64,000 bases of DNA from positions 155,370 to 219,369 of the forward strand of contig CT867988.1 of NCBI GenBank assembly GCA_000165425.1, read 5' to 3'. The translations under genes were made by a program, and so were the position numbers. The stretch is from Paramecium tetraurelia (lineage: Eukaryota). Under the pieces are notes generated by a model. The model made no database searches, was not told where the DNA came from, and saw only the letters and a program-made list of their open reading frames with translations. Shown here piece after piece: positions 1-64,000 of the stretch. Numbering within the stretch: the stretch's first letter is position 1; each line of letters starts with the position of its first letter.

Positions 1-159
1 TGTCAAAAGAAATGTACCGATGCTAAGGGTGTAAGTTGCGGAAAAGCTCAATAAAATTGCTGTAAACCAAATGACTGCAAGGAGGAAGACAATTGGTATG
101 GAAGTTCATTTGTTTGCAATGCAAGAGTCCCAGTTGAAGGCTGCACTAAGCCCAAGTGA
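1..159 (+). CDS. 3' end of small Cys-rich (knottin-like) protein; 5' end outside window
   Basis: Frame 1, code 6: CQKKCTDAKGVSCGKAQQNCCKPNDCKEEDNWYGSSFVCNARVPVEGCTKPK then TGA at 157-159. 8 Cys in 52 aa; higher GC than flank. Confidence 0.7.
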
Positions 160-1830
160 AAATGAGCATATTCATTTAATTATTCAAATCATAATTCCAT
201 TCATATCTTCTCTGATACAACGAAATCTCAAAATGACATAACAATTGTTTTCTCCTTATGCACTGTCCACATGATGCACTATCATATTTATTATCTCAAT
301 TAGATGTAACAGCCAAGCACAAAGCATATTAGAACTGTTCTTCTAATTAATAAAAGATTCTTTTGAATCTTATGACTAATATGTATATTTATTTGCATTC
401 TTATGTATAAAAAGATATGTTTTAGTTCGTTGTAATGAAATAATTTCCTCAAGAACAAGACCCATAACTAGACTATTTACTCAGAAATTATGAACAATGT
501 AAATTAAAATAGAAGTACAGATTTTAATTTTTAAACCAGGCTTTTCTATCTGATATTTAAAATTAATATGTTTAAGAATTATAAATCCTCTCGATGATAA
601 CATTACAATTCTTTATTTGGAGCCAATGTTTTGAATGACAAGTAAGATTCAAATTTAAAATTTACTTCTAACTTACCAAAGATTTCAAATAATTTGATTA
701 ATCAATTTTAAAATAGTTGTTGTGATAACATAAAAACTAAACATATACATAAATCTATAAACTAATGAAGTATAATATCACAATGAAAAAAATAATATTA
801 ATTTATTTTATTGATAATTAAGAAAATCTAATAGTAAATTAATTTAAATATGTATTCATATATAAAATATAAGCTTGGTTAATATGATAAACAAGCTATC
901 TATAAATTAATTAAAATAGAACAATAAAATTATATATTATATTTTTATTTTTTAATCTTAAAAAAAGCCTTCACTCTTTTAAATAATAAATGATAGATGA
1001 ATAAGACCTTCTGTATTATTTGATAAAGTATTTTTATTGACTCATGTATGCTTTGTTGTTCTATTGAAGATTTATATCAAAGTTATCAAATAATAATAGA
1101 AAATCGAATAAGTTTGGTACATGATTGTTAACTAATTTTCAGCTGTTTTTTGATCATATTATTAAAAAATTTAGGAGGTCTTATAAAAATCAAAGTATAT
1201 TTAATAATTGATTAACCTTAAGCCTAGAAATCCTCTTAAAGTGAATTCTTAGAGAACAATTCTTTAAATCTATCTTTCTAAAATTCTTGCCATACTCATA
1301 AAAAAATTCAATTCTTTATAATCATTTTAAAAGGAACCTTAGCTGAAATGAATTCTCATTTATATTTTTTGATTGTAATCCGCCCCCTCTAATCGTTTCA
1401 ATAGATTCAATTTTTGAATTTTAATATTTTAAATAACAATTGTTTCATTCCCTTCCAAATCATCCTTATCTTGAATAATTATTGTTCATAATCATTATGC
1501 CAATTGGTTACTTTTGGATTTTGGAATAATCCTCACAGCTTTCTAACAATATTTACATGTTTAATATATATATTACAATAATTAATAATGTCGTTATTAT
1601 AATCTAACTAATTTAAAAATACAAAGTAATTTAAATACAGGTATAAATGGTATTATATAATTAGAAAGATGAAACATTGAGGTAAATACTCACATTCTTG
1701 TATTAGTTCATGATCAATTAATTATTTTATGATGAATAATTGTAATTAATACGTTTGCGATAAATTAAAATATAATTTTAGATTGAAGATTGTTGTTTTT
1801 CGAGTAGATGAAATATGATCTTATTAATAC

Positions 1831-2367
1831 TCAACCATGAAACTTTTTTGATACTTTGTAAGGATGTCGAATCCGAGATTTGATATTTGATCCTGCGACT
1901 AGCCCATCATTTTATTTATAAAAATTTGAATCTATTTCTGGATAAGGATAATTCTTATCTCCTAAATAGTGAAGGGGGATGCTTAGATTAAATAAGAAGT
2001 CTTACAGATTTCTTTTCTTTTATAATGTAGGCACTCGAGATTTTCTTTGCATTATATCTTCTAAGCTAACCAATCCATCTGTTTCTTTATTTGCTTAAAT
2101 AAAGGTTCGTTTTCCAATTGACAAATCTTCGTGATGCAAGCTTTCTTTTGAGGTACAATGCTTTTTTTATTTTTCTAATTGCAGAATAAAGTATGGATTA
2201 CCTAGCAGATCAGATGGACCACCAAACCAATCTAATTTTGATGCGCTTTTATCTGAATGACAAGGTGTCAAACTAGGAAATCCTCCTATTTCAACACTTG
2301 GCTTAAATTTAAATTGAAACCGCCCTGTTGAACTTGCTTAATAAAATTGCGATTTAGGGGTATTCAT
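1831..2367 (-). CDS. SPATS1/SASRP1-like protein (3' end uncertain)
   Basis: ATG at 2367, MNTPKSQF... Contains IGKRTF..SLEDIMQRK..KRN..LGDKNYPYPEIDSNFYK..GLVAGS, resembling the recalled SPATS1 motif (GDxPYxYPExSxxFxK). Possible in-frame 27-nt intron; first in-frame TGA at 1831. Confidence 0.5.
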
Positions 2368-3249
2368 GTTTGTTATTAAAATTAAATTAATATGGCTATG
2401 TCGATAATGTTTCCAAATATTCGTATTTTTCAATTGAAATATTTCGAAAAGTTGTGTCCCATTTATATGATATTAAAAAATGTATGTGTAATGATTAAAT
2501 ATTATTATCTAAATGAATCAAAATTAATTTATTCTAATCTAAATCCTCTAACTGATTGTTGGCTTATCAATATAAGAAAGTTCATTCATACCAAATTATA
2601 GATAGAATTTTGAGATAATCACAGTATTGAGACTCTAGACAAATATAATTTGACACTTTTATTTTAACTAAAATAGTTAATTGTGTTTTAATGTATTTTG
2701 ATACTGCCATCAATTATATATAAGCATCAATCAGAATTTATAATAATTTTTGATTAATTATATTTCTTTTGATTTTTATTAGAGTTAATAAATTTAGACA
2801 GGTGTATAATTTTTTTTTCATCTTTAAAAGGATTAGAAAACAAAACTTTATGAAGTAAATGGCAGTAGTTTAATCAGTTTTCGTATTTATATATTTTCTA
2901 AATAGGATTTTATTAGTTGGTATTGATCTTTACATGTATTGTTAAATGAAAATCATGGCCTCTTTATTGAGATGAATAGAAGTTATGTGGTTTGATGTTT
3001 TATTAGTTATAATAAATTATTAGAGATTTAGGAATTAATTTTTACACAAAAATATAAAAAATTAGATAGAAGATAATGATTATAATGCTCAATTGAAAAA
3101 TTATAAAACTTCTTATTCATTTACATTCAAATTTTCATAATATTATATACTTCTATTAGATCTAACACAAATAAGAAAGTGGGGCTATCAGAAAAATTAG
3201 AAATTGAAGGAACAATATATTATTATTTATTTTTTACAATTGATTTTAG

Positions 3250-6200
3250 ATGCATTTGTTTAGCCATGATGAAATTAATTTATTGGAGGTATCCAAATAG
3301 AGGATTGCTAGGCCGCTTAAGATGGAAAGTTAGAGTTCATAAATAAACAGTTAATATCTTTGACATCAAAGCAATTATAGGATGCTTGCAAAAAGACAGA
3401 TTATTATGGTCGAAATGCTTTACATTATGTAAATGGATTACTAAAATAGGCTGCTTATCGAGGACATTATGACGTAGTTGAATATTTTCTTGATTTGTAG
3501 TGTATAAACATAAATTCCAAGGATAATAAAGGTAAAGAAATAGAAACTATGAATAAGGCAATACAGCGCTTATGTTAGCTTGTGTAAGAGGATATAATTA
3601 GGATATCTCAACTCTTAAATAAGGTTCTAAGTTTGCTATATGTGCCTTGCTTTTAGATAGAGGGGCATCTCTTTAAGAATTCAAGAAACATGGAATAAAT
3701 AACCCTTTACATTGGACTTGTTATTTTGGAGACTTAAAGACTACAAAATTATTGATGTCTGTGGAACCTAGTTTAAGTAATTGAATGAATTGAAATTGTA
3801 GTGATGTACTCGAATGACAAAGATTAGTTTCCAGTAGATTTGGCTTTGATGGCAGGAAAGGAGTTAGATGATAGAGTAGAGGATGAAAAGGTGTTGGAGT
3901 TTATGATAATGAAGTTCTTAGCATAGAATTTGGATAATGATGAACATAAAAGAAGGTTGGAGTTGTCGTCAGATGAACATGAATCATATAGATAATTGCA
4001 GTATATTAATTTGAACTTTAAATCAACCAAGTAATTAACCCAAGTAGGACTTCGTTACTTGTTTTGGGCAAGTACATTGGGAAGATTGGACTTAGTGGAA
4101 CCTTTGATTAATTAACGATACTCTCCTTTTGAGCCATCCTATAAGGGTAGAAGTGCTTTACATGCTGCTGTTTATCATAATAGAAAGGAGTTGGTTGAAT
4201 ATTATTTGGAGTCTGAAGCAGTGAAGGAATTCAGAACAGAGAATGTGATTAATAGGATGACAAAGGATAAACCCCAGACTGCATTGCATGTGGCTGTTGA
4301 GAAAGCACATATTGATATAGTAAAAACATTAATAAAGAAAGGAGCGGATCCTAATTAATACAATTTTCGTAATCAACGAGCTTTTGATTAGTCAAGATTG
4401 ATTGAGATTAAGCATTTGAAGAGGCAATTTATGAATCATTTGCAAAAGAATTATTTGAGATCAGGATACAATCATGTGTTGGTGGGATGGGAAAGATCAA
4501 AGAACCAATTATTGGAATAATAATTCTATAATATCTAATAAAAGAAGAATGTTGAGAAAGGAATGTTTAAATACTTGCCTATCGAATCTATAGATAAATA
4601 ATACACTTATTATTGTTTGAAGGTTGATGAGAAGCTTAAAAATTTGATAGCTGATGAAACTAAAATGATGATATACAATTCAAGGGAAGGGTACTTATGT
4701 CCATTCAACATTACTATTCAAGAGGAATTTGAAAACTTTCATCATGTTCATGATCAATAGATATTATAGACCTTATTGTATGATGAATTTGACATTGATT
4801 AATTTATTAATGATGGTCTATTGATTGAATAATATCCTGTACATGATGAGGAAGAGAAAGAATTGATTCTGAAATTTTGGAGGAATGAGAGATTTCACAT
4901 ATTATTTGAACCATTTTAATTAAAAAAATCATAAAATCGAACATTTAGTGCTTTATCTTCTTACTTTGGAGCAGAGGTAGGATTTTTTTTTGTTTTCTTA
5001 TGCTTTTTTACAACATGGCTATTTTTGCCTGCCATTCCAGGATTATTAATAGGAATATTTGATTTTGTTGGTGAAGATTCAGTATATGCCATAACTCCAA
5101 TCTATACATTGTGTATGGCTGTTTGGGCAACAATATTTTTTGAGTTCTGGAAGAGGAAATAAAGTGAAACTATGTACAATTTTGATATGCATGTTGCTAA
5201 GGAATAACGAAGAAGGATTCCTTAATACAAAGGAGCCTTTATTATTGAAGATGTCACTCACACCATTGAAATTATGGATACTAGAAATGTTTAATGGAAG
5301 TATTTTAAATCAAACACTCCCCTCGTATTTTTGGCAATCATCATTATTGGTGGTGAACAATTTGGGTATTACTATCTCAAATAAATTAATGAAGGAGATC
5401 AACTTTATGATTCATTATGGGCATGTGTCTTAGCATTTTCAATTCTTTTTACGAATGAAATCTTTAGCATTTTGGCAAAACATACATTAGTTTATGAAAA
5501 TCATCAATATCAAGATGAAAGGGAGAATGTATACATTCTAAAAGTATTTGCATTCACCTTTTTGAATTCATTTGGTCGACTATTCTATAGAAGTATCATT
5601 AAACCAGATTCCGAAGAATTAGACTTATTAAGCATGTCATTTACAATAACGTGGTCTGTCGTTCATTTGATTAGATACACTCTTTACCCATTAATATCCT
5701 TTACATTTATAAGGATTAAATTTAAATGGGATTTTAATAAATACAAATAAAGCAACTCAAAATAAATAGCTGCAGTGTAAAGAGTAAGTATCTATGATAC
5801 TGAAACCAGTGCCATAAACAAATAATCTGATAAAGGATAATCTTCTATATACTTTCTATCTTAACTTGAATTAAATAGAAGAATGATTGATCCTCCAAAT
5901 CATGTTGAATAATTTACCTATTTTGTAAATCTTGATATTAATCTAGATAATTCAATTTTGTATGGCCACTATGTTTAGTGCTGGGTCTCAAATCATTCCT
6001 ATAGCTATTTTGATTTTTAATATTCTTAATATTGAAGGTCTCCTTTATGGATATAGAAAATTTGTAAAGAGACCATTAGCTACACCAAAGAAGAGCATTG
6101 GTGTATGGAATGACATTCTGTAATTAGTTGGATATATTGGGATTGTTTCAAATTGTTTATCTATTTATCAAGCTAATTAAAAATAATTGAATTCTTTGAT

Positions 6201-6460
6201 AGGAGAAGATTCAAATTCCTCTAACGATTCTAATAATGTATTCAAAAAAATTTAATTAGCTTGGACTTCGAAACTTCTTGTTCCTTATTGTTGCAGAACA
6301 TATTGTAATTGGAATCAAATTTGTAATCGAAGGAGTAATACCAGATGAACCTGAATGGGTTGAAATGGTACTCAAAAGAGAAGAATTTTAGTCAGAAAAG
6401 AATAAGTTAAAGTAAGGGGAACATTCTAAAACTTATGAAATCAAAACAAAAAAAGAATGA
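3250..6460 (+). CDS. Ankyrin-repeat + anoctamin (TMEM16)-family membrane protein
   Basis: N-terminal ankyrin motifs (GRNALHYAAYRGH, GNTALMLACVRG, NNPLHWTCYFGD, GRSALHAAV, QTALHVAVEKAH). Anoctamin motifs YFGAEVGFFF, EFWKRKQ, YENHQYQDEREN, IIQF, KRP..SIGVWNDIL, AEHIV..IPDEPEWV. Several micro-introns; TGA 6458-6460; start approximate. Confidence 0.9.
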
Positions 6461-6493
6461 ACTTTGTTTTTATATATATAATTAATTTAACTG

Positions 6494-8203
6494 ATGAATA
6501 GCAAAACTAACTTAAGATAAATGATATCAAAAAGAACTCCTTTAAATGAAAGAGTAAACAGAAACACATACGATTAGGATGTTAAATCTACTAATAAATC
6601 ATTTACTTCTGGTAAAAAATAATCAGCTAATAAAATAAACTCGATCATTAGTGACATGCTGTCAAAACGTTAAAGTTCATAAGATATCTAAAATCCAAAA
6701 GCATCCTTGATTAGATTAGACACTAGTAATCAAAATACATCATAGAGATCTATTTCACCTACCAAACTATATCAAATGCCTGAATCACTCAAAAAAATAT
6801 ATAACTAAATCCATCAAAAATTTGCTGATTCATCCAACTCTAAAAATTTCACTAGACCAAAGTCAAAACTTCTTAAGTAAAGAACAGAAGAATCAAAGTT
6901 TTCAACTCAATGCACACCCACTTCAGATTACACTGAATAATATTTGACCAACTTAGTCAATCAAGAGGAGTGCGTCTTTACTATTTTGGCCGTTGTTACT
7001 AAACAAAGAAAAGTAGTAAAGTTGTGTTAGAATTTTCTGAATGCTATTCCCCAATCTTAAGGAGATTGCAAAGATATTATTCAATAGAAAATTGTGTGTA
7101 AACAAATGCTGTTAGAAAGAATGGGAATTTTCGTTATTATGCTCTAAGCTTTGACCCAAAATTATGAGGATGAATTATAACATATTAAGAATCTCTTACT
7201 TTATATACACAATGGTATGGTGATTTATCTAGAGTTTTTAATCAAGCAAAATCTAACTGAGGATTAGAAGCACATTCTTTAGAATAGATTAAGTAAAATA
7301 AAACAAAATAGAAGAGCGAACAAAGCAGTTTAGGATATTACTTAATTGAAGAAACATGCCAATGTTGTTCATTCATTATTAATCTTATTGTAATCATTTG
7401 AATTAAATTTGTAGCATAGAAAATTCGAGTGATTTAAAGTGTGCAAGACTGGAGAAATTGTTATAAAATATCGATTAGATTTCATTATAATAAGGCACAA
7501 TGCTAATCAAACAATAATTTGAGAAAGTCATTTGTGAAATCAATAAGATGAGGTAGACTATAGATACTAATGAAACTGAGAAGACTCTCGAATAAGAAGA
7601 AATAGAAAAACATTTGGAACTCAAAATACCTTACTTGCCAAAATTTAATGGGTATACTTTGGTGATCGATTTGGATGAAACTTTAGTTCATTATCAAGAA
7701 GTATTTTTATATGATTGATCAAGTTAGTAGATGATGGTTAATTCTTAGTTAGACCATATGCTGAACAATTCTTAATTGAAATGAGCAAATATTATGAAAT
7801 AGTGATATTCACAGCAGCATTGCAGGATTATGCAGATTTCATCCTAGATTTGATCGACAAAGACAATGTCATTTCTCATAGACTGTACAGATAGCACACT
7901 ACATAAATAGATGGAACACATGTTAAAGATTTGACATTTGTCGGTAGAGATTTAAATACAACTATCATAATTGATAATATGGCTGAAAATTTCTAGCATC
8001 AACCAGAAAATGGTATTTGCATCTAAAGTTGGTATGGCGATGAGGATGATAGAGCTTTATATTAATTGGCTCCCATTCTATCGCAAATAGTTATTAAAAA
8101 ATGCAAAGATATCAGGAATGCTTTGAGATGTCTTAGAAATTAAATGCTTGAAAACATAGAAAATGGTGTTGAAGATCCTCACTTGCATTTATCATTGAAT
8201 TGA
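6494..8203 (+). CDS. FCP1/SCP-family (CTDSPL-like) HAD phosphatase with long N-terminus
   Basis: YTLVIDLDETLVH (DxDxT), RPYAEQFL, YEIVIFTAALQDYA, KDL..VGRDL..IIIDN, QPENG; TGA 8201-8203. Confidence 0.9.
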
Positions 8204-8271
8204 TATTCTTTATGATATAATTTTAAATAATTAACTTTTATTTTCTAAAATATTAATATTATATATTAGTT

Positions 8272-9569
8272 ATGAATCTGTTATTTTGCTTATTTTTTTA
8301 TGTCCTTTTTGTCCAATCCCTAATTAAGGAATTTCAGGCTATCCATGACTTTTTATTAATTGAAATTTTCAGTGATGAATGGCCTGATATGAAAATAGAA
8401 GTCGCAGAAAACTAGCTTATCATGGGTGAAATTGCATAGGAAAGTACTCAATATTTATCCATGTATTACAAACTCAAAATTGGAGTATAATATAAATTAG
8501 ATATTTTTGTCTTGCCTGATAGTAATGTTACTATTCAAGAGGTCCCTTAGAGAAATTGTCCAAATAACTGTTCCAATCAGGGAATCTGTTAAAACTTGCA
8601 ATGCCACTGTCAATCTATGGCAGCAGGGTATAAAATGCTGATATATAAATGTAGAGATAGATGCCAATTTGAAGTTGCTTAACTCTACAATATGACTCAA
8701 TATTCTGCAAACCTAAAGCCTCATTAAACATAGATTATTGGAGTCTTTTATTAGCAGTCTCAAATGATAGATGACTAAAAGTAATAGTTTATTAAATTTT
8801 GAGTTAGACAAGAAATTTCCAAATTTAGTCATCTTCCTCTATAAATTCGTAGATTTTTCTACTTTACCCTTTTTAAAGTGCTTATTCAAATATGGTTGAC
8901 AGCAAATTGATTTATGAGGGATAGTTGAAATCAACTCCTTAGGAAATCGATTATTCTAGTAAGTTCTAAAGGTACCATATTGAAGCCAGTTACTTCACTT
9001 TTCTCTTAGTATTAAAAAACATGAATTCTCAGAAATAAGATGTCGTTCTTAAATATCAACTATTGGATAATGATTAAAAATTCCAAGATTTTATATTAGT
9101 GGCAATTCTGAGTGTAATTTCATTCATCATATTGCTGATTATAATTTATGTGGTTAGAAGAAGGTGTTAATTTTAATAATAGAGTAAAATCAAAGAAAAT
9201 CAAGAGGAGGATTTTTCAGATAATATCGCAATCTAATTCATGCCTATAGTAAATCCAGTCAAAGATTAAGTCTGTGTAATTTGTTTAGATCCATTAGATG
9301 ACAGGTTGTGTAGATAAACTCCATGCAAACATATCATGCATGATAACTGTTTAAAATAATGGATTTAAAAATAATTGAGTTGTCCCATGTGTAGAGAAAC
9401 ATTTAACGATGTAGAATACATACCCAGAGTCTTTAAGTCAAGAAATCAGACTTCCAATACATTAATTCTCAGTCACCAAGGCCAATCTATTGTATAAAGT
9501 GAACGTAATTCTGTTCGTTCTATGATCATCACTCGCACAAGATAAAGTAGATTGGCTGTTTTTTAATGA
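8272..9569 (+). CDS. Type I membrane protein: signal peptide, EGF-like domain, TM helix, cytosolic RING-H2 E3 ligase domain
   Basis: MNLLFCLFFYVLFVQS signal; CPNNCSNQGICQNLQCHCQSMAAGDRC (EGF-like, across an intron); TM FILVAILSVISFIILLIIIYVV-RRR; CVICLD..CKHIMHDNC..W..CPMCR. Confidence 0.85.
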
Positions 9570-9721
9570 AAATTGATTATTATTATAATCTTCATAGATT
9601 TTATATGTACTTCTATTGATATTCAATCTGTTATTTATGTGGATTCAATAAATTTATGTGACTAATTTAATATATTTCTATATTCACTACTAAAACATTA
9701 AATAAATTAAAATCTTTTTTA

Positions 9722-10276
9722 ATGCCTCCCAAAGTCGACCCAAATGAAGTTAGATTGATCAATATTAAAGTCTTCGGAGGAGAAGGTGGTCCAGCATCAA
9801 CCCTTGCTCCAAAGTTGGGACCTCTCGGTCTTGTAATTATAATTGCATAATATACACACAGAATCCTAAATAAGTTGGTGATAAAATTATTGCAGAAAGT
9901 GGAAAATGGAAGGGTATCAGAGTTATGGTCAACTTGAGATGCCAAAATAGAAATGCAGATGTTACAGTCATCCCTACATCAAGTGCATTACTAATCAAAG
10001 AAATTGGAGTATAAAATATTCACAAATTAATTTATTAAGGGTTATGAAAGAGACAGAAAGAAAACCAAGAATGTTAAACACAACGGAAATTTGACACTCG
10101 AGTAAGTCATCAAAGTTGCCAGAGCTGTAGAAGAGAAGTCTCTTGCCAAGACCTTCACAGGAACAGTCAAATAAGTGTTGGGTACTGCATAATCTCTTGG
10201 TGCTACAGTTGATGGACAACCAGTCAAAGCAATAATTGGAAAGATTAATTCTGGTGAACTTAAAGTTGAAAAATGA
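9722..10276 (+). CDS. RPL12: 60S ribosomal protein L12 (uL11)
   Basis: [62 protein letters not shown]; two micro-introns; TGA 10274-10276. Confidence 0.97.
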
Positions 10277-10687
10277 TAATGATTATTAATTATTTCATAT
10301 TATACACAAAATAATAATATCATCAGTTAAAAATATTTTATTAAGATTTTTCAACTGCTCACTATTATTAAAGTAAATCTATGTATCTATCTTTCTAAAT
10401 TGCTTTTATTCTTCCATATAAATTATAATACTTATATGTAATTATTTTACATCATTATTTGATGTTTCAAAATAATTATTTTATTAAATTTTCTAACTCT
10501 ATTTTTAAATTTCATTCAATATCTTAGAGATACTCAAAAGCCAATATAAGTCTGATCATAAGCAAAGTTTAGCCATCTTCAATTTATTTGGAGGAGGGAA
10601 TGAGATAATTATTCCTATTTATTAATTAAATAATAAGAATTAGAGATTAAATGATTTGTAAAATTTATGAATAATCAAAGAAGAAGT

Positions 10688-11409
10688 TCACATTTTCATT
10701 TATCTATATTATTCATTAAGTTTTTTCAGAATTTTTAACTTATTTTTTCCATCATCTTCAACATATTCTTGATTTTCAGAGATAAGGTCTGGCAAAAATT
10801 GCGTATTTTTGTTCATTAAAAAAGAGGGCTAATTCTTCTCATTACAACTAAAACATGAAAGGTTTAAAGTAGAGAATTACTGACTGGGGTGATCCTAGGA
10901 AGAAATCATTTTCATTTCTTAATTAAATGTATCTAGGGCTGTTGAATTATCCAGAAGGTTCATAATTTTGAGTTTATTTTATTCTAATATTCTTGTTATG
11001 GCTTATTCATGGCTATTTGATAAATTCATTTGCTGTTCTTCTGCAATTTGCTTTTAGAATTCATATTACTCCACACTTATTTTCGACAGGTTTGCGTGCC
11101 TAAATGAGATATATGTATACGGATCATCAGCTACAAATAACATAAATTGAAATGTTGAATTCAAAACCTTATCCCTTTTAACTTTCTTATTTATCCGACC
11201 CTGTTTCTTATAAACTTAATATATAGCTTTAATAGTCGAGGCATTGTGTCCTGTTATCATCGAGACCTTAATAATACTACCCCATATAGCCTTACATGTG
11301 AAGTAGAGTACTTGTATTCCTCAATATAATTTATTATTTAAGCTCTCTCGGAGGAGCTTATACTTTGATATTTTTATCTTTAAACTTTCTATTTTTTAAT
11401 TTTCATCAT
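10688..11409 (-). CDS. Helix-turn-helix (paired/Tc1-like, homeodomain-like) putative DNA-binding protein
   Basis: MMKIKKQK..KYQSISSSERAQIINYIEEYKYSTSH|VSMITGHNASTIKAIYQVYKKQGRINKKVKRDK after removing a 29-nt intron; frame open to TGA at 10688. Confidence 0.7.
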
Positions 11410-12499
11410 AAAATAAATCTCTACAGAGAAGTATCATATATTGCAATATCAAAGGATTTTCTCCATTAAACGTCCGACCTCTAATGGGCATTAACAAAAC
11501 TCCATATTTAAAACTTAAATTTACTGAAACAGTTACAAATTGTAATATCAAAAGTATGACTATAAATAATTTGTTAATTTTCTATGCTTTATTTTTAGAT
11601 ATTTCAAACCATTTTATATTATTAAAAACTAATTTAGAATTTTAACTAAGAGGAAATAACATATTCACTCTTGATATTTGATTAATGGAGAATTTGGCCA
11701 TTCTAAAGATGGATATCATCTCCATCGATTATATTTATTATCATAAATAGAAACTTCTACTATTGGAATAATTTACTTGTCTAAATATTTAATAATCTTA
11801 AAAAGAAATCTAACAAAATCAGTATTAACTCTGGATTAAATGAGAATAATATTACATTAATGATTCAACTTTTTTCAAGGTTGCTTTAATTTTTACTAAT
11901 AGCTTATTATATACGATCTATTTACTTTTGCTTAAGAAATACTTCATCAATGGGGATGAATAGCTAGTTTTATGTTAAAAGCTTGAATTAGTGAAACCTT
12001 ATAAATTTACCATAATTAGTTGAAATTTTATTGAGATGATCTTATAGCAATTTATAATTCAACATCTAATTCTTTCCTCTAAAAATCATGGGTTTAATTT
12101 CTTGATAGCTCAAGAGAAAAGCAGAAACAAATCCGCAATTATACTATATCTGAGCAATACTAAGAGCCTATGCAAAGTAATTATTATAATATTTAATTAT
12201 TTAATTAATCAAAATTGATAAATAATTATGAATTTATAATTAGTCAGCATCATTGAATAAGAAACCAATATAATTTATTTTGTTCAATTGTTGAGAATAA
12301 CAAGAATTATGTAAAGTTCTAATTCAAAATATTAAAGAATATTTTATTTTAAATCCTTTTAATCTTTAATTATTGTCATTCCGTTCATAATCTTCTAATC
12401 GTCGTTTACCAGTGATCACAAGTCTTATTCATTACTTCTTCACTTTTAATACATTACAAACTATAACTGATATATATAATTAAAACATATAACTTTTTC

Positions 12500-13286
12500 A
12501 TTAAAAAATTCAAGTTTTCTTGTATTATTTCTCATTTTGAATCCTCATAATATTATGAATTGAAGACTAACTTTTATATGATACACTTTAACAATGGATA
12601 AATACAAAAGTTTGTTATTATTAATCTCACTAAATTTTGATTTGACATTCTTAAAATTTATGATTTGGAAATGTAAATATTCCGATCCTCTCTTGAGAAG
12701 TAAGTGTGCAAATTAGTTGATATAAGATTTCAGTAAAATCTTTAACATGACTTTTAAATAAGATGAATAAACACTTCTACCTTTTTTGTGTATTGACTTT
12801 AGTAATTTCGACTTGTTTTAATAAAATATTTTATTATCTTTATAATAGATAAAAATTTACTCATTTAATACATTTCGAAAGCCTTTATCTAAGATTCTAA
12901 ATCTTCGAGAGTAATAAATATTCTGAGAGGAACAAATCTTTCTAGTTAAATAACATTTTTATTCGCTTATAAACCTTCCTTTTAGCCAAATTTACTAATT
13001 GAATATCATATAGGCCATCTCATTAATTCAGTTGGAACACATATTTCTTTGAATATTTTCTTGGAAATTAAGGTCGCACATTCTCTTGATAATACATCTG
13101 CTATAAAAACTTTATTTTCTAAGAAACTATTTTGCTTATTCATAAAATCAACTGCTCTGTTGAATTTATTGAACTTTAAATATTCAGAATCTGATTTATT
13201 CTAGATATTGAGTCATTATAAATTCTATTTTAAATAATTATCATATGATTGATATTTCTACAGAAGATTGAAATAGTTATATTCAT
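12500..13286 (-). pseudogene. Candidate decayed gene remnant
   Basis: Long coding-like frame (KFNRAVDFMNK..ADVLSRECATLISKKIFKE..LERFVPLRIFITLEDLE) interrupted by in-frame TGAs that canonical GT..AG introns do not remove; no clean start. Boundaries approximate. Confidence 0.35.
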
Positions 13287-13587
13287 TTTATTTATAATTA
13301 ATAAGCTAATTAAATTTGGTTATTGAAGTATCTAAAATCTAATAAAGTTTTAGGCTTCAATGCTGTCAAATAATAATTAGTCGACAATATAAGAGATTTA
13401 GTTTAATGATTAATTTTTGAATACTGATAATGGATTTCCATTCCCCTCTTAAACCCATTTATATTTATATTAATAGATAGTATTATAAAATTTAATATAA
13501 ACTTAGAAAGATGCCTAATTTGAAGCTCATTTATTCATTATATTACTTATTTTGTTAATAATAATTATATTTAATGACTTTATGATT

Positions 13588-14637
13588 TCATAATTAAACT
13601 GCTTATTTTTGGAATATATTTTAAGCCTTGTTGACATCACCTGTAGTGAACAAATTTTATAGATTGTTGACATCTAATTTCTATAATAAATTAAACAATT
13701 TTAACTTAATGTTCTCCTAACACCGAATCATCAACAACAAGACTGTAATTTCCATAATATTAGAGGATCTTTTATACTTTATTAAGATTATCACCACCTG
13801 TAAATACTGTATTATATCCTCTCTCCAATCCTCCAACAACTATTTCCATGAATCAATCATTTATACCAATAGAGAAGTTTGTAACAGTTTAAGGATCACC
13901 TGATATGATAACATGTTGTGATCCAGATACCTTTTCACTCAATTTCACCAAGTCTTAATAGGAATAACTCTATAATTGTCCATTCTTGATCACAGCTGTA
14001 ATTGGACCTGTGCTTGATGGAAGTGAAAGCCTATTAAAATTTCTTGAGGCATAAACTAGAGATTCCTAAATATTCATTATTTTATACTCTGAATTTATAA
14101 GTGCCTGGGTAAGAATAGAATCCAGTATGAATTAACCATTTAAGATTGCTAAATTTACTACTTTTTAGAATCTAACCAGATTAAGCTAAAAAATAAATAA
14201 ATCAAATTTATTACTCTATGAAGTCTCTGGCACTAGATTATTAAGTACTTCAATAAATTTAGTTTCGCCTATCAATTGATTTGGAGAAAAAACAATCCCT
14301 TTAGGATTGACAACTCCAATTGTATTTTCAATTTCATTTTGATCATTAGATCTGAATGGTATTACAGTAACTCCAGCTTTTGCAGCTCCCACAAAAGCAG
14401 CAGCTGCTTCACTAGTGTTCGATCTTCCCAATAAGAATAATAATTTATCCCCTTGTTTCCAGCCTTGCTCTATTAATCCATATGCAAAGGCACTTGAATG
14501 GGTCTCAGAATACAATTAACCATTACATCAAATTCTCCAAATGTCCAAGTGAGATTTTAATTCTCAAATCTGAATCCATTTTTCAGAGGATTGGCTTTAG
14601 CCAAATTTGAGAATCCTTATTAAATGGATCGTAACAT
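13588..14637 (-). CDS. Truncated AMP-binding/acyl-CoA-synthetase-like protein, probably mitochondrial
   Basis: MLRSIQQGFSNLAKANPLKNGFRFENQNLTWTFGEFD..SSAFAYGLIEQGWKQGDKLLFLL..AAKAGVTVIP matches the ANL N-domain. About 310 aa, no C-terminal catalytic subdomain, presequence-like N-terminus. Confidence 0.8.
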
Positions 14638-15528
14638 TAATTATATAATAATTATTATAAGTATATATTTTTAATATGTTTGAGAATTAATGTATTTGAA
14701 ATAAATTTTTATTTTAAAAGAGACTTTCAAACATCATAAAACTATTTTTTAATTTATAATCATTATGTTTGATATTTAGTGTTAATTGACTAAATTATTA
14801 TTATACCTGAATAACCATATACTATAATGACTTCAATTTATATAAGTATTTATTTATTAAAAATGCTTTACAATTATGAAATAAAAATGATTGTTTAAAA
14901 ATTCTATGAGTGACCTTACAATAATGAATAACAAGATGTTTCATATTTATTTTTTCATTATTATAAATGACCTTTATCAACAATTAAATTAAAAATCTCT
15001 AATTTTGAGCTTTTAAATTATTTATAATACCTAAAGATTTAAACACCTCTTATTTCTGTTACTCTGTTATAATTATTTTGAAAAACCGTTTAGGATGCCT
15101 AGAAACACCTGATGATATATCGCGGTACTATTACATTTATGCAATATGTATTAAGGACTGACGAAAATTACATTCGTAATAATCTAGAAGGATTGCTAAA
15201 CTTAATATTAGCCGATACTTGATATTCTTAGTCCATCAAACAAATAAGAATAATGATATTCTAGTAACTTCATTGAATTGAATCCAAATAAATTTAATTC
15301 ATTATGATCAGTATAAAATATTAGTACAATTCAAAATTAAATATCAACCCTATATATTATAATATTAGTAAAAATGGTATAATTCTTTCCTGCTAAAATT
15401 AATTACAGCCTGTTGTGAATATTAATTTCTTAATAGTGGTTGAAATCAAATTAATGTGGTCGATTTAAGTTAATTACTTAAGAATACACTCAGAATCGTT
15501 TTAATTAATTAATCTTGTTTTTATTATA

Positions 15529-18500
15529 ATGAAAAGGTTCCTTATAAAAATAAAGGCATTTTATATCAAAGACTTCTTATATATCAAAGAATCTAGAAGG
15601 ACAACGTATAAATTAGCTGTTGTGTTGATAGTCTTCGAAAACCTTTAAATGCTATCAATTTACACTCATAATTTGAATACCATATAGTATGAACAATTTC
15701 CAAATGAGGTTAAATCCATGATGAATTATTTTAAGTAAATCAAGTAATCTTTATATAAGGGTATACACTTTATTTGCAAACTCTATTACTTCCAGAATTA
15801 TAAGTGTGATTATTGGATTTTCAATAAAATCGTTATTGATGGTTAAAATTCTTTTTTTAGTATTACGTTAAGATTAATCTCTAAATTAGAAGTTAGCTCT
15901 TCTTGATTTACCATTAACACAAGTAACAAAAGCAAATATATTAGAAAAAATCACATTATCATTTTGAGGAATGTTGGTTATCAACCTTGCTTTCTTGGTA
16001 CTTTTAGATTAATCTTGAGGTTCTATAAATACCATTGCTTTTTTGTGCAGTTAGCCTAATCACAGATTTAATTAGTCTCAGTACAAGTTATTTTTATATA
16101 GACAATTTAACCGGGTTTGAAGATTTTGGATTGCTTCTAAGCTTCATCTTAATAATCTAATAATTGTTATTAGGAACCCTCCTACATGTTCATTAATTCG
16201 AATACAGAATAAAACATTATGACTTTTTAGGTTTAAAAAAAAGTGTAAATAATGAAATTCTATATTTACTGAAACTATTGTAATATATTCTTATCAATTT
16301 AGTATGATATTTTTATCAGGAAGTATATCAAATGCAGTTTTAATTCAAACTCTAGGATTAATTATAAATAGTATATAGACTTTGTTTTCCTATAAATAAC
16401 TAACATACATTGATCATAGAGTACTGAATATCTCCTTTCAAATTAACTCACTAATATTGCTTTATCAGCTTGCATTAATACTATGTTAATTTGGATAATA
16501 CTAAATCAAAATTAGCTTATCACTTTTAATTCTTTTATTTTATCCCTTGGCTATCTTTTTACTACATTAGCTATCGATTAGATAAGAGTAGAGGAATGAT
16601 TTTAAAGACTAATAAGACTTTTTAAAAAGGATGTATTGGAATGCCAAATTATAGGTTTAATTTAAAAAGAGATAGTAACATTAGGATTAATAAAGACTAT
16701 TTTAAATATATACAATAGTAAGAACACATCTACAAACTTGTAAATAAATCAGAATGAGAAAAATATTAAAAAAAACTAATTATACATAGAAATGCTTTTG
16801 CTCAAGTTTTTAAAATCAAAACTCTATATAGAATATTGAATAATGTAAGGAATTTTTGAAATTATGGTTGGGTCAAGTAATAGAGGATGAGTTAAAGGAG
16901 GATGGCGCTATTTAGAAAACATCAACATATATATGTTATCTAAATGATATAAAAAAGGCACCAATTTCTGCAATTTATGAAGTGATTAGAATTTCGAATG
17001 TCGAAAAAGTATATATTTTTGATTACATAGCTTCCTTGGAGATTTTAGTAGATTATACACTAACTTTAGCAGAATTCATTATAAAGATTTAATAAATTAA
17101 TATAGAAGTAAAATTTAGTTAATTAAATATTTGATTTTAAAAAGGCTTGTTTATTTGAAGAATCATTAAAAGTTTTAAAACTGAACTTCTTTCTTATCGT
17201 CAAACAAGAAATTGTAAACATTATTATAAATATAAGGAATTTTATTAAGTGCTCTTTTCTCCCATCATAAATGCAAAAGATATTTAGGATAAAGGATTAG
17301 CGTTACTGGCCAATATCAACCATTTAGAAAATTAAATTTAATATATTTTCAGGACGAACCCTTAAAATGGAGAATGCGACACAATTTATAAGTTATTTCA
17401 AAAATACATAAATTATAACAAGAAAAGGAAATAATAATATAGAAGGGATGGCTAATTGACGGCTGAGTTTATTCAATCAGTGGATAAAATTATATATGAT
17501 TAACATAGCTGTGTAGTTTAAATTACTTTGCTACAACCAAGAGGGGATGTAATTAGATATACAAGATCGTTTTAATAATTAATTTAGTTTAAAGATGATG
17601 AGATATTGAATTAAAACATAAAGAAGTTTATACCTTCAATTATTGCAAACGGTCATGATTAATATTTAAATAATTTTGTTGAGACTGGAAGAATTAACGT
17701 TTTAAAAAGAGAATTAAGAATAATTTTGGTAAAATAAAAATCAGAATTTGTTATTCCTATCAATACTAGATTGAGAATTGAAGTAAATCCCTTGGAATTT
17801 GGAGCATAGGCTCTTATGACATCAGTTAACTAAACATATGGTTATTTGATGCTTAATGAATAAGGATAAGTTGAAGAAATAACAAAGAATATATATGAAG
17901 ATACTTTTTAATAATATTTAGGGTTAGATCTGGATACTGTTAAAGGTTTAGATTTTTTACTTTTGATCCCTGAATTATCAAAGATTTGGTAAAATTTATT
18001 CGATGAAAACTTCGATAAATTAGACTTATATTAAGAAGGAGAGTTGGTGATCCCAATCATCGAAAAACAAACTCATTCATAAATTTTTTCATAGAAATAT
18101 GGAAACAAATAATAATACAACAAACGATTGGGAGATTATATGAAAAAATTTCCTGAAAATGCCATTAAAACTCAAATTAATTTCCATCTCACAAGTCTCA
18201 CTACGATAAATTTAAGGTAATGCTTTTGAATATTAAATAAATAGAGTAGTAATAGTAGAAATTCCAGAGTATCGGTAAACTATTAACAAATAGTATTAAA
18301 ATTCATTAAAGCTAATTTAAGTTAAGCCTTCTAAGTCACAAAATAATGTCATTTATCAATCAGAATTGCTTAGTCATAAATCACCTTTGTATACTCCTGC
18401 TCCATCTAAAACCTTGATGAATGAATGTGATTTAGAATATGATTATCTAATTGAAGAGAAAAGAATGATAGAAGAATTCAGAAATTAACTAGCATCACTT

Positions 18501-20430
18501 ACGAGGAATAACTCAATTTAAAATACTTACCTGAAAGCACCTATAATTTAAGAATAATAATGTTAGATCTCAACAGATATTAAAATTATCATGCCTTAAA
18601 ATATTACATCCCGCAAAGGTGATGAGTTTGAACAGAAATAACATCAACAATAACATTTCTTGAAATCTATTGACACTAAGTCTTCTTAAAACAATAATAA
18701 TACAATTAAATAATAAATAAAAAGTTGCTTAAAAAACAATAAAAAATTGAATTTTAGGATTAAATCTTTTTTATTAATATTTTATTCACTATTACTAACA
18801 GGGTTTATCCTAAATTTTTGCATTTTGTTAATTAATTTTGAAAAGGTCGATAAAAATGTAAATTTTGAAGATTTGCCCTATCAGCTCTCTTACTATTACA
18901 ATGAGTTTGTTATTTCAAAAGTTTATCAATCATAAAACGAGTTTAATTTTAAGAGTCTCCTCCAAGTTTCAATAAATTATTACTAACAACATTAGAAATA
19001 TATTGATGAAATATTATCTTTAATGCCTTCAATTAATATAATAAATGAATAAACTGTGAAAAGAAGAACTACAAATCTTCTATAACAAATGTCGGAGGCA
19101 TATCATAGCAATTCAAGTATAACTGGTGATGATTTCTTTAATAACACATAGGCTTTTCATATTCTATTAGATAAATTTGCTGGATTTAATTCCCTTTTGT
19201 AAATTTAAAGTCTCCTTAATCTGTAACATAATAATAAAAATATTTAGGTTTATTTTTGAAGAAGTAATAATATTTTTACTATTAATCTGTTTTGCTTATT
19301 TTTATATATCGATTCTAAAGATGAAAGCATCATTTTATAAATTATTCTGTACTTTTTCAAGAGATTTTATGAAAGATTAATTTATCTAATTTCAGGCATT
19401 GCATAATTAAATAAATCAATCTAAATTTAAAACAAGTGAGACTAACGAAGAATCTTTTGAAGCATCTATGATAAGTCAATATTAAAAAAATTCAAGATAT
19501 GGAAATCTAGAAAACCATGTTAGAATTGGTAAATAAATTTAAACTCCATGTAATCAATATATTTATATTTTTAGAGATTAGTTTAAAATTGTACATCTTC
19601 ACATTTACCATTTTTATCTTCTTTTCCTTTTATTCATTATACTATTTTGGAACTTACTTTATGTATAAACAGGTTCTCAGCAGTATAGAATTATATGATT
19701 CTAAAAGAATATATTATGAAAATATAGCAAATGATTTAATTTTTGCTTACGCACAATAAGCATTTTACTACAATAAAACAATTACACAAGAAATGATTTA
19801 ATATGAAGATAAAGTCTTGGGTGAATTTAAATAAAGAATTTCATAGATCTCATAATTCTAAGACTAATCAAATCTTCTAATCAATAGAATATTATTAGAT
19901 GAAGTTTGTATAGTTTATCAAGAGGGAATGTAAAGCATAAATATGTATTTAGTGTTTTACTGGATACTGATTATTAGAATTTATTTACCTTTGAACAGTG
20001 TCAATCTATATCTTCACTATCAAAAGGTTTAATTTTTGTGGTTTAAGAGTTATTTTAAAACTACAATGGCATTGTAGAGGATATTGATTCCAAATATTAA
20101 AATGAAACTTTTACATTTTCCAATTTATAGCTAGTTGATACATAAATAAAGAGGCTATATACACAATTTAGTTTTTAAATTATTATAGAAATTTTAAGAA
20201 AAGATGTTAAATATTTCATATCCTCAACAATTTATATAAATATATTAACTTTTGTTATAGCAATTATTTTTGCTACTATGACAATATTAATTGCTAAATT
20301 ATCAATTGAAAAGGCTTATTAGTAATACTAAGACAATAAAAAAATATTAATGTTGTTTCCATATGAAAAACTTATGGAAAATGCATATGTTATTAATTTT
20401 ATAATAAAGGATTTGAATATTTCCGTCTGA
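15529..20430 (+). CDS. Large multi-pass membrane protein with central PAS domain (TmcB/TmcC-like ciliate family)
   Basis: ATG 15529; N-terminal TM bundle; PAS-type NIKKFIPSIIANGHDQYLNNFVETGR..KSEFVIPINTRL; further TMs; C-terminal MLFPYEKLMENAYVINFI; frame restored by several 22-25 nt introns; TGA 20428-20430. Confidence 0.8.
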
Positions 20431-20774
20431 TATTATTTATATTGCATTTGAGTAAATTATTAATATACCAATAAATATTTATGTTTTACTATCATAACTG
20501 AAAAAATTGTAATGCTTTCTTTATACTAAGATAAGGAGTTGAATAACAATTATTAAGTCATTTTTACTATCATTAGTATTCCTTAGAATTTGAAAATAAA
20601 CTAATTTAAAATCTAAACAATTATATTATTTTCTATTGAGAAAGATATTTTTTTTCATGAAAAATTTATTGTTAAAATATTTTTTTAATTCATTCATAAA
20701 AATGCTTCTATTTGATTTTTATATATGTATTTGGCTGAGATTTAGTTTATATTTATCATTAATATAATTAATTT

Positions 20775-21338
20775 ATGTCATCAGATTCGGATTAGCATAA
20801 AAAGGAAGAGGCAAATCGGATCTATGTGACAGGATATTCAACTAAAGAATCAGAAATGGATATTAAGAGTATATTCGCAAGACATGGAGAAATTCAGGAG
20901 TTTTCATGGAAAGGACGCTTTTGTTTCATCGTAAGACGTGGGAGTTGGCATTAGGGTGCAGGCTTATACCAAGCCTGAGGACGCAGCAGATGCTGTTAGA
21001 TTGATGAATTAGTAGGAGGTCAATGGAAGAAATTTGATTGTGGAGCTAGCACGAGCAAAGAAAAAGGATGGAGCCTGTTATTAATGTGGGAAATAGGGGC
21101 ATTTGTAAGTGAAATGAATATAATTTTAGTGCTCGAAATTGTCGTTTAAATAGACGCTCTTATTCTGACTCCAGGTATGAGAACATGTGACATTAGGCGC
21201 CATTCAAAGAAGAAAAAAAAACATAGAAAGCATAGATCATCAAGCTCTTCCTCGAGTAGTGAAAAGAAAAAATCAAAAAAGAGAAAGAGAAAGAGCAAGA
21301 GCTCTTCTTCAAGTTCTCATTCACGTTCAAGTGATTGA
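20775..21338 (+). CDS. SR-like splicing factor: RRM + CCHC zinc knuckle + Ser/Arg/Lys-rich tail (SRSF7/RSZ-like)
   Basis: RIYVTG (RNP2), KGRFCFI|AY (RNP1), NGRNLIVELAR, CYQCGKQGHFARNC, S/K/R-rich tail; three introns. Confidence 0.9.
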
Positions 21339-21397
21339 TAAATAAAGATTCAAATATATTAAAAATCATAAGTAAATTATATATACATATATAATTG

Positions 21398-23898
21398 TCA
21401 TTCCTAAAACCTTTGATTGGTAATATGGGATAAAATAGTAGTCATGGTGCGATCCTCATTTGTATTTTTCATGTCTTTTTTGAAAGTTGGCATTTTGGAT
21501 AGATTTCTCTTAATATTTTATTAAGTAGTGTCATTATCTCTTATAAACAGTCGTTTATCCACTAAAATATAAAAATTGATGATTACAATCAATGACTCCA
21601 AAGCATTTTTCATTTTGCATAAGTAAATTGCTTTGAATCATAAAGGTTTCCAAAACCTTGTGTCCAAAAGTCACAAATATTCTAACAGAATCTTCAGCAC
21701 AGAAATTGTTGATCTTCTATGCAATAACATCGCTTTCTTGTCTGACAAAGGTTTTGATCTCAGTCTGCATAACTCTCGTTTTTAAGAACATGTCATTTAG
21801 ATTTACAGTCTTAAAACAGGAAGCCTTGCTTGATGTAGTGCCATTGTTCTCTTTGCATTATGGTGATAAAGGTTCTTAACATAACAATTTTCGTTTAGGT
21901 TTTTGGTTATTAATAAAAAATTAGTAACAATTATCTGACAAAAAGGGATCTAGCGATTATACATGAACTGAGAAATTCCATAACATAGTTGATTGATTAA
22001 TTCTATTAATTTCTAATTTAGATTTCACTACATTATGTGCTCTATTCTTAGAATCAATTTTGACACCATCTAATATTTATAATATTAAATATACCTGGAC
22101 ATATCATTGAGTAGTCAAGTTAGAAGTTATTTTTATTTGGAACATAAATTAGGATATGATATTGATTAATAAGACTGTAATAATCTGGTATCATAGGGAT
22201 ATTAAGTATTTAACCAGTTGAATTGGCTAAAACATCAAAATCATAGGAAACTTATAAGAATCCTTTTCGTTAAGCATGGACTCTAACTTACTTGAACATC
22301 AATCCAGGACAATTAAACAATCCCTATTCATTTGTTATACCAATAATAGGTTCTTAATCAGCTTAATCTGATTAGAACACTTCCAATCTACAATTTTCAA
22401 TGTCTTTATGTTATCCACTTTTTAGTAGAATATTGTAAACTCTAAATTAAAGGGTAGTTTCTACACAACTTACTAAATCGAATACAATTTTCACATCTGT
22501 ATTTCCTTATAAAAAGATGGTCCTCTTTTAAGAAAAGCAATCCTTTTTTGAAACATCAATAACATATTCTTACTTGTCTCTTCCATAAAATATAAATGCC
22601 TATTCATTAGCATCATAGGTTAATGTTTCAGTAATGTTCTTAGTAATATTAATAGTCGCATCTTCAGGAGCTTTGACAATGCATTTAATAAGATCTGTTC
22701 TTTCCACTCTTGTAGACACATATACAGTATCAGTGTTCTCATCTAGTAATTCATCTACATTTAATTATGATTTAGTAGTTTGTATGCAATTCCCACTTAT
22801 TTCTATTTCATATGAATTTGTTTACTAAACTAAATCAATAAATTTAGCCTCTTCAAAACAGGTGATTGGGATTGTCTGAGAAAATAATTTAACAGTGAAT
22901 TTCTTTTCTGGTGATTAAACTTTCTGTTTTTAACCAGACAGATCAATTTATGAAACATTAGTTTAAGTCATCCATGCCTGAGATTTTGTAGGTGAAAAAT
23001 AAACTCTTACTGACTTTTCCATATCTCGAATATTTTCTGTGCTTTTGTAAATATCTAATTTAGACGCACTCTTCTAACCACTACTTGCTTATTAACAAAA
23101 TGAAGTCCTTATTACAATCTACTTTGTTGGAGTTTAAGCTGATTACAAAATAGTAGGTGCTTCTCTCTAACGGACAGTCACCTAAAGTCCTTCCAAAATG
23201 CTTTTTTGCATTCCATCTTCACAAACTGGAACCACATGTTTGATTGGACAATCAACATTAACTGTTAAATTAAATTTCTTTAAATGCAGCCATACCAAAT
23301 CTCCAATCAATTTAGGTGTGATTTATTCTTTTGAAAATTGACGGGAATACAAAACTACTGTATGAACATCTTGTTAGAAAAGTTGAATCTATAAATAATG
23401 ATCAGGATGATTGATTTATTAACGAAACAACTTGATGAATGGAAATCTAAAATATATTTCGAAAACAAATACTTTCTATTGATTGTTTGTTTTATTTCAT
23501 CCAAAAGATCATAAAATGCTTCTTTTGTCTCATCTACACCAGTACTCTTAAACTTTGGATTATAACAACTCTATATTGAAACTGCGATCTGATTTGACTT
23601 CAACGAATCAAACTCACTCAGATTAGCAAATGAGGCTTTCTCTTATAATGATGCCAACATATTTCTTAATAATTCTTTGTATTGCATTGTAATCTTAGTT
23701 GTGGTGGCAGGTACCATATTGTCATTAAAAAAACTACACTCATTCACATTCTATACCTAACTTTAGACTTGAACTTAAATCTATTTGGAGATTGCTAAGA
23801 ATTTATACTGCTGGTTGTTTAGAACATAATTTTATAATTGATCGTTAAAAAATTAAAAGATGTTTTTGCGGGGTTTATAAACTCTATTTTCTTAACAT
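21398..23898 (-). CDS. Uncharacterised protein of about 790 aa
   Basis: Long code-6 frame with several micro-introns, ending in TGA at 21398; no recognised domain; start codon uncertain. Confidence 0.65.
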
Positions 23899-24648
23899 AG
23901 TTTAATTAATTACATTAACAATGTAACATCCTTGATCAAAAGGATAAATAACATTGTGTGAATAGGTTCATTCAATCTTATCTGATTACAATCCATGATC
24001 AATAATTAGTAGAAAAATAAGTATTATAAATTTTTATCAAGTTGCCATTACTACATTCTTTATAGTCTGTTTTATTATGATTATGTAATTATATTATTTA
24101 TGATACCGGTATGTTTTGTTATTAATAATCAATTTAATTACCAGAATGCATTTTTTATTATCATTCTATTATATTGTTAGTGAATGATAACAAAGGAAGA
24201 GTGAATATGAGGCGAATTTAATTTTCATTTCGCTCCAAGATTTTAATATAACAATTTGTTATTTCTTATCTACAATCTTCGATTGAATTTATTCTTATAA
24301 TATGTTCTACCTACTACGCAAAAATATATTCATTTAATTATATTAAAACACAAACATTTAAGAAATTTCATTATTTTAATCTAATCAATTGGATCTCCCA
24401 ATTATCGAATAAATTAGTTTAGCTTTTGCAAAATAATTTTCATGAAATGAATACAATTGAGATCAATGGAGATTGCAATTAATTTAATATTTAAAGTAAT
24501 ACTTTTATAGATTTTCTTTTAATTAAGCTTAACTTATCGGAAGTTAAAGATGCATATATTAACTCTATAAATAATTCCGAACTTATTTTTTAATCAGATT
24601 GTTGATCGTATTGTATTAAAGTAATTTATTAAATTTGCACTTAATTTT

Positions 24649-27398
24649 ATGAAGGAGCCTTAAAAAAACTCAATCTTAAAACTATGGCCTCACTATTAAA
24701 AAATTTTGAAATCTTCAAAATATTCTTAATGGAAGTAGAATGATTTAATTTGTAAAAGGAGCATGTTTTATCATACAGCTATTGCCTTTAGTGCCTTTTA
24801 TGTTTTAATCAGACTAATAGTAGAAATTATCAAAATAGAAAACATGATGAATATTTTTCAATTAACCCTTTTTATTGTCTTAGAGATCATAATAACATGC
24901 ATCTACACATTTTGTAAGAAAATATAGATTTACTTTCTTGCATAATATTGCTTGATTTCAGTTTATATCTTGATAACAGTATAAAATGAAGAAATAAATA
25001 AGATCTACATTTTCCTCTATATGATACTCGTTAATAGCCATTCTAACTTAATAATAAAGATTTTCCTCTATTTATATTTTATCTTCACAGTCATATTTTT
25101 TTACAAGTTTGAACCCCTTGAGATATGTCTCATATGTTCAACCGCCTTTATTCACAATTATTAGTTGGAATCTCACTTCATTGCCAATTATATAAAATAG
25201 TTAAAGCTATTATCTATTATCGAGCAAATGCCTAGTGCAGTTTGCATCGTAGATTAAAACACTAAACAGATCACATACTCCAATTCATTATTTGAGAAAT
25301 TAGCCTAAACTTTATAAGTAACAGATGAATTGGCTCAATCAATAAATAATCAGAGCAAAGAACAATAGTAAGTAGATTTTATAGAGAATTCTAAGTTTTT
25401 GTTGAATTGAAAATATGATGGATTCTCGATCTCTGATTTTATTCCATAAATAAATGATGAAGGCATAACGGACGACCAATATAAGATAGTCAATGTAGAT
25501 TTTAAAAGGTAGCCGTCATAAAATACCTTATAAAATGTAAGTTTTATGTGTCCAAATTCAGCCTCCTTAAAAAAGAAATCCAAAGATATCTTTAGTGATA
25601 TCAATACAAATGATTATTTACTCAATTCTTCTAGAAAAAGTTATGTAACAACCATACATTTGTAAATACAAATAAGTCATCAACCTAAGTCATTTATTTT
25701 GTCAGCCAAAACAAAAAGAAGGAAAAAATCATCGAATAATATGAATCTCAGCAAATAGAGTTCAAGAAATTTGGGCCAATTTACTAAAGTATAAGAAATC
25801 TAAAATTCAATATATTGCGAAAATCTGAAATTGTCTCCAAATCATACAGAAACCATGAATCATAACTTAGTGGAACATAGTGAACAATATAAATTCATTC
25901 ATGATGGATTTGGATAGTAATCGTGTACTAATCATAAAGTCAGACTTATGGTTAATTTGATATAAATCAATGATGTCTTAAATGAGAAACAAGATTATTA
26001 AATCTATTGTATTAACGAATTAAGTCCTTTGCTATTGTAATATACAGTTAAGAAATTAGAATAAGCCAAGAAAACCATAATGAGATCTTTGTCTCATGAA
26101 TTAAGAACCAGTCTAAACGCAGTGAATGGTTACATTAGTGAAGCTTACGAGAGAATAGATAATATTTAGCAACTCAACAAAAACTTAGAATTATCTTTGA
26201 AATATATTACTTTAATGTAGCTAAAACTATAAGATTTTTTTGATTACAGAGATATTTTGGAAGATCAATTTGAATTAAAGATTGAGAAATTTGATTTAAA
26301 TAGTGCCATCAATTTTTGTGTGGATTTAATCAAAGTACAATGTTACGAAAAGAAACTAAATCTCAACCTTGAAATGCCTTCAGAGACAATAATAGCCATC
26401 GGAGATAAAAATAGATTCCAGTAAGTATTGATCAATCTATTAACAAATGGAATTAAGTTCACTTCTCAAGGAGGAATAACAATTCAAGTAAGTAAGGACT
26501 TTTAATTGGATTCAATTTCATGCATAGAGGAGGTCAAGGAGATCAAATAACAATAGCTTGTGCAGATCAGAATAATCGATAGTGGCATAGGAATGAAGGA
26601 GGAGTTAAAAGGAATTCTAAATAAGAAAGTATATCAAGATTTTATTTAGTTTCTTTCGGTAGATGATGATCCAAAGATTTCAAAGGATTCAGTTGGGATT
26701 GGATTAGGTTTGAGTGTTTGCTAATATATAATTAAGGCAATGGGTCCCTAAGGTTTAAATAGTTTATTTTTGGAATCTATTATTGGAGGAGGATCGTAAT
26801 TTTATTTTTTTTTAAATTATGATGCCATACAAAAGTATCATAATGATGAAGATATTCCTGAGTCGGAAAATAAGGAATTAACTTAGGTTAGATTGAGTCC
26901 AACGAAGAGAAGTTTGCTAAAACGAAATGTATTAATTTGTCCATTAAGTTTTATTAGGCGACTTTTCCTAATACAGATTGCAATTCTAATGATATATTGA
27001 TAGTGGATGATGAACATTTCAATCTAGATATTTTATCAAATATTATTCGAAATTTGAATTCACATCATAAGAAGTATGAAATTACGATGGCTTTTAATGG
27101 TTATTAAGCTTTGGAGAAGATCTAATAAAAAAGAATACAGAATTGTTGTTGTCTTGGATTCAGGGCAATTTTGATGGACATAAATATGCCAGTTATGAAC
27201 GGTTGGGACTGTGTCAAACAAATCAGAATATTCGAAGATTAATATCAAGTTTAGAGGAAAATTCCAATTATAGCCATCACTGGATATGGAGGAAAAAAAG
27301 ACGAAGAAAAATGCCTAAAGTATGGATTTGATTGTGTATCTACAAAACCTACGAATAAATAAAAAATATTAAAGATATTTTAAGAATATAAAATATGA
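24649..27398 (+). CDS. Membrane-bound hybrid histidine kinase (multi-TM, PAS-like, HisKA, HATPase_c, receiver)
   Basis: H box SLSHELRTSLN; N box QVLINLLTNGIKFT; G1 DSGIGM; G2 GIGLGLSVC; receiver ILIVDDE, LMDINMPVMNG, PIIAITG, KP; hydrophobic N-terminal segments. Confidence 0.92.
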
Positions 27399-27570
27399 TG
27401 GAATAAATGTTTGTACTATTATCAATTTATTAAATTCAAAAAACTGAATTATTCATTTTTGAGAATAGTATCCTTATATTTCTATAATTATACATCCATA
27501 ACACATGTGTTTATATATGAGAATTGAAAAGTGAATAATAAAAGATTGATACATAAACATACAATATAGA

Positions 27571-29732
27571 TCATTGTAATCTATTCTATATACTATCAGG
27601 GGATTAATTGATTTCTAAATCTTTAAATGATTCCTTGCTACAAATAGCTTCCGAATTGTTTTTAGCTTCATCAAATTCATCTGGAACATCTAATTTATAA
27701 TTCTCCATCTACTATTTTTAGTTTTCTTAATTTTATTCTATTTCAAAGGTCATATAATTCTGTTAGACTAAACGAAACAAACTCTAATTCTGCATAGCAA
27801 ATTACATCAGTTATTGGTTTATTTACCAATTCTGATTTTTATTTTGGTTAATTTTTTAAAAGTTCTCAACTAAATCTTCTGCATTTTCAGCTCCTAATTG
27901 AGCTTTGAAAAACCTTGCCAATTTAGCAAGTCTTACATTTATTGGTACTAAATTTAATACACATAGAATTACTTGTTGATGTTGCAGCATATTAATATAG
28001 ATTTTGATTATCTTATTTCGCTTAAGAATTAGAATGTTACTATAATGGATTAATTGATCTATTTTATTTGACAGTGGCTTTTAAAAAATCAAATAATTCT
28101 TTTTAGTCTGTCATCTGGTCTTGAAAAACAGGGGAACTAAAAGTATTAAAAAGCACTAATTGATCATCATCAAATAAGAATAGTTTTAAACAATCGATTT
28201 CATAAAGCTTTTTCAATATATTTGTCAAATCCAAATCAAGTTCTATTTTCGACTTTGCTATTTAAGATATAACAAGTTCTTTTTCTTCAGATATTTAAAA
28301 ACATTTCCCAAAACAGATTTTCACTAATTTACGAATCCGATAGAGTAAATATTTATGGAATGAATAATTTATTGTATAATCTAAAATCTATAGATTAAAA
28401 TGCATCTATACTTGTTGTAATTAAATTTTTTAATTTTTGCTAGAATTCAATCTATTAGGAGCTAATGTTTAATTAATATTGCTTTGCATTCTTTTTTATA
28501 CGGCTTTGAAATCAAATTTAAATACTGAATTCATGAGGATTTCGAATGCTTTATGGTGATTATAGAATTTATAAACAATTTTAATAGCCTGCATTACAGC
28601 TAGACACAGAGCGGTGGCTTCAGATACAGCTGACAAAATTATAGAAGGAAGATCTTGTTAATTGACAAAATAATAAGATGTGTCAGAAGATGCTCTATTA
28701 CAATGAATTCTCACAATATACCTTAAATAAAATGTGCAAAGTGCTGATCCTGAAGCAATTGTTATAGGTTCTTATCTTCTTTCTTATCTTTAAACCACTG
28801 AACTATTGTAAAGTATTTCAGTGTCTTCAACATTAAATAAGCCACTAAAATATTAAATTTTTCCTAATTTAATTATTGATAAGTACTTAAATCCATTTGC
28901 AAAGGCTGCATATAAATATCCTCATTATCTCCAATACCTGTAGTCAATCTCCAAAATATATTGTTAGAAAAGATGTCAGCAGGATTTGTTTGATTAAGGG
29001 ATTGCTTAATCTTAGACCCTCTAATGAACATATCCACGTTCACTCTATTGATATCTCTATATCTTACCCTTAATTAATAAAATCCTCAATTTCCTTAGAA
29101 GATTTACAAGAACTACTTGTTTTATTGTTGCATACACTCAGAGTTAACTTAATATAGGCAAAGTAAGGTTCATAGAATTGTCCCTATAAAGTGAAATTTC
29201 CGTTAAAGCAAAGCAAACTTTATTATTATTCTTCAGTCATCGAAGCAGAATTAAAATTAAATTTCTAGATCGATTCCTAGGAACATTTAGATTAATTCAA
29301 ATCACTATAATTTCTAGTAAATCCAATCTTTCCTTCCACTCTTTACTATTGTATATATTAAGCAGATAAAGTAAAATAACTAAACAGATGAATATATATT
29401 TAATACTTTTTAACATCTGTATTATTAGTTAAAATGGTTCCATCTAATTTTGAAATTTCCATTGCAAAGTGAGTGTTATCATTACTTAAGATAAATTAAG
29501 CACTTTAATCACTTTAAGTACCAGCATAAATGGCATTTTAATTTTAGATACTTCGTTAAAATACGCCTACAACATAAAATGATGTGAACACTAATAGCAA
29601 AATGCTGAGAAATCCACCTATAAGTAACCATAAAACAAAACCTATTGGAGTTAAGGATTTTTCCTTATGTGAAATATTAAATTCATAAGGATCAACCAGC
29701 AAATCCGCTTTCTTTATAAGATTGCTTAACAT
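27571..29732 (-). CDS. Ciliate-family two-TM protein with large ectodomain and long cytosolic tail
   Basis: MLSNLIKKADLLVDPYEFN..LTPIGFVLWLLIGGFLSILLLVFTSFYVVGVF (TM1), long hydrophilic loop, IILSAVSEATALCLAVMQAIKIVY (TM2); TGA at 27571. Confidence 0.7.
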
Positions 29733-29982
29733 ACTTTAAAAATTGAATTTTTTTATTAATTTATAAAAAAGTATAATTGCATTTTAAAAAACAGAAAAGA
29801 GAGGAGATCGGATATTCTATTCGGAGTTGATAAATGAATTGAGAGATTTATTTATAAATTGTGAGTTTTAGTAAGAATATGAATCTGTAATTTAAAATTT
29901 GAACAAATAATTAAATGCAAAATTATAAGAAAGAATTGTTATAGATGGTATATCTGAGTTTAAAAATGATATTTATTATTTT

Positions 29983-31349
29983 TCATGCACTTGGCTGTTC
30001 CTTTCTTTGCCTCATCTAAATTATTTTGATATATACTTCATTAATAACTGATTTAACAAAATTTGGATATACTTTCCACAAAAGTAAACAATAATCTAGA
30101 ATTCTCTCATTGTACTTGTATTCTCCATTATCATCAATAGTGAATCCTATTTCTGATAATTTCTAATGGTTTTATTTAATATGATTTTTCAATTAATTAG
30201 GACGTTTATATCCTTTTTAACACTTATGATAGGGACATTTGAAAAAGTTCTTTTCAGCACTATAAGATTGTTACTTGTATTGCTTAATGCGAACTTCCTC
30301 AAATAAACGCTTGATCTTTTCTTCAGCAGTGCAGTTTTCTACAAAAAAGTTAAAACAATTATACTTTTTTCTAGTGATTCTCTCTACCTTTAGACAAACT
30401 CTTCACTTACTAAAGGAAATAAGTTTTAAAGATCTTTTTCAGGTATTGGATTTGATTATTCAACTTCTTCCTAGATTTTTTCTGTTTCCTATTTTCCCTC
30501 AGGTTTTATTGATGGTTTTTTATTTAAGTCTGGTTGCAAGTGAATATTTGGTTAATCTGGACCTGGGGGTTAATTATCAAAAGCTGTAAATTTAGTTTTG
30601 GGTATTTACAGAGATTTGAAGAATTCTTAAAGAGCTTTTTTGGCAGTAAGGAGATTGTTTCCTAATTTTAAATACCATTCCTTCAAGAATTTGAATTAAA
30701 TTTAAACAGTTTAGCCTTCAGGCTTATTATCTATTTAATAATGATATATTTTTACTTGCAATATCTAAATGGAGAATTTATATTTATTTTTTAGTTTACT
30801 CAGATTTTAGCTGTTTTATTTGACCTTTCGTAAGTATTGTTACGATATTATCAACACCATTAACTTCAATTTCATCAGTATCTTCTAATTTGAAATCAAT
30901 TTTTAATTTTTATTATTATTGATAAGGATATGGTTATTGCAAGTATACATTCATATTTTAGTCATCCTCTTTTTATTCTTTTTAAGACCTATCAAGAGTT
31001 ATTATAGATAACATCCTGTTACCTAACTAGAATTTTAAAATTATGTCTTATTGATCATTTATAAATGTAGTGCTATTTAATATATAAAAGAACAATTACT
31101 TGATGGCTGAATTGGATTATAAGATAAATGTAACTTTTTCTTAGAAAATGCCTTTTGGTATTATGAATGAAATATACTTAAAGTTTAGGTACTAGTTGGA
31201 GGTCTAATTGTACCAGGGAGGCATTGATAACTAGCTGAAATTCTATTTCTAGAAATTGGCCCAGGGTTCTTTTGAGATTGATTAAATGATTCGATAAGTG
31301 TTTATAGATTCTTATCTAAAGCAAAAGAATTTGAAAACTTAGGAAGCAT
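29983..31349 (-). CDS. Uncharacterised protein
   Basis: ATG 31349 (MLPKFSNSF..), code-6 frame with micro-introns to TGA at 29983; no recognised domain. Confidence 0.6.
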
Positions 31350-31442
31350 AATGAATTATAAAATAATTAATTTAATTAGAATTCAATAGGTTTAATTGAT
31401 AAGAGGAATTTATGATTGTGAATATTATTATGTTATTATTTT

Positions 31443-32519
31443 TCAATTATTGCTTTGACTCTTCTGCTTGCGAACGTAGATCTATTGGACATCTGGCTAG
31501 ACAGATAGACTTGAAAGTCTAGAAATAATAAATAATTTAATATAAACGCCTTCTATGATCTAAATTAATCTTCATGAATGATTTTATGTTATTTCTATTA
31601 GTGAATGAAGTATTCTGAGACAAGCCTAGGGATTGCATCATGAATGGGTAATTCTATTTGTTTGGAAAGAATCCATCCTGCTCAATCTGATAGTCCATTT
31701 TCAAGATTCCAGTTTCTTCTTTAAATTTGAGATTGGCATTGATTTACTCTTGAGTTTTCTGTTTTTCTTCTTCACTCATCATCTAATATTGAAAATTCAC
31801 TCCGATTTATTTGGCATAGCCCAATCTGAAATAAAGCCAACTATCGAATTCTGATGGGTTTTGTAGACTCTTCAAACTCCATTATTTACCACCCAAAATA
31901 CTTTTATTTTTCAAAGACATTGTCATTTTGGTTTTGTCAATTAAAACCGCGTTTAGATGATCACCCACTTAAATTTTCTCAAAATTAATGTAATAAGTGA
32001 AAATGGAGAAATCCTCAATCTTAGTATATATGGGAATGCAATACCACATCTTATTCATAAATTACTCCTTTCATTCTCATGACATTGATCTAAGTTAACT
32101 GTGAGAGCAAATGCTTTTATCTCTTAAATTATTAGAAATCAGCTTATCTCACTTGATGTTGGGAGGTGATACATTTGTCACTGAAGGCGAGAAATTTTTG
32201 TAAAATAACATCTAGCCTTCCTTTGGCTATGTTTTTTTTACTTACGATGACTTCAAAGATGAATCCAGGTTGGAGAATCTAAGATAATGAAAGCCTCTTT
32301 ACTTCATAGACTGCCTCACAATCCATGCTTTCATCTGGAAACCCTACAGATGCAAATCCTAAATCTAATGCCTTATTTATATAAGGGATTATTTATTATT
32401 ACTTCTTCTTATCTTTTTAGTTTACTGTAAGTGGTGATCATGTCAGATTTCCTCTGATACACACTCTCCAATAACTAATTGGCTTATGTTTCAATGTCTT
32501 AGATTGTTTATTATTACAT
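31443..32519 (-). CDS. S1/OB-fold protein resembling the N-terminal half of TTC14 (no TPR seen)
   Basis: QPGFIFEVIV..IQVGDHLNAVLIDKTKMTMSL..FRLG..DYQIEQDGFFPNKQNYPFMMQSLGL resembles recalled TTC14 S1 region. 3' end is 31443 or 31383 depending on last-intron donor. Confidence 0.5.
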
Positions 32520-32563
32520 TAATATATAAATTATCCATAAATTAAAGTAAAAAAATTTGTATA

Positions 32564-32989
32564 TCAAGACAATAACATGTTTTCTTTGCCAACCTAGAAT
32601 ATTCTTTACTTTTGCAAGACCTTGACATCACTTTGATTTCTGTGTTACATGAGGGTTTATCCAGTGTTGATGAAATTGAAAGTGTCTGCAGGTTTTTAAA
32701 TTGTATCATCAGTGTTATCTAGTAGTATTTCCTCATCTCTACACTTGTGAATGTCTTCCTCATTGATTTCTAAGTGATCTATATCTGATTATTCATTTTC
32801 TTAATATTAATTGTCTTAATCCAAGTTATCTTGATTTAAATCCTCTTTTTTTGAATTTTCGATCTCAACCTAAGCTGGCCCATCCACAATGTAATTGATG
32901 ACAGAGATGACTGGATCTTCCTGAATTTATCGGTTACTGGCTTGATTTGACTATTTGGCAATTGGTTTACTAGATGAACATGCTCCCAT
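32564..32989 (-). CDS. Small acidic protein with N-myristoylation/palmitoylation-type N-terminus
   Basis: Intronless 141-aa ORF starting MGACSSSKP, D/E/N/Q-rich; TGA at 32564. Confidence 0.65.
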
Positions 32990-33046
32990 TTCAAAATCGT
33001 TAATTATTTTAAAATTAAAATTATATATATTATGTCTAATAATTTG

Positions 33047-35836
33047 TCAATATTAAAGGAAAGCAATAACTAGACATATCGTTCCTAGCATCCAGGAATA
33101 ACTATTCTCAATAACTGTAGTATTAGTCACTGTTGTTCCATTGCAAGCCAAACATTTATTGGTGGTCTTATCCCAATAATAGTTTTTGGCACTGTTGATA
33201 AAACACGTATCTTCAGTTAGATCTGAAATGTTGGCTGATTGACAAGTCAACTGTATTTCTGCACAAACCTAATACTCTGTTTCACTAAAGGCAACCAAAG
33301 GGAGACAAGTACTACCAGAATTCTTGCTTTGACATGTGTATGGCTTGCAAGAACTTGAACCCCCATTACTGGGTTTTGGTGTCCATTTACAAATATCTGA
33401 TTTCTTTTTGCACCCTTTTTCGAATGAATTGGCATCTTCGCATTTAGTCATTACAGAACAAGCACTGTTATTCCAAGTGCAAACACCATCAGTTCCATCG
33501 AATCCACAACTATTCTCTGTCTTATATGATGCACATGTAGACTTAGCCACACAACTAGATGTATCTGCTAAACAATTGGCTAAGGTTGTACATTACTTGA
33601 CATCTGTGATATCAGTGCATACTTTCAATCTACATTTACTATTCACTGTATCATATATGCAAATACCATCTGATCCATATTTACATAAATCACTTATAGT
33701 GTAACCATCACATTTTTAGATATCAATGCATTTGCTAGTATCAGTTGTACATTTAACATTTGCTAATTAACAGTCCCCATGAGTTGTTTTTATTATATCA
33801 GTGCATTTTTAATCTCTACATTTTAATGTTGTTGTATCCCATTAACAAAACTTATTATCTGTTGTGATCTAACAATTATCTTGTATGGTATAAGTGGAAC
33901 ATGAACTTGATAAGTCCATGCATGTTTTTTTGTCTGAATTGACTGTGCATGTCTTTTTTTCACGGTAACATTAAAAATGAGTGGTAAAAATCATCTATGT
34001 GCATTTTGTAAACTTCTCACATATTGTATTATTGCTTTTATCAAGGTTTCTTACACAATCTCCATCTGTACCAATATAACATCCAGTTTATTGTGTTTTT
34101 GCACAACTTGTAATTGGAACACATTTTGTACCATCAGTTGTGCACTTGCTATTTGCTAGATTACAAAACTAATGAGTTGTACCAGGCAAACTAGTGCAAT
34201 CCAAAAAAAGGAAACATTAACTATCAATCCATAAACAAGGTCCCTCTTTTGAAATAACACAACTAAGTGAAAGTTTATAGTCACTACATTTGGCTGCTTA
34301 AGCAATGCATTTGGTGCCATCAGAAGTACAAGTATCTAATTAGTCGTTGCATTCAGAATGACTAATGTAGACAAGATCAGAGCAAGTCTTAACTTTGCAT
34401 GCAGAACTTAACCAAAGGCATTTCTGTTTTAATGAATCAGTTTTGCAAGCAGGTTCTGTTTTCATATCAGTACATGTTCCACTAGAAGAACATCCTGCTC
34501 CAGTTGTGTAACATTTATCTAGATATTTGTTGCATGCATCATCAGTAGTCATAGATGTTGGGGCATTAGCACAAGTAAATGATACACATTTGCTGTCCTA
34601 CCATATACATGTACCTAATTTAGTACATAACTGTGATGTTAATGCATCTGTACATTATTTTTTAACACATTTAGTCTATCCAGCATTAGCAGTGCAAATA
34701 CTTAAGAATTTATTACAATTTTCAGATGTATAGGTATCAACTTAAGCATTATCACAATCATAATTAACACATAATTGTTTAGACTTATTCCAATAGCATT
34801 GGTGTCCCTCAATAGTAGAAACACATTATGTGACATATTGATATGATGAGCATTCTGTTTCTCTCGTTTTACATCCGAGGTTGTCATCATCAATGGTACA
34901 AGTGGCTAAGAATTTGGAGCACAATTGATCATTTGTGTAATCATCCGAAGCTTGAGTACAAATGTAATCAACACATTTCCCAACATCTTTGCCCTCCACT
35001 TAAGTGACAAGCCAAAGACAATTTCCTTACACTCCTATTTTGCATGTGTCATTAAACTTATAATTGACGCATTCATCTTTATCTTTACATGTATTTGATA
35101 TGCCTTCCGATGTTTCTGCCAATACACAGTTGTCTTTATAGTTCTGACAATCATCAACTGTTTTACCGTTTCCATTTGCACAAGTGTAATCGTAACATGT
35201 ACTTGTTGTTTCATTCCACTTGCATTCCATGCTTTGATCCAAATTAGTTACACATTATGATTTCGTTTTTTAATCACTACAGTTCTTTCCTGAATCAACA
35301 CATCCTGAATTGGTTTCATTAACAGTGCAATTTGAGAGTTTTGAACGGCATTCTTAATTTGTTTTTAAAGTCGTAGGTAAATTCTTACAAGCAGTAACAG
35401 TTTTACATTGAGGTTTCGCTGCATCACTTTCATCATAATAACAATATTGTTAAGCACTATCAATGTAGCATGATGTCTTAGTTAAGTAAGTATCACAAGT
35501 AGATAAAGGGACACACCTTTCCCCATCCGATGTACACATATCAAATATATTATTACAAGCATCAAATGTCTTACCCAAATAAGCTGTACATCCAGCAAAC
35601 ATTTGACATTAATTCTCATACAGAGCACATCCTTAAACCGGACATTTAGCTATTGTGCTTGCTAATTTACAATACGTTTCCTGCTCTCTATCCTTGCATT
35701 GACCATTCTCATATTTGCATTGTATTCTTTTACAATCGGTTTCGTTCTGAATTTCACTACAGGTGCATCCCTTGTCCAAAACAGTATCACCCCTTATCTA
35801 TATCACTAAGACTAGTAAGATTATTTTTCTTAACAT
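33047..35836 (-). CDS. Cys-rich GPI-anchored surface-antigen-like ('mini-antigen') protein, 929 aa
   Basis: Intronless 2790-nt frame; signal MLRKIILLVLVIQIRG; periodic Cys repeats with CxW motifs as in Paramecium surface antigens; C-terminal SYSWMLGTICLVIAFLQY GPI-type signal. Confidence 0.9.
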
Positions 35837-37514
35837 TAATTATTATTTGAATCAAAATAATCTCTGATTTACTATTCAATTTATATACATTTAGTCATCC
35901 ATCTAATACTTATAAATTTTTGTAAACAATCAACTTGTGTTATTCACTATCATAAACATCCATTACCATTCTCACATCAGATCACAAATTTATATTATTT
36001 CATTTATTATAAGCTCAATCAATATTTTATCTTCTGTCCATTCATTGTTTAAACACCATTTATACTAATATTGTCCTAAATGCATATTTGTATCGTACTT
36101 CAGCTCTTATACTAATTTCACTATATTTTGCTGCTTCGATCATCCAATATATATTCCTAAATTTCGATTCTACAAATCTTAAACAACCTCAAACTAACGG
36201 TATCCTTACAAATTTAATACTTTGTCGCTTCAAAATGAAAAATCTTAATAAATTATATTGTCAACCACTATTGGTTCTCAAATTAATAGCGCAAATCTTT
36301 ACTAAATTGGTTTAATTTAATTACTATCCTTTTTTTGATTTTTATTATATTACTGTAATAAATAGTTTCACCGTTTTTCTAAATCTACGTTTTTTAGGTA
36401 TATTGTGTTGTTATTTATAATTCTATCTTCCTTGAATTCTTTTTATAATTACAATCCGTTAAGTTAACTAGGCTACTTCGTCATTTTATTAGGTTTTATT
36501 CCACTAAAATTACTATATTACACAACAGTAGTTACGAATATCAATTATATATGTTGATTCCTACCACGAGGTTATCATATCGAAACAAAAAATCTAATAG
36601 AAATATATTATTGAAATCTCTTAAAATAACAAAACTAATTAATATTGTATTGTTAATTTCACACTCTATGTTTAATGAATATGTTATAGGCATATTAATA
36701 AAGATCTTAAATCCTCAATCTTGAATGCTTAATTTTTAATTATTATTTCTTTATAACCTATCTAGAGAGATATAACATGAGAAAACGAAAACATCATTTA
36801 TTACTAATCCTGAATTAGATACCTATTTTTAAAACTCTTTAAAATAATAAGATTTTATTCTATAAATAAATTGAAAAAATAATAAATTTCAATTGGTTCT
36901 TATTATCAGACTCAATCTATATTATTTAATTTTCTTTGGATACTTTTCGTATTAGTTTTGAATCAAAGAATCTTCAAAATGGAATATAAATTACTCGAAT
37001 TATTTAGGTTTCTATTAGTAATACTAAGAACTATTATTAAAAAGTGTGAACTATTGGCTTGAAATTGTGATATTATTAATGTTTATTCATAAATGATATC
37101 CAATTTAGATGAAATTATCTTTAAATGAGGATGTCAGTTATTTTTATCAAATAGTTCGTTTGTTTGGATTGATTTATATTTTATAATAATATTCGAATTT
37201 AAAATTTAATTATTGATAAGTACAAAGAATTTAAAATTAAGATGGGTGAGCTAAAGAATATATGATGCATTTTAATTATAGTTTTGAAAGTGTTATCAAA
37301 TATTTAAAGATATGAAAATGGTTCAATTTAAAATAAGATTTTTATCTTTATGATAAATTTAATATTCCTCTAATCTAATACACCCATATTAATAGGTAAA
37401 AATATAAAGAATAGACTTGTGAATACTCTTTGTGATCAGATATGATACTTAAATAATTAACATCATAATTAAATTAATTAACTTTTCTTAGAAAATGATA
37501 ATTAAACAAAATAA

Positions 37515-39259
37515 ATGCAAAAACTAACAAGAATTAACAGTTGTATCCATCATTTTAAATGCATTAGAAAAATGAAAATGCAAACTCAAACATTTATTTT
37601 GCAATCCTTCATTTTTGTTTTAGTATTTTTAATTGTAATCTCTTCCCAGATGATTAACAAATTTATGATGGATGACATAATTGAAAAATTGACTAAGGAA
37701 ATAGAAATAAAAACCAATCTCAAATAGATAAACATTTAATCTCAATTCATCAAATATTAAGCTCACCACCCTTTGGAATATGGATTCAAATTTCTCCAAA
37801 GCTTCAATAAATTGAATTAATTGACATTAATAGACCAAAAAACTTCAATTAATCTTTTGCTAGGATGTCCAAAGGATGAAAAAAGTCTCAATATTTATGA
37901 AAAAATTCCTTAATTTTGTTACATCTTAACAAAGAGCAACACAATAACATCAGATAAAATATTAATTAACCATATAGTGGGATATCAAGCTTTATTGAAC
38001 TCATTATTTTTGCCCATTTCTCTTTCGGATTTCCAAAAAACATTATTTTTCACTTTTCTTTCTGATGAAGAATATTTTGCAATTCTCCCATCAAAAATTA
38101 TTCCAGCAGTGTACTTACCATCAGAAAGGCCATGGTATCAGGAATAGATCTAGAAAGTGGAAAATACGTAATAGAATGATACAATTTCGATTTCAAGTAT
38201 TTATCAAAATTTTGAAACACAAAAATATGAATTCACAATAACAAAAGGATTAACTGACCAAGAGTAGAATTTATGTGGAATCTTTGGAATCGATTAAACT
38301 TTGGAACATTATAAAGAGCTATTATTGTACGATGATTTGAATGTAATTCTGGTTGATCTCGAAGGAAGAATGCTATTATCCAATTTAATGATAAAATAGG
38401 ATATAGATTTATCAAAAGAGAAGAAGTACATTTATGACAGTGATGCAACTGGATTCGATGAAAATGATTGGAATTAAATTGTGAACGAAGCCTAAAAATA
38501 AGGGTAAGGAAATATTGAATGTGGTGACAATGGTGTTAAATAATTTTGTAGATATAATACTTTCTTTAAGTAAGACCTGATAATAATCGTGATAAACATT
38601 TCGAGTTAGTTTTATTTGCTTGTGTAAAGTATCTTTATTATCACAATAGATTTTAGAGTTTGGCTCATATTACTACAAATGTAACCAAGGCCAAATAGCT
38701 ACAGGATTAAATAATGTCTGAAATAACCTAATTTCTGTATTACTGTGTCTTTATGGCTATCATCTTATTGCTGCTCTCAATCATTATCATTCCAATATTT
38801 TTTAGACCACTACAAAACATTCAAAAAATGATTAGTACTCAAATGGTTTCTAAATTCACAATCCACTATGATCATTTCTTTAGTAGTAATAGGAAGAAGA
38901 ATTAACTAGCTTTCTTTTCTGAAAGCTTTAATGTTTTCAAATAGAAATTATTAGATTTTACATAGAGTAAATCACAAGATTGTTATATTATTGAGAATTT
39001 CAAATATCCACGATAGCAACAGATAATTGTATAAGAATTAACTTCTTTCATTAAATTTCAATTAATTGTAATCATAATATCCTATGAGATAGAAAGATCA
39101 AATAAATAATCTGCCTAACTAAAATACCCAAATCATTTAATCCCCAAAACTATTCTGTGATACTTTTCTTGATTACAGTTATAACAGTTAAAAGAGTGTG
39201 ATTCAAGTATCACCGAAGACGTAACATTTCGTATTGATTTCTAAAACAATTAAACTTGA
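37515..39259 (+). CDS. Two-TM protein with extracellular Cache-like sensor domain
   Basis: TM1 FILQSFIFVLVFLIVIS; Cache signature YLPSERPWY..SSIYQNF..FTITKGL..GIFGID..ILVDLEGRML; TM2 followed by FFRPL; TGA 39257-39259. Confidence 0.8.
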
Positions 39260-39702
39260 ACTTATTATTATAAATTCGTGAATTAATATATATCAATCTA
39301 AAACTGATCTTAACTTAGCTAACTTTTATTTATTTATGAAAATTTAAGTTCTTGATCCATTTGATAAAATGTAAGTAAATTAAATTAAATAGATATTTAT
39401 TAATAATAGATTTAGAGAAGTATTAATACCATATTTTCTAAGATAATTTATTTTTGTTACTCAGTGTCTCCATGATTGATGAAGATTATTTATCATATCA
39501 ATAGTAAAAATAAGGATAAAAGAATGGAATTTCACAAGAAATAAAACAGAAACATTTTTTGTTTTGAAAATGATAATTAATATATTAGCCAAAAGATATC
39601 TGAGATATATGTAGATAATGATGATGATGTTTATGGAATAAAACCAAATAAGATACGATCATCTGGGATTTATCTTTAAAACAAATTGATAATATGAGCT
39701 AT

Positions 39703-42238
<2,536 letters not shown>

Positions 42239-42329
42239 ACAAATTATTTTCTAAATCCATACTCAATTATAGAAAAACTAATTTAGAAATTATAAATCGA
42301 TATATATTCCATAAATGTAAATTCTCAAT

Positions 42330-42731
42330 TCAAAGCCCAAATGTATTGTATTCACAATATTATATATAGAGGAATTTGTCATCATCCTAATACTTGTCAT
42401 AAACCTCCTTTATGCTCATATCTAATAACACTGAATTGTACCTCCCCTCAGAGCAACTTTATTATTCACAAACAAATAAACTGCTTCAGCCTTGTTAAGA
42501 TTTAATTTGCTTCGTATTAAAGTATTTAATTGAAATACTCGAAAATTTGAAAGGAAGAGATATCTAGATTAGTGAAAATTAGAACTTCTAAACATCTAAA
42601 TCTGGAAGTCGTGAATTTTTGTCTTTTTCAATGATGATAGGGACTCTATCTTGATAATGTTTGAGAATATTCTCACTCTCCTTAAGCCTTTGCTCTTTAG
42701 AATATTGTTTTTTAAATGATTCCTTTTGCAT
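42330..42731 (-). CDS. ATG8: Autophagy protein ATG8
   Basis: FKKQYSKEQRLKESENIL..DRVPIIIEK..LPDLD..YL..AVYLFVN..DDDKFLYIQYCEYNTFG-L-TGA; two micro-introns. Confidence 0.95.
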
Positions 42732-43099
42732 GTTGTTATTAGTTATTTTATTAATTGTATATTTATTTTAAATTGAGAACATATAGATTTATTTCATTTT
42801 TTAGAACAATAAAATAGTTCATGAGATGAATGTCAATACAAGCTGTCTTAGACGAGTAAAATCATATAAGCAATTTATTACAGTAATTTCTTAAATTAAG
42901 AAATTCGGTATATAAATTATCCCTTGTTATCACAATATTAAAATAAATTAATATCAATATATATACTTAAATGCTTTTAAAAACAATTGATCTTAAAAGC
43001 ATTAAGTTTATATGAAGTTTGAAGAATTAGAGCAAATAAATCTTCTTAATTAACAAAAAATTAGAATTTTCTAAATATCTAATACTTAAATAAATTTTA

Positions 43100-43664
43100 T
43101 CATATTTCTTATTTTTATTCCTCTGACTTTGGTTTGTCGTCACCAACCCAAGCTTCTCTTCTTTTTTGATTATATTTATTAATGTAACAGTTTTAACATA
43201 ATCCTTCTAAAATAAAATATATGAAATGTACATGCGTACAACTTCTGATGGCCACAGATCCAAGGCTTTTTAGTCCTTCCATATTTATGGTAGCAATTGC
43301 TACACATACCTTTAGCATAATGTTCTTTGTCAGGATGTCCACAATTATTATCTCGTTTACTACTAATAACTTAGCATTTGATTATTTACATCTTTTTTGA
43401 CTTAGCAACAACTGGTACCTATTATTGATTGGTTTGCTTTTCTAAATTTTACATTTATGAAGCAATCAACTAAAAATAACATGAATTATGTCACCATATT
43501 AGAGAAAAGAGTATTTTAAAGTAAATTGAGCTAGTCTTACTTATCGTTTACAGCATTATTCAAGTTCTTATTGTTACTCATCTAGAAATTTAGGCGAAAA
43601 ACTTAAATGAATATTTAACATGAATACGATTTGTTCCTGCTAACAACTGATTAATAATATTCAT
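43100..43664 (-). CDS. Small protein with two CxH..YAxGxCxxCY putative zinc-finger repeats
   Basis: CGHPDKEHYAKGMCSNCY and CGHQKLYAQGLCQNCY after removing four micro-introns; basic residues flank the repeats; TGA at 43100. Confidence 0.75.
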
Positions 43665-44318
43665 AAAGATTTGGTAATTAATAATAATATTATTATACAA
43701 ATCAATTAATTCCCGTTTTATTATCAAAATCTGGCAGGATCAAATGACAACCATTTTGAATACAACTTATTAAATAAGTTTAAATATCATACATTAAATA
43801 ACAAGTATTATTTCCTAACTGATGTATTAGTTAAGATTTACTAATTTAATTATTCAAAACACAAAATAATGGATGATGAACAAATCAGAAACAGTGAATA
43901 TTTAAAAGGCTTAGTAGTTATTATTAATGAATTAATATTTAATATTACAGTGTAGGATCTTGTTCCTTGTAGAATCTTCACAACTGCAATGATTCTATTA
44001 ATTTTATAATCTATTAAAATGCATTGAAAATTCAAATACTTTGTTGCTCATATATAATAACAATTCAAAAAAGAGCAAGCGCAAGAATTTTAGCATCCTG
44101 CTAGATTAAAGTAAATTCAATTTAATAATCTGATATTAATTAATAACAATGAGATATTAAATATTTTTAATTTCTTCATCTTTTTTTAGTATTTAAAATT
44201 ATATTTATTCTTTATATTGTCGAATCCTTAAATCTCAAGAAAGCCTTCGAATGAAATTCTAATCTATAGCTCACATTATTAACAATTATAATATAAATTT
44301 AATTTATACTTATTTTTT

Positions 44319-46006
44319 ATGAATTAATAATTCAAATGGTTGAAGTAACGTCCAACAAAAGGCTTGGCCTTTCCCACTTCAAGAGAGGGAGCCACGCTTA
44401 CTTATATTCCCAAATATCAAAGCGTAGTTTTATTTGGGGGAATATGTAATGGAAGATTAAATGAAATTATGATTTTTGATATTCAAAAAGATGAATGGAA
44501 AGTTTAGCAAACTCAAGGAAGACAACCTTCACCAAGATGTTATCATAGTGGTTTTTATGATGGTAATAACTAAATATTTATTCCGTATAGAAAGTTAGAA
44601 TGTCATATACTATTATGGTGGATAGGCTGATAAAGGTAGATCTTTGACAGATTTTTATTGTCTAAGCTTTCAAAATTTTGTATGGAAGAGACTATTTTTA
44701 TTGGAAAGTCCTCCGAATAGACATAATCATACAATGTGTGATTTGCCTGGAATGGAAAAGATCATATTTGGAGGAGCATGCCTTCCTGAAGATTTGATGT
44801 ATAATGATGTTTGGATATTTAATTATTCAGCCATTCAATTTACGAATCAGCAAGAAATCCCTGGAGCAGTAGCAACTAAGAAAAATTGTAAAGGAGAACA
44901 TCCAGCTCCAAGACAAGGACATGGGGCTGTAGTATATTAAAATAATATGTTTGTGTTTGGTGGTAAATGCTCAGATGAAACTACTCAATTATATAAGTTG
45001 TCTTTGGATAATTATTAATGGAAAAGAATATTGCATTTAGGTAAGGCACCAGGCACAAGGGCCTTTTTCTCTACTAGTTTGATCAAAGACAATGTTATAA
45101 TATTTGGTGGAATTGATAACGTAGCTAATAAGGTCCTAAATGAGACTTACTTATTAAATTTAACTGACTATCATTGGAGTTCTCCTTTTACTGCTGGGCC
45201 CATTCCTTCTCCCAGATATTCACATTGTAGTTGCTAAATAGAAGACATTATCCTAATAATGGGAGGAATCGAATAAACTTATTGTTCTATGGATATGTAT
45301 TTTTTGTCTTAAGGATCTATTAACTAAAATGCTGAATGGGAGCAATTAAAAGAACCGACTGAATTGGAAAAGCAAACCAACGATGCAGCTAATCAAATAA
45401 TTATGGAAGGCAAAATGTACTTGAATTAAATTGAAGAAGCAATGATGAAAGAACGATAAAAAATAACTGATCTTCAAAAAGAGGTTTAGAATTTATAAGA
45501 AGAAGCAGATAATCTAGATACACATATCAAAAAGTAAACAGCAATAGTTATGGGTGAACATCAAAAAGCATCGCAGAATAATAAAAACAAAGAGATTGCC
45601 ATAGAGACCATCTTTTTAATGATTAAATAAGAATAAACACTCACAAAATAACTCAATTACAAATGTTAACAATTAGAGGAATGCATATAGAATTCATATC
45701 CACTATTACATACTCTTGACTAATTCTATTAGTCGATTCGATAAAGTATATTAATACTCTATATTAAAAGTTTAAGGTTCCGATCCTGCTGATCTCAAAG
45801 TTAAAAAAATGGCTGATCAATTTGCCAATGATATTCAAAAGGCTAAAGAAGCTTAACTTGAATCTCTTAGCAACATTTATGCCGTTTATTAAAAATTTAC
45901 AGCATTATCGAATAGAAATGAGGTTGAATTGAATTAATGGCGAGACAATGTGAAAGATATGAACAATGATTTTGAATAATTAATATTTGAAACTGAACAT
46001 GATTGA
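44319..46006 (+). CDS. Kelch-repeat protein with C-terminal coiled coil
   Basis: Repeated PxxRxxH..FGG..D/N.W motifs (PSPRCYH, PPNRHNH, PAPRQGH, PSPRYSH), then E/K/Q-rich heptad-like region; TGA 46004-46006. Confidence 0.9.
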
Positions 46007-46040
46007 ATTGTTATATTTATATTTAATCAATGTTATCAAC

Positions 46041-47068
46041 TCATTTTTAATTAAAATATCCTGATAATAGTTTTCTAAATGTCTCACTAAAATCAGCCCA
46101 TTCTTTTCTTAATAGAATGCCATCCCCATCTTCATCCATATATTCAAAGATTTCTCTTACATGCACCATCGACACTGCAAATGTATTCAATTATGCAGCA
46201 CATTCCTTAGGTGTTAATTGTCCATCACCATCATCATCTAATAATTAATAGATCCAATTAAATAAACCATCCCATCTTTCAAACCTTTCAAGTATCCAGA
46301 ATCCTATTTTTCTAACAAATAAATCTTTATCATTTTTAGTATGTTTCGTCTATTCCTCGTAGTGTTTTACGAAGGTCTTGAATCCATCATGTAACATCTG
46401 TAATCCTCTATCCAACTGCAAATGAATCAAATCTCGATGATTTCTTTCATCCCTATTAATGGCTGTAAATTGAGCAGTGATATTATAAGGATTAGATAAT
46501 GCCCCATGAAACTTTTCCCATTCCTACAAATCCTGGATCATTTTAGGTCTTAAAACCTTATTGCAAAAGTTAATCCATTCGGTTCTCATAATTTTAGTGT
46601 CTATATTTCTGTCGATTAGCATTCTTAATGAATCTAATTTCTATCGATCCCCTACATCTTCAATCATATCAGCAAATGATTCATATTCGCTCTTGCTAAT
46701 GTAGTTATTGCCTTCATAAAGATAAATGTGTACCTGTGACATCGAATAATTGAAAGAGCATAGTTTCAGTGACCCTCCACTTTACATCGTTTCTGATTAA
46801 ATAATTGATCAAATAAACATTTTCAGCATGTTCAGCAAACTTATTATGTTTATTTAATAGGATATTCAGGAAGACTTCATAAAAATGAATGGCATGCTCT
46901 CGAGTGATTCCTCTTCCTTAGGAGAGAGTGGGTTGACTAAAATAAAAGGGAAAATTACAGATCTTCATCTAGATCGAATTTTTTTGGTCTTGGTTTCATA
47001 TATACATACAACAGAAGCAAGACAACGATAAGAAAGAATGGCTTAAGTAGTTTGTTCCTAATTTTCAT
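46041..47068 (-). CDS. Signal-anchored multi-EF-hand protein
   Basis: N-terminal hydrophobic FFLIVVLLLLYVYM; EF loops DVTGNNYISKSE, DRNIDTKIMRTE, DDDGDGQLTPKE, DEDGDGILLRKE. Confidence 0.8.
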
Positions 47069-47099
47069 TGTAAATAATTAAATAATTAAATATTTATTT

Positions 47100-47416
47100 T
47101 TAACCAAACTAAATGCCTGCTTTATATTATCTACATAAATTTATGTTAATCATTTCAAAAAATCCCTATTATATTGATTTTTCTATCGACCATTTTTATA
47201 TTTCAATACTAATCTCTTCAATATCACCCATTTAAATTTGCTAATCCTTTTATAAGTTTGAGTTTCTTTATTTATCTTTTTTTAAAATCTGTATTGAATG
47301 ATTTCAACATCCCTATCAAATTCTATGCTTTCAACTTTTTCCTCTATGAAAACCACCTCTTCCTTCGGCTAGAAATAGTTTCCAATTAATTCCTTTAAAT
47401 AATTTATATATTGCAT
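47100..47416 (-). CDS. Small uncharacterised protein (3' end uncertain)
   Basis: ATG 47416, MQYINYLKELIGNYFQPKEEVVFIEEKVESIEFD..; E/I/K-rich code-6 frame; stop not resolved. Confidence 0.4.
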
Positions 47417-47460
47417 CTAATATTTATTTATTATATATATATATTAAATTTTATTCAATA

Positions 47461-48130
47461 TCAAGTCAAATACTTGTCTAATAAATTTGGGTCTAATCCT
47501 TCCATCTACATTTTCATTTTCAATTATTAATGATTCACTCCATAACTTAATAGTTTTTTGTATTTCTCCAATCTCTCTAAATTTTTATTACACTTAATTC
47601 ATACCATCTTCCACTTCCTCTTATTAAACTTATTCCTCTTAGACCTACTCAGGTTATTAAATTTGCTATTCAAATTAAGGAGGAGCAGCAGCTGCTTCAT
47701 AAGAAGCTTCCTAATTAGGTACAATCTACTAATAGTTCTAAGGAGGAGGAGGTGGTGGTGGTGGAGGAGGAGGAATCGCATTATTTTGATTATCTATAAT
47801 TACTACGGCAGAATACTTTATGGTTCTACAGCCTGAGGCTATGCCACTTATAATTATTATTGAAGAGGAGGCACCACTAAACCATTATAGAATTCTGGGG
47901 GTATTGATTCTAGTTTCTTTTCCAATAACAGCACTTTCGACTCGATCTCATCCAGAACTACTTCCATTTCAAATAATTTGTTTTCATTGAAATGACCGAA
48001 TCTGTTATAATAGTTGTACATCATACTTATTTAAAAAGTCAATGTTTTAAAGCATGTATTCATTCAATACAGCAATAGTATTTTTGTATGGAATCGGCTC
48101 AAGCTAGCTCAAGTCTATAAAACTTTCCAT
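47461..48130 (-). CDS. WASHC3: WASH complex subunit 3 (CCDC53)
   Basis: FLNKFGHFNENKLFEMEVVLDEIESKVLLLEKKLESIP, poly-Pro linker, C-terminal RLEKYKKLLSYGV..MKMQMEGLDPNLLD, all characteristic of CCDC53. Confidence 0.85.
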
Positions 48131-48461
48131 TATATAATACTATATAATATTAATTAATCTTAATAAGCAATCCTTTATTTATTTATTTATAGAATTATCA
48201 TAGGGAAAATCTTTCAACCTACCCTCAACTATAAAAAAATAATATTCGTTAAATAAAAATACGAAAATATATGGAAATGATACATCAATTGTGGCATAAT
48301 ATTTATTACAGTGTTCTTAATCTTATCAGTTCACAAATTATTGCAACTCAATCTTACTTGTATTATTATTTAGTTATATTAAAGAGTAAGAGGTTGATTA
48401 TTATTATAAATGATATTTAATTAGAATAATTAATTAATATAGAAGTAATAATCAATTAAAT

Positions 48462-49445
48462 TCATTCTATCCATTTAGTTCGTTTGCCTTCTTCAAAATA
48501 ACATTATCTTTCATTAGGCATGTCTTTACCCTTATAAAGTGCAATTCCGTGTTGTTTCCCATCTTTCCATTACCCTTTATAAAATTTACCATCTGGCCAA
48601 TAAAACTCACCATAACCATCTTTTTTATCATTTTTATAACTCCCAATATATTTTCTACCATCATTCCATCTAAATTCCCCTTATCCATTCATTTTGCTAT
48701 CCTTCCATTCTCCTTCATATTCCTTATCTTTCCATTTAAAGATACCAATTCCTTCCATCTTATTGTCTTTGAACTCCCCTTCGTAAGTGTCTCCATTAGC
48801 CCAAGTAAAGATGCCCCTGCCCTCTTTTGATCCATTAAAATATTGGCCTTCATATTATTAACCGTCAGGCCAGACTTCATTACCATATCCATGTTTCTTA
48901 TCATAGACGAATTCCCCTTCAAAATAAGCACCATTATTTTAAGTAACCCTACCTTTGCCATTCTTTAATCCATTCGTGAATTAACCTTCATAATATTCAT
49001 GTTCTGGATGAATTAATCGGCCGTAACCATCAATTTTATCTTCTTTCCAAGAACCTTCATAATAAACTAGATTGGGGAAGACACAACGTCCTTTTCCATG
49101 TCTCATTGATTTATGCCATTCTCCATCATACTGAGAATTATCTTTAAGTAAGAAGGCTCCTAAATATTATCCTCTTATGTTCATTTAGTAATTAAAATCA
49201 GGAAGAGTCGATAAGTATTCTTCTATCTGTTTAGGAATCTTGATAGATTCTATAGGAAATGCATTTTCTGGTTATTCTTCATATTACTCGTCTTTAGAAA
49301 GTAAAATGATAGATTATTTAAATTCTGAAGATGAGTTTTCATTGTAAATAGACACAGTTTGAGCTATAATTTAGTCTGGAACTAAGATTTCTCTTTTCTC
49401 CTCATCTGTTGCTTTATTGCAGGTTTAACAACATTATTAACCCAT
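48462..49445 (-). CDS. MORN-repeat protein with acylation-type N-terminus
   Basis: Intronless 327 aa starting MGQQCC; about nine YEGEWxxxKxxGxG repeats. Confidence 0.92.
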
Positions 49446-49466
49446 AAAATTAATATATTTAGAATT

Positions 49467-50313
49467 TCAATTATTAAACTATTCATCAATTCTAACGCAT
49501 GTGTCTTCTAGTAATCTCAATAACTAATCAGCCATAGATTCTCTTTGTTATTTCTCACTTCTTAATTCAGTTTAAATTCTTTAATGGATATCTTCTATCA
49601 TATTAAATATTTTCTTTTGTGTCTCATCCCTAATTTGTCTTTCTACATGTAACATATCTTAAAATGCATTAACTTAATTGTCGATTTGTTCAATTAAATT
49701 GTTCTATGAATCTTCTCTGTTCTGAGTTTCTCCTTCTAATAAATATTTCAATTCACTCATCTACAAAGTAATGCTTTGTAACAATTTGTTAGTTTTATCT
49801 TTGCAATTTCCATTGTTCTATTGTAAATTTGAGTTAAGACTGTTGAACCTTTCTTCAATTTATTTTAACAATTACAATTCTAATTTTCTTTTGTTCTAAT
49901 TACATTATTAAATTCAAATATTTACACTTTTTTCGTCTTCCACTTGCTAAGTTAACTATTCTTCAAAATTACGAAGGTCCTTCTATTTTAGTTCATCGAA
50001 TAGTTCTCTATCATTTTTTTCCTGATACACTTAATCTTGTAATTTTAACAAATGATCTTTCAAAGTCTTGAACTTTTGCTCCTCCTTAGGTCTTTCTTAA
50101 TTCAAAAGGGACTCTATTCTTTGGATGTGCTATTCTACTAATTCTTTCTTGTCATTCTTCTCTTTATCCAATCCTTATTTTAAATTAGACCATTTCTCTG
50201 TCAACACTTTTAACCTATCAGTCGAAGGAGATTCTAATGTGAACTAAGAATATCAAAGTACCTCTCCTAGCCTTTTCAATTGATTGAAATTAAGGGTTGT
50301 TTGAATATTTCAT
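49467..50313 (-). CDS. SF-assemblin/beta-giardin family coiled-coil (striated rootlet) protein
   Basis: ESPSTDRLKVLTEKWSNLK.., continuous coiled coil, C-terminal EKQQRESMADQLLRLLEDTC; one 28-nt intron. Confidence 0.8.
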
Positions 50314-50780
50314 TTCAAATTAAATACGTTAATATTATTTATCATTGACCATGGTACGATTTTAACAAAATTATGTAAATTTTCATATTATTAATCATCA
50401 ATATGTAGTTTAGGTTTGAGTGATCTTACTATTGCACTGCATCCAACATCTGTTTAAAATGGTAAATGATGTACACCTTTTGGCAGATTAGGCTAGTCTG
50501 TTCTACTCAAGCATATCACATCACATATCGACGTCAATTAAGAGATAATTTCTTGTTACTCTTCATTAAATATTTCTCCTCTTAAAGTGATACATCCTTT
50601 GCTCTTTGAGTTTTGATTGGCTTTTTAATCAAATAATTAATTCAAAATTTGCATTTGTGTCAATTTACTATTAGTTTATTCCTGTTAACGAGGTTGTCTA
50701 ATTATTTTTGTAATAAAATTTGGTGCCATAAACAACAATGCAACTAAGAATATAATTACTAAAAGAAAAGTAATTGCCAT
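50310..50780 (-). CDS. PEX22: PEX22-like peroxin (N-terminal TM + HAD-like domain)
   Basis: Intronless 156 aa; TM ITFLLVIIFLVALLFM; HLPFQTDVGCSAIVRSLKPKLHIDD..NLHNFV resembles recalled plant-type PEX22 (FCST..GR.SFVRQL.P.WHID..L.RF). Confidence 0.6.
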
Positions 50781-51437
50781 TTAATAATTTATAAATTATT
50801 ATCAAAATTCTCATCTATAACTAATTGAATACTGTCATTTTGCAGCCAGTTTTATTTTATGAATAGAATTGATTTTTAAGAAACATAGAAACTTAAGTAA
50901 AATTAATAGAGATAATTAACTTCCTAATTTAATCATCTTTTCCCTTTTTGTCACATACCATATAACATAATACAATAATAATCTGCATTTTAAGTAGGAA
51001 CTTTATAAGTAGAATCAAATCACTTAAATTTTAAGAAGAATAATATTTTAGTATTATTCAAATTGTGTTATCTACTTTACTGTTTGACGATAACTACTTA
51101 TAAATTTATTCATATGTCGTATGCATAAGCTTAATTACAATGAAATCATTCTTCATTCTGATTTCTTAGTTGAGCTTATTAATTGAAAATATTAATTTGA
51201 ATAGAAGAAGAGATCTAAAGATGAGTTTAGTACTTTATATTATATACAATTGACTTTCTAAATTCTCTTTTTAACTAAAGATTAAAGACTCTAAGTCATC
51301 AATCCAATCAATATTATTATTTTATTATATATATAATTAATAAAAATAAATATATTTAATTAATAATTAAATAATCGCGCTAATTTCTTGATATTGTGCT
51401 CCAAGGCGGAAAGAATTAATAATAAATATTATTAAAC

Positions 51438-52564
51438 ATGAAAAATAAAAACATCAATGTTGCTCCTGACCTTAATCAAATGCTTCAAAAGAAAGTTAAA
51501 CTTTGCGAAGATAGTCAATGCACTACTCTTTTTAATGAGAACTCTAATTCTGTTGAATCTTTCCCTACCTTATCAAAAATAGCATCGAAATATCTGAGTA
51601 GACCATCTCTTAGAGAAAGATTTTAATTAATTAATGAGACTGGAAACCTATAAGCAAGCAAATATTATTCTTTAATTTAAATCTTATCAGCTATTGACAC
51701 TCAGTTATTATTCCTTAAATAAAGAGTATTATTATATCTAATTTTAGAGAGAATCCTTATTTTGGCCAAATATTGTAAAAAGTTGCTATGACTCTACTTA
51801 GCTCTAAGTTACTACTAGATAACTTTTAGAAATCTTAGCGGTGTGGTAATAAAGCTATGTCATAAATTGGGAAAAATTTGAGAAGTAAAATGGAAATTAC
51901 GAACTTCTGTTCAAATTCCCTGATAAATAATTGCCTAACTCTCAAGAATTGAATTCAAGAAAAGAATAGTTTAAGGAGAAGCTTGAAACCTATTTACAAA
52001 TTAATGGAGATTACATAGAACCATACAAATTACCCTAAAAACCATCACTTTGTAATCCCAACATTAAATAAGAAACAAATCAATAAGTTAAAAATGATTC
52101 TGTACAATTTAGTTAATTCATTAACATTTCCAGAATATTTTAAGATAAGGAAACATCAAATGAATCTAAGCCACTATCCAATGTATCTTAAAAACTAATT
52201 GATAAACTGAGAGAAAGGAAACTATAAGAAAAATAAAAGTAAGAAGAATCCCAAGATGACAAATAGTTATCCTCAAAAAAACAACAAGTCTTAATTGCTA
52301 CTATGCTACATCAATACTATTAATAAAGAGATGTATCTAATATGTTCTTCAGTAATGTACTTAAATATATTCATGAACGCAATTCAAATGTTCTTATGAG
52401 TAATGAATAAATAAAAACAATGATAAGTATCTATTGTAATCTATTTAGTCAACCTTACTTAATCTGTTGATAATTGGCTCCAATTAATTGATAATTCTGG
52501 AGGGTAAATTCTTAGATTAAACAAAGAAATTGATTTACCAAATATTATCAACTAATTACAATGA
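51438..52564 (+). CDS. CDT1: Replication licensing factor CDT1-like
   Basis: KYYSLIQILSAIDTQLLFLKQRRE..EILAVW..LNSRKEQFKEKL..LPQKP (middle domain), LSNVSQKLIDKLRER, and C-terminal winged-helix-like region; two introns. Confidence 0.75.
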
Positions 52565-52696
52565 ATAAATTTATATGATCTCTAGCTTAAGTATTTTTTT
52601 AAATTTAATATCTAAAATTGCATTATAATATAATAGAAATTTATTAATTAATATATAAAATATTTGATTTAGTTTCTTCAATATAAAACAAAAAAG

Positions 52697-53042
52697 ATGG
52701 ATTCAACTAGATTTGGATATATTTATGATAATTCTGACGCCGTTAGTTAAACATAATCATGGAGTACAGATGATGCCAGTGGCAGAAGTTCAGTCTAAGA
52801 TTTGACAGAGGAAATCAATAATAATCTGGAAAACAGAATTTGCCAATATTTGAGCGATTTGTGCATTGAAACATTCACAAGCCCCACTCTTAAGGAGGAT
52901 AACTATAATCATTTCCTAAAATAAAGGATCGTAAGACATTTAAAAATATCTATAGTTTAAAAGTTTTGACGCTTTCGTGCCAAACAAAGAAAATAGTATA
53001 CTTTTGAAGAAAAGAAAGCAACACATCAAATTAGGAGAATGA
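52697..53042 (+). CDS. Small uncharacterised protein
   Basis: MDSTRFGY..; one 25-nt intron restores the frame to TGA 53040-53042. Confidence 0.55.
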
Positions 53043-53221
53043 TTTTTACTTTACTCTATATATAAGTTTGTATATAAATTTATTTTCATTAGTATTATAA
53101 AATTAAAATGAATAAATCAGAATTTGTTCTATTTTCTTGATCTATATTATTCTTACTTAAATTAAGTAAGAATAAGCATATTAAATTTAATTAAATTTTA
53201 TCATATTTAATTAGGAATTAA

Positions 53222-53479
53222 ATGGGATGCATTTAAAGTTAAAACAAATTGAAAACACATCAAAAGGCTACTTAACCAGTTGAAAAGCATGCAATTTACA
53301 AATGCTATTACACTAACACATTATATATAAATGAAATAGGACAAAAGTATCAGATCATTCGAGAAGGCAAAAGGTTAACTAAAGTGCCAATTTTGAAAAG
53401 ATTATAATAAAATCCACTATACCTCAAAAGGACTAGTTCATAATCAGATTTGAGCATCCAATCCAAAAGTACTTTCTGA
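53222..53479 (+). CDS. 85-aa basic protein with MGC acylation-type N-terminus
   Basis: Intronless MGCIQSQNK..VPILKRLQQNPLYLKRT..-TGA. Confidence 0.6.
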
Positions 53480-53579
53480 ACTTTAAATTCCTATGAGTTT
53501 TTATCAGCCACATAATTTACTTTTATAAATAATTCTATAAAAAGAAAATAATTTTTAATAATTAATTATCGAGTCAATT

Positions 53580-54032
53580 TCATTCTTCTTCCCAAGGTCC
53601 TATCTGTATGTCTTAAAAGGAATTGTTAATTTTATTTTAAATCGTTGATAGTTTTCGAGGATATTGTACGGAGTAGATTTTTTTCTCTCTGCAAGAACCC
53701 ATGAAAGGTTTGGTTAATGGTTAAGACTGTTTTATAATTAGACTTTTGAAAATTGCTGATTGTTAATAGTTTTCTTTCTATTGAAAGATCTTTGCTTTAT
53801 TTTGGATTATGAATTTAATTAATGAGGATTGTTTATTAGTTGTAATTATGGTTTTACTAGTTTTTAATACTTTTTTTGTTTATTGTTATATGTCAGTCTT
53901 AAAACTTTATTGATTTTCAATTAGTTTGCATAATTGTTATAAGTTTTCATCAATATGTATCACATGTAAATTCGGGAATGGCTTCTATTCACGTTGAAGC
54001 TGAAGTTTAATTTATTTCTTGGAATTCAACAT
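53580..54032 (-). CDS. Small uncharacterised protein
   Basis: ATG 54032 (MLNSKKQIKL..); likely C-terminus DIQIGPWEEE-TGA lies in another frame and needs an intron I could not place. Confidence 0.4.
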
Positions 54033-54439
54033 AATTTTATTACTCTATGAATTTTTTTATTTTTATTTAAAAATGTAAAAATTCGCAGATAATTCATCAT
54101 AGAAATGGTTTATGTAGTATATGGACTTCATAATCAAAAAGGAGATATATATTAATAGGAAAATTTGAGATTAATGGATAAACTTTGGATTTGGACTTTG
54201 AACGTAATAGTATATTGTTTATTGTTTTATGCCATGTAAATGTCACCAGAAAACTACTATTTCAAAATTAATACAATGCCATCATCGGATAACATGATAT
54301 TAATTTTTATAAAATTAAGAAAGTCATAAAAATTATTATGCAAATTTCCAAGGTCGAATTTGGTTTATATTCTATATTTCATCTTCAGATTCCATAAATA
54401 TTGGATTTTAACCCATCGAATATGATTATATGATTATTA

Positions 54440-55422
54440 ATGGCTTAAATAACAAATAAGATTTTAACTCTTAGTCTAATTTTAGTATATGCTTCAGCAT
54501 AAATTTAATTGAATACTTCCACCGAAAATTCTGTCGAAAAGTATTTAATCACATCAACAGAGTAGTTGGTTGTCATAGGATTCGAAGGATAATAAGTATG
54601 ATTTTAGCAATACCAATGTAGGAAGTTAGAGATTACATATTTTGTAGATTGAAAGAATGTGTATGTGAAGACATGATTTCTATAGGACAAAGAAGCCACC
54701 CTAAGCTAAATTAAATCTAATCAACTGTAAATGTTGAATGCTTTGATGAAAACAAAATTCAATTTGAAAGAAAAGAGAATGGTTACCAACCTTATGTTTG
54801 GAACAACAAGCCTCAAGAAGTAGAATCTAGACCTTATTAATCTCAAAAAAGAATAACATAAGCTAATACAGTAGCTTACACAGATAGTGATATGACATCC
54901 TCAATCACAGTAGGCTCATAATTGGAATTGAAGTGGAAATTTAACACAGATGACACAATAGAGATGTGCGTATGCTTGAATAAGAAGGCATGGGTAGGAA
55001 TAGGATTTGGCAGTGGGGTATTTATAATTATATTGATTTAGATGAACGGAGTAGACATGTTTGCTATAAACATTATAGATGGGGCTGCTGAATTACTCGA
55101 TTTATACTCTACACGTGAAGATACTCCTCCAACTGATGCAACATAGGATATTTCATTAATTTCTTCAAGCATAACAGACTCTGCAGTAAAAGCTAGAATT
55201 AAAAGAAAATTGAATACAGGGGATTCAAAAGATGCTGTTTTAGCCAAAGGATCCACTTATACTTGGAGTTATGCAAGTTCTTCATCTCTCGTGATGGAAG
55301 ATCATAAGAATAATGTTGGTGAGTTTAAAATTACTCTAAGCGAGTCAGGATCCTAATAAGTTAGTCAAGGCTATTTATTGCAGTTGGTCTTTGGACTAAT
55401 AGCACTTAATCTAATTATTTGA
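54440..55422 (+). CDS. Secreted/GPI-anchored DOMON-domain protein
   Basis: Signal KILTLSLILVYASA; degenerate first domain; DOMON LKWKF..AWVGIGFGSG|MNGVDM..RKLNTGD..WSYA..MEDH; C-terminal SQGYLLQLVFGLIALNLII. Confidence 0.85.
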
Positions 55423-55692
55423 ATTAAAAATGTATTCATATTCACATATAATATGTTTAATTTTATTAATTTAATATCTGTTAACCATTAATTAAATTTG
55501 ACCTTTTGTGAATTTCTAAAATATTACTTTTTGGATTAATCTTCTATTTCAGTATTTAGGCTTGAGATACTAATTCTTTGAATAATACTACATTTCTCCC
55601 TTAATATGATTAAATTTAATTTATTTGGTTTGTTTGATCTAACTATATTCTAAAAATATATTAGCATTCAATTCAATTATTTTATTAATAAA

Positions 55693-56679
55693 ATGAAACG
55701 ATAAAATTCTGCTAATGGTACCGGAAGTCCAAGTCGATATTTCTCAACGACCTAGAATTAATTTACAGACATACTTAAGTAGATCACATAAAATTGCAAT
55801 AATAAACCAGTCAAAAAGGCACTTAGTCCAAATCAAAATGGGTAATTGCAAAAGCGAATTAAAACCTAAACTAGTTGCTCAAAATTAGCAAATCAATACA
55901 ATTTTAATAAAAAAGCTAGTTCAAGTGTTCCTAAAAACAGAATAGAGTATTTTACTATACAAGAATAAATTGGATCTGGGAAATTTGGTAAAGTTTATAA
56001 ATGTATTTTAAACTCAACCAAGAAAGTTTATGCAATAAAGATGATTGACAAACAACAATTAAAGAAGAATTAAATGAATCAATAGTTGCAAAGAGAAGTG
56101 ACTATTTAATAAATGTTAAGGCATCCAAACATAATTCAGTTAACCGAATTTTTTGAGACAACGACTAATTATTGTTTAGTGATGGAATATGCTAATGGAG
56201 GAACCTTATTTTAATCATTGATGAGATAAAATAATAAAAGGTATTCAGAACCTGCTGCTTCAAATATGATAAAACAAGTTGCTTTAGCAATATAATAAAT
56301 GCAAAAATAATCCATCATTCACAGAGATCTAAAACCAGAAAATATATTATGGTGTGATGGAATGCTTAAAATTAGTGATTTCGGTTGGTCAATTCAGGAC
56401 AAAAAAGAAAGAGATACTCTCTGCGGAACAATAGACTATTTACCTCCAGAAATGGTCTATGGATAATCATATGACAATTCAATTGATTTATGGTCATTAG
56501 GAGTCTTAACCTTTGAATTAACAACAGGTAAGACTCCCTTCTAAATTCAAGAAGGATTTGCATTGTAATTTCCAGACCATTTGTCTGGAGACGTAAAAGA
56601 TTTAATGAAGGGATTATTGACAGATAAAAAAAACAGGAAATCGATAGATTGGGTATTAAACCATGTTTGGTTATGTTGA
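55693..56679 (+). CDS. Aurora-like Ser/Thr kinase
   Basis: Intronless 328 aa; [53 protein letters not shown]. Confidence 0.92.
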
Positions 56680-56739
56680 TACTATATAATATTCTTTATA
56701 AATTAGATATCAAAATTTTTAATTCCTATATTTTAAATA

Positions 56740-57642
56740 TCATATCCATACTAAACTCTACCGTTGCTCATCCATTAGTTCAACAAAAATTCGATAATTT
56801 ATTTGTATTGATAACATAATAACAAAACTATAGGCCTAAACTTTAAAGAAGACATAAGAAAACATCTATAATTCTGAAAGCATTAGGAAAATAATGTATC
56901 ATTAAGAGATGTTTTTAACCACAAAATCGTTTGGTATAAAATTTTTATCAAGATCGATTTGCTCCAGCTTTTATGAGAAGAAGCTATCTATTTTTTTTGG
57001 AATGTATGTATACTAATTTTCATTTGCTTTCATATGTGAATACCCCAGAATATACAATATATGCTAATCGATATCAACATGACCCTAGATATATTGACTA
57101 TTCCGTTGAGTTACCTAAAATCAAAAATCAAATTTTAGAATTAGAAGTTGGTTGGTATATAGAAAATCTGACAAATTATCTGGAAATTGAAAACAAAGAA
57201 GAATGTCCATCTTATTTAAACCTGTTTTAGAGTAAGATCCAAAAAAGCCCTTCATAAGCGCACAGTCATTAATCACGCATTAGAACATTTAGAAGCTATC
57301 GCTGCAAAAATCTACTTAGATAATGCTAAAGATTTTATAAAGATATAGAACGCTATTCGTGGTGTTTGGCTGGAATGGTCACTCTATTAAATTAAGAAGA
57401 ACAAGATCCTTTTCAATAAAATGGAATATATCAAAGATGGTAGAACACTAGAATTACAATCTAATAAACAAACCCATAACAATGACATTAATTTTCTAAA
57501 AAAGTTTAAAATCTTATAATTTCTAAACAATTAAAATTATTCTTTTTCTAGAGTACATGAGGCTAAAAACACAGGTAATTTTATTTTTTGTTCGATGTTG
57601 CCCATCCACATTACTCAAGATATTGTATTGATTCTGCATTGA
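56740..57642 (+). pseudogene. Candidate decayed gene remnant
   Basis: Coding-like blocks (DRFAPAFMRRSYLFF..QHDPR..ELEVG and RSKKALHKRTVINHALEHLEAIAAK..AIRGVWLEWSL) in different frames; no evident start codon or frame-restoring GT..AG intron. Confidence 0.4.
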
Positions 57643-57834
57643 AAACAAATTTTATATAAATATAAATGAGATACTATTATTAAATTTATTATTCTTTCTT
57701 TAGTATTTTGCTATTTTCATGTTCAAAGTCGAATAATCATTATAATCTAGACTATATACTTAAATTCTGCTGCCTTGCTCAGATAACATTATAAAATTTT
57801 TATATTTGAATTTGAGTTATAAATTGAATATTAA

Positions 57835-58799
57835 ATGACAACGAATTGGCAAGAAAACCATGTAAAGAATATTACTAGTATTTTAAGGTACCAATAAAAT
57901 TAAAATTGAATGATGATGATGATTCTTTTGAAGAAGAAATAGGTAATACCAAATTGTTTAAGTTATAGATAGATTGAGATAGTAAAAAGAAATGCAACAA
58001 AAATTAAAATAACAGTAAGCAGCTATTTATGATCATAATAAAAAGGTAATGAAATAATCAACATAGGCTGAATAATAAAGATAACAAATTGTTAAGGACA
58101 TCCTCCCAAAACACAAAGGATTATAACTAGCCTATGATTATGACGGAACTTTTATGTTAGCTAAAGATTTCACATAAGTAAAAAATAATTAGAGAGCACC
58201 TGAAATTCGGTACTTATTCAGCAATATATCAAAGTAAGATTACTTAAGTAGATACTGTATTTTAACCATAGAAACCTGTTTAATAAGCAGTTATAGAAAA
58301 TGAAAAAGTGAAAAAAGAATAGCTACGATAATCAAAGGCAAAAACTAATCCTCCATAAATCTTTGAAGCATCTATTTAGAAACCATTTGATGGTTTCACA
58401 CCGAATCAAGGAGTGAAATTAATTTATTAAGATTAAAATTAAGAAATTGTAAGGCAATAAGACATTTAAAATTGGGGTGATGGATAGAGAATGACAAAAA
58501 AGTAATTTGAAGCTCTTAAAAACGAAGGTTTTAAACAGACAACATATTCGATGAAATAGTAGATGCTTTAAAAAATAAATTCAGACATTGTAGAGCAACA
58601 AGAGCCGAAAAATACACCGATTATAGCAGAATAAACCAATTAAATAAATGAGTTAAAGATCTCGCAGTCCTATACTAATTTAAAGTAACCTCAGACACAA
58701 AAAACAATTTAAAAAATCCCTTAGACAGCATAAAATAGAAAATAAGGAAGTAAAATTAATGTTGTTGATAAATAATTATTTGATCAATTACTTTCATGA
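57835..58799 (+). CDS. Uncharacterised protein
   Basis: Frame restored by several micro-introns; motifs AYDYDGTF, FTPNQGVKL, RMTKKQFEAL; TGA 58797-58799. Confidence 0.6.
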
Positions 58800-59465
58800 C
58801 TCTCTAATATCACATTCATTTATTAAATATATCAATATTTTATTTATATTTAATACATCATAGTCAGGTTAACCTTATAATATAATCAAATTGCCATGAG
58901 AGACCTTACACTTCTGATTATTATACTCTATAATATTTTTATTTTCAGTAAAATATTATTTTAACACCTATTGTTTAATGATTTGAGATTATTTAAATGA
59001 TATGAATATTTATTACCGTAAACCATAGTCATTTATTTAGTATATTGAAGTAAATATATATATCGAAAATAAAGATAATGATTTCCAGAATGAATTACAT
59101 ATGTGTAATTTATATGAAATAGAAATATTTTACTAAACAAAAAGAAGAATTTCCTATAATATAAAAAATAGTTTATTACTTTAGTTTTACTGAATCATTA
59201 TGATAAAGCAATCAATTAGTAGTTTACTAGAAATGACTTATGCAGTATTAATGTTCCAAGGTTATTTTCTACCTAAATACAATCTGCTTTTATGTAAGCC
59301 AATCTGATATTTATTAATAATTTAAGTCATCAAATGAAATAGTTAAAGAACAATGTTAAGAAGTAATAAATTGGAAATTTTCTTCAAGATTAACAAGAAG
59401 AATAACCAGAATTAAGTTAGAGTTAATGAATAATAATTGGCAATGTTTATTAAAATTAATTACAA

Positions 59466-60036
59466 TCATCTCTTTGAGAAATCTCCCCAACTATATCCAT
59501 ATTTCTGCATGTGCTTAAGATATTTTTTAAAAGTTATGATCGTAACCAAAATGAAATAGCTAAACAAGAACGGCCAATAGACTGGAAGATCAAATATTAC
59601 AAAGTATGTTGCAAGATTTGATAGGATTAGAGCACTGGTAATTTATTCCCATAATTAAATTTCAGGCATTGATCTAATTAGAGGTCTGTCGTCATTATGC
59701 TGAGGGAGTTAGACTTAATGGGATATTTGAAAGAATTACTATCGACATCTTCATCTTCGTCTTCAATATCAGGAAGCCCTAATGGTGTATAGTATCTTAA
59801 GAAGGAGTAAACTATTTAGATTCCGAGCATATAGGACACGACAAAATAACTTTAGGTTTCAATAAGTCTGCTAATGTAATATATGAGTAAAAGGAGACAA
59901 AATCCCCATCTTTTTCCTGGATGCATAATCCATCTATAAATCAATGAGTAGAATAGTACTTGTCTATGACCCTTCTATACTTTAATGAGTATTTGTGATA
60001 TACTCTAGTGTATGCAGGATCAGTGTCAGAATTCAT
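59466..60036 (-). CDS. RER1: ER retrieval receptor RER1
   Basis: RW..YFVVSYMLGI..FLRYYTP..RPLIRSMPEIQLW..FDLPVYWPFLFSYF..KHMQKYGY; three micro-introns. Confidence 0.9.
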
Positions 60037-60172
60037 TTGAGTTTATTTAATTAAAAATGTATTTGAGATTTCCACAAAGGAATTGCAGAAATCAATAATA
60101 TTAATAAAACATTATGTAGAAAAAAGAAAATTAATATTGATGGTTGCGTTAATAACAAAATTTGAATGTTTT

Positions 60173-61605
60173 TCAAAGAACTTGTTATTAATCATTCTCT
60201 TATCCAAATTGTGGGACATTATTTTGCTTTTAATTAATAGCCGACTTGACATTTTCATAACCACCGGTACTTAAGATAGGTGGTAACAACTAATAATCAA
60301 ATCCCCCTCCCCCACATTGAGCATAATCCAACCCTTTTTCTTCAACTTCTGGAGTCACATTTAGCAATCCCAATATCTTTAATACAAATATCACAATTGC
60401 ATGCAATACGACAGACCATCCTAACCAAACTACAGTACCTAGGAGTTGAATTCCCCATTATTTAGCTCCATGTCCATAAAATATTCCTTTTTCTGTATTA
60501 AACCACCCTGGAAATTGAGCACCAATTAGACCACACCCTCCATGTATTGGAAAAGCATCAACTGGATCGTCAACTTTAAATTTATGCATTAAGATTCCGA
60601 ATCCCCAATATGTCAAACCTCCCAAAATTCCAATTACAAAGGCAGCCCATAATTCAATTCCATCACAAGAGCCAGTTACTGCAACCAATCCTGCCAAATT
60701 TCCATTGCATATCATTACTAAACTGAACTTGCTCTTCTCATTTCTATTTTTATAGTAGTGTAAAACCATTAATGTTAATCCTCCTGAAGCTCCTGCTATG
60801 ATTGTATTCGTTGTAGCTCTTCCTGCAGCATAAGCCATTGTACCTGACAAGGCAGTGGTACTTCCAGCATTGAAAAATATCCAACATGTGTAAAGTGAAA
60901 GAGTAGATAAACAAATATATGTTGTATTGCTTGGATTAAATTCATTTGCATATTTTTCATTCCATCTGTTTTTCCTTGCTCCTAACATTACTGTCAACAC
61001 CAATGCTCCCAATGCAGACATAAAGTGAATTGTACCGCTACCAGCCAAATCAATATAGCCTAGATCTTGAAGCCAACCTCCTCCCCAAGTCCAATGAGCA
61101 CAAATTGGATAAATAAACGAAGAAAATGCTACGCTCAAAAAGCAATAACCGATAATTGACATTCTTTCCACTGCTCCTCCAGATACGATACTATTAGCTG
61201 CAGCTCCAACTGACGTTTACAAAACTTATATATAACTTATAATTGTGTACCCCAATGAGAGTAATGCTTAGTTCCAGCAAAATTACTTCCAGCATAGAAG
61301 TCTGTCCCAGCAAATTTTCCAGATCCCATGCAAATTCCATATCCAACCTAATATATTAACATTCAATTTACAAGCCACCAGCAAATGACAGCAATACATG
61401 TATTTAGATAGACTTTTATCATAATTGATTACATATTTTTATATCTTACACACCCACCCTCTAAAAATGCAAATCCAAGTTGCATCAACAAAACAACAAT
61501 CCTAATCTATTTTATAAGTATATACCCTGCAAATTAAGTCCAAAAATAGTCTATTGTATTTTCTAACAATCCCAATTTGTCTTCAACTGAAAAATCTGTT
61601 GACAT
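60173..61605 (-). CDS. AMT: Ammonium transporter (Amt/Mep family)
   Basis: MQLGFAFLEGGCVRYKN, IVSGAVER, IYPICAHWTWGGGWL, DLAGSGTIH, FFNAGS, NGNLAGLVAVT, DDPVDAFPIHG. Confidence 0.96.
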
Positions 61606-61756
61606 ATTAAATAATATATCGAAGTTAATTTTTAATTCAATAAGGATTAATACTCATAAAGTTTATAATGATAGTGTATCTGTATATATCAACATTCTTA
61701 TAGAAATATTACCCTAAACCAAGGCATTTATTTTATATATATATTTTAAATTATAA

Positions 61757-64000
<2,244 letters not shown>

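Follow-up and report, generated by a model that had tools for sequence, protein, structure and literature searches.

A Paramecium gene fusing ankyrin repeats to a TMEM16 fold whose principal Ca2+ site is lost, and its subfamily shared with oomycetes

The window analysed here is a 64,000-nt stretch of Paramecium tetraurelia DNA, and positions 3250-6460 of its forward strand are occupied by an intact seven-exon gene that, read with code 6 from ATG to TGA, encodes a protein of 1023 aa. Removal of six GT-AG introns of 21-26 nt (3289-3311, 3429-3449, 3532-3557, 3777-3801, 5925-5946 and 6238-6259, all on the + strand) leaves a 3072-nt frame with a single terminal TGA. On the same strand, the seven exons are 3250-3288, 3312-3428, 3450-3531, 3558-3776, 3802-5924, 5947-6237 and 6260-6460, and the evidence for the gene comes from the gene model, the annotated relatives P0001-P0006 and sense-strand RNA reads. 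Exon 5 (3802-5924) is stop-free, running from the later repeats of the ankyrin array through the cytosolic TMEM16 domain and the membrane helices from TM1 up to the beginning of TM7. It is followed by a 22-nt GTA..TAG intron inside TM7 (5925-5946), as described in an earlier note on this DNA, which lies at the same site in all five paralogues, each with a reading frame that breaks at that place in TM7. Intron calls were based on the frame, the annotated relatives and this shared frame break. Pfam matches to ankyrin families and to Anoctamin (E 4e-46) fall within one unbroken frame, 3789-6032, so that the fusion of both parts in one gene, already proposed from the sequence, is independent of the intron calls. 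The same architecture is annotated in P. primaurelia, P. sonneborni, P. pentaurelia, P. tetraurelia and P. octaurelia (6/8 matches); of the other two matches, one is an incomplete P. primaurelia model and one a protein without a name.

The gene is transcribed, at a low level. Three oligo-dT runs from a single study gave 92, 108 and 57 reads on the region 2900-8400, on the sense strand throughout, and these covered both halves of the gene at a depth of 0-4.5, with none in 2900-3083. No splice joint reached the listing threshold at that depth. Comparison with the nearest paralogue gave a dN of 0.069 and a dS of 0.835, with a dN/dS of about 0.08 in the ankyrin part and the membrane part alike; dS was saturated for two other paralogues tried. 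On the basis of this closest paralogue the gene is under purifying selection, and the relaxed selection that the earlier note had considered was not found. A decaying pseudogene was ruled out by the lack of any stop, by the dN/dS of about 0.08 against the closest paralogue and by the presence of RNA reads, and two separate genes or an annotation artefact by the location of ankyrins and TM1-TM7 on one exon.

Residues about 366-1010 (4440-6400, + strand) form a TMEM16/anoctamin fold, with a cytosolic alpha/beta domain and ten helices, as identified by Foldseek and VIA-align. Three exon pieces matched Pfam Anoctamin (PF04547) with 158, 71 and 31 bits, all above the cut-off of 28. The structure model was made for the relative P0002 (70-sequence alignment; pLDDT 87, pTM 0.84), an earlier model from 8 sequences having been discarded (pLDDT 45.8). 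Foldseek returned TMEM16K (6r7x) as the best match of the P0002 model (E 5e-22), and VIA-align superposed this model on TMEM16F (6qp6) with Z 39.1 and rmsd 2.8 over 556, and on TMEM16K with Z 37.2 and rmsd 2.6 over 578. All 50 structural matches listed were TMEM16 entries, with no TMC or OSCA among them, and the window protein had no match to the TMC or OSCA Pfam families. From these results we concluded that it consists of ankyrin repeats plus a complete TMEM16 fold, and that it is probably neither a TMC nor an OSCA.

The ankyrin array spans residues about 6-362 (3250-4430, + strand) and comprises eight repeats and a probable cap, with helical insertions, according to Pfam, the P0002 model and an alignment of 12 N-termini. 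In the model, eight ankyrin helix pairs and the probable cap stand ahead of the TMEM16 fold (eight to nine repeats), close to the 7-8 repeats counted before. The 12 N-termini, which come from ciliates, oomycetes and sources without a name, were aligned repeat by repeat; this showed that the repeats are colinear and carry repeat-specific signatures, and that family-specific Trp and Cys positions are kept from ciliates to oomycetes. The whole-chain pTM of the P0002 model suggests a defined ankyrin-to-membrane geometry.

The principal Ca2+ site of TMEM16A is built from E654, E702, E705, E734 and D738, as passages of PMC6195346 describe. Compared with TMEM16A, TMEM16F and TMEM16K, the window protein has Y778, Q856, Y859, N888 and L892 at these positions, that is, none of the five acids. 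The TM6 positions (5664-5678, + strand), set by register to TMEM16K and by alignment columns, are H774 (Asn) and Y778 (Glu; TMEM16A E654 / TMEM16F E624); those of TM7 (5910-5921, + strand) are Q856 (E702) and Y859 (E705), and those of TM8 (6028-6042, + strand) N888 (E734) and L892 (D738). The alignment of the window TM8 with mouse TMEM16A 707-779 is gapless, and so is that of TM7-TM8 of the spliced relative P0002 with TMEM16A 702-778, where P0002 has the same residues as the window at the ligand positions. The gapless TM7-TM8 alignment, the four replacements in these helices and, tentatively, the Tyr at the TM6 Glu position had all been read from the sequence beforehand, and our analysis agrees with each. 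Of the 120-odd alignment rows, 53, mostly vertebrate ANO3/ANO4, show N-E-E-E-E-D in the ligand columns, which validates the ligand register. Ligands hidden by mis-splicing were ruled out, as four of the positions lie on either side of the intron in a gapless alignment. None of the five acids is present in any of the six full-length members of the window's family. E890, or an Asp there, is kept in 6/6 members; by sequence register, E855 is displaced from the ligand face by one position and E890 by two. The principal Ca2+ site of the window protein is destroyed.

A second, auxiliary Ca2+ site lies between TM2 and TM10 (E425, K428, D879 and D884 in TMEM16A; E395 and D859 in TMEM16F), and the sections of the review PMC8835819 that deal with it describe a modulating role, not sufficiency. 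Its TM2 half corresponds to E600 and K603 in the window protein (5142-5153, + strand; TMEM16F E395; TMEM16A E425, K428) and its TM10 half to E981 and D986 (6329-6346, + strand; TMEM16F S854, D859; TMEM16A D879, D884), and all four residues are present in 6/6 members of the family. The auxiliary site is therefore predicted to be intact, and the description of the protein as Ca2+-independent goes beyond the evidence: this site is complete, and indirect Ca2+ control via a partner would be possible. The two key auxiliary acids (TM2, TM10) are found in 25/39 rows of the ankyrin clade defined below vs 24/39 other rows, and their retention may be structural or family background. In the two Paramecium families whose main site has eroded furthest, an acid occupies the D879 position, where most other rows have Ala or Ser.

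Anion conduction by TMEM16A uses K588 and the TM6 lysine K645, according to the relevant passages of PMC6195346. Counting on the alignment, the TM5 position of K588 is T738 in the window protein (5556-5558, + strand), and the TM6 lysine position (TMEM16F K616 by count) is W770 (5652-5654, + strand), so that both anion-pore lysines are absent (Thr, Trp). We take the TMEM16F K616 position to be the equivalent of TMEM16A K645. TM4-TM5 retains the ENH..N pattern of TMEM16K, and its groove motifs are invariant in the window's family. The absence of the pore lysines, together with a TMEM16K-like TM4-TM5, would favour a scramblase or a non-selective groove.

We then examined the distribution of this architecture. 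In the genome, 62 matches were reduced to about 40 clear anoctamin loci, of which 17 have ankyrins and fall into three families, the window's with six, a second with seven and a third with four; no ankyrins were found at fourteen other anoctamin regions checked with long flanks, and eight further loci were viewed with just 1.5 kb of flank. All four TM7-TM8 acids are preserved in at least eight paralogues of the same genome. A profile built from five full-length relatives was run against 1.84 billion representatives, and the best 150 of 433 matches at 1e-30 were taken. Among 157 proteins collected, 70 have an anoctamin domain, and 32 of these matched a 33-residue ankyrin profile of our own, 25 in addition to the seven from Paramecium. 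This profile lacked the sensitivity needed for the oomycete proteins, for which Pfam calls were used; Pfam found ankyrins in 18 of 30 proteins scanned, these being chosen mostly as candidates. An ESM Atlas cluster of 53 members has ankyrins in 94%. The oomycete orthologue was found in Phytophthora, Nothophytophthora, Pythium, Globisporangium, Lagenidium, Albugo, Saprolegnia, Achlya and Aphanomyces. Searches limited by word or rank, which are not evidence of absence, gave no protein of Tetrahymena or another named non-Paramecium ciliate among the matches. The search for the architecture that the earlier note had called for thus reached 17 Paramecium loci, annotated Paramecium relatives and oomycete orthologues; its description as a ciliate protein is too narrow, since oomycetes share the subfamily.

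In a tree of the membrane part, from which fourteen partial or multi-domain proteins had been excluded beforehand, all ankyrin-bearing rows fell on one branch of 44/83 rows (SH-aLRT 92; 99 with the sister P0067, which has five acids and is incomplete). The branch stayed when the ligand columns and 17 rows were removed (85 and 99) and under a mixture model with 44 rows (81 and 98, in a quick tree without bootstrap and with a long-branch caveat). Four unlabelled Paramecium loci and P0115 were placed on this branch by the tree, and ankyrins were afterwards found upstream of all four loci and in a full-length cluster mate of P0115. Pfam gave no ankyrin match for P0008, P0026, P0048, P0068, P0132 and P0145, which also lie on the branch; some of them are visibly truncated. 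That the clade is an artefact of shared ligand loss was rejected, as the branch survives removal of the ligand columns and a degenerate Paramecium clade without ankyrins stays outside it. The ankyrin-anoctamins of Paramecium, oomycetes and unnamed eukaryotes make up one subfamily, apparently undescribed, and their colinear ankyrin repeats connect them without recourse to the trees. The simplest reading would be that the subfamily arose once, in or before the common ancestor of stramenopiles and alveolates.

We compared the number of principal acids inside and outside this clade; the rows share ancestry and were collected for their resemblance to the query, which makes the counts non-independent. 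Scoring in the clade covered the 39 rows in which TM6-TM8 is uninterrupted and left out five loci split by introns: no acids remain in 6 rows, one in 19, two in 11 and three in 3, and none has four or five. The relatives lack a complete site too; had they kept it, this would have counted against the earlier interpretation. Outside the clade, 39 rows have five acids in 25, four in 1 and three or fewer in 13. Eleven of these 13 form one Paramecium clade without ankyrins, and therefore ankyrins are not required for the loss. In the oomycete orthologues (about 36), the first TM7 position is Lys in every complete row and the TM6 position mostly Arg. Overall, erosion of the principal site seems to track the ankyrin branch, and on the strength of these residues the subfamily must presumably be controlled otherwise than by the main calcium switch. 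Some members of the clade have gained further modules: EF-hands between TM6 and TM7 in P0051, a cNMP-binding domain in P0042 and P0108, and a B-box in P0145. Such additions would agree with a shift of control to cytosolic modules. The third Paramecium family and most oomycete orthologues end in a C-terminal B-box-like zinc finger, below the Pfam cut-off except in P0145.

By titles and abstract starts, no paper describing the ankyrin-anoctamin architecture was found in the open-licence literature. Neither ankyrin nor Tetrahymena, Paramecium or the word ciliate occurs in the main text of the superfamily survey PMC5868767. Of the 21 places where the oomycete fusion catalogue PMC2705460 refers to ankyrin, not one bears an anoctamin label, and an anoctamin mentioned in passages of a Stentor preprint comes without ankyrins. 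The architecture is already visible in automatic annotation. Within that literature, site loss has a precedent in yeast IST2 and for the fusion none was found.

The best sequence and fold matches to the window protein are TMEM16K/anoctamin-10 (5oc9, 6r7x) and TMEM16F (6qp6), which share with it the cytosolic domain, ten helices, the TM4-TM5 scrambling region and the TM2-TM10 auxiliary site, but keep the five principal acids, are Ca2+-activated and have no ankyrin array. The best matches by sequence and by Foldseek are scramblases, which speaks for the scramblase option, but this similarity is about 22% identity and does not separate a channel from a scramblase. TMEM16A/ANO1, for all its gapless TM7-TM8 alignment with the family, has both the Ca2+ site and the pore lysines that the window protein lacks. 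IST2 is a more distant match (E 1e-31 vs 1e-144 for TMEM16K). In the available account (PMC12618243), it lacks three of the acids and is a Ca2+-free constitutive scramblase and tether. IST2 (9qja, 9hhe), from what is described there, resembles the window protein as a TMEM16 without the principal Ca2+ site and with a large cytosolic arm attached; it differs in keeping two acids, bridged by Lys, and in its disordered C-terminal tether, whereas the window protein has no basic residue at the ligand positions and a short helical C-terminus. The oomycete orthologues, with Lys/Arg charge replacement at ligand positions, are like IST2 in what that account covers. IST2 was absent from our trees, and its site loss would be independent of the ankyrin branch.

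Our preferred reading, plausible though somewhat short of probable, is that the protein is a TMEM16 that is not opened by Ca2+ at TM6-TM8, passes lipids and maybe ions non-selectively, and uses the ankyrin array as a docking arm for a conserved partner; its substrate, activity state, ankyrin role and location are what we infer from relatives and the model. Neutral or bulky residues in place of the five charges would hold TM6 by packing instead of by bound ions, and since the site carries no charge, Ca2+ could not gate TM6 there, nor could the electrostatic gate outlined in passages of PMC6195346 work. The groove would most likely conduct lipids, perhaps ions non-selectively, like IST2, and it is because IST2 is a site-less constitutive scramblase that the scramblase option is the likelier. 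The array would dock a conserved partner that sets the location of the protein (cortical membranes, contact sites or the ciliary base) and that may also switch it; the Trp and Cys positions kept from ciliates to oomycetes are as expected of a binding surface. According to the part of PMC6195346 that reports it, E654Q alone silences the TMEM16A channel and does not open it, and therefore ligand loss alone need not mean constitutive activity. Also counting against this reading are the lack of Lys/Arg compensation in the window's family, W770, which may block the groove, the intact auxiliary site, the ligand loss in the 11-gene non-ankyrin Paramecium clade and the roughly 22% identity to scramblases.

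Control by Ca2+ through another sensor (the TM2-TM10 site, E855/E890, or a calmodulin or EF-hand partner on the ankyrins or the TM6-TM7 loop) is possible but rather doubtful. It would agree with the match of E600, K603, E981 and D986 to the auxiliary site and with the acid at the D879 position in the two families whose main site is most eroded; relative P0051 has EF-hands inside its anoctamin domain, an acid at 890 is kept throughout the family, and passages of Medrano-Soto et al. (PMC5868767) suggest nearby replacement residues in other families. Yet the near-equal 25/39 and 24/39 indicate that the auxiliary acids may be structural, the role described for that site in the relevant sections of PMC8835819 is modulating, and E855 and E890 are off the ligand face by register.

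By analogy with the complex of TMC or ANOH-1, CIB and ankyrin, the protein might instead be a one-chain version of it, a tether-gated mechanosensitive channel whose array couples the pore to the cortical cytoskeleton; we consider this unlikely. TMC and OSCA/TMEM63 belong to the same superfamily and their Ca2+ ligands are not conserved, TMC being tethered by ankyrin; these site-less members, TMC and CSC/OSCA, include mechanosensors. NompC/TRPN, TRPA1, TRPV and plant AKT1 carry an ankyrin array on a membrane transport protein with a pore fold unrelated to the window's, and NompC and TRPA1 match the window protein over the ankyrin part only. NompC/TRPN has 29 ankyrin repeats (28 by another count) against eight to nine here, and the short arrays found in TRPV, TRPC and AKT1 serve to dock ligands or partners; both points count against this reading. 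Extracts of the worm studies state that TMC-1 requires ankyrin (PMC7343241) and that ANOH-1 of C. elegans works with ankyrin (UNC-44) and CIB in touch (PMC11830769). In ANOH-1 the ankyrin is a separate giant protein, unlike the fused array of the window, and its touch currents need the TM6 lysine (PMC11830769, in the portion concerned), which is Trp here. The transcript level is low. The pTM of 0.84 would speak for a defined ankyrin-to-membrane geometry, seventeen copies are present in a touch-responsive ciliate, and the named carriers among the matches listed are ciliates or zoospore-forming oomycetes. More speculative still, and improbable on present evidence, is that in an ancient stramenopile-alveolate subfamily gating passed from Ca2+ to the fused ankyrin tether, serving ciliated cells and zoospores and forming part of the Paramecium mechanoreceptor conductance; to our knowledge, the mechanoreceptor channels of Paramecium are still unidentified.

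Very unlikely, finally, is a transport-dead scaffold or regulatory subunit, whose TMEM16 body would serve to anchor the ankyrin arm in a membrane or would pair with Ca2+-gated paralogues in heterodimers. Against it stand the invariant TM4-TM5 groove motifs and a membrane part under the same constraint as the ankyrins (dN/dS about 0.08 each); complete neutralisation without basic compensation, a Trp at a groove-facing TM6 position, the paralogues with intact TM7-TM8 acids and the inactivity of E654Q TMEM16A in the passage of PMC6195346 cited above would suit it.

TMEM16, TMC and OSCA have a common fold and different openers, and the shift from Ca2+ gating to gating by force or a partner is an open problem. 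The subfamily offers a natural series within TMEM16, with 3, 2, 1 or 0 acids, IST2-like Lys/Arg and added EF-hand, cNMP or B-box modules on one ankyrin branch. If the preferred reading, a constitutive scramblase with a folded docking arm, is correct, it would be a second, independent case and would extend IST2 well past yeast. RNAi, electrophysiology and touch behaviour are available in Paramecium, and the oomycete orthologue is genetically simpler than 17 paralogues.

As to a flagellar link of the oomycete orthologue, the text and three supplements of PMC3471859 do not name an ankyrin-anoctamin gene, and nothing was found in the readable supplement files of PMC3091696. No downy mildew was among the named matches in 47 orthologue-level rows from a length-windowed search, the flagellated Plasmopara being missing too, and we regard the link as a lead only. 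A canonical anoctamin of the downy mildew Bremia was seen in another search.

Loss of ligands of the principal Ca2+ site has also occurred separately in a clade of 11 Paramecium anoctamin genes that lack ankyrin repeats (loci L011, L013-L016, L019, L020, L023, L025, L029 and L039), where the position of the TM6 Glu is often occupied by Lys or Arg. This clade has a long N-terminus, in which no Pfam family was found in the members scanned. Weak Anoctamin matches were obtained at two further loci, L041 (contig C47 of the Paramecium genome, G000) and L042 (C358 of G000), whose TM7-TM8 pattern is different and which probably represent another branch of the anoctamin superfamily. The match at L040 (C191) was likewise weak.

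Within the ankyrin-anoctamin gene of the window, the intron at 3429-3449 is 21 nt long, in frame and free of stops under code 6. Its equivalent is retained in the annotation of the paralogue P0004 and spliced out in other relatives.

A C-terminal B-box-like zinc finger is common to the third Paramecium ankyrin-anoctamin family (L043-L046, on G000 contigs C524, C72, C324 and C491) and most oomycete orthologues (for example, P0224 and P0235), and is absent from the window's own family. Among the matches listed for the oomycete orthologue there was no named downy mildew, an absence that might possibly reflect a link to flagella; however, the flagellated Plasmopara was likewise missing from these matches.

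Other relatives showed additional architectures. EF-hands are inserted between TM6 and TM7 in the ankyrin-anoctamin P0051, and three other ankyrin-anoctamins, P0042, P0108 and P0169, carry a cyclic-nucleotide-binding domain at the C-terminus. Several anoctamin domains are arranged in tandem in P0018 and P0094, which may be assembly chimeras. Also, the membrane domain is broken off midway in several ankyrin-anoctamins (P0022, P0035, P0054, P0080, P0095, P0103, P0119, P0135 and P0136), some of them on longer contigs; such ends could stem from introns or from reassignment of a stop codon.

Downstream, the next gene (6500-8200, +) starts ∼30 nt past the ankyrin-anoctamin stop, is transcribed from the same strand and ends in a NIF/FCP-type phosphatase domain. 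It is followed by a membrane-anchored RING-finger protein (8300-9570, +) and by what we take, by eye, to be a ribosomal protein L12 gene (9722-10276, +). Elsewhere, the window encodes a protein with a histidine-kinase-type ATPase domain (25411-27000, +), one with a Paramecium surface-antigen domain (33050-35851, -), a protein kinase (39706-40938, -), a kelch protein (44473-45792, +) and an ammonium transporter (60176-61582, -).

Follow-up and report, generated by a model that had tools for sequence, protein, structure and literature searches.

Can a single unusually built intron set the output of a splicing-factor gene in a ciliate? This question is raised by a locus of Paramecium tetraurelia that lies in a 64,000-nucleotide stretch of contig CT867988.1, hereafter called the window. 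The first intron of the gene is G+C-rich, and it contains a TAG triplet just upstream of its acceptor; the original prediction held that these two 3' splice sites compete with each other and thereby form an autoregulatory switch that operates through nonsense-mediated decay (NMD). The features on which the following account is based, all located on the forward strand, are:

20775..21338, + strand: SR-like gene with four exons and a product of 161 aa; the joined exons, translated in code 6, give protein P0008
20775-20930, 20962-21104, 21130-21174 and 21197-21338, + strand: the four exons, the last of which ends with the TGA stop at 21336-38
20931..20961, + strand: intron 1, 31 nt, GTA donor and CAG acceptor (sequence and junction reads)
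20952..20954, + strand: inner TAG, 7 nt 5' of the acceptor in use (sequence)
20959..20961, + strand: CAG acceptor, in use (junction reads)
20976..20978, + strand: premature TGA that follows retention of intron 1 or use of the TAG (read-through translation)
20959..20977, + strand: predicted 7-bp hairpin with arms at 20959-65 and 20971-77 and a 5-nt loop at 20966-70 (MFE and centroid folds)
21105..21129, + strand: intron 2, 25 nt, 5/25 G+C, efficiently spliced (coordinates, loose ends, depth)
21175..21196, + strand: intron 3, 22 nt, 8/22 G+C, often unspliced (coordinates, bin depth)

The reading frame opens with the ATG at 20775, and in the ciliate code the frame of exon 1 runs to the ATC that ends at 20930. 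Translation of the four joined exons yields 161 residues, which match P0008, that is P. tetraurelia GSPATT00027828001 (XP_001424194.1), to 100%; the same 161-aa sequence is also present in a second Paramecium record. When the full-length protein was compared with Pfam, an N-terminal RRM_1 domain was found at residues 16-77 (34.4 bits, cut-off 20.7), which is followed by one zf-CCHC domain at residues 90-105 (25.9 bits, cut-off 20.8); with separate exon pieces as queries, the RRM_1 and zf-CCHC matches were sub-threshold only. In a search of solved structures (PDB), the structure of human SRSF3 aligns with residues 15-159 (E 1.3e-08), and the JGI name for one record of the family is 'arginine/serine-rich splicing factor 7'. 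An RS domain is defined as a C-terminal region of at least 50 residues that contains more than 40% R+S and runs of RS or SR. The C-terminal tail of the Paramecium protein comprises 56 residues, 82% of which are K, R or S and 57% R or S; however, just five RS/SR dipeptides are found in it, and 14 lysines occupy places where arginines are expected. Because the tail is lysine-rich, the term 'SR-like' is preferred over SR protein in the strict sense. The original designation as an SR-protein gene is therefore kept as far as the RRM and the zinc knuckle are concerned, both of which are recognized by Pfam, and is narrowed to 'SR-like' on account of the tail. The safer name, judged by domain content, is that of an SR-like protein with SRSF7/RSZ architecture (RRM, CCHC knuckle and K/R/S tail) and a putative role in splicing.

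The genome of P. tetraurelia encodes three paralogues, GSPATT00015793001, GSPATT00012994001 and GSPATT00008423001. GSPATT00015793001 is the ohnologue and differs from GSPATT00027828001 at 4 of 161 residues, and GSPATT00008423001 and GSPATT00012994001 form an older paralogue pair. For duplicates, the members of the ohnologue pair are unusually similar; gene conversion or strong constraint may be behind this. On the opposite strand, no overlapping gene is evident, and the ORFs present there look chance-like for a code with one stop.

Intron 1 (20931-20961, GTAAGACGTGGGAGTTGGCATTAGGGTGCAG) interrupts the RNP1 motif of the RRM between ..GRFCFI and AY.. of the encoded protein. The sequence confirms what had been noticed at this site, namely a length of 31 nt, a G+C content of 17/31 (15/27 when the GT and the AG are left out), a TAG at 20952-54 and a CAG at 20959-61. 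The whole window was surveyed for introns with a self-trained codon score, by which GTA..YAG stretches of 18-35 nt between coding-like flanks were collected as candidates. This heuristic retained 68 candidates, false positives included, with a mean G+C of 0.278 and a median length of 26 nt; one of the false positives, 20869-20897, is located within exon 1. Among the 68 heuristic candidates, intron 1 has the highest G+C content (0.548), in line with the earlier remark that it is unlike the AT-rich introns typical of the window. Two other candidates of this heuristic survey exceed 50% G+C, 61198-61220 on the reverse strand (0.52) and 62364-62389 on the forward strand (0.54), and these may be intra-exon false positives.

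What such a composition is expected to do can be taken from two papers. For P. tetraurelia, group means of intron G+C between 13.2 and 18.9% are reported, retention is higher with higher G+C, and a high G+C content accompanies low splicing efficiency; the stronger splice signals are GTA and TAG, and CAG is the weaker type of acceptor (PMC8997360). In P. bursaria, intron G+C has a mean of 17.7%, more G+C goes along with more retention, and introns of at least 27 nt are less well spliced than those of 23-26 nt (PMC12862383). Three weakening features coincide in intron 1, which are 55% G+C, a length of 31 nt and a CAG acceptor. In P. primaurelia, the gene model of a family member (P0020, 93 aa) begins at the Met located after intron 1 (MNQQEING..); in this case, the G+C-rich intron 1 may not have been removed by the annotation pipeline.

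When intron 1 remains unspliced, read-through in the ciliate code gives ...FCFIVRRGSWHQGAGLYQA and then the TGA at 20976-78; the frame that opens at the ATG 20775, when followed through the retained intron, gives VRRGSWHQGAGLYQA and is closed by this same TGA. Removal of the 24-nt GT..TAG piece keeps the read-through frame, and the TGA at 20976-78 is therefore reached in this case, too. The premature stop lies 360 nt ahead of the normal one and two introns follow downstream (21105-21129 and 21175-21196), so that translation bears out the expectation that both TAG use and retention lead to a TGA in the RRM upstream of two introns. The perfect stem that is predicted at 20959-20977 holds the CAG acceptor and the first bases of exon 2 and overlaps the premature TGA. 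Conservation of this hairpin cannot be judged because its exonic arm is also under protein constraint, and folding of the whole region is no better than that of shuffled sequences (z -0.20 and -0.37).

The use of intron 1 was followed in three raw stranded oligo-dT runs with 58-nt reads (X21, X22 and X23) and in one assembled run (X3), in which junctions were listed from 3 reads and 1% upwards. The sole junction listed is 20930->20962, which is of the GT..AG type and skips 31 nt. It is crossed by 74, 62 and 36 split reads in X21, X22 and X23, respectively (172 in total); in addition, loose ends were found behind 20931 (66, 99 and 65 reads, 230 in total) and before 20962 (20, 28 and 15 reads). 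All junction reads taken together number 160, 189 and 116 in the three runs, and 465/465 of them, 172 split and 293 loose-end reads, correspond to the CAG acceptor. The consensus of the loose ends at 20930 and 20962 is the sequence of the respective opposite exon. Intron 1 is a genuine intron.

A part of the transcripts keeps it. The bin 20936-55, which is wholly intronic, is covered to a depth of 22.2, 25.6 and 26.9 on the RNA strand and of 0 on the antisense strand in X21, X22 and X23. The weak-intron part of the earlier claim stands accordingly: when intronic depth is set against the junction-spanning reads, about 12-19% of the poly(A)+ reads that span the site still contain intron 1 (approximately 12%, 12% and 19% in X21-X23, gene pair pooled), and these lead into the premature TGA. 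In X3, a contig with the whole intron (20902-20978, 0 mismatches) has a word depth of 2213.8 and the contig of the spliced junction one of 903.1, from which a retention of approximately 71% is obtained with k-mer depth of contigs as a rough measure. The contrast between 12-19% and approximately 71% is not assignable to NMD or to regulation, since the conditions of the runs are not given. Reads of the ohnologue are mixed into every RNA run; they are recognized at seven sites with 14-67% other letters, the share of which varies by run (20822, 20891, 20979, 20989, 21066, 21148 and 21157, plus a patch at 20862-73; whole span 20822-21302), and G>A at 20989 corresponds to the D62N difference of GSPATT00015793001. 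The retention rates therefore describe the gene pair and not GSPATT00027828001 alone. For wild-type P. tetraurelia, splice variation with a mean of 3% and a median of 1% has been reported, and 97.8% of introns stay below 20% (PMC5663052).

Intron 2, which is of the typical kind, serves as an internal control, and its splicing is evident from loose ends at 21104 and 21130. Its intronic depth amounts to about 7 at most, a bound that is derived from the mixed bin 21116-35 and from 43-48 loose-end reads at 21130, and in X3 intron 2 is represented by a spliced end only, without an intron-2 contig. In X21-X23, retention of intron 1 is far above that of its neighbour, intron 2. For introns 2 and 3, retention was gauged by bin depth alone; joints are not listed for them, probably due to the 58-nt reads as compared with the 45 nt of exon 3. 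In the bin 21176-95, which covers intron 3, depths of 22.1, 34.3 and 34.2 were found, compared with 70.9, 82.4 and 72.8 in the exon-3 bin ahead of it. Its retention is no lower than that of intron 1, which is hence not the sole leaky step. Retention of intron 3 leads to ..SDSRYENM followed by TGA, that is to a protein of 119 aa that lacks the K/R/S tail, and the public model of the paralogue GSPATT00012994001 (P0005, 119 aa) likewise runs into intron 3 at its end. As NMD loses effectiveness towards the 3' end (PMC8997360), near which the stop of this form is located, the intron-3-retained form may persist. At the other end of the gene, RNA molecules often end at 20780-20790, the depth is approximately 0.3 at 20756-75 and read coverage starts 5-15 nt inside the annotated CDS (ATG 20775); a very short leader, together with a loss of the extreme 5' end from the library, is the probable reason for this. 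Across the gene, antisense read depth is 0 nearly everywhere in the RNA runs.

The same data bear on the inner TAG. According to the original prediction, the TAG at 20952-54 competes with the CAG at 20959-61, and the NMD switch lies in whether 24 nt or 31 nt are removed. The TAG is present, the 24-nt piece has GT..AG borders and the ideal size, splicing at the TAG would lead to the TGA at 20976-78, and among the acceptors of P. tetraurelia TAG is stronger than CAG (PMC8997360). In addition, the read-through peptides are consistent with a TAG that is kept in other Paramecium forms, a statement that holds at the peptide level only. However, a 20930->20955 junction, i.e., a 24-nt skip, is not listed in 4/4 runs (X21, X22, X23 and X3; 3 reads, 1%), as against 172 split reads for the CAG. 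Furthermore, TAG-spliced reads would give other letters behind 20931, and the 230 loose ends at this position agree with the CAG-spliced sequence at 0.97, 1.0 and 0.98; the TAG acceptor is therefore not visibly used. Decay alone does not hide the TAG form, because the retained form, which is equally visible to NMD, is plainly present in the same runs. For steady-state poly(A)+ RNA, the competing-acceptor model is already largely refuted, and we regard it as very improbable. The switch, if there is any, is one between splicing and retention and not between CAG and TAG. The inner TAG may instead be part of the branch-site region, a role that would account for both its disuse as an acceptor and its apparent conservation.

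How far the sequence of intron 1 is kept can be followed first within the ohnologue pair. Records 4 and 5 of X3 start at 20949 in intron 1 and differ only at the ohnologue-diagnostic position 20979 (depths 1769 and 565), and both ohnologue variants feed one common intron contig. The two depths add up to 2334, which is near the 2214 of the common contig; the intron of the ohnologue is therefore identical over at least the last 13 nt and probably throughout. By itself, the identity of the ohnologue introns says little because the proteins differ at only 4/161 residues. Seven short ORFs in records from other Paramecium in public assemblies reach further, as in these the exon-1 peptide continues into intron 1. 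The tails that follow FCFI and the minimum number of edits that separates each of them from intron 1 of the window are:

P0014: VRRGSWHQGA.., 0 edits
P0022: VSRGSWHQGA.., 1 edit
P0017: VRSGSWHLGC.., 2 edits
P0016: VRSGSCLIGY.., 5 edits
P0015, P0013 and P0023 (older paralogue clade): VRHGPFGI, 4 edits

The edit counts are based on a codon-wise minimum-edit computation from the peptides and are lower bounds, not counts from DNA. When GTAAG sites in the window were used as controls, 0/82 came as close, with control minima of 6-8 edits. Exon 1 of the seven records shares 41-49 of 52 residues with that of the window. In P0017 and P0016, exon 2 is entered in the other frame, consistent with an intron of 32 nt; the constraint is therefore not a reading frame. 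Whether the seven ORFs originate from DNA or RNA is not given, and they are hence no evidence of retention. The search for a short read-through ORF of a P. bursaria orthologue gave no candidate, and metagenome contigs contained no orthologous DNA when searched with protein P0017 or with a degenerate pattern of the exon 1/intron 1 border. Taken at the level of peptides and contigs, intron 1 appears to be conserved among paralogues and other Paramecium forms: the ohnologue shares the intron contig and the seven records are 0-5 edits away, closer than 82/82 controls. The conservation in ohnologues and other Paramecium on which the prediction depended is hence supported.

We consider it rather likely that intron 1 is an intrinsically weak intron that is kept weak by selection, that its retention leads to NMD and that it probably serves splicing-factor homeostasis. 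Its weakness would result from 55% G+C, from a length of 31 nt as compared with approximately 25 nt, and from a CAG acceptor in place of TAG that is not preceded by a T-run; the high G+C content alone, without a bound regulator, may already be enough. A sizeable share of the transcripts would keep intron 1 due to this weakness, translation of the retained transcripts would stop at the TGA 20976-78 inside the RRM, and their removal by nonsense-mediated decay would be expected, so that the spliced share would set the output of the gene. It has been shown that PTC-inducing variants are strongly up in NMD-deficient paramecia (PMC5663052) and that NMD works best on 5'-proximal introns (PMC8997360); on this basis, transcripts that keep intron 1 are expected to be targets of NMD. 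The most likely use of such an arrangement would be the homeostasis of a splicing-factor family, either by auto-regulation or by cross-regulation among the four paralogues, with a protein that would bind within the tiny intron or next to it and prevent its excision. Beyond the observed retention and premature stop, we thus infer decay by NMD and feedback by the protein.

It is tempting to speculate further, although the following version is rather doubtful in its entirety, that the 31-nt intron is a conserved RNA sensor and possibly the smallest 'poison' element known. Binding of the SRSF7-like protein, or of its three paralogues, to the conserved G-rich core or to the end of exon 1 would sterically hinder spliceosome assembly on an intron of minimal size and lead to dose-dependent retention and decay; the leaky intron 3 would supply a tail-less protein consisting of RRM and knuckle that modulates the loop, and the inner TAG would be kept as a branch region and not as an acceptor.

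A simpler explanation is that intron 1 is a passive leak, i.e., a poor substrate by composition and length, the retention of which is tolerated noise that is cleared by NMD and has no regulatory use. Its G+C content and its length are enough to predict poor splicing (PMC8997360, PMC12862383), and 92-98% of the splice variants in the median Paramecium gene were judged to be errors (PMC5663052). However, the sequence of the intron is kept across paralogue clades and in forms in which just 41/52 exon-1 residues are identical, and old introns of P. bursaria have a lower G+C content and a lower retention than young ones (PMC12862383). In addition, the same signature in 11 other SR-like genes, whose IR/ASSV values are among the highest 1-5% within their expression class, was read as functional (PMC5663052). 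A passive leak hence appears unlikely, and selection for a weak intron is the reading that is followed here. Less likely still is a detained intron, in which case polyadenylated transcripts with intron 1 would form a nuclear reserve to be spliced at a later time instead of being exported and decayed. Retention of 12-19% and of approximately 71% (X3) in poly(A)+ RNA is high for an efficient NMD target close to the 5' end, and detained introns were raised as a general possibility by Saudemont 2017; however, the SR-like precedent in Paramecium is NMD-sensitive (both PMC5663052).

The intronic reads could also be an artefact, derived from genomic DNA, nascent pre-mRNA or misplaced reads of paralogues. 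Paralogue reads are indeed present and the library conditions are not given; however, the intronic depth is one-stranded, with 0 on the other strand, the flanks are covered to a depth of only 0.25-0.35 at 20756-75 and of 3-4 at 21336-55, a bin that still includes the stop codon, and hardly any intronic signal is found at intron 2 of these transcripts. Other letters are not listed within intron 1, and X3 contains spliced contigs and nothing over intron 2. One-strand intronic reads, near-zero upstream depth and a clean intron 2 exclude DNA contamination, and there is hardly any chance left that the retention as a whole is an artefact. Retention of a weak intron under selection is hence the reading with which the known systems are compared in the following.

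The closest precedent comes from P. tetraurelia itself. Using human SRSF4, SRSF5 and SRSF6 as queries, Saudemont 2017 identified 11 genes (SRSF5-like) in four clades, in each of which one or more introns show IR/ASSV of 23-76% when the cells are deficient in NMD; the weak introns of these genes are paralogue-conserved within a clade and NMD-sensitive, which was read by the authors as AS-NMD regulation (Genome Biol 18:208, PMC5663052). The present gene resembles these 11 genes in that it belongs to an RRM splicing-factor family and contains a tiny, inefficient and paralogue-conserved intron whose retention results in a PTC. It differs from them in its architecture, as RRM plus CCHC knuckle is not described in that paper, and the list of 11 genes given there is without GSPATT00027828001, 00015793001, 00012994001 and 00008423001 (PMC5663052). 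Furthermore, NMD sensitivity was measured for the 11 genes, and what is seen for the intron studied here is a retention of 12-19% and of approximately 71%; the text on the weak introns of the 11 genes contains no description of G+C or sequence (PMC5663052). Under the gene ids 27828 and 15793 (both spellings) and 8423 and 12994 (GSPATG form), the four genes were not found named in the main texts of the papers searched. Since AS-NMD via weak conserved introns had already been reported by Saudemont 2017 (PMC5663052), feedback control would be less of a surprise than was presumed for an organism in which splicing is little regulated. Intron 1 of GSPATT00027828001 adds to a kind of intron already described in P. 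tetraurelia, from a different domain architecture.

Outside the ciliates, animal SR genes reportedly carry ultraconserved poison exons or retained introns that are coupled to NMD, as is said to have been described by Lareau and by Ni in 2007. Common to these genes and the Paramecium gene is a conserved non-coding element that diverts some of the transcripts to a PTC form, with splicing-factor homeostasis as the presumed purpose. In animals, a cassette poison exon inside a long intron is the usual form of the element, whereas the whole device of the Paramecium gene consists of one 31-nt intron, which is either removed or kept. For human SRSF7 (9G8), SRSF3 and the plant RSZ-type SR proteins, both architecture and autoregulation are known, and the human SRSF7 and SRSF3 genes use a poison exon. 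The Paramecium protein is like the SRSF7/RSZ type in having one RRM, one CCHC knuckle and a basic/serine tail; however, this tail is lysine/serine-rich with its five RS/SR dipeptides in 56 residues, in contrast to human SRSF7 and SRSF3, and the likeness is one of architecture.

The general picture, which was published in 2017, is unchanged by this finding. What the gene would contribute is a fifth, architecturally distinct SR-like family in Paramecium, consisting of four genes with RRM and zinc knuckle, that has a conserved poor intron, together with a concrete sequence picture in which 55% G+C, 31 nt and a CAG acceptor occur together and are apparently kept across species. The setting is a genus in which nearly all other splice variation was judged to be error and in which exon skipping is absent (PMC5663052). 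Since an element of 31 nt is small enough for exhaustive mutagenesis, intron 1 could provide a compact model for the tuning of unproductive splicing without exon skipping.
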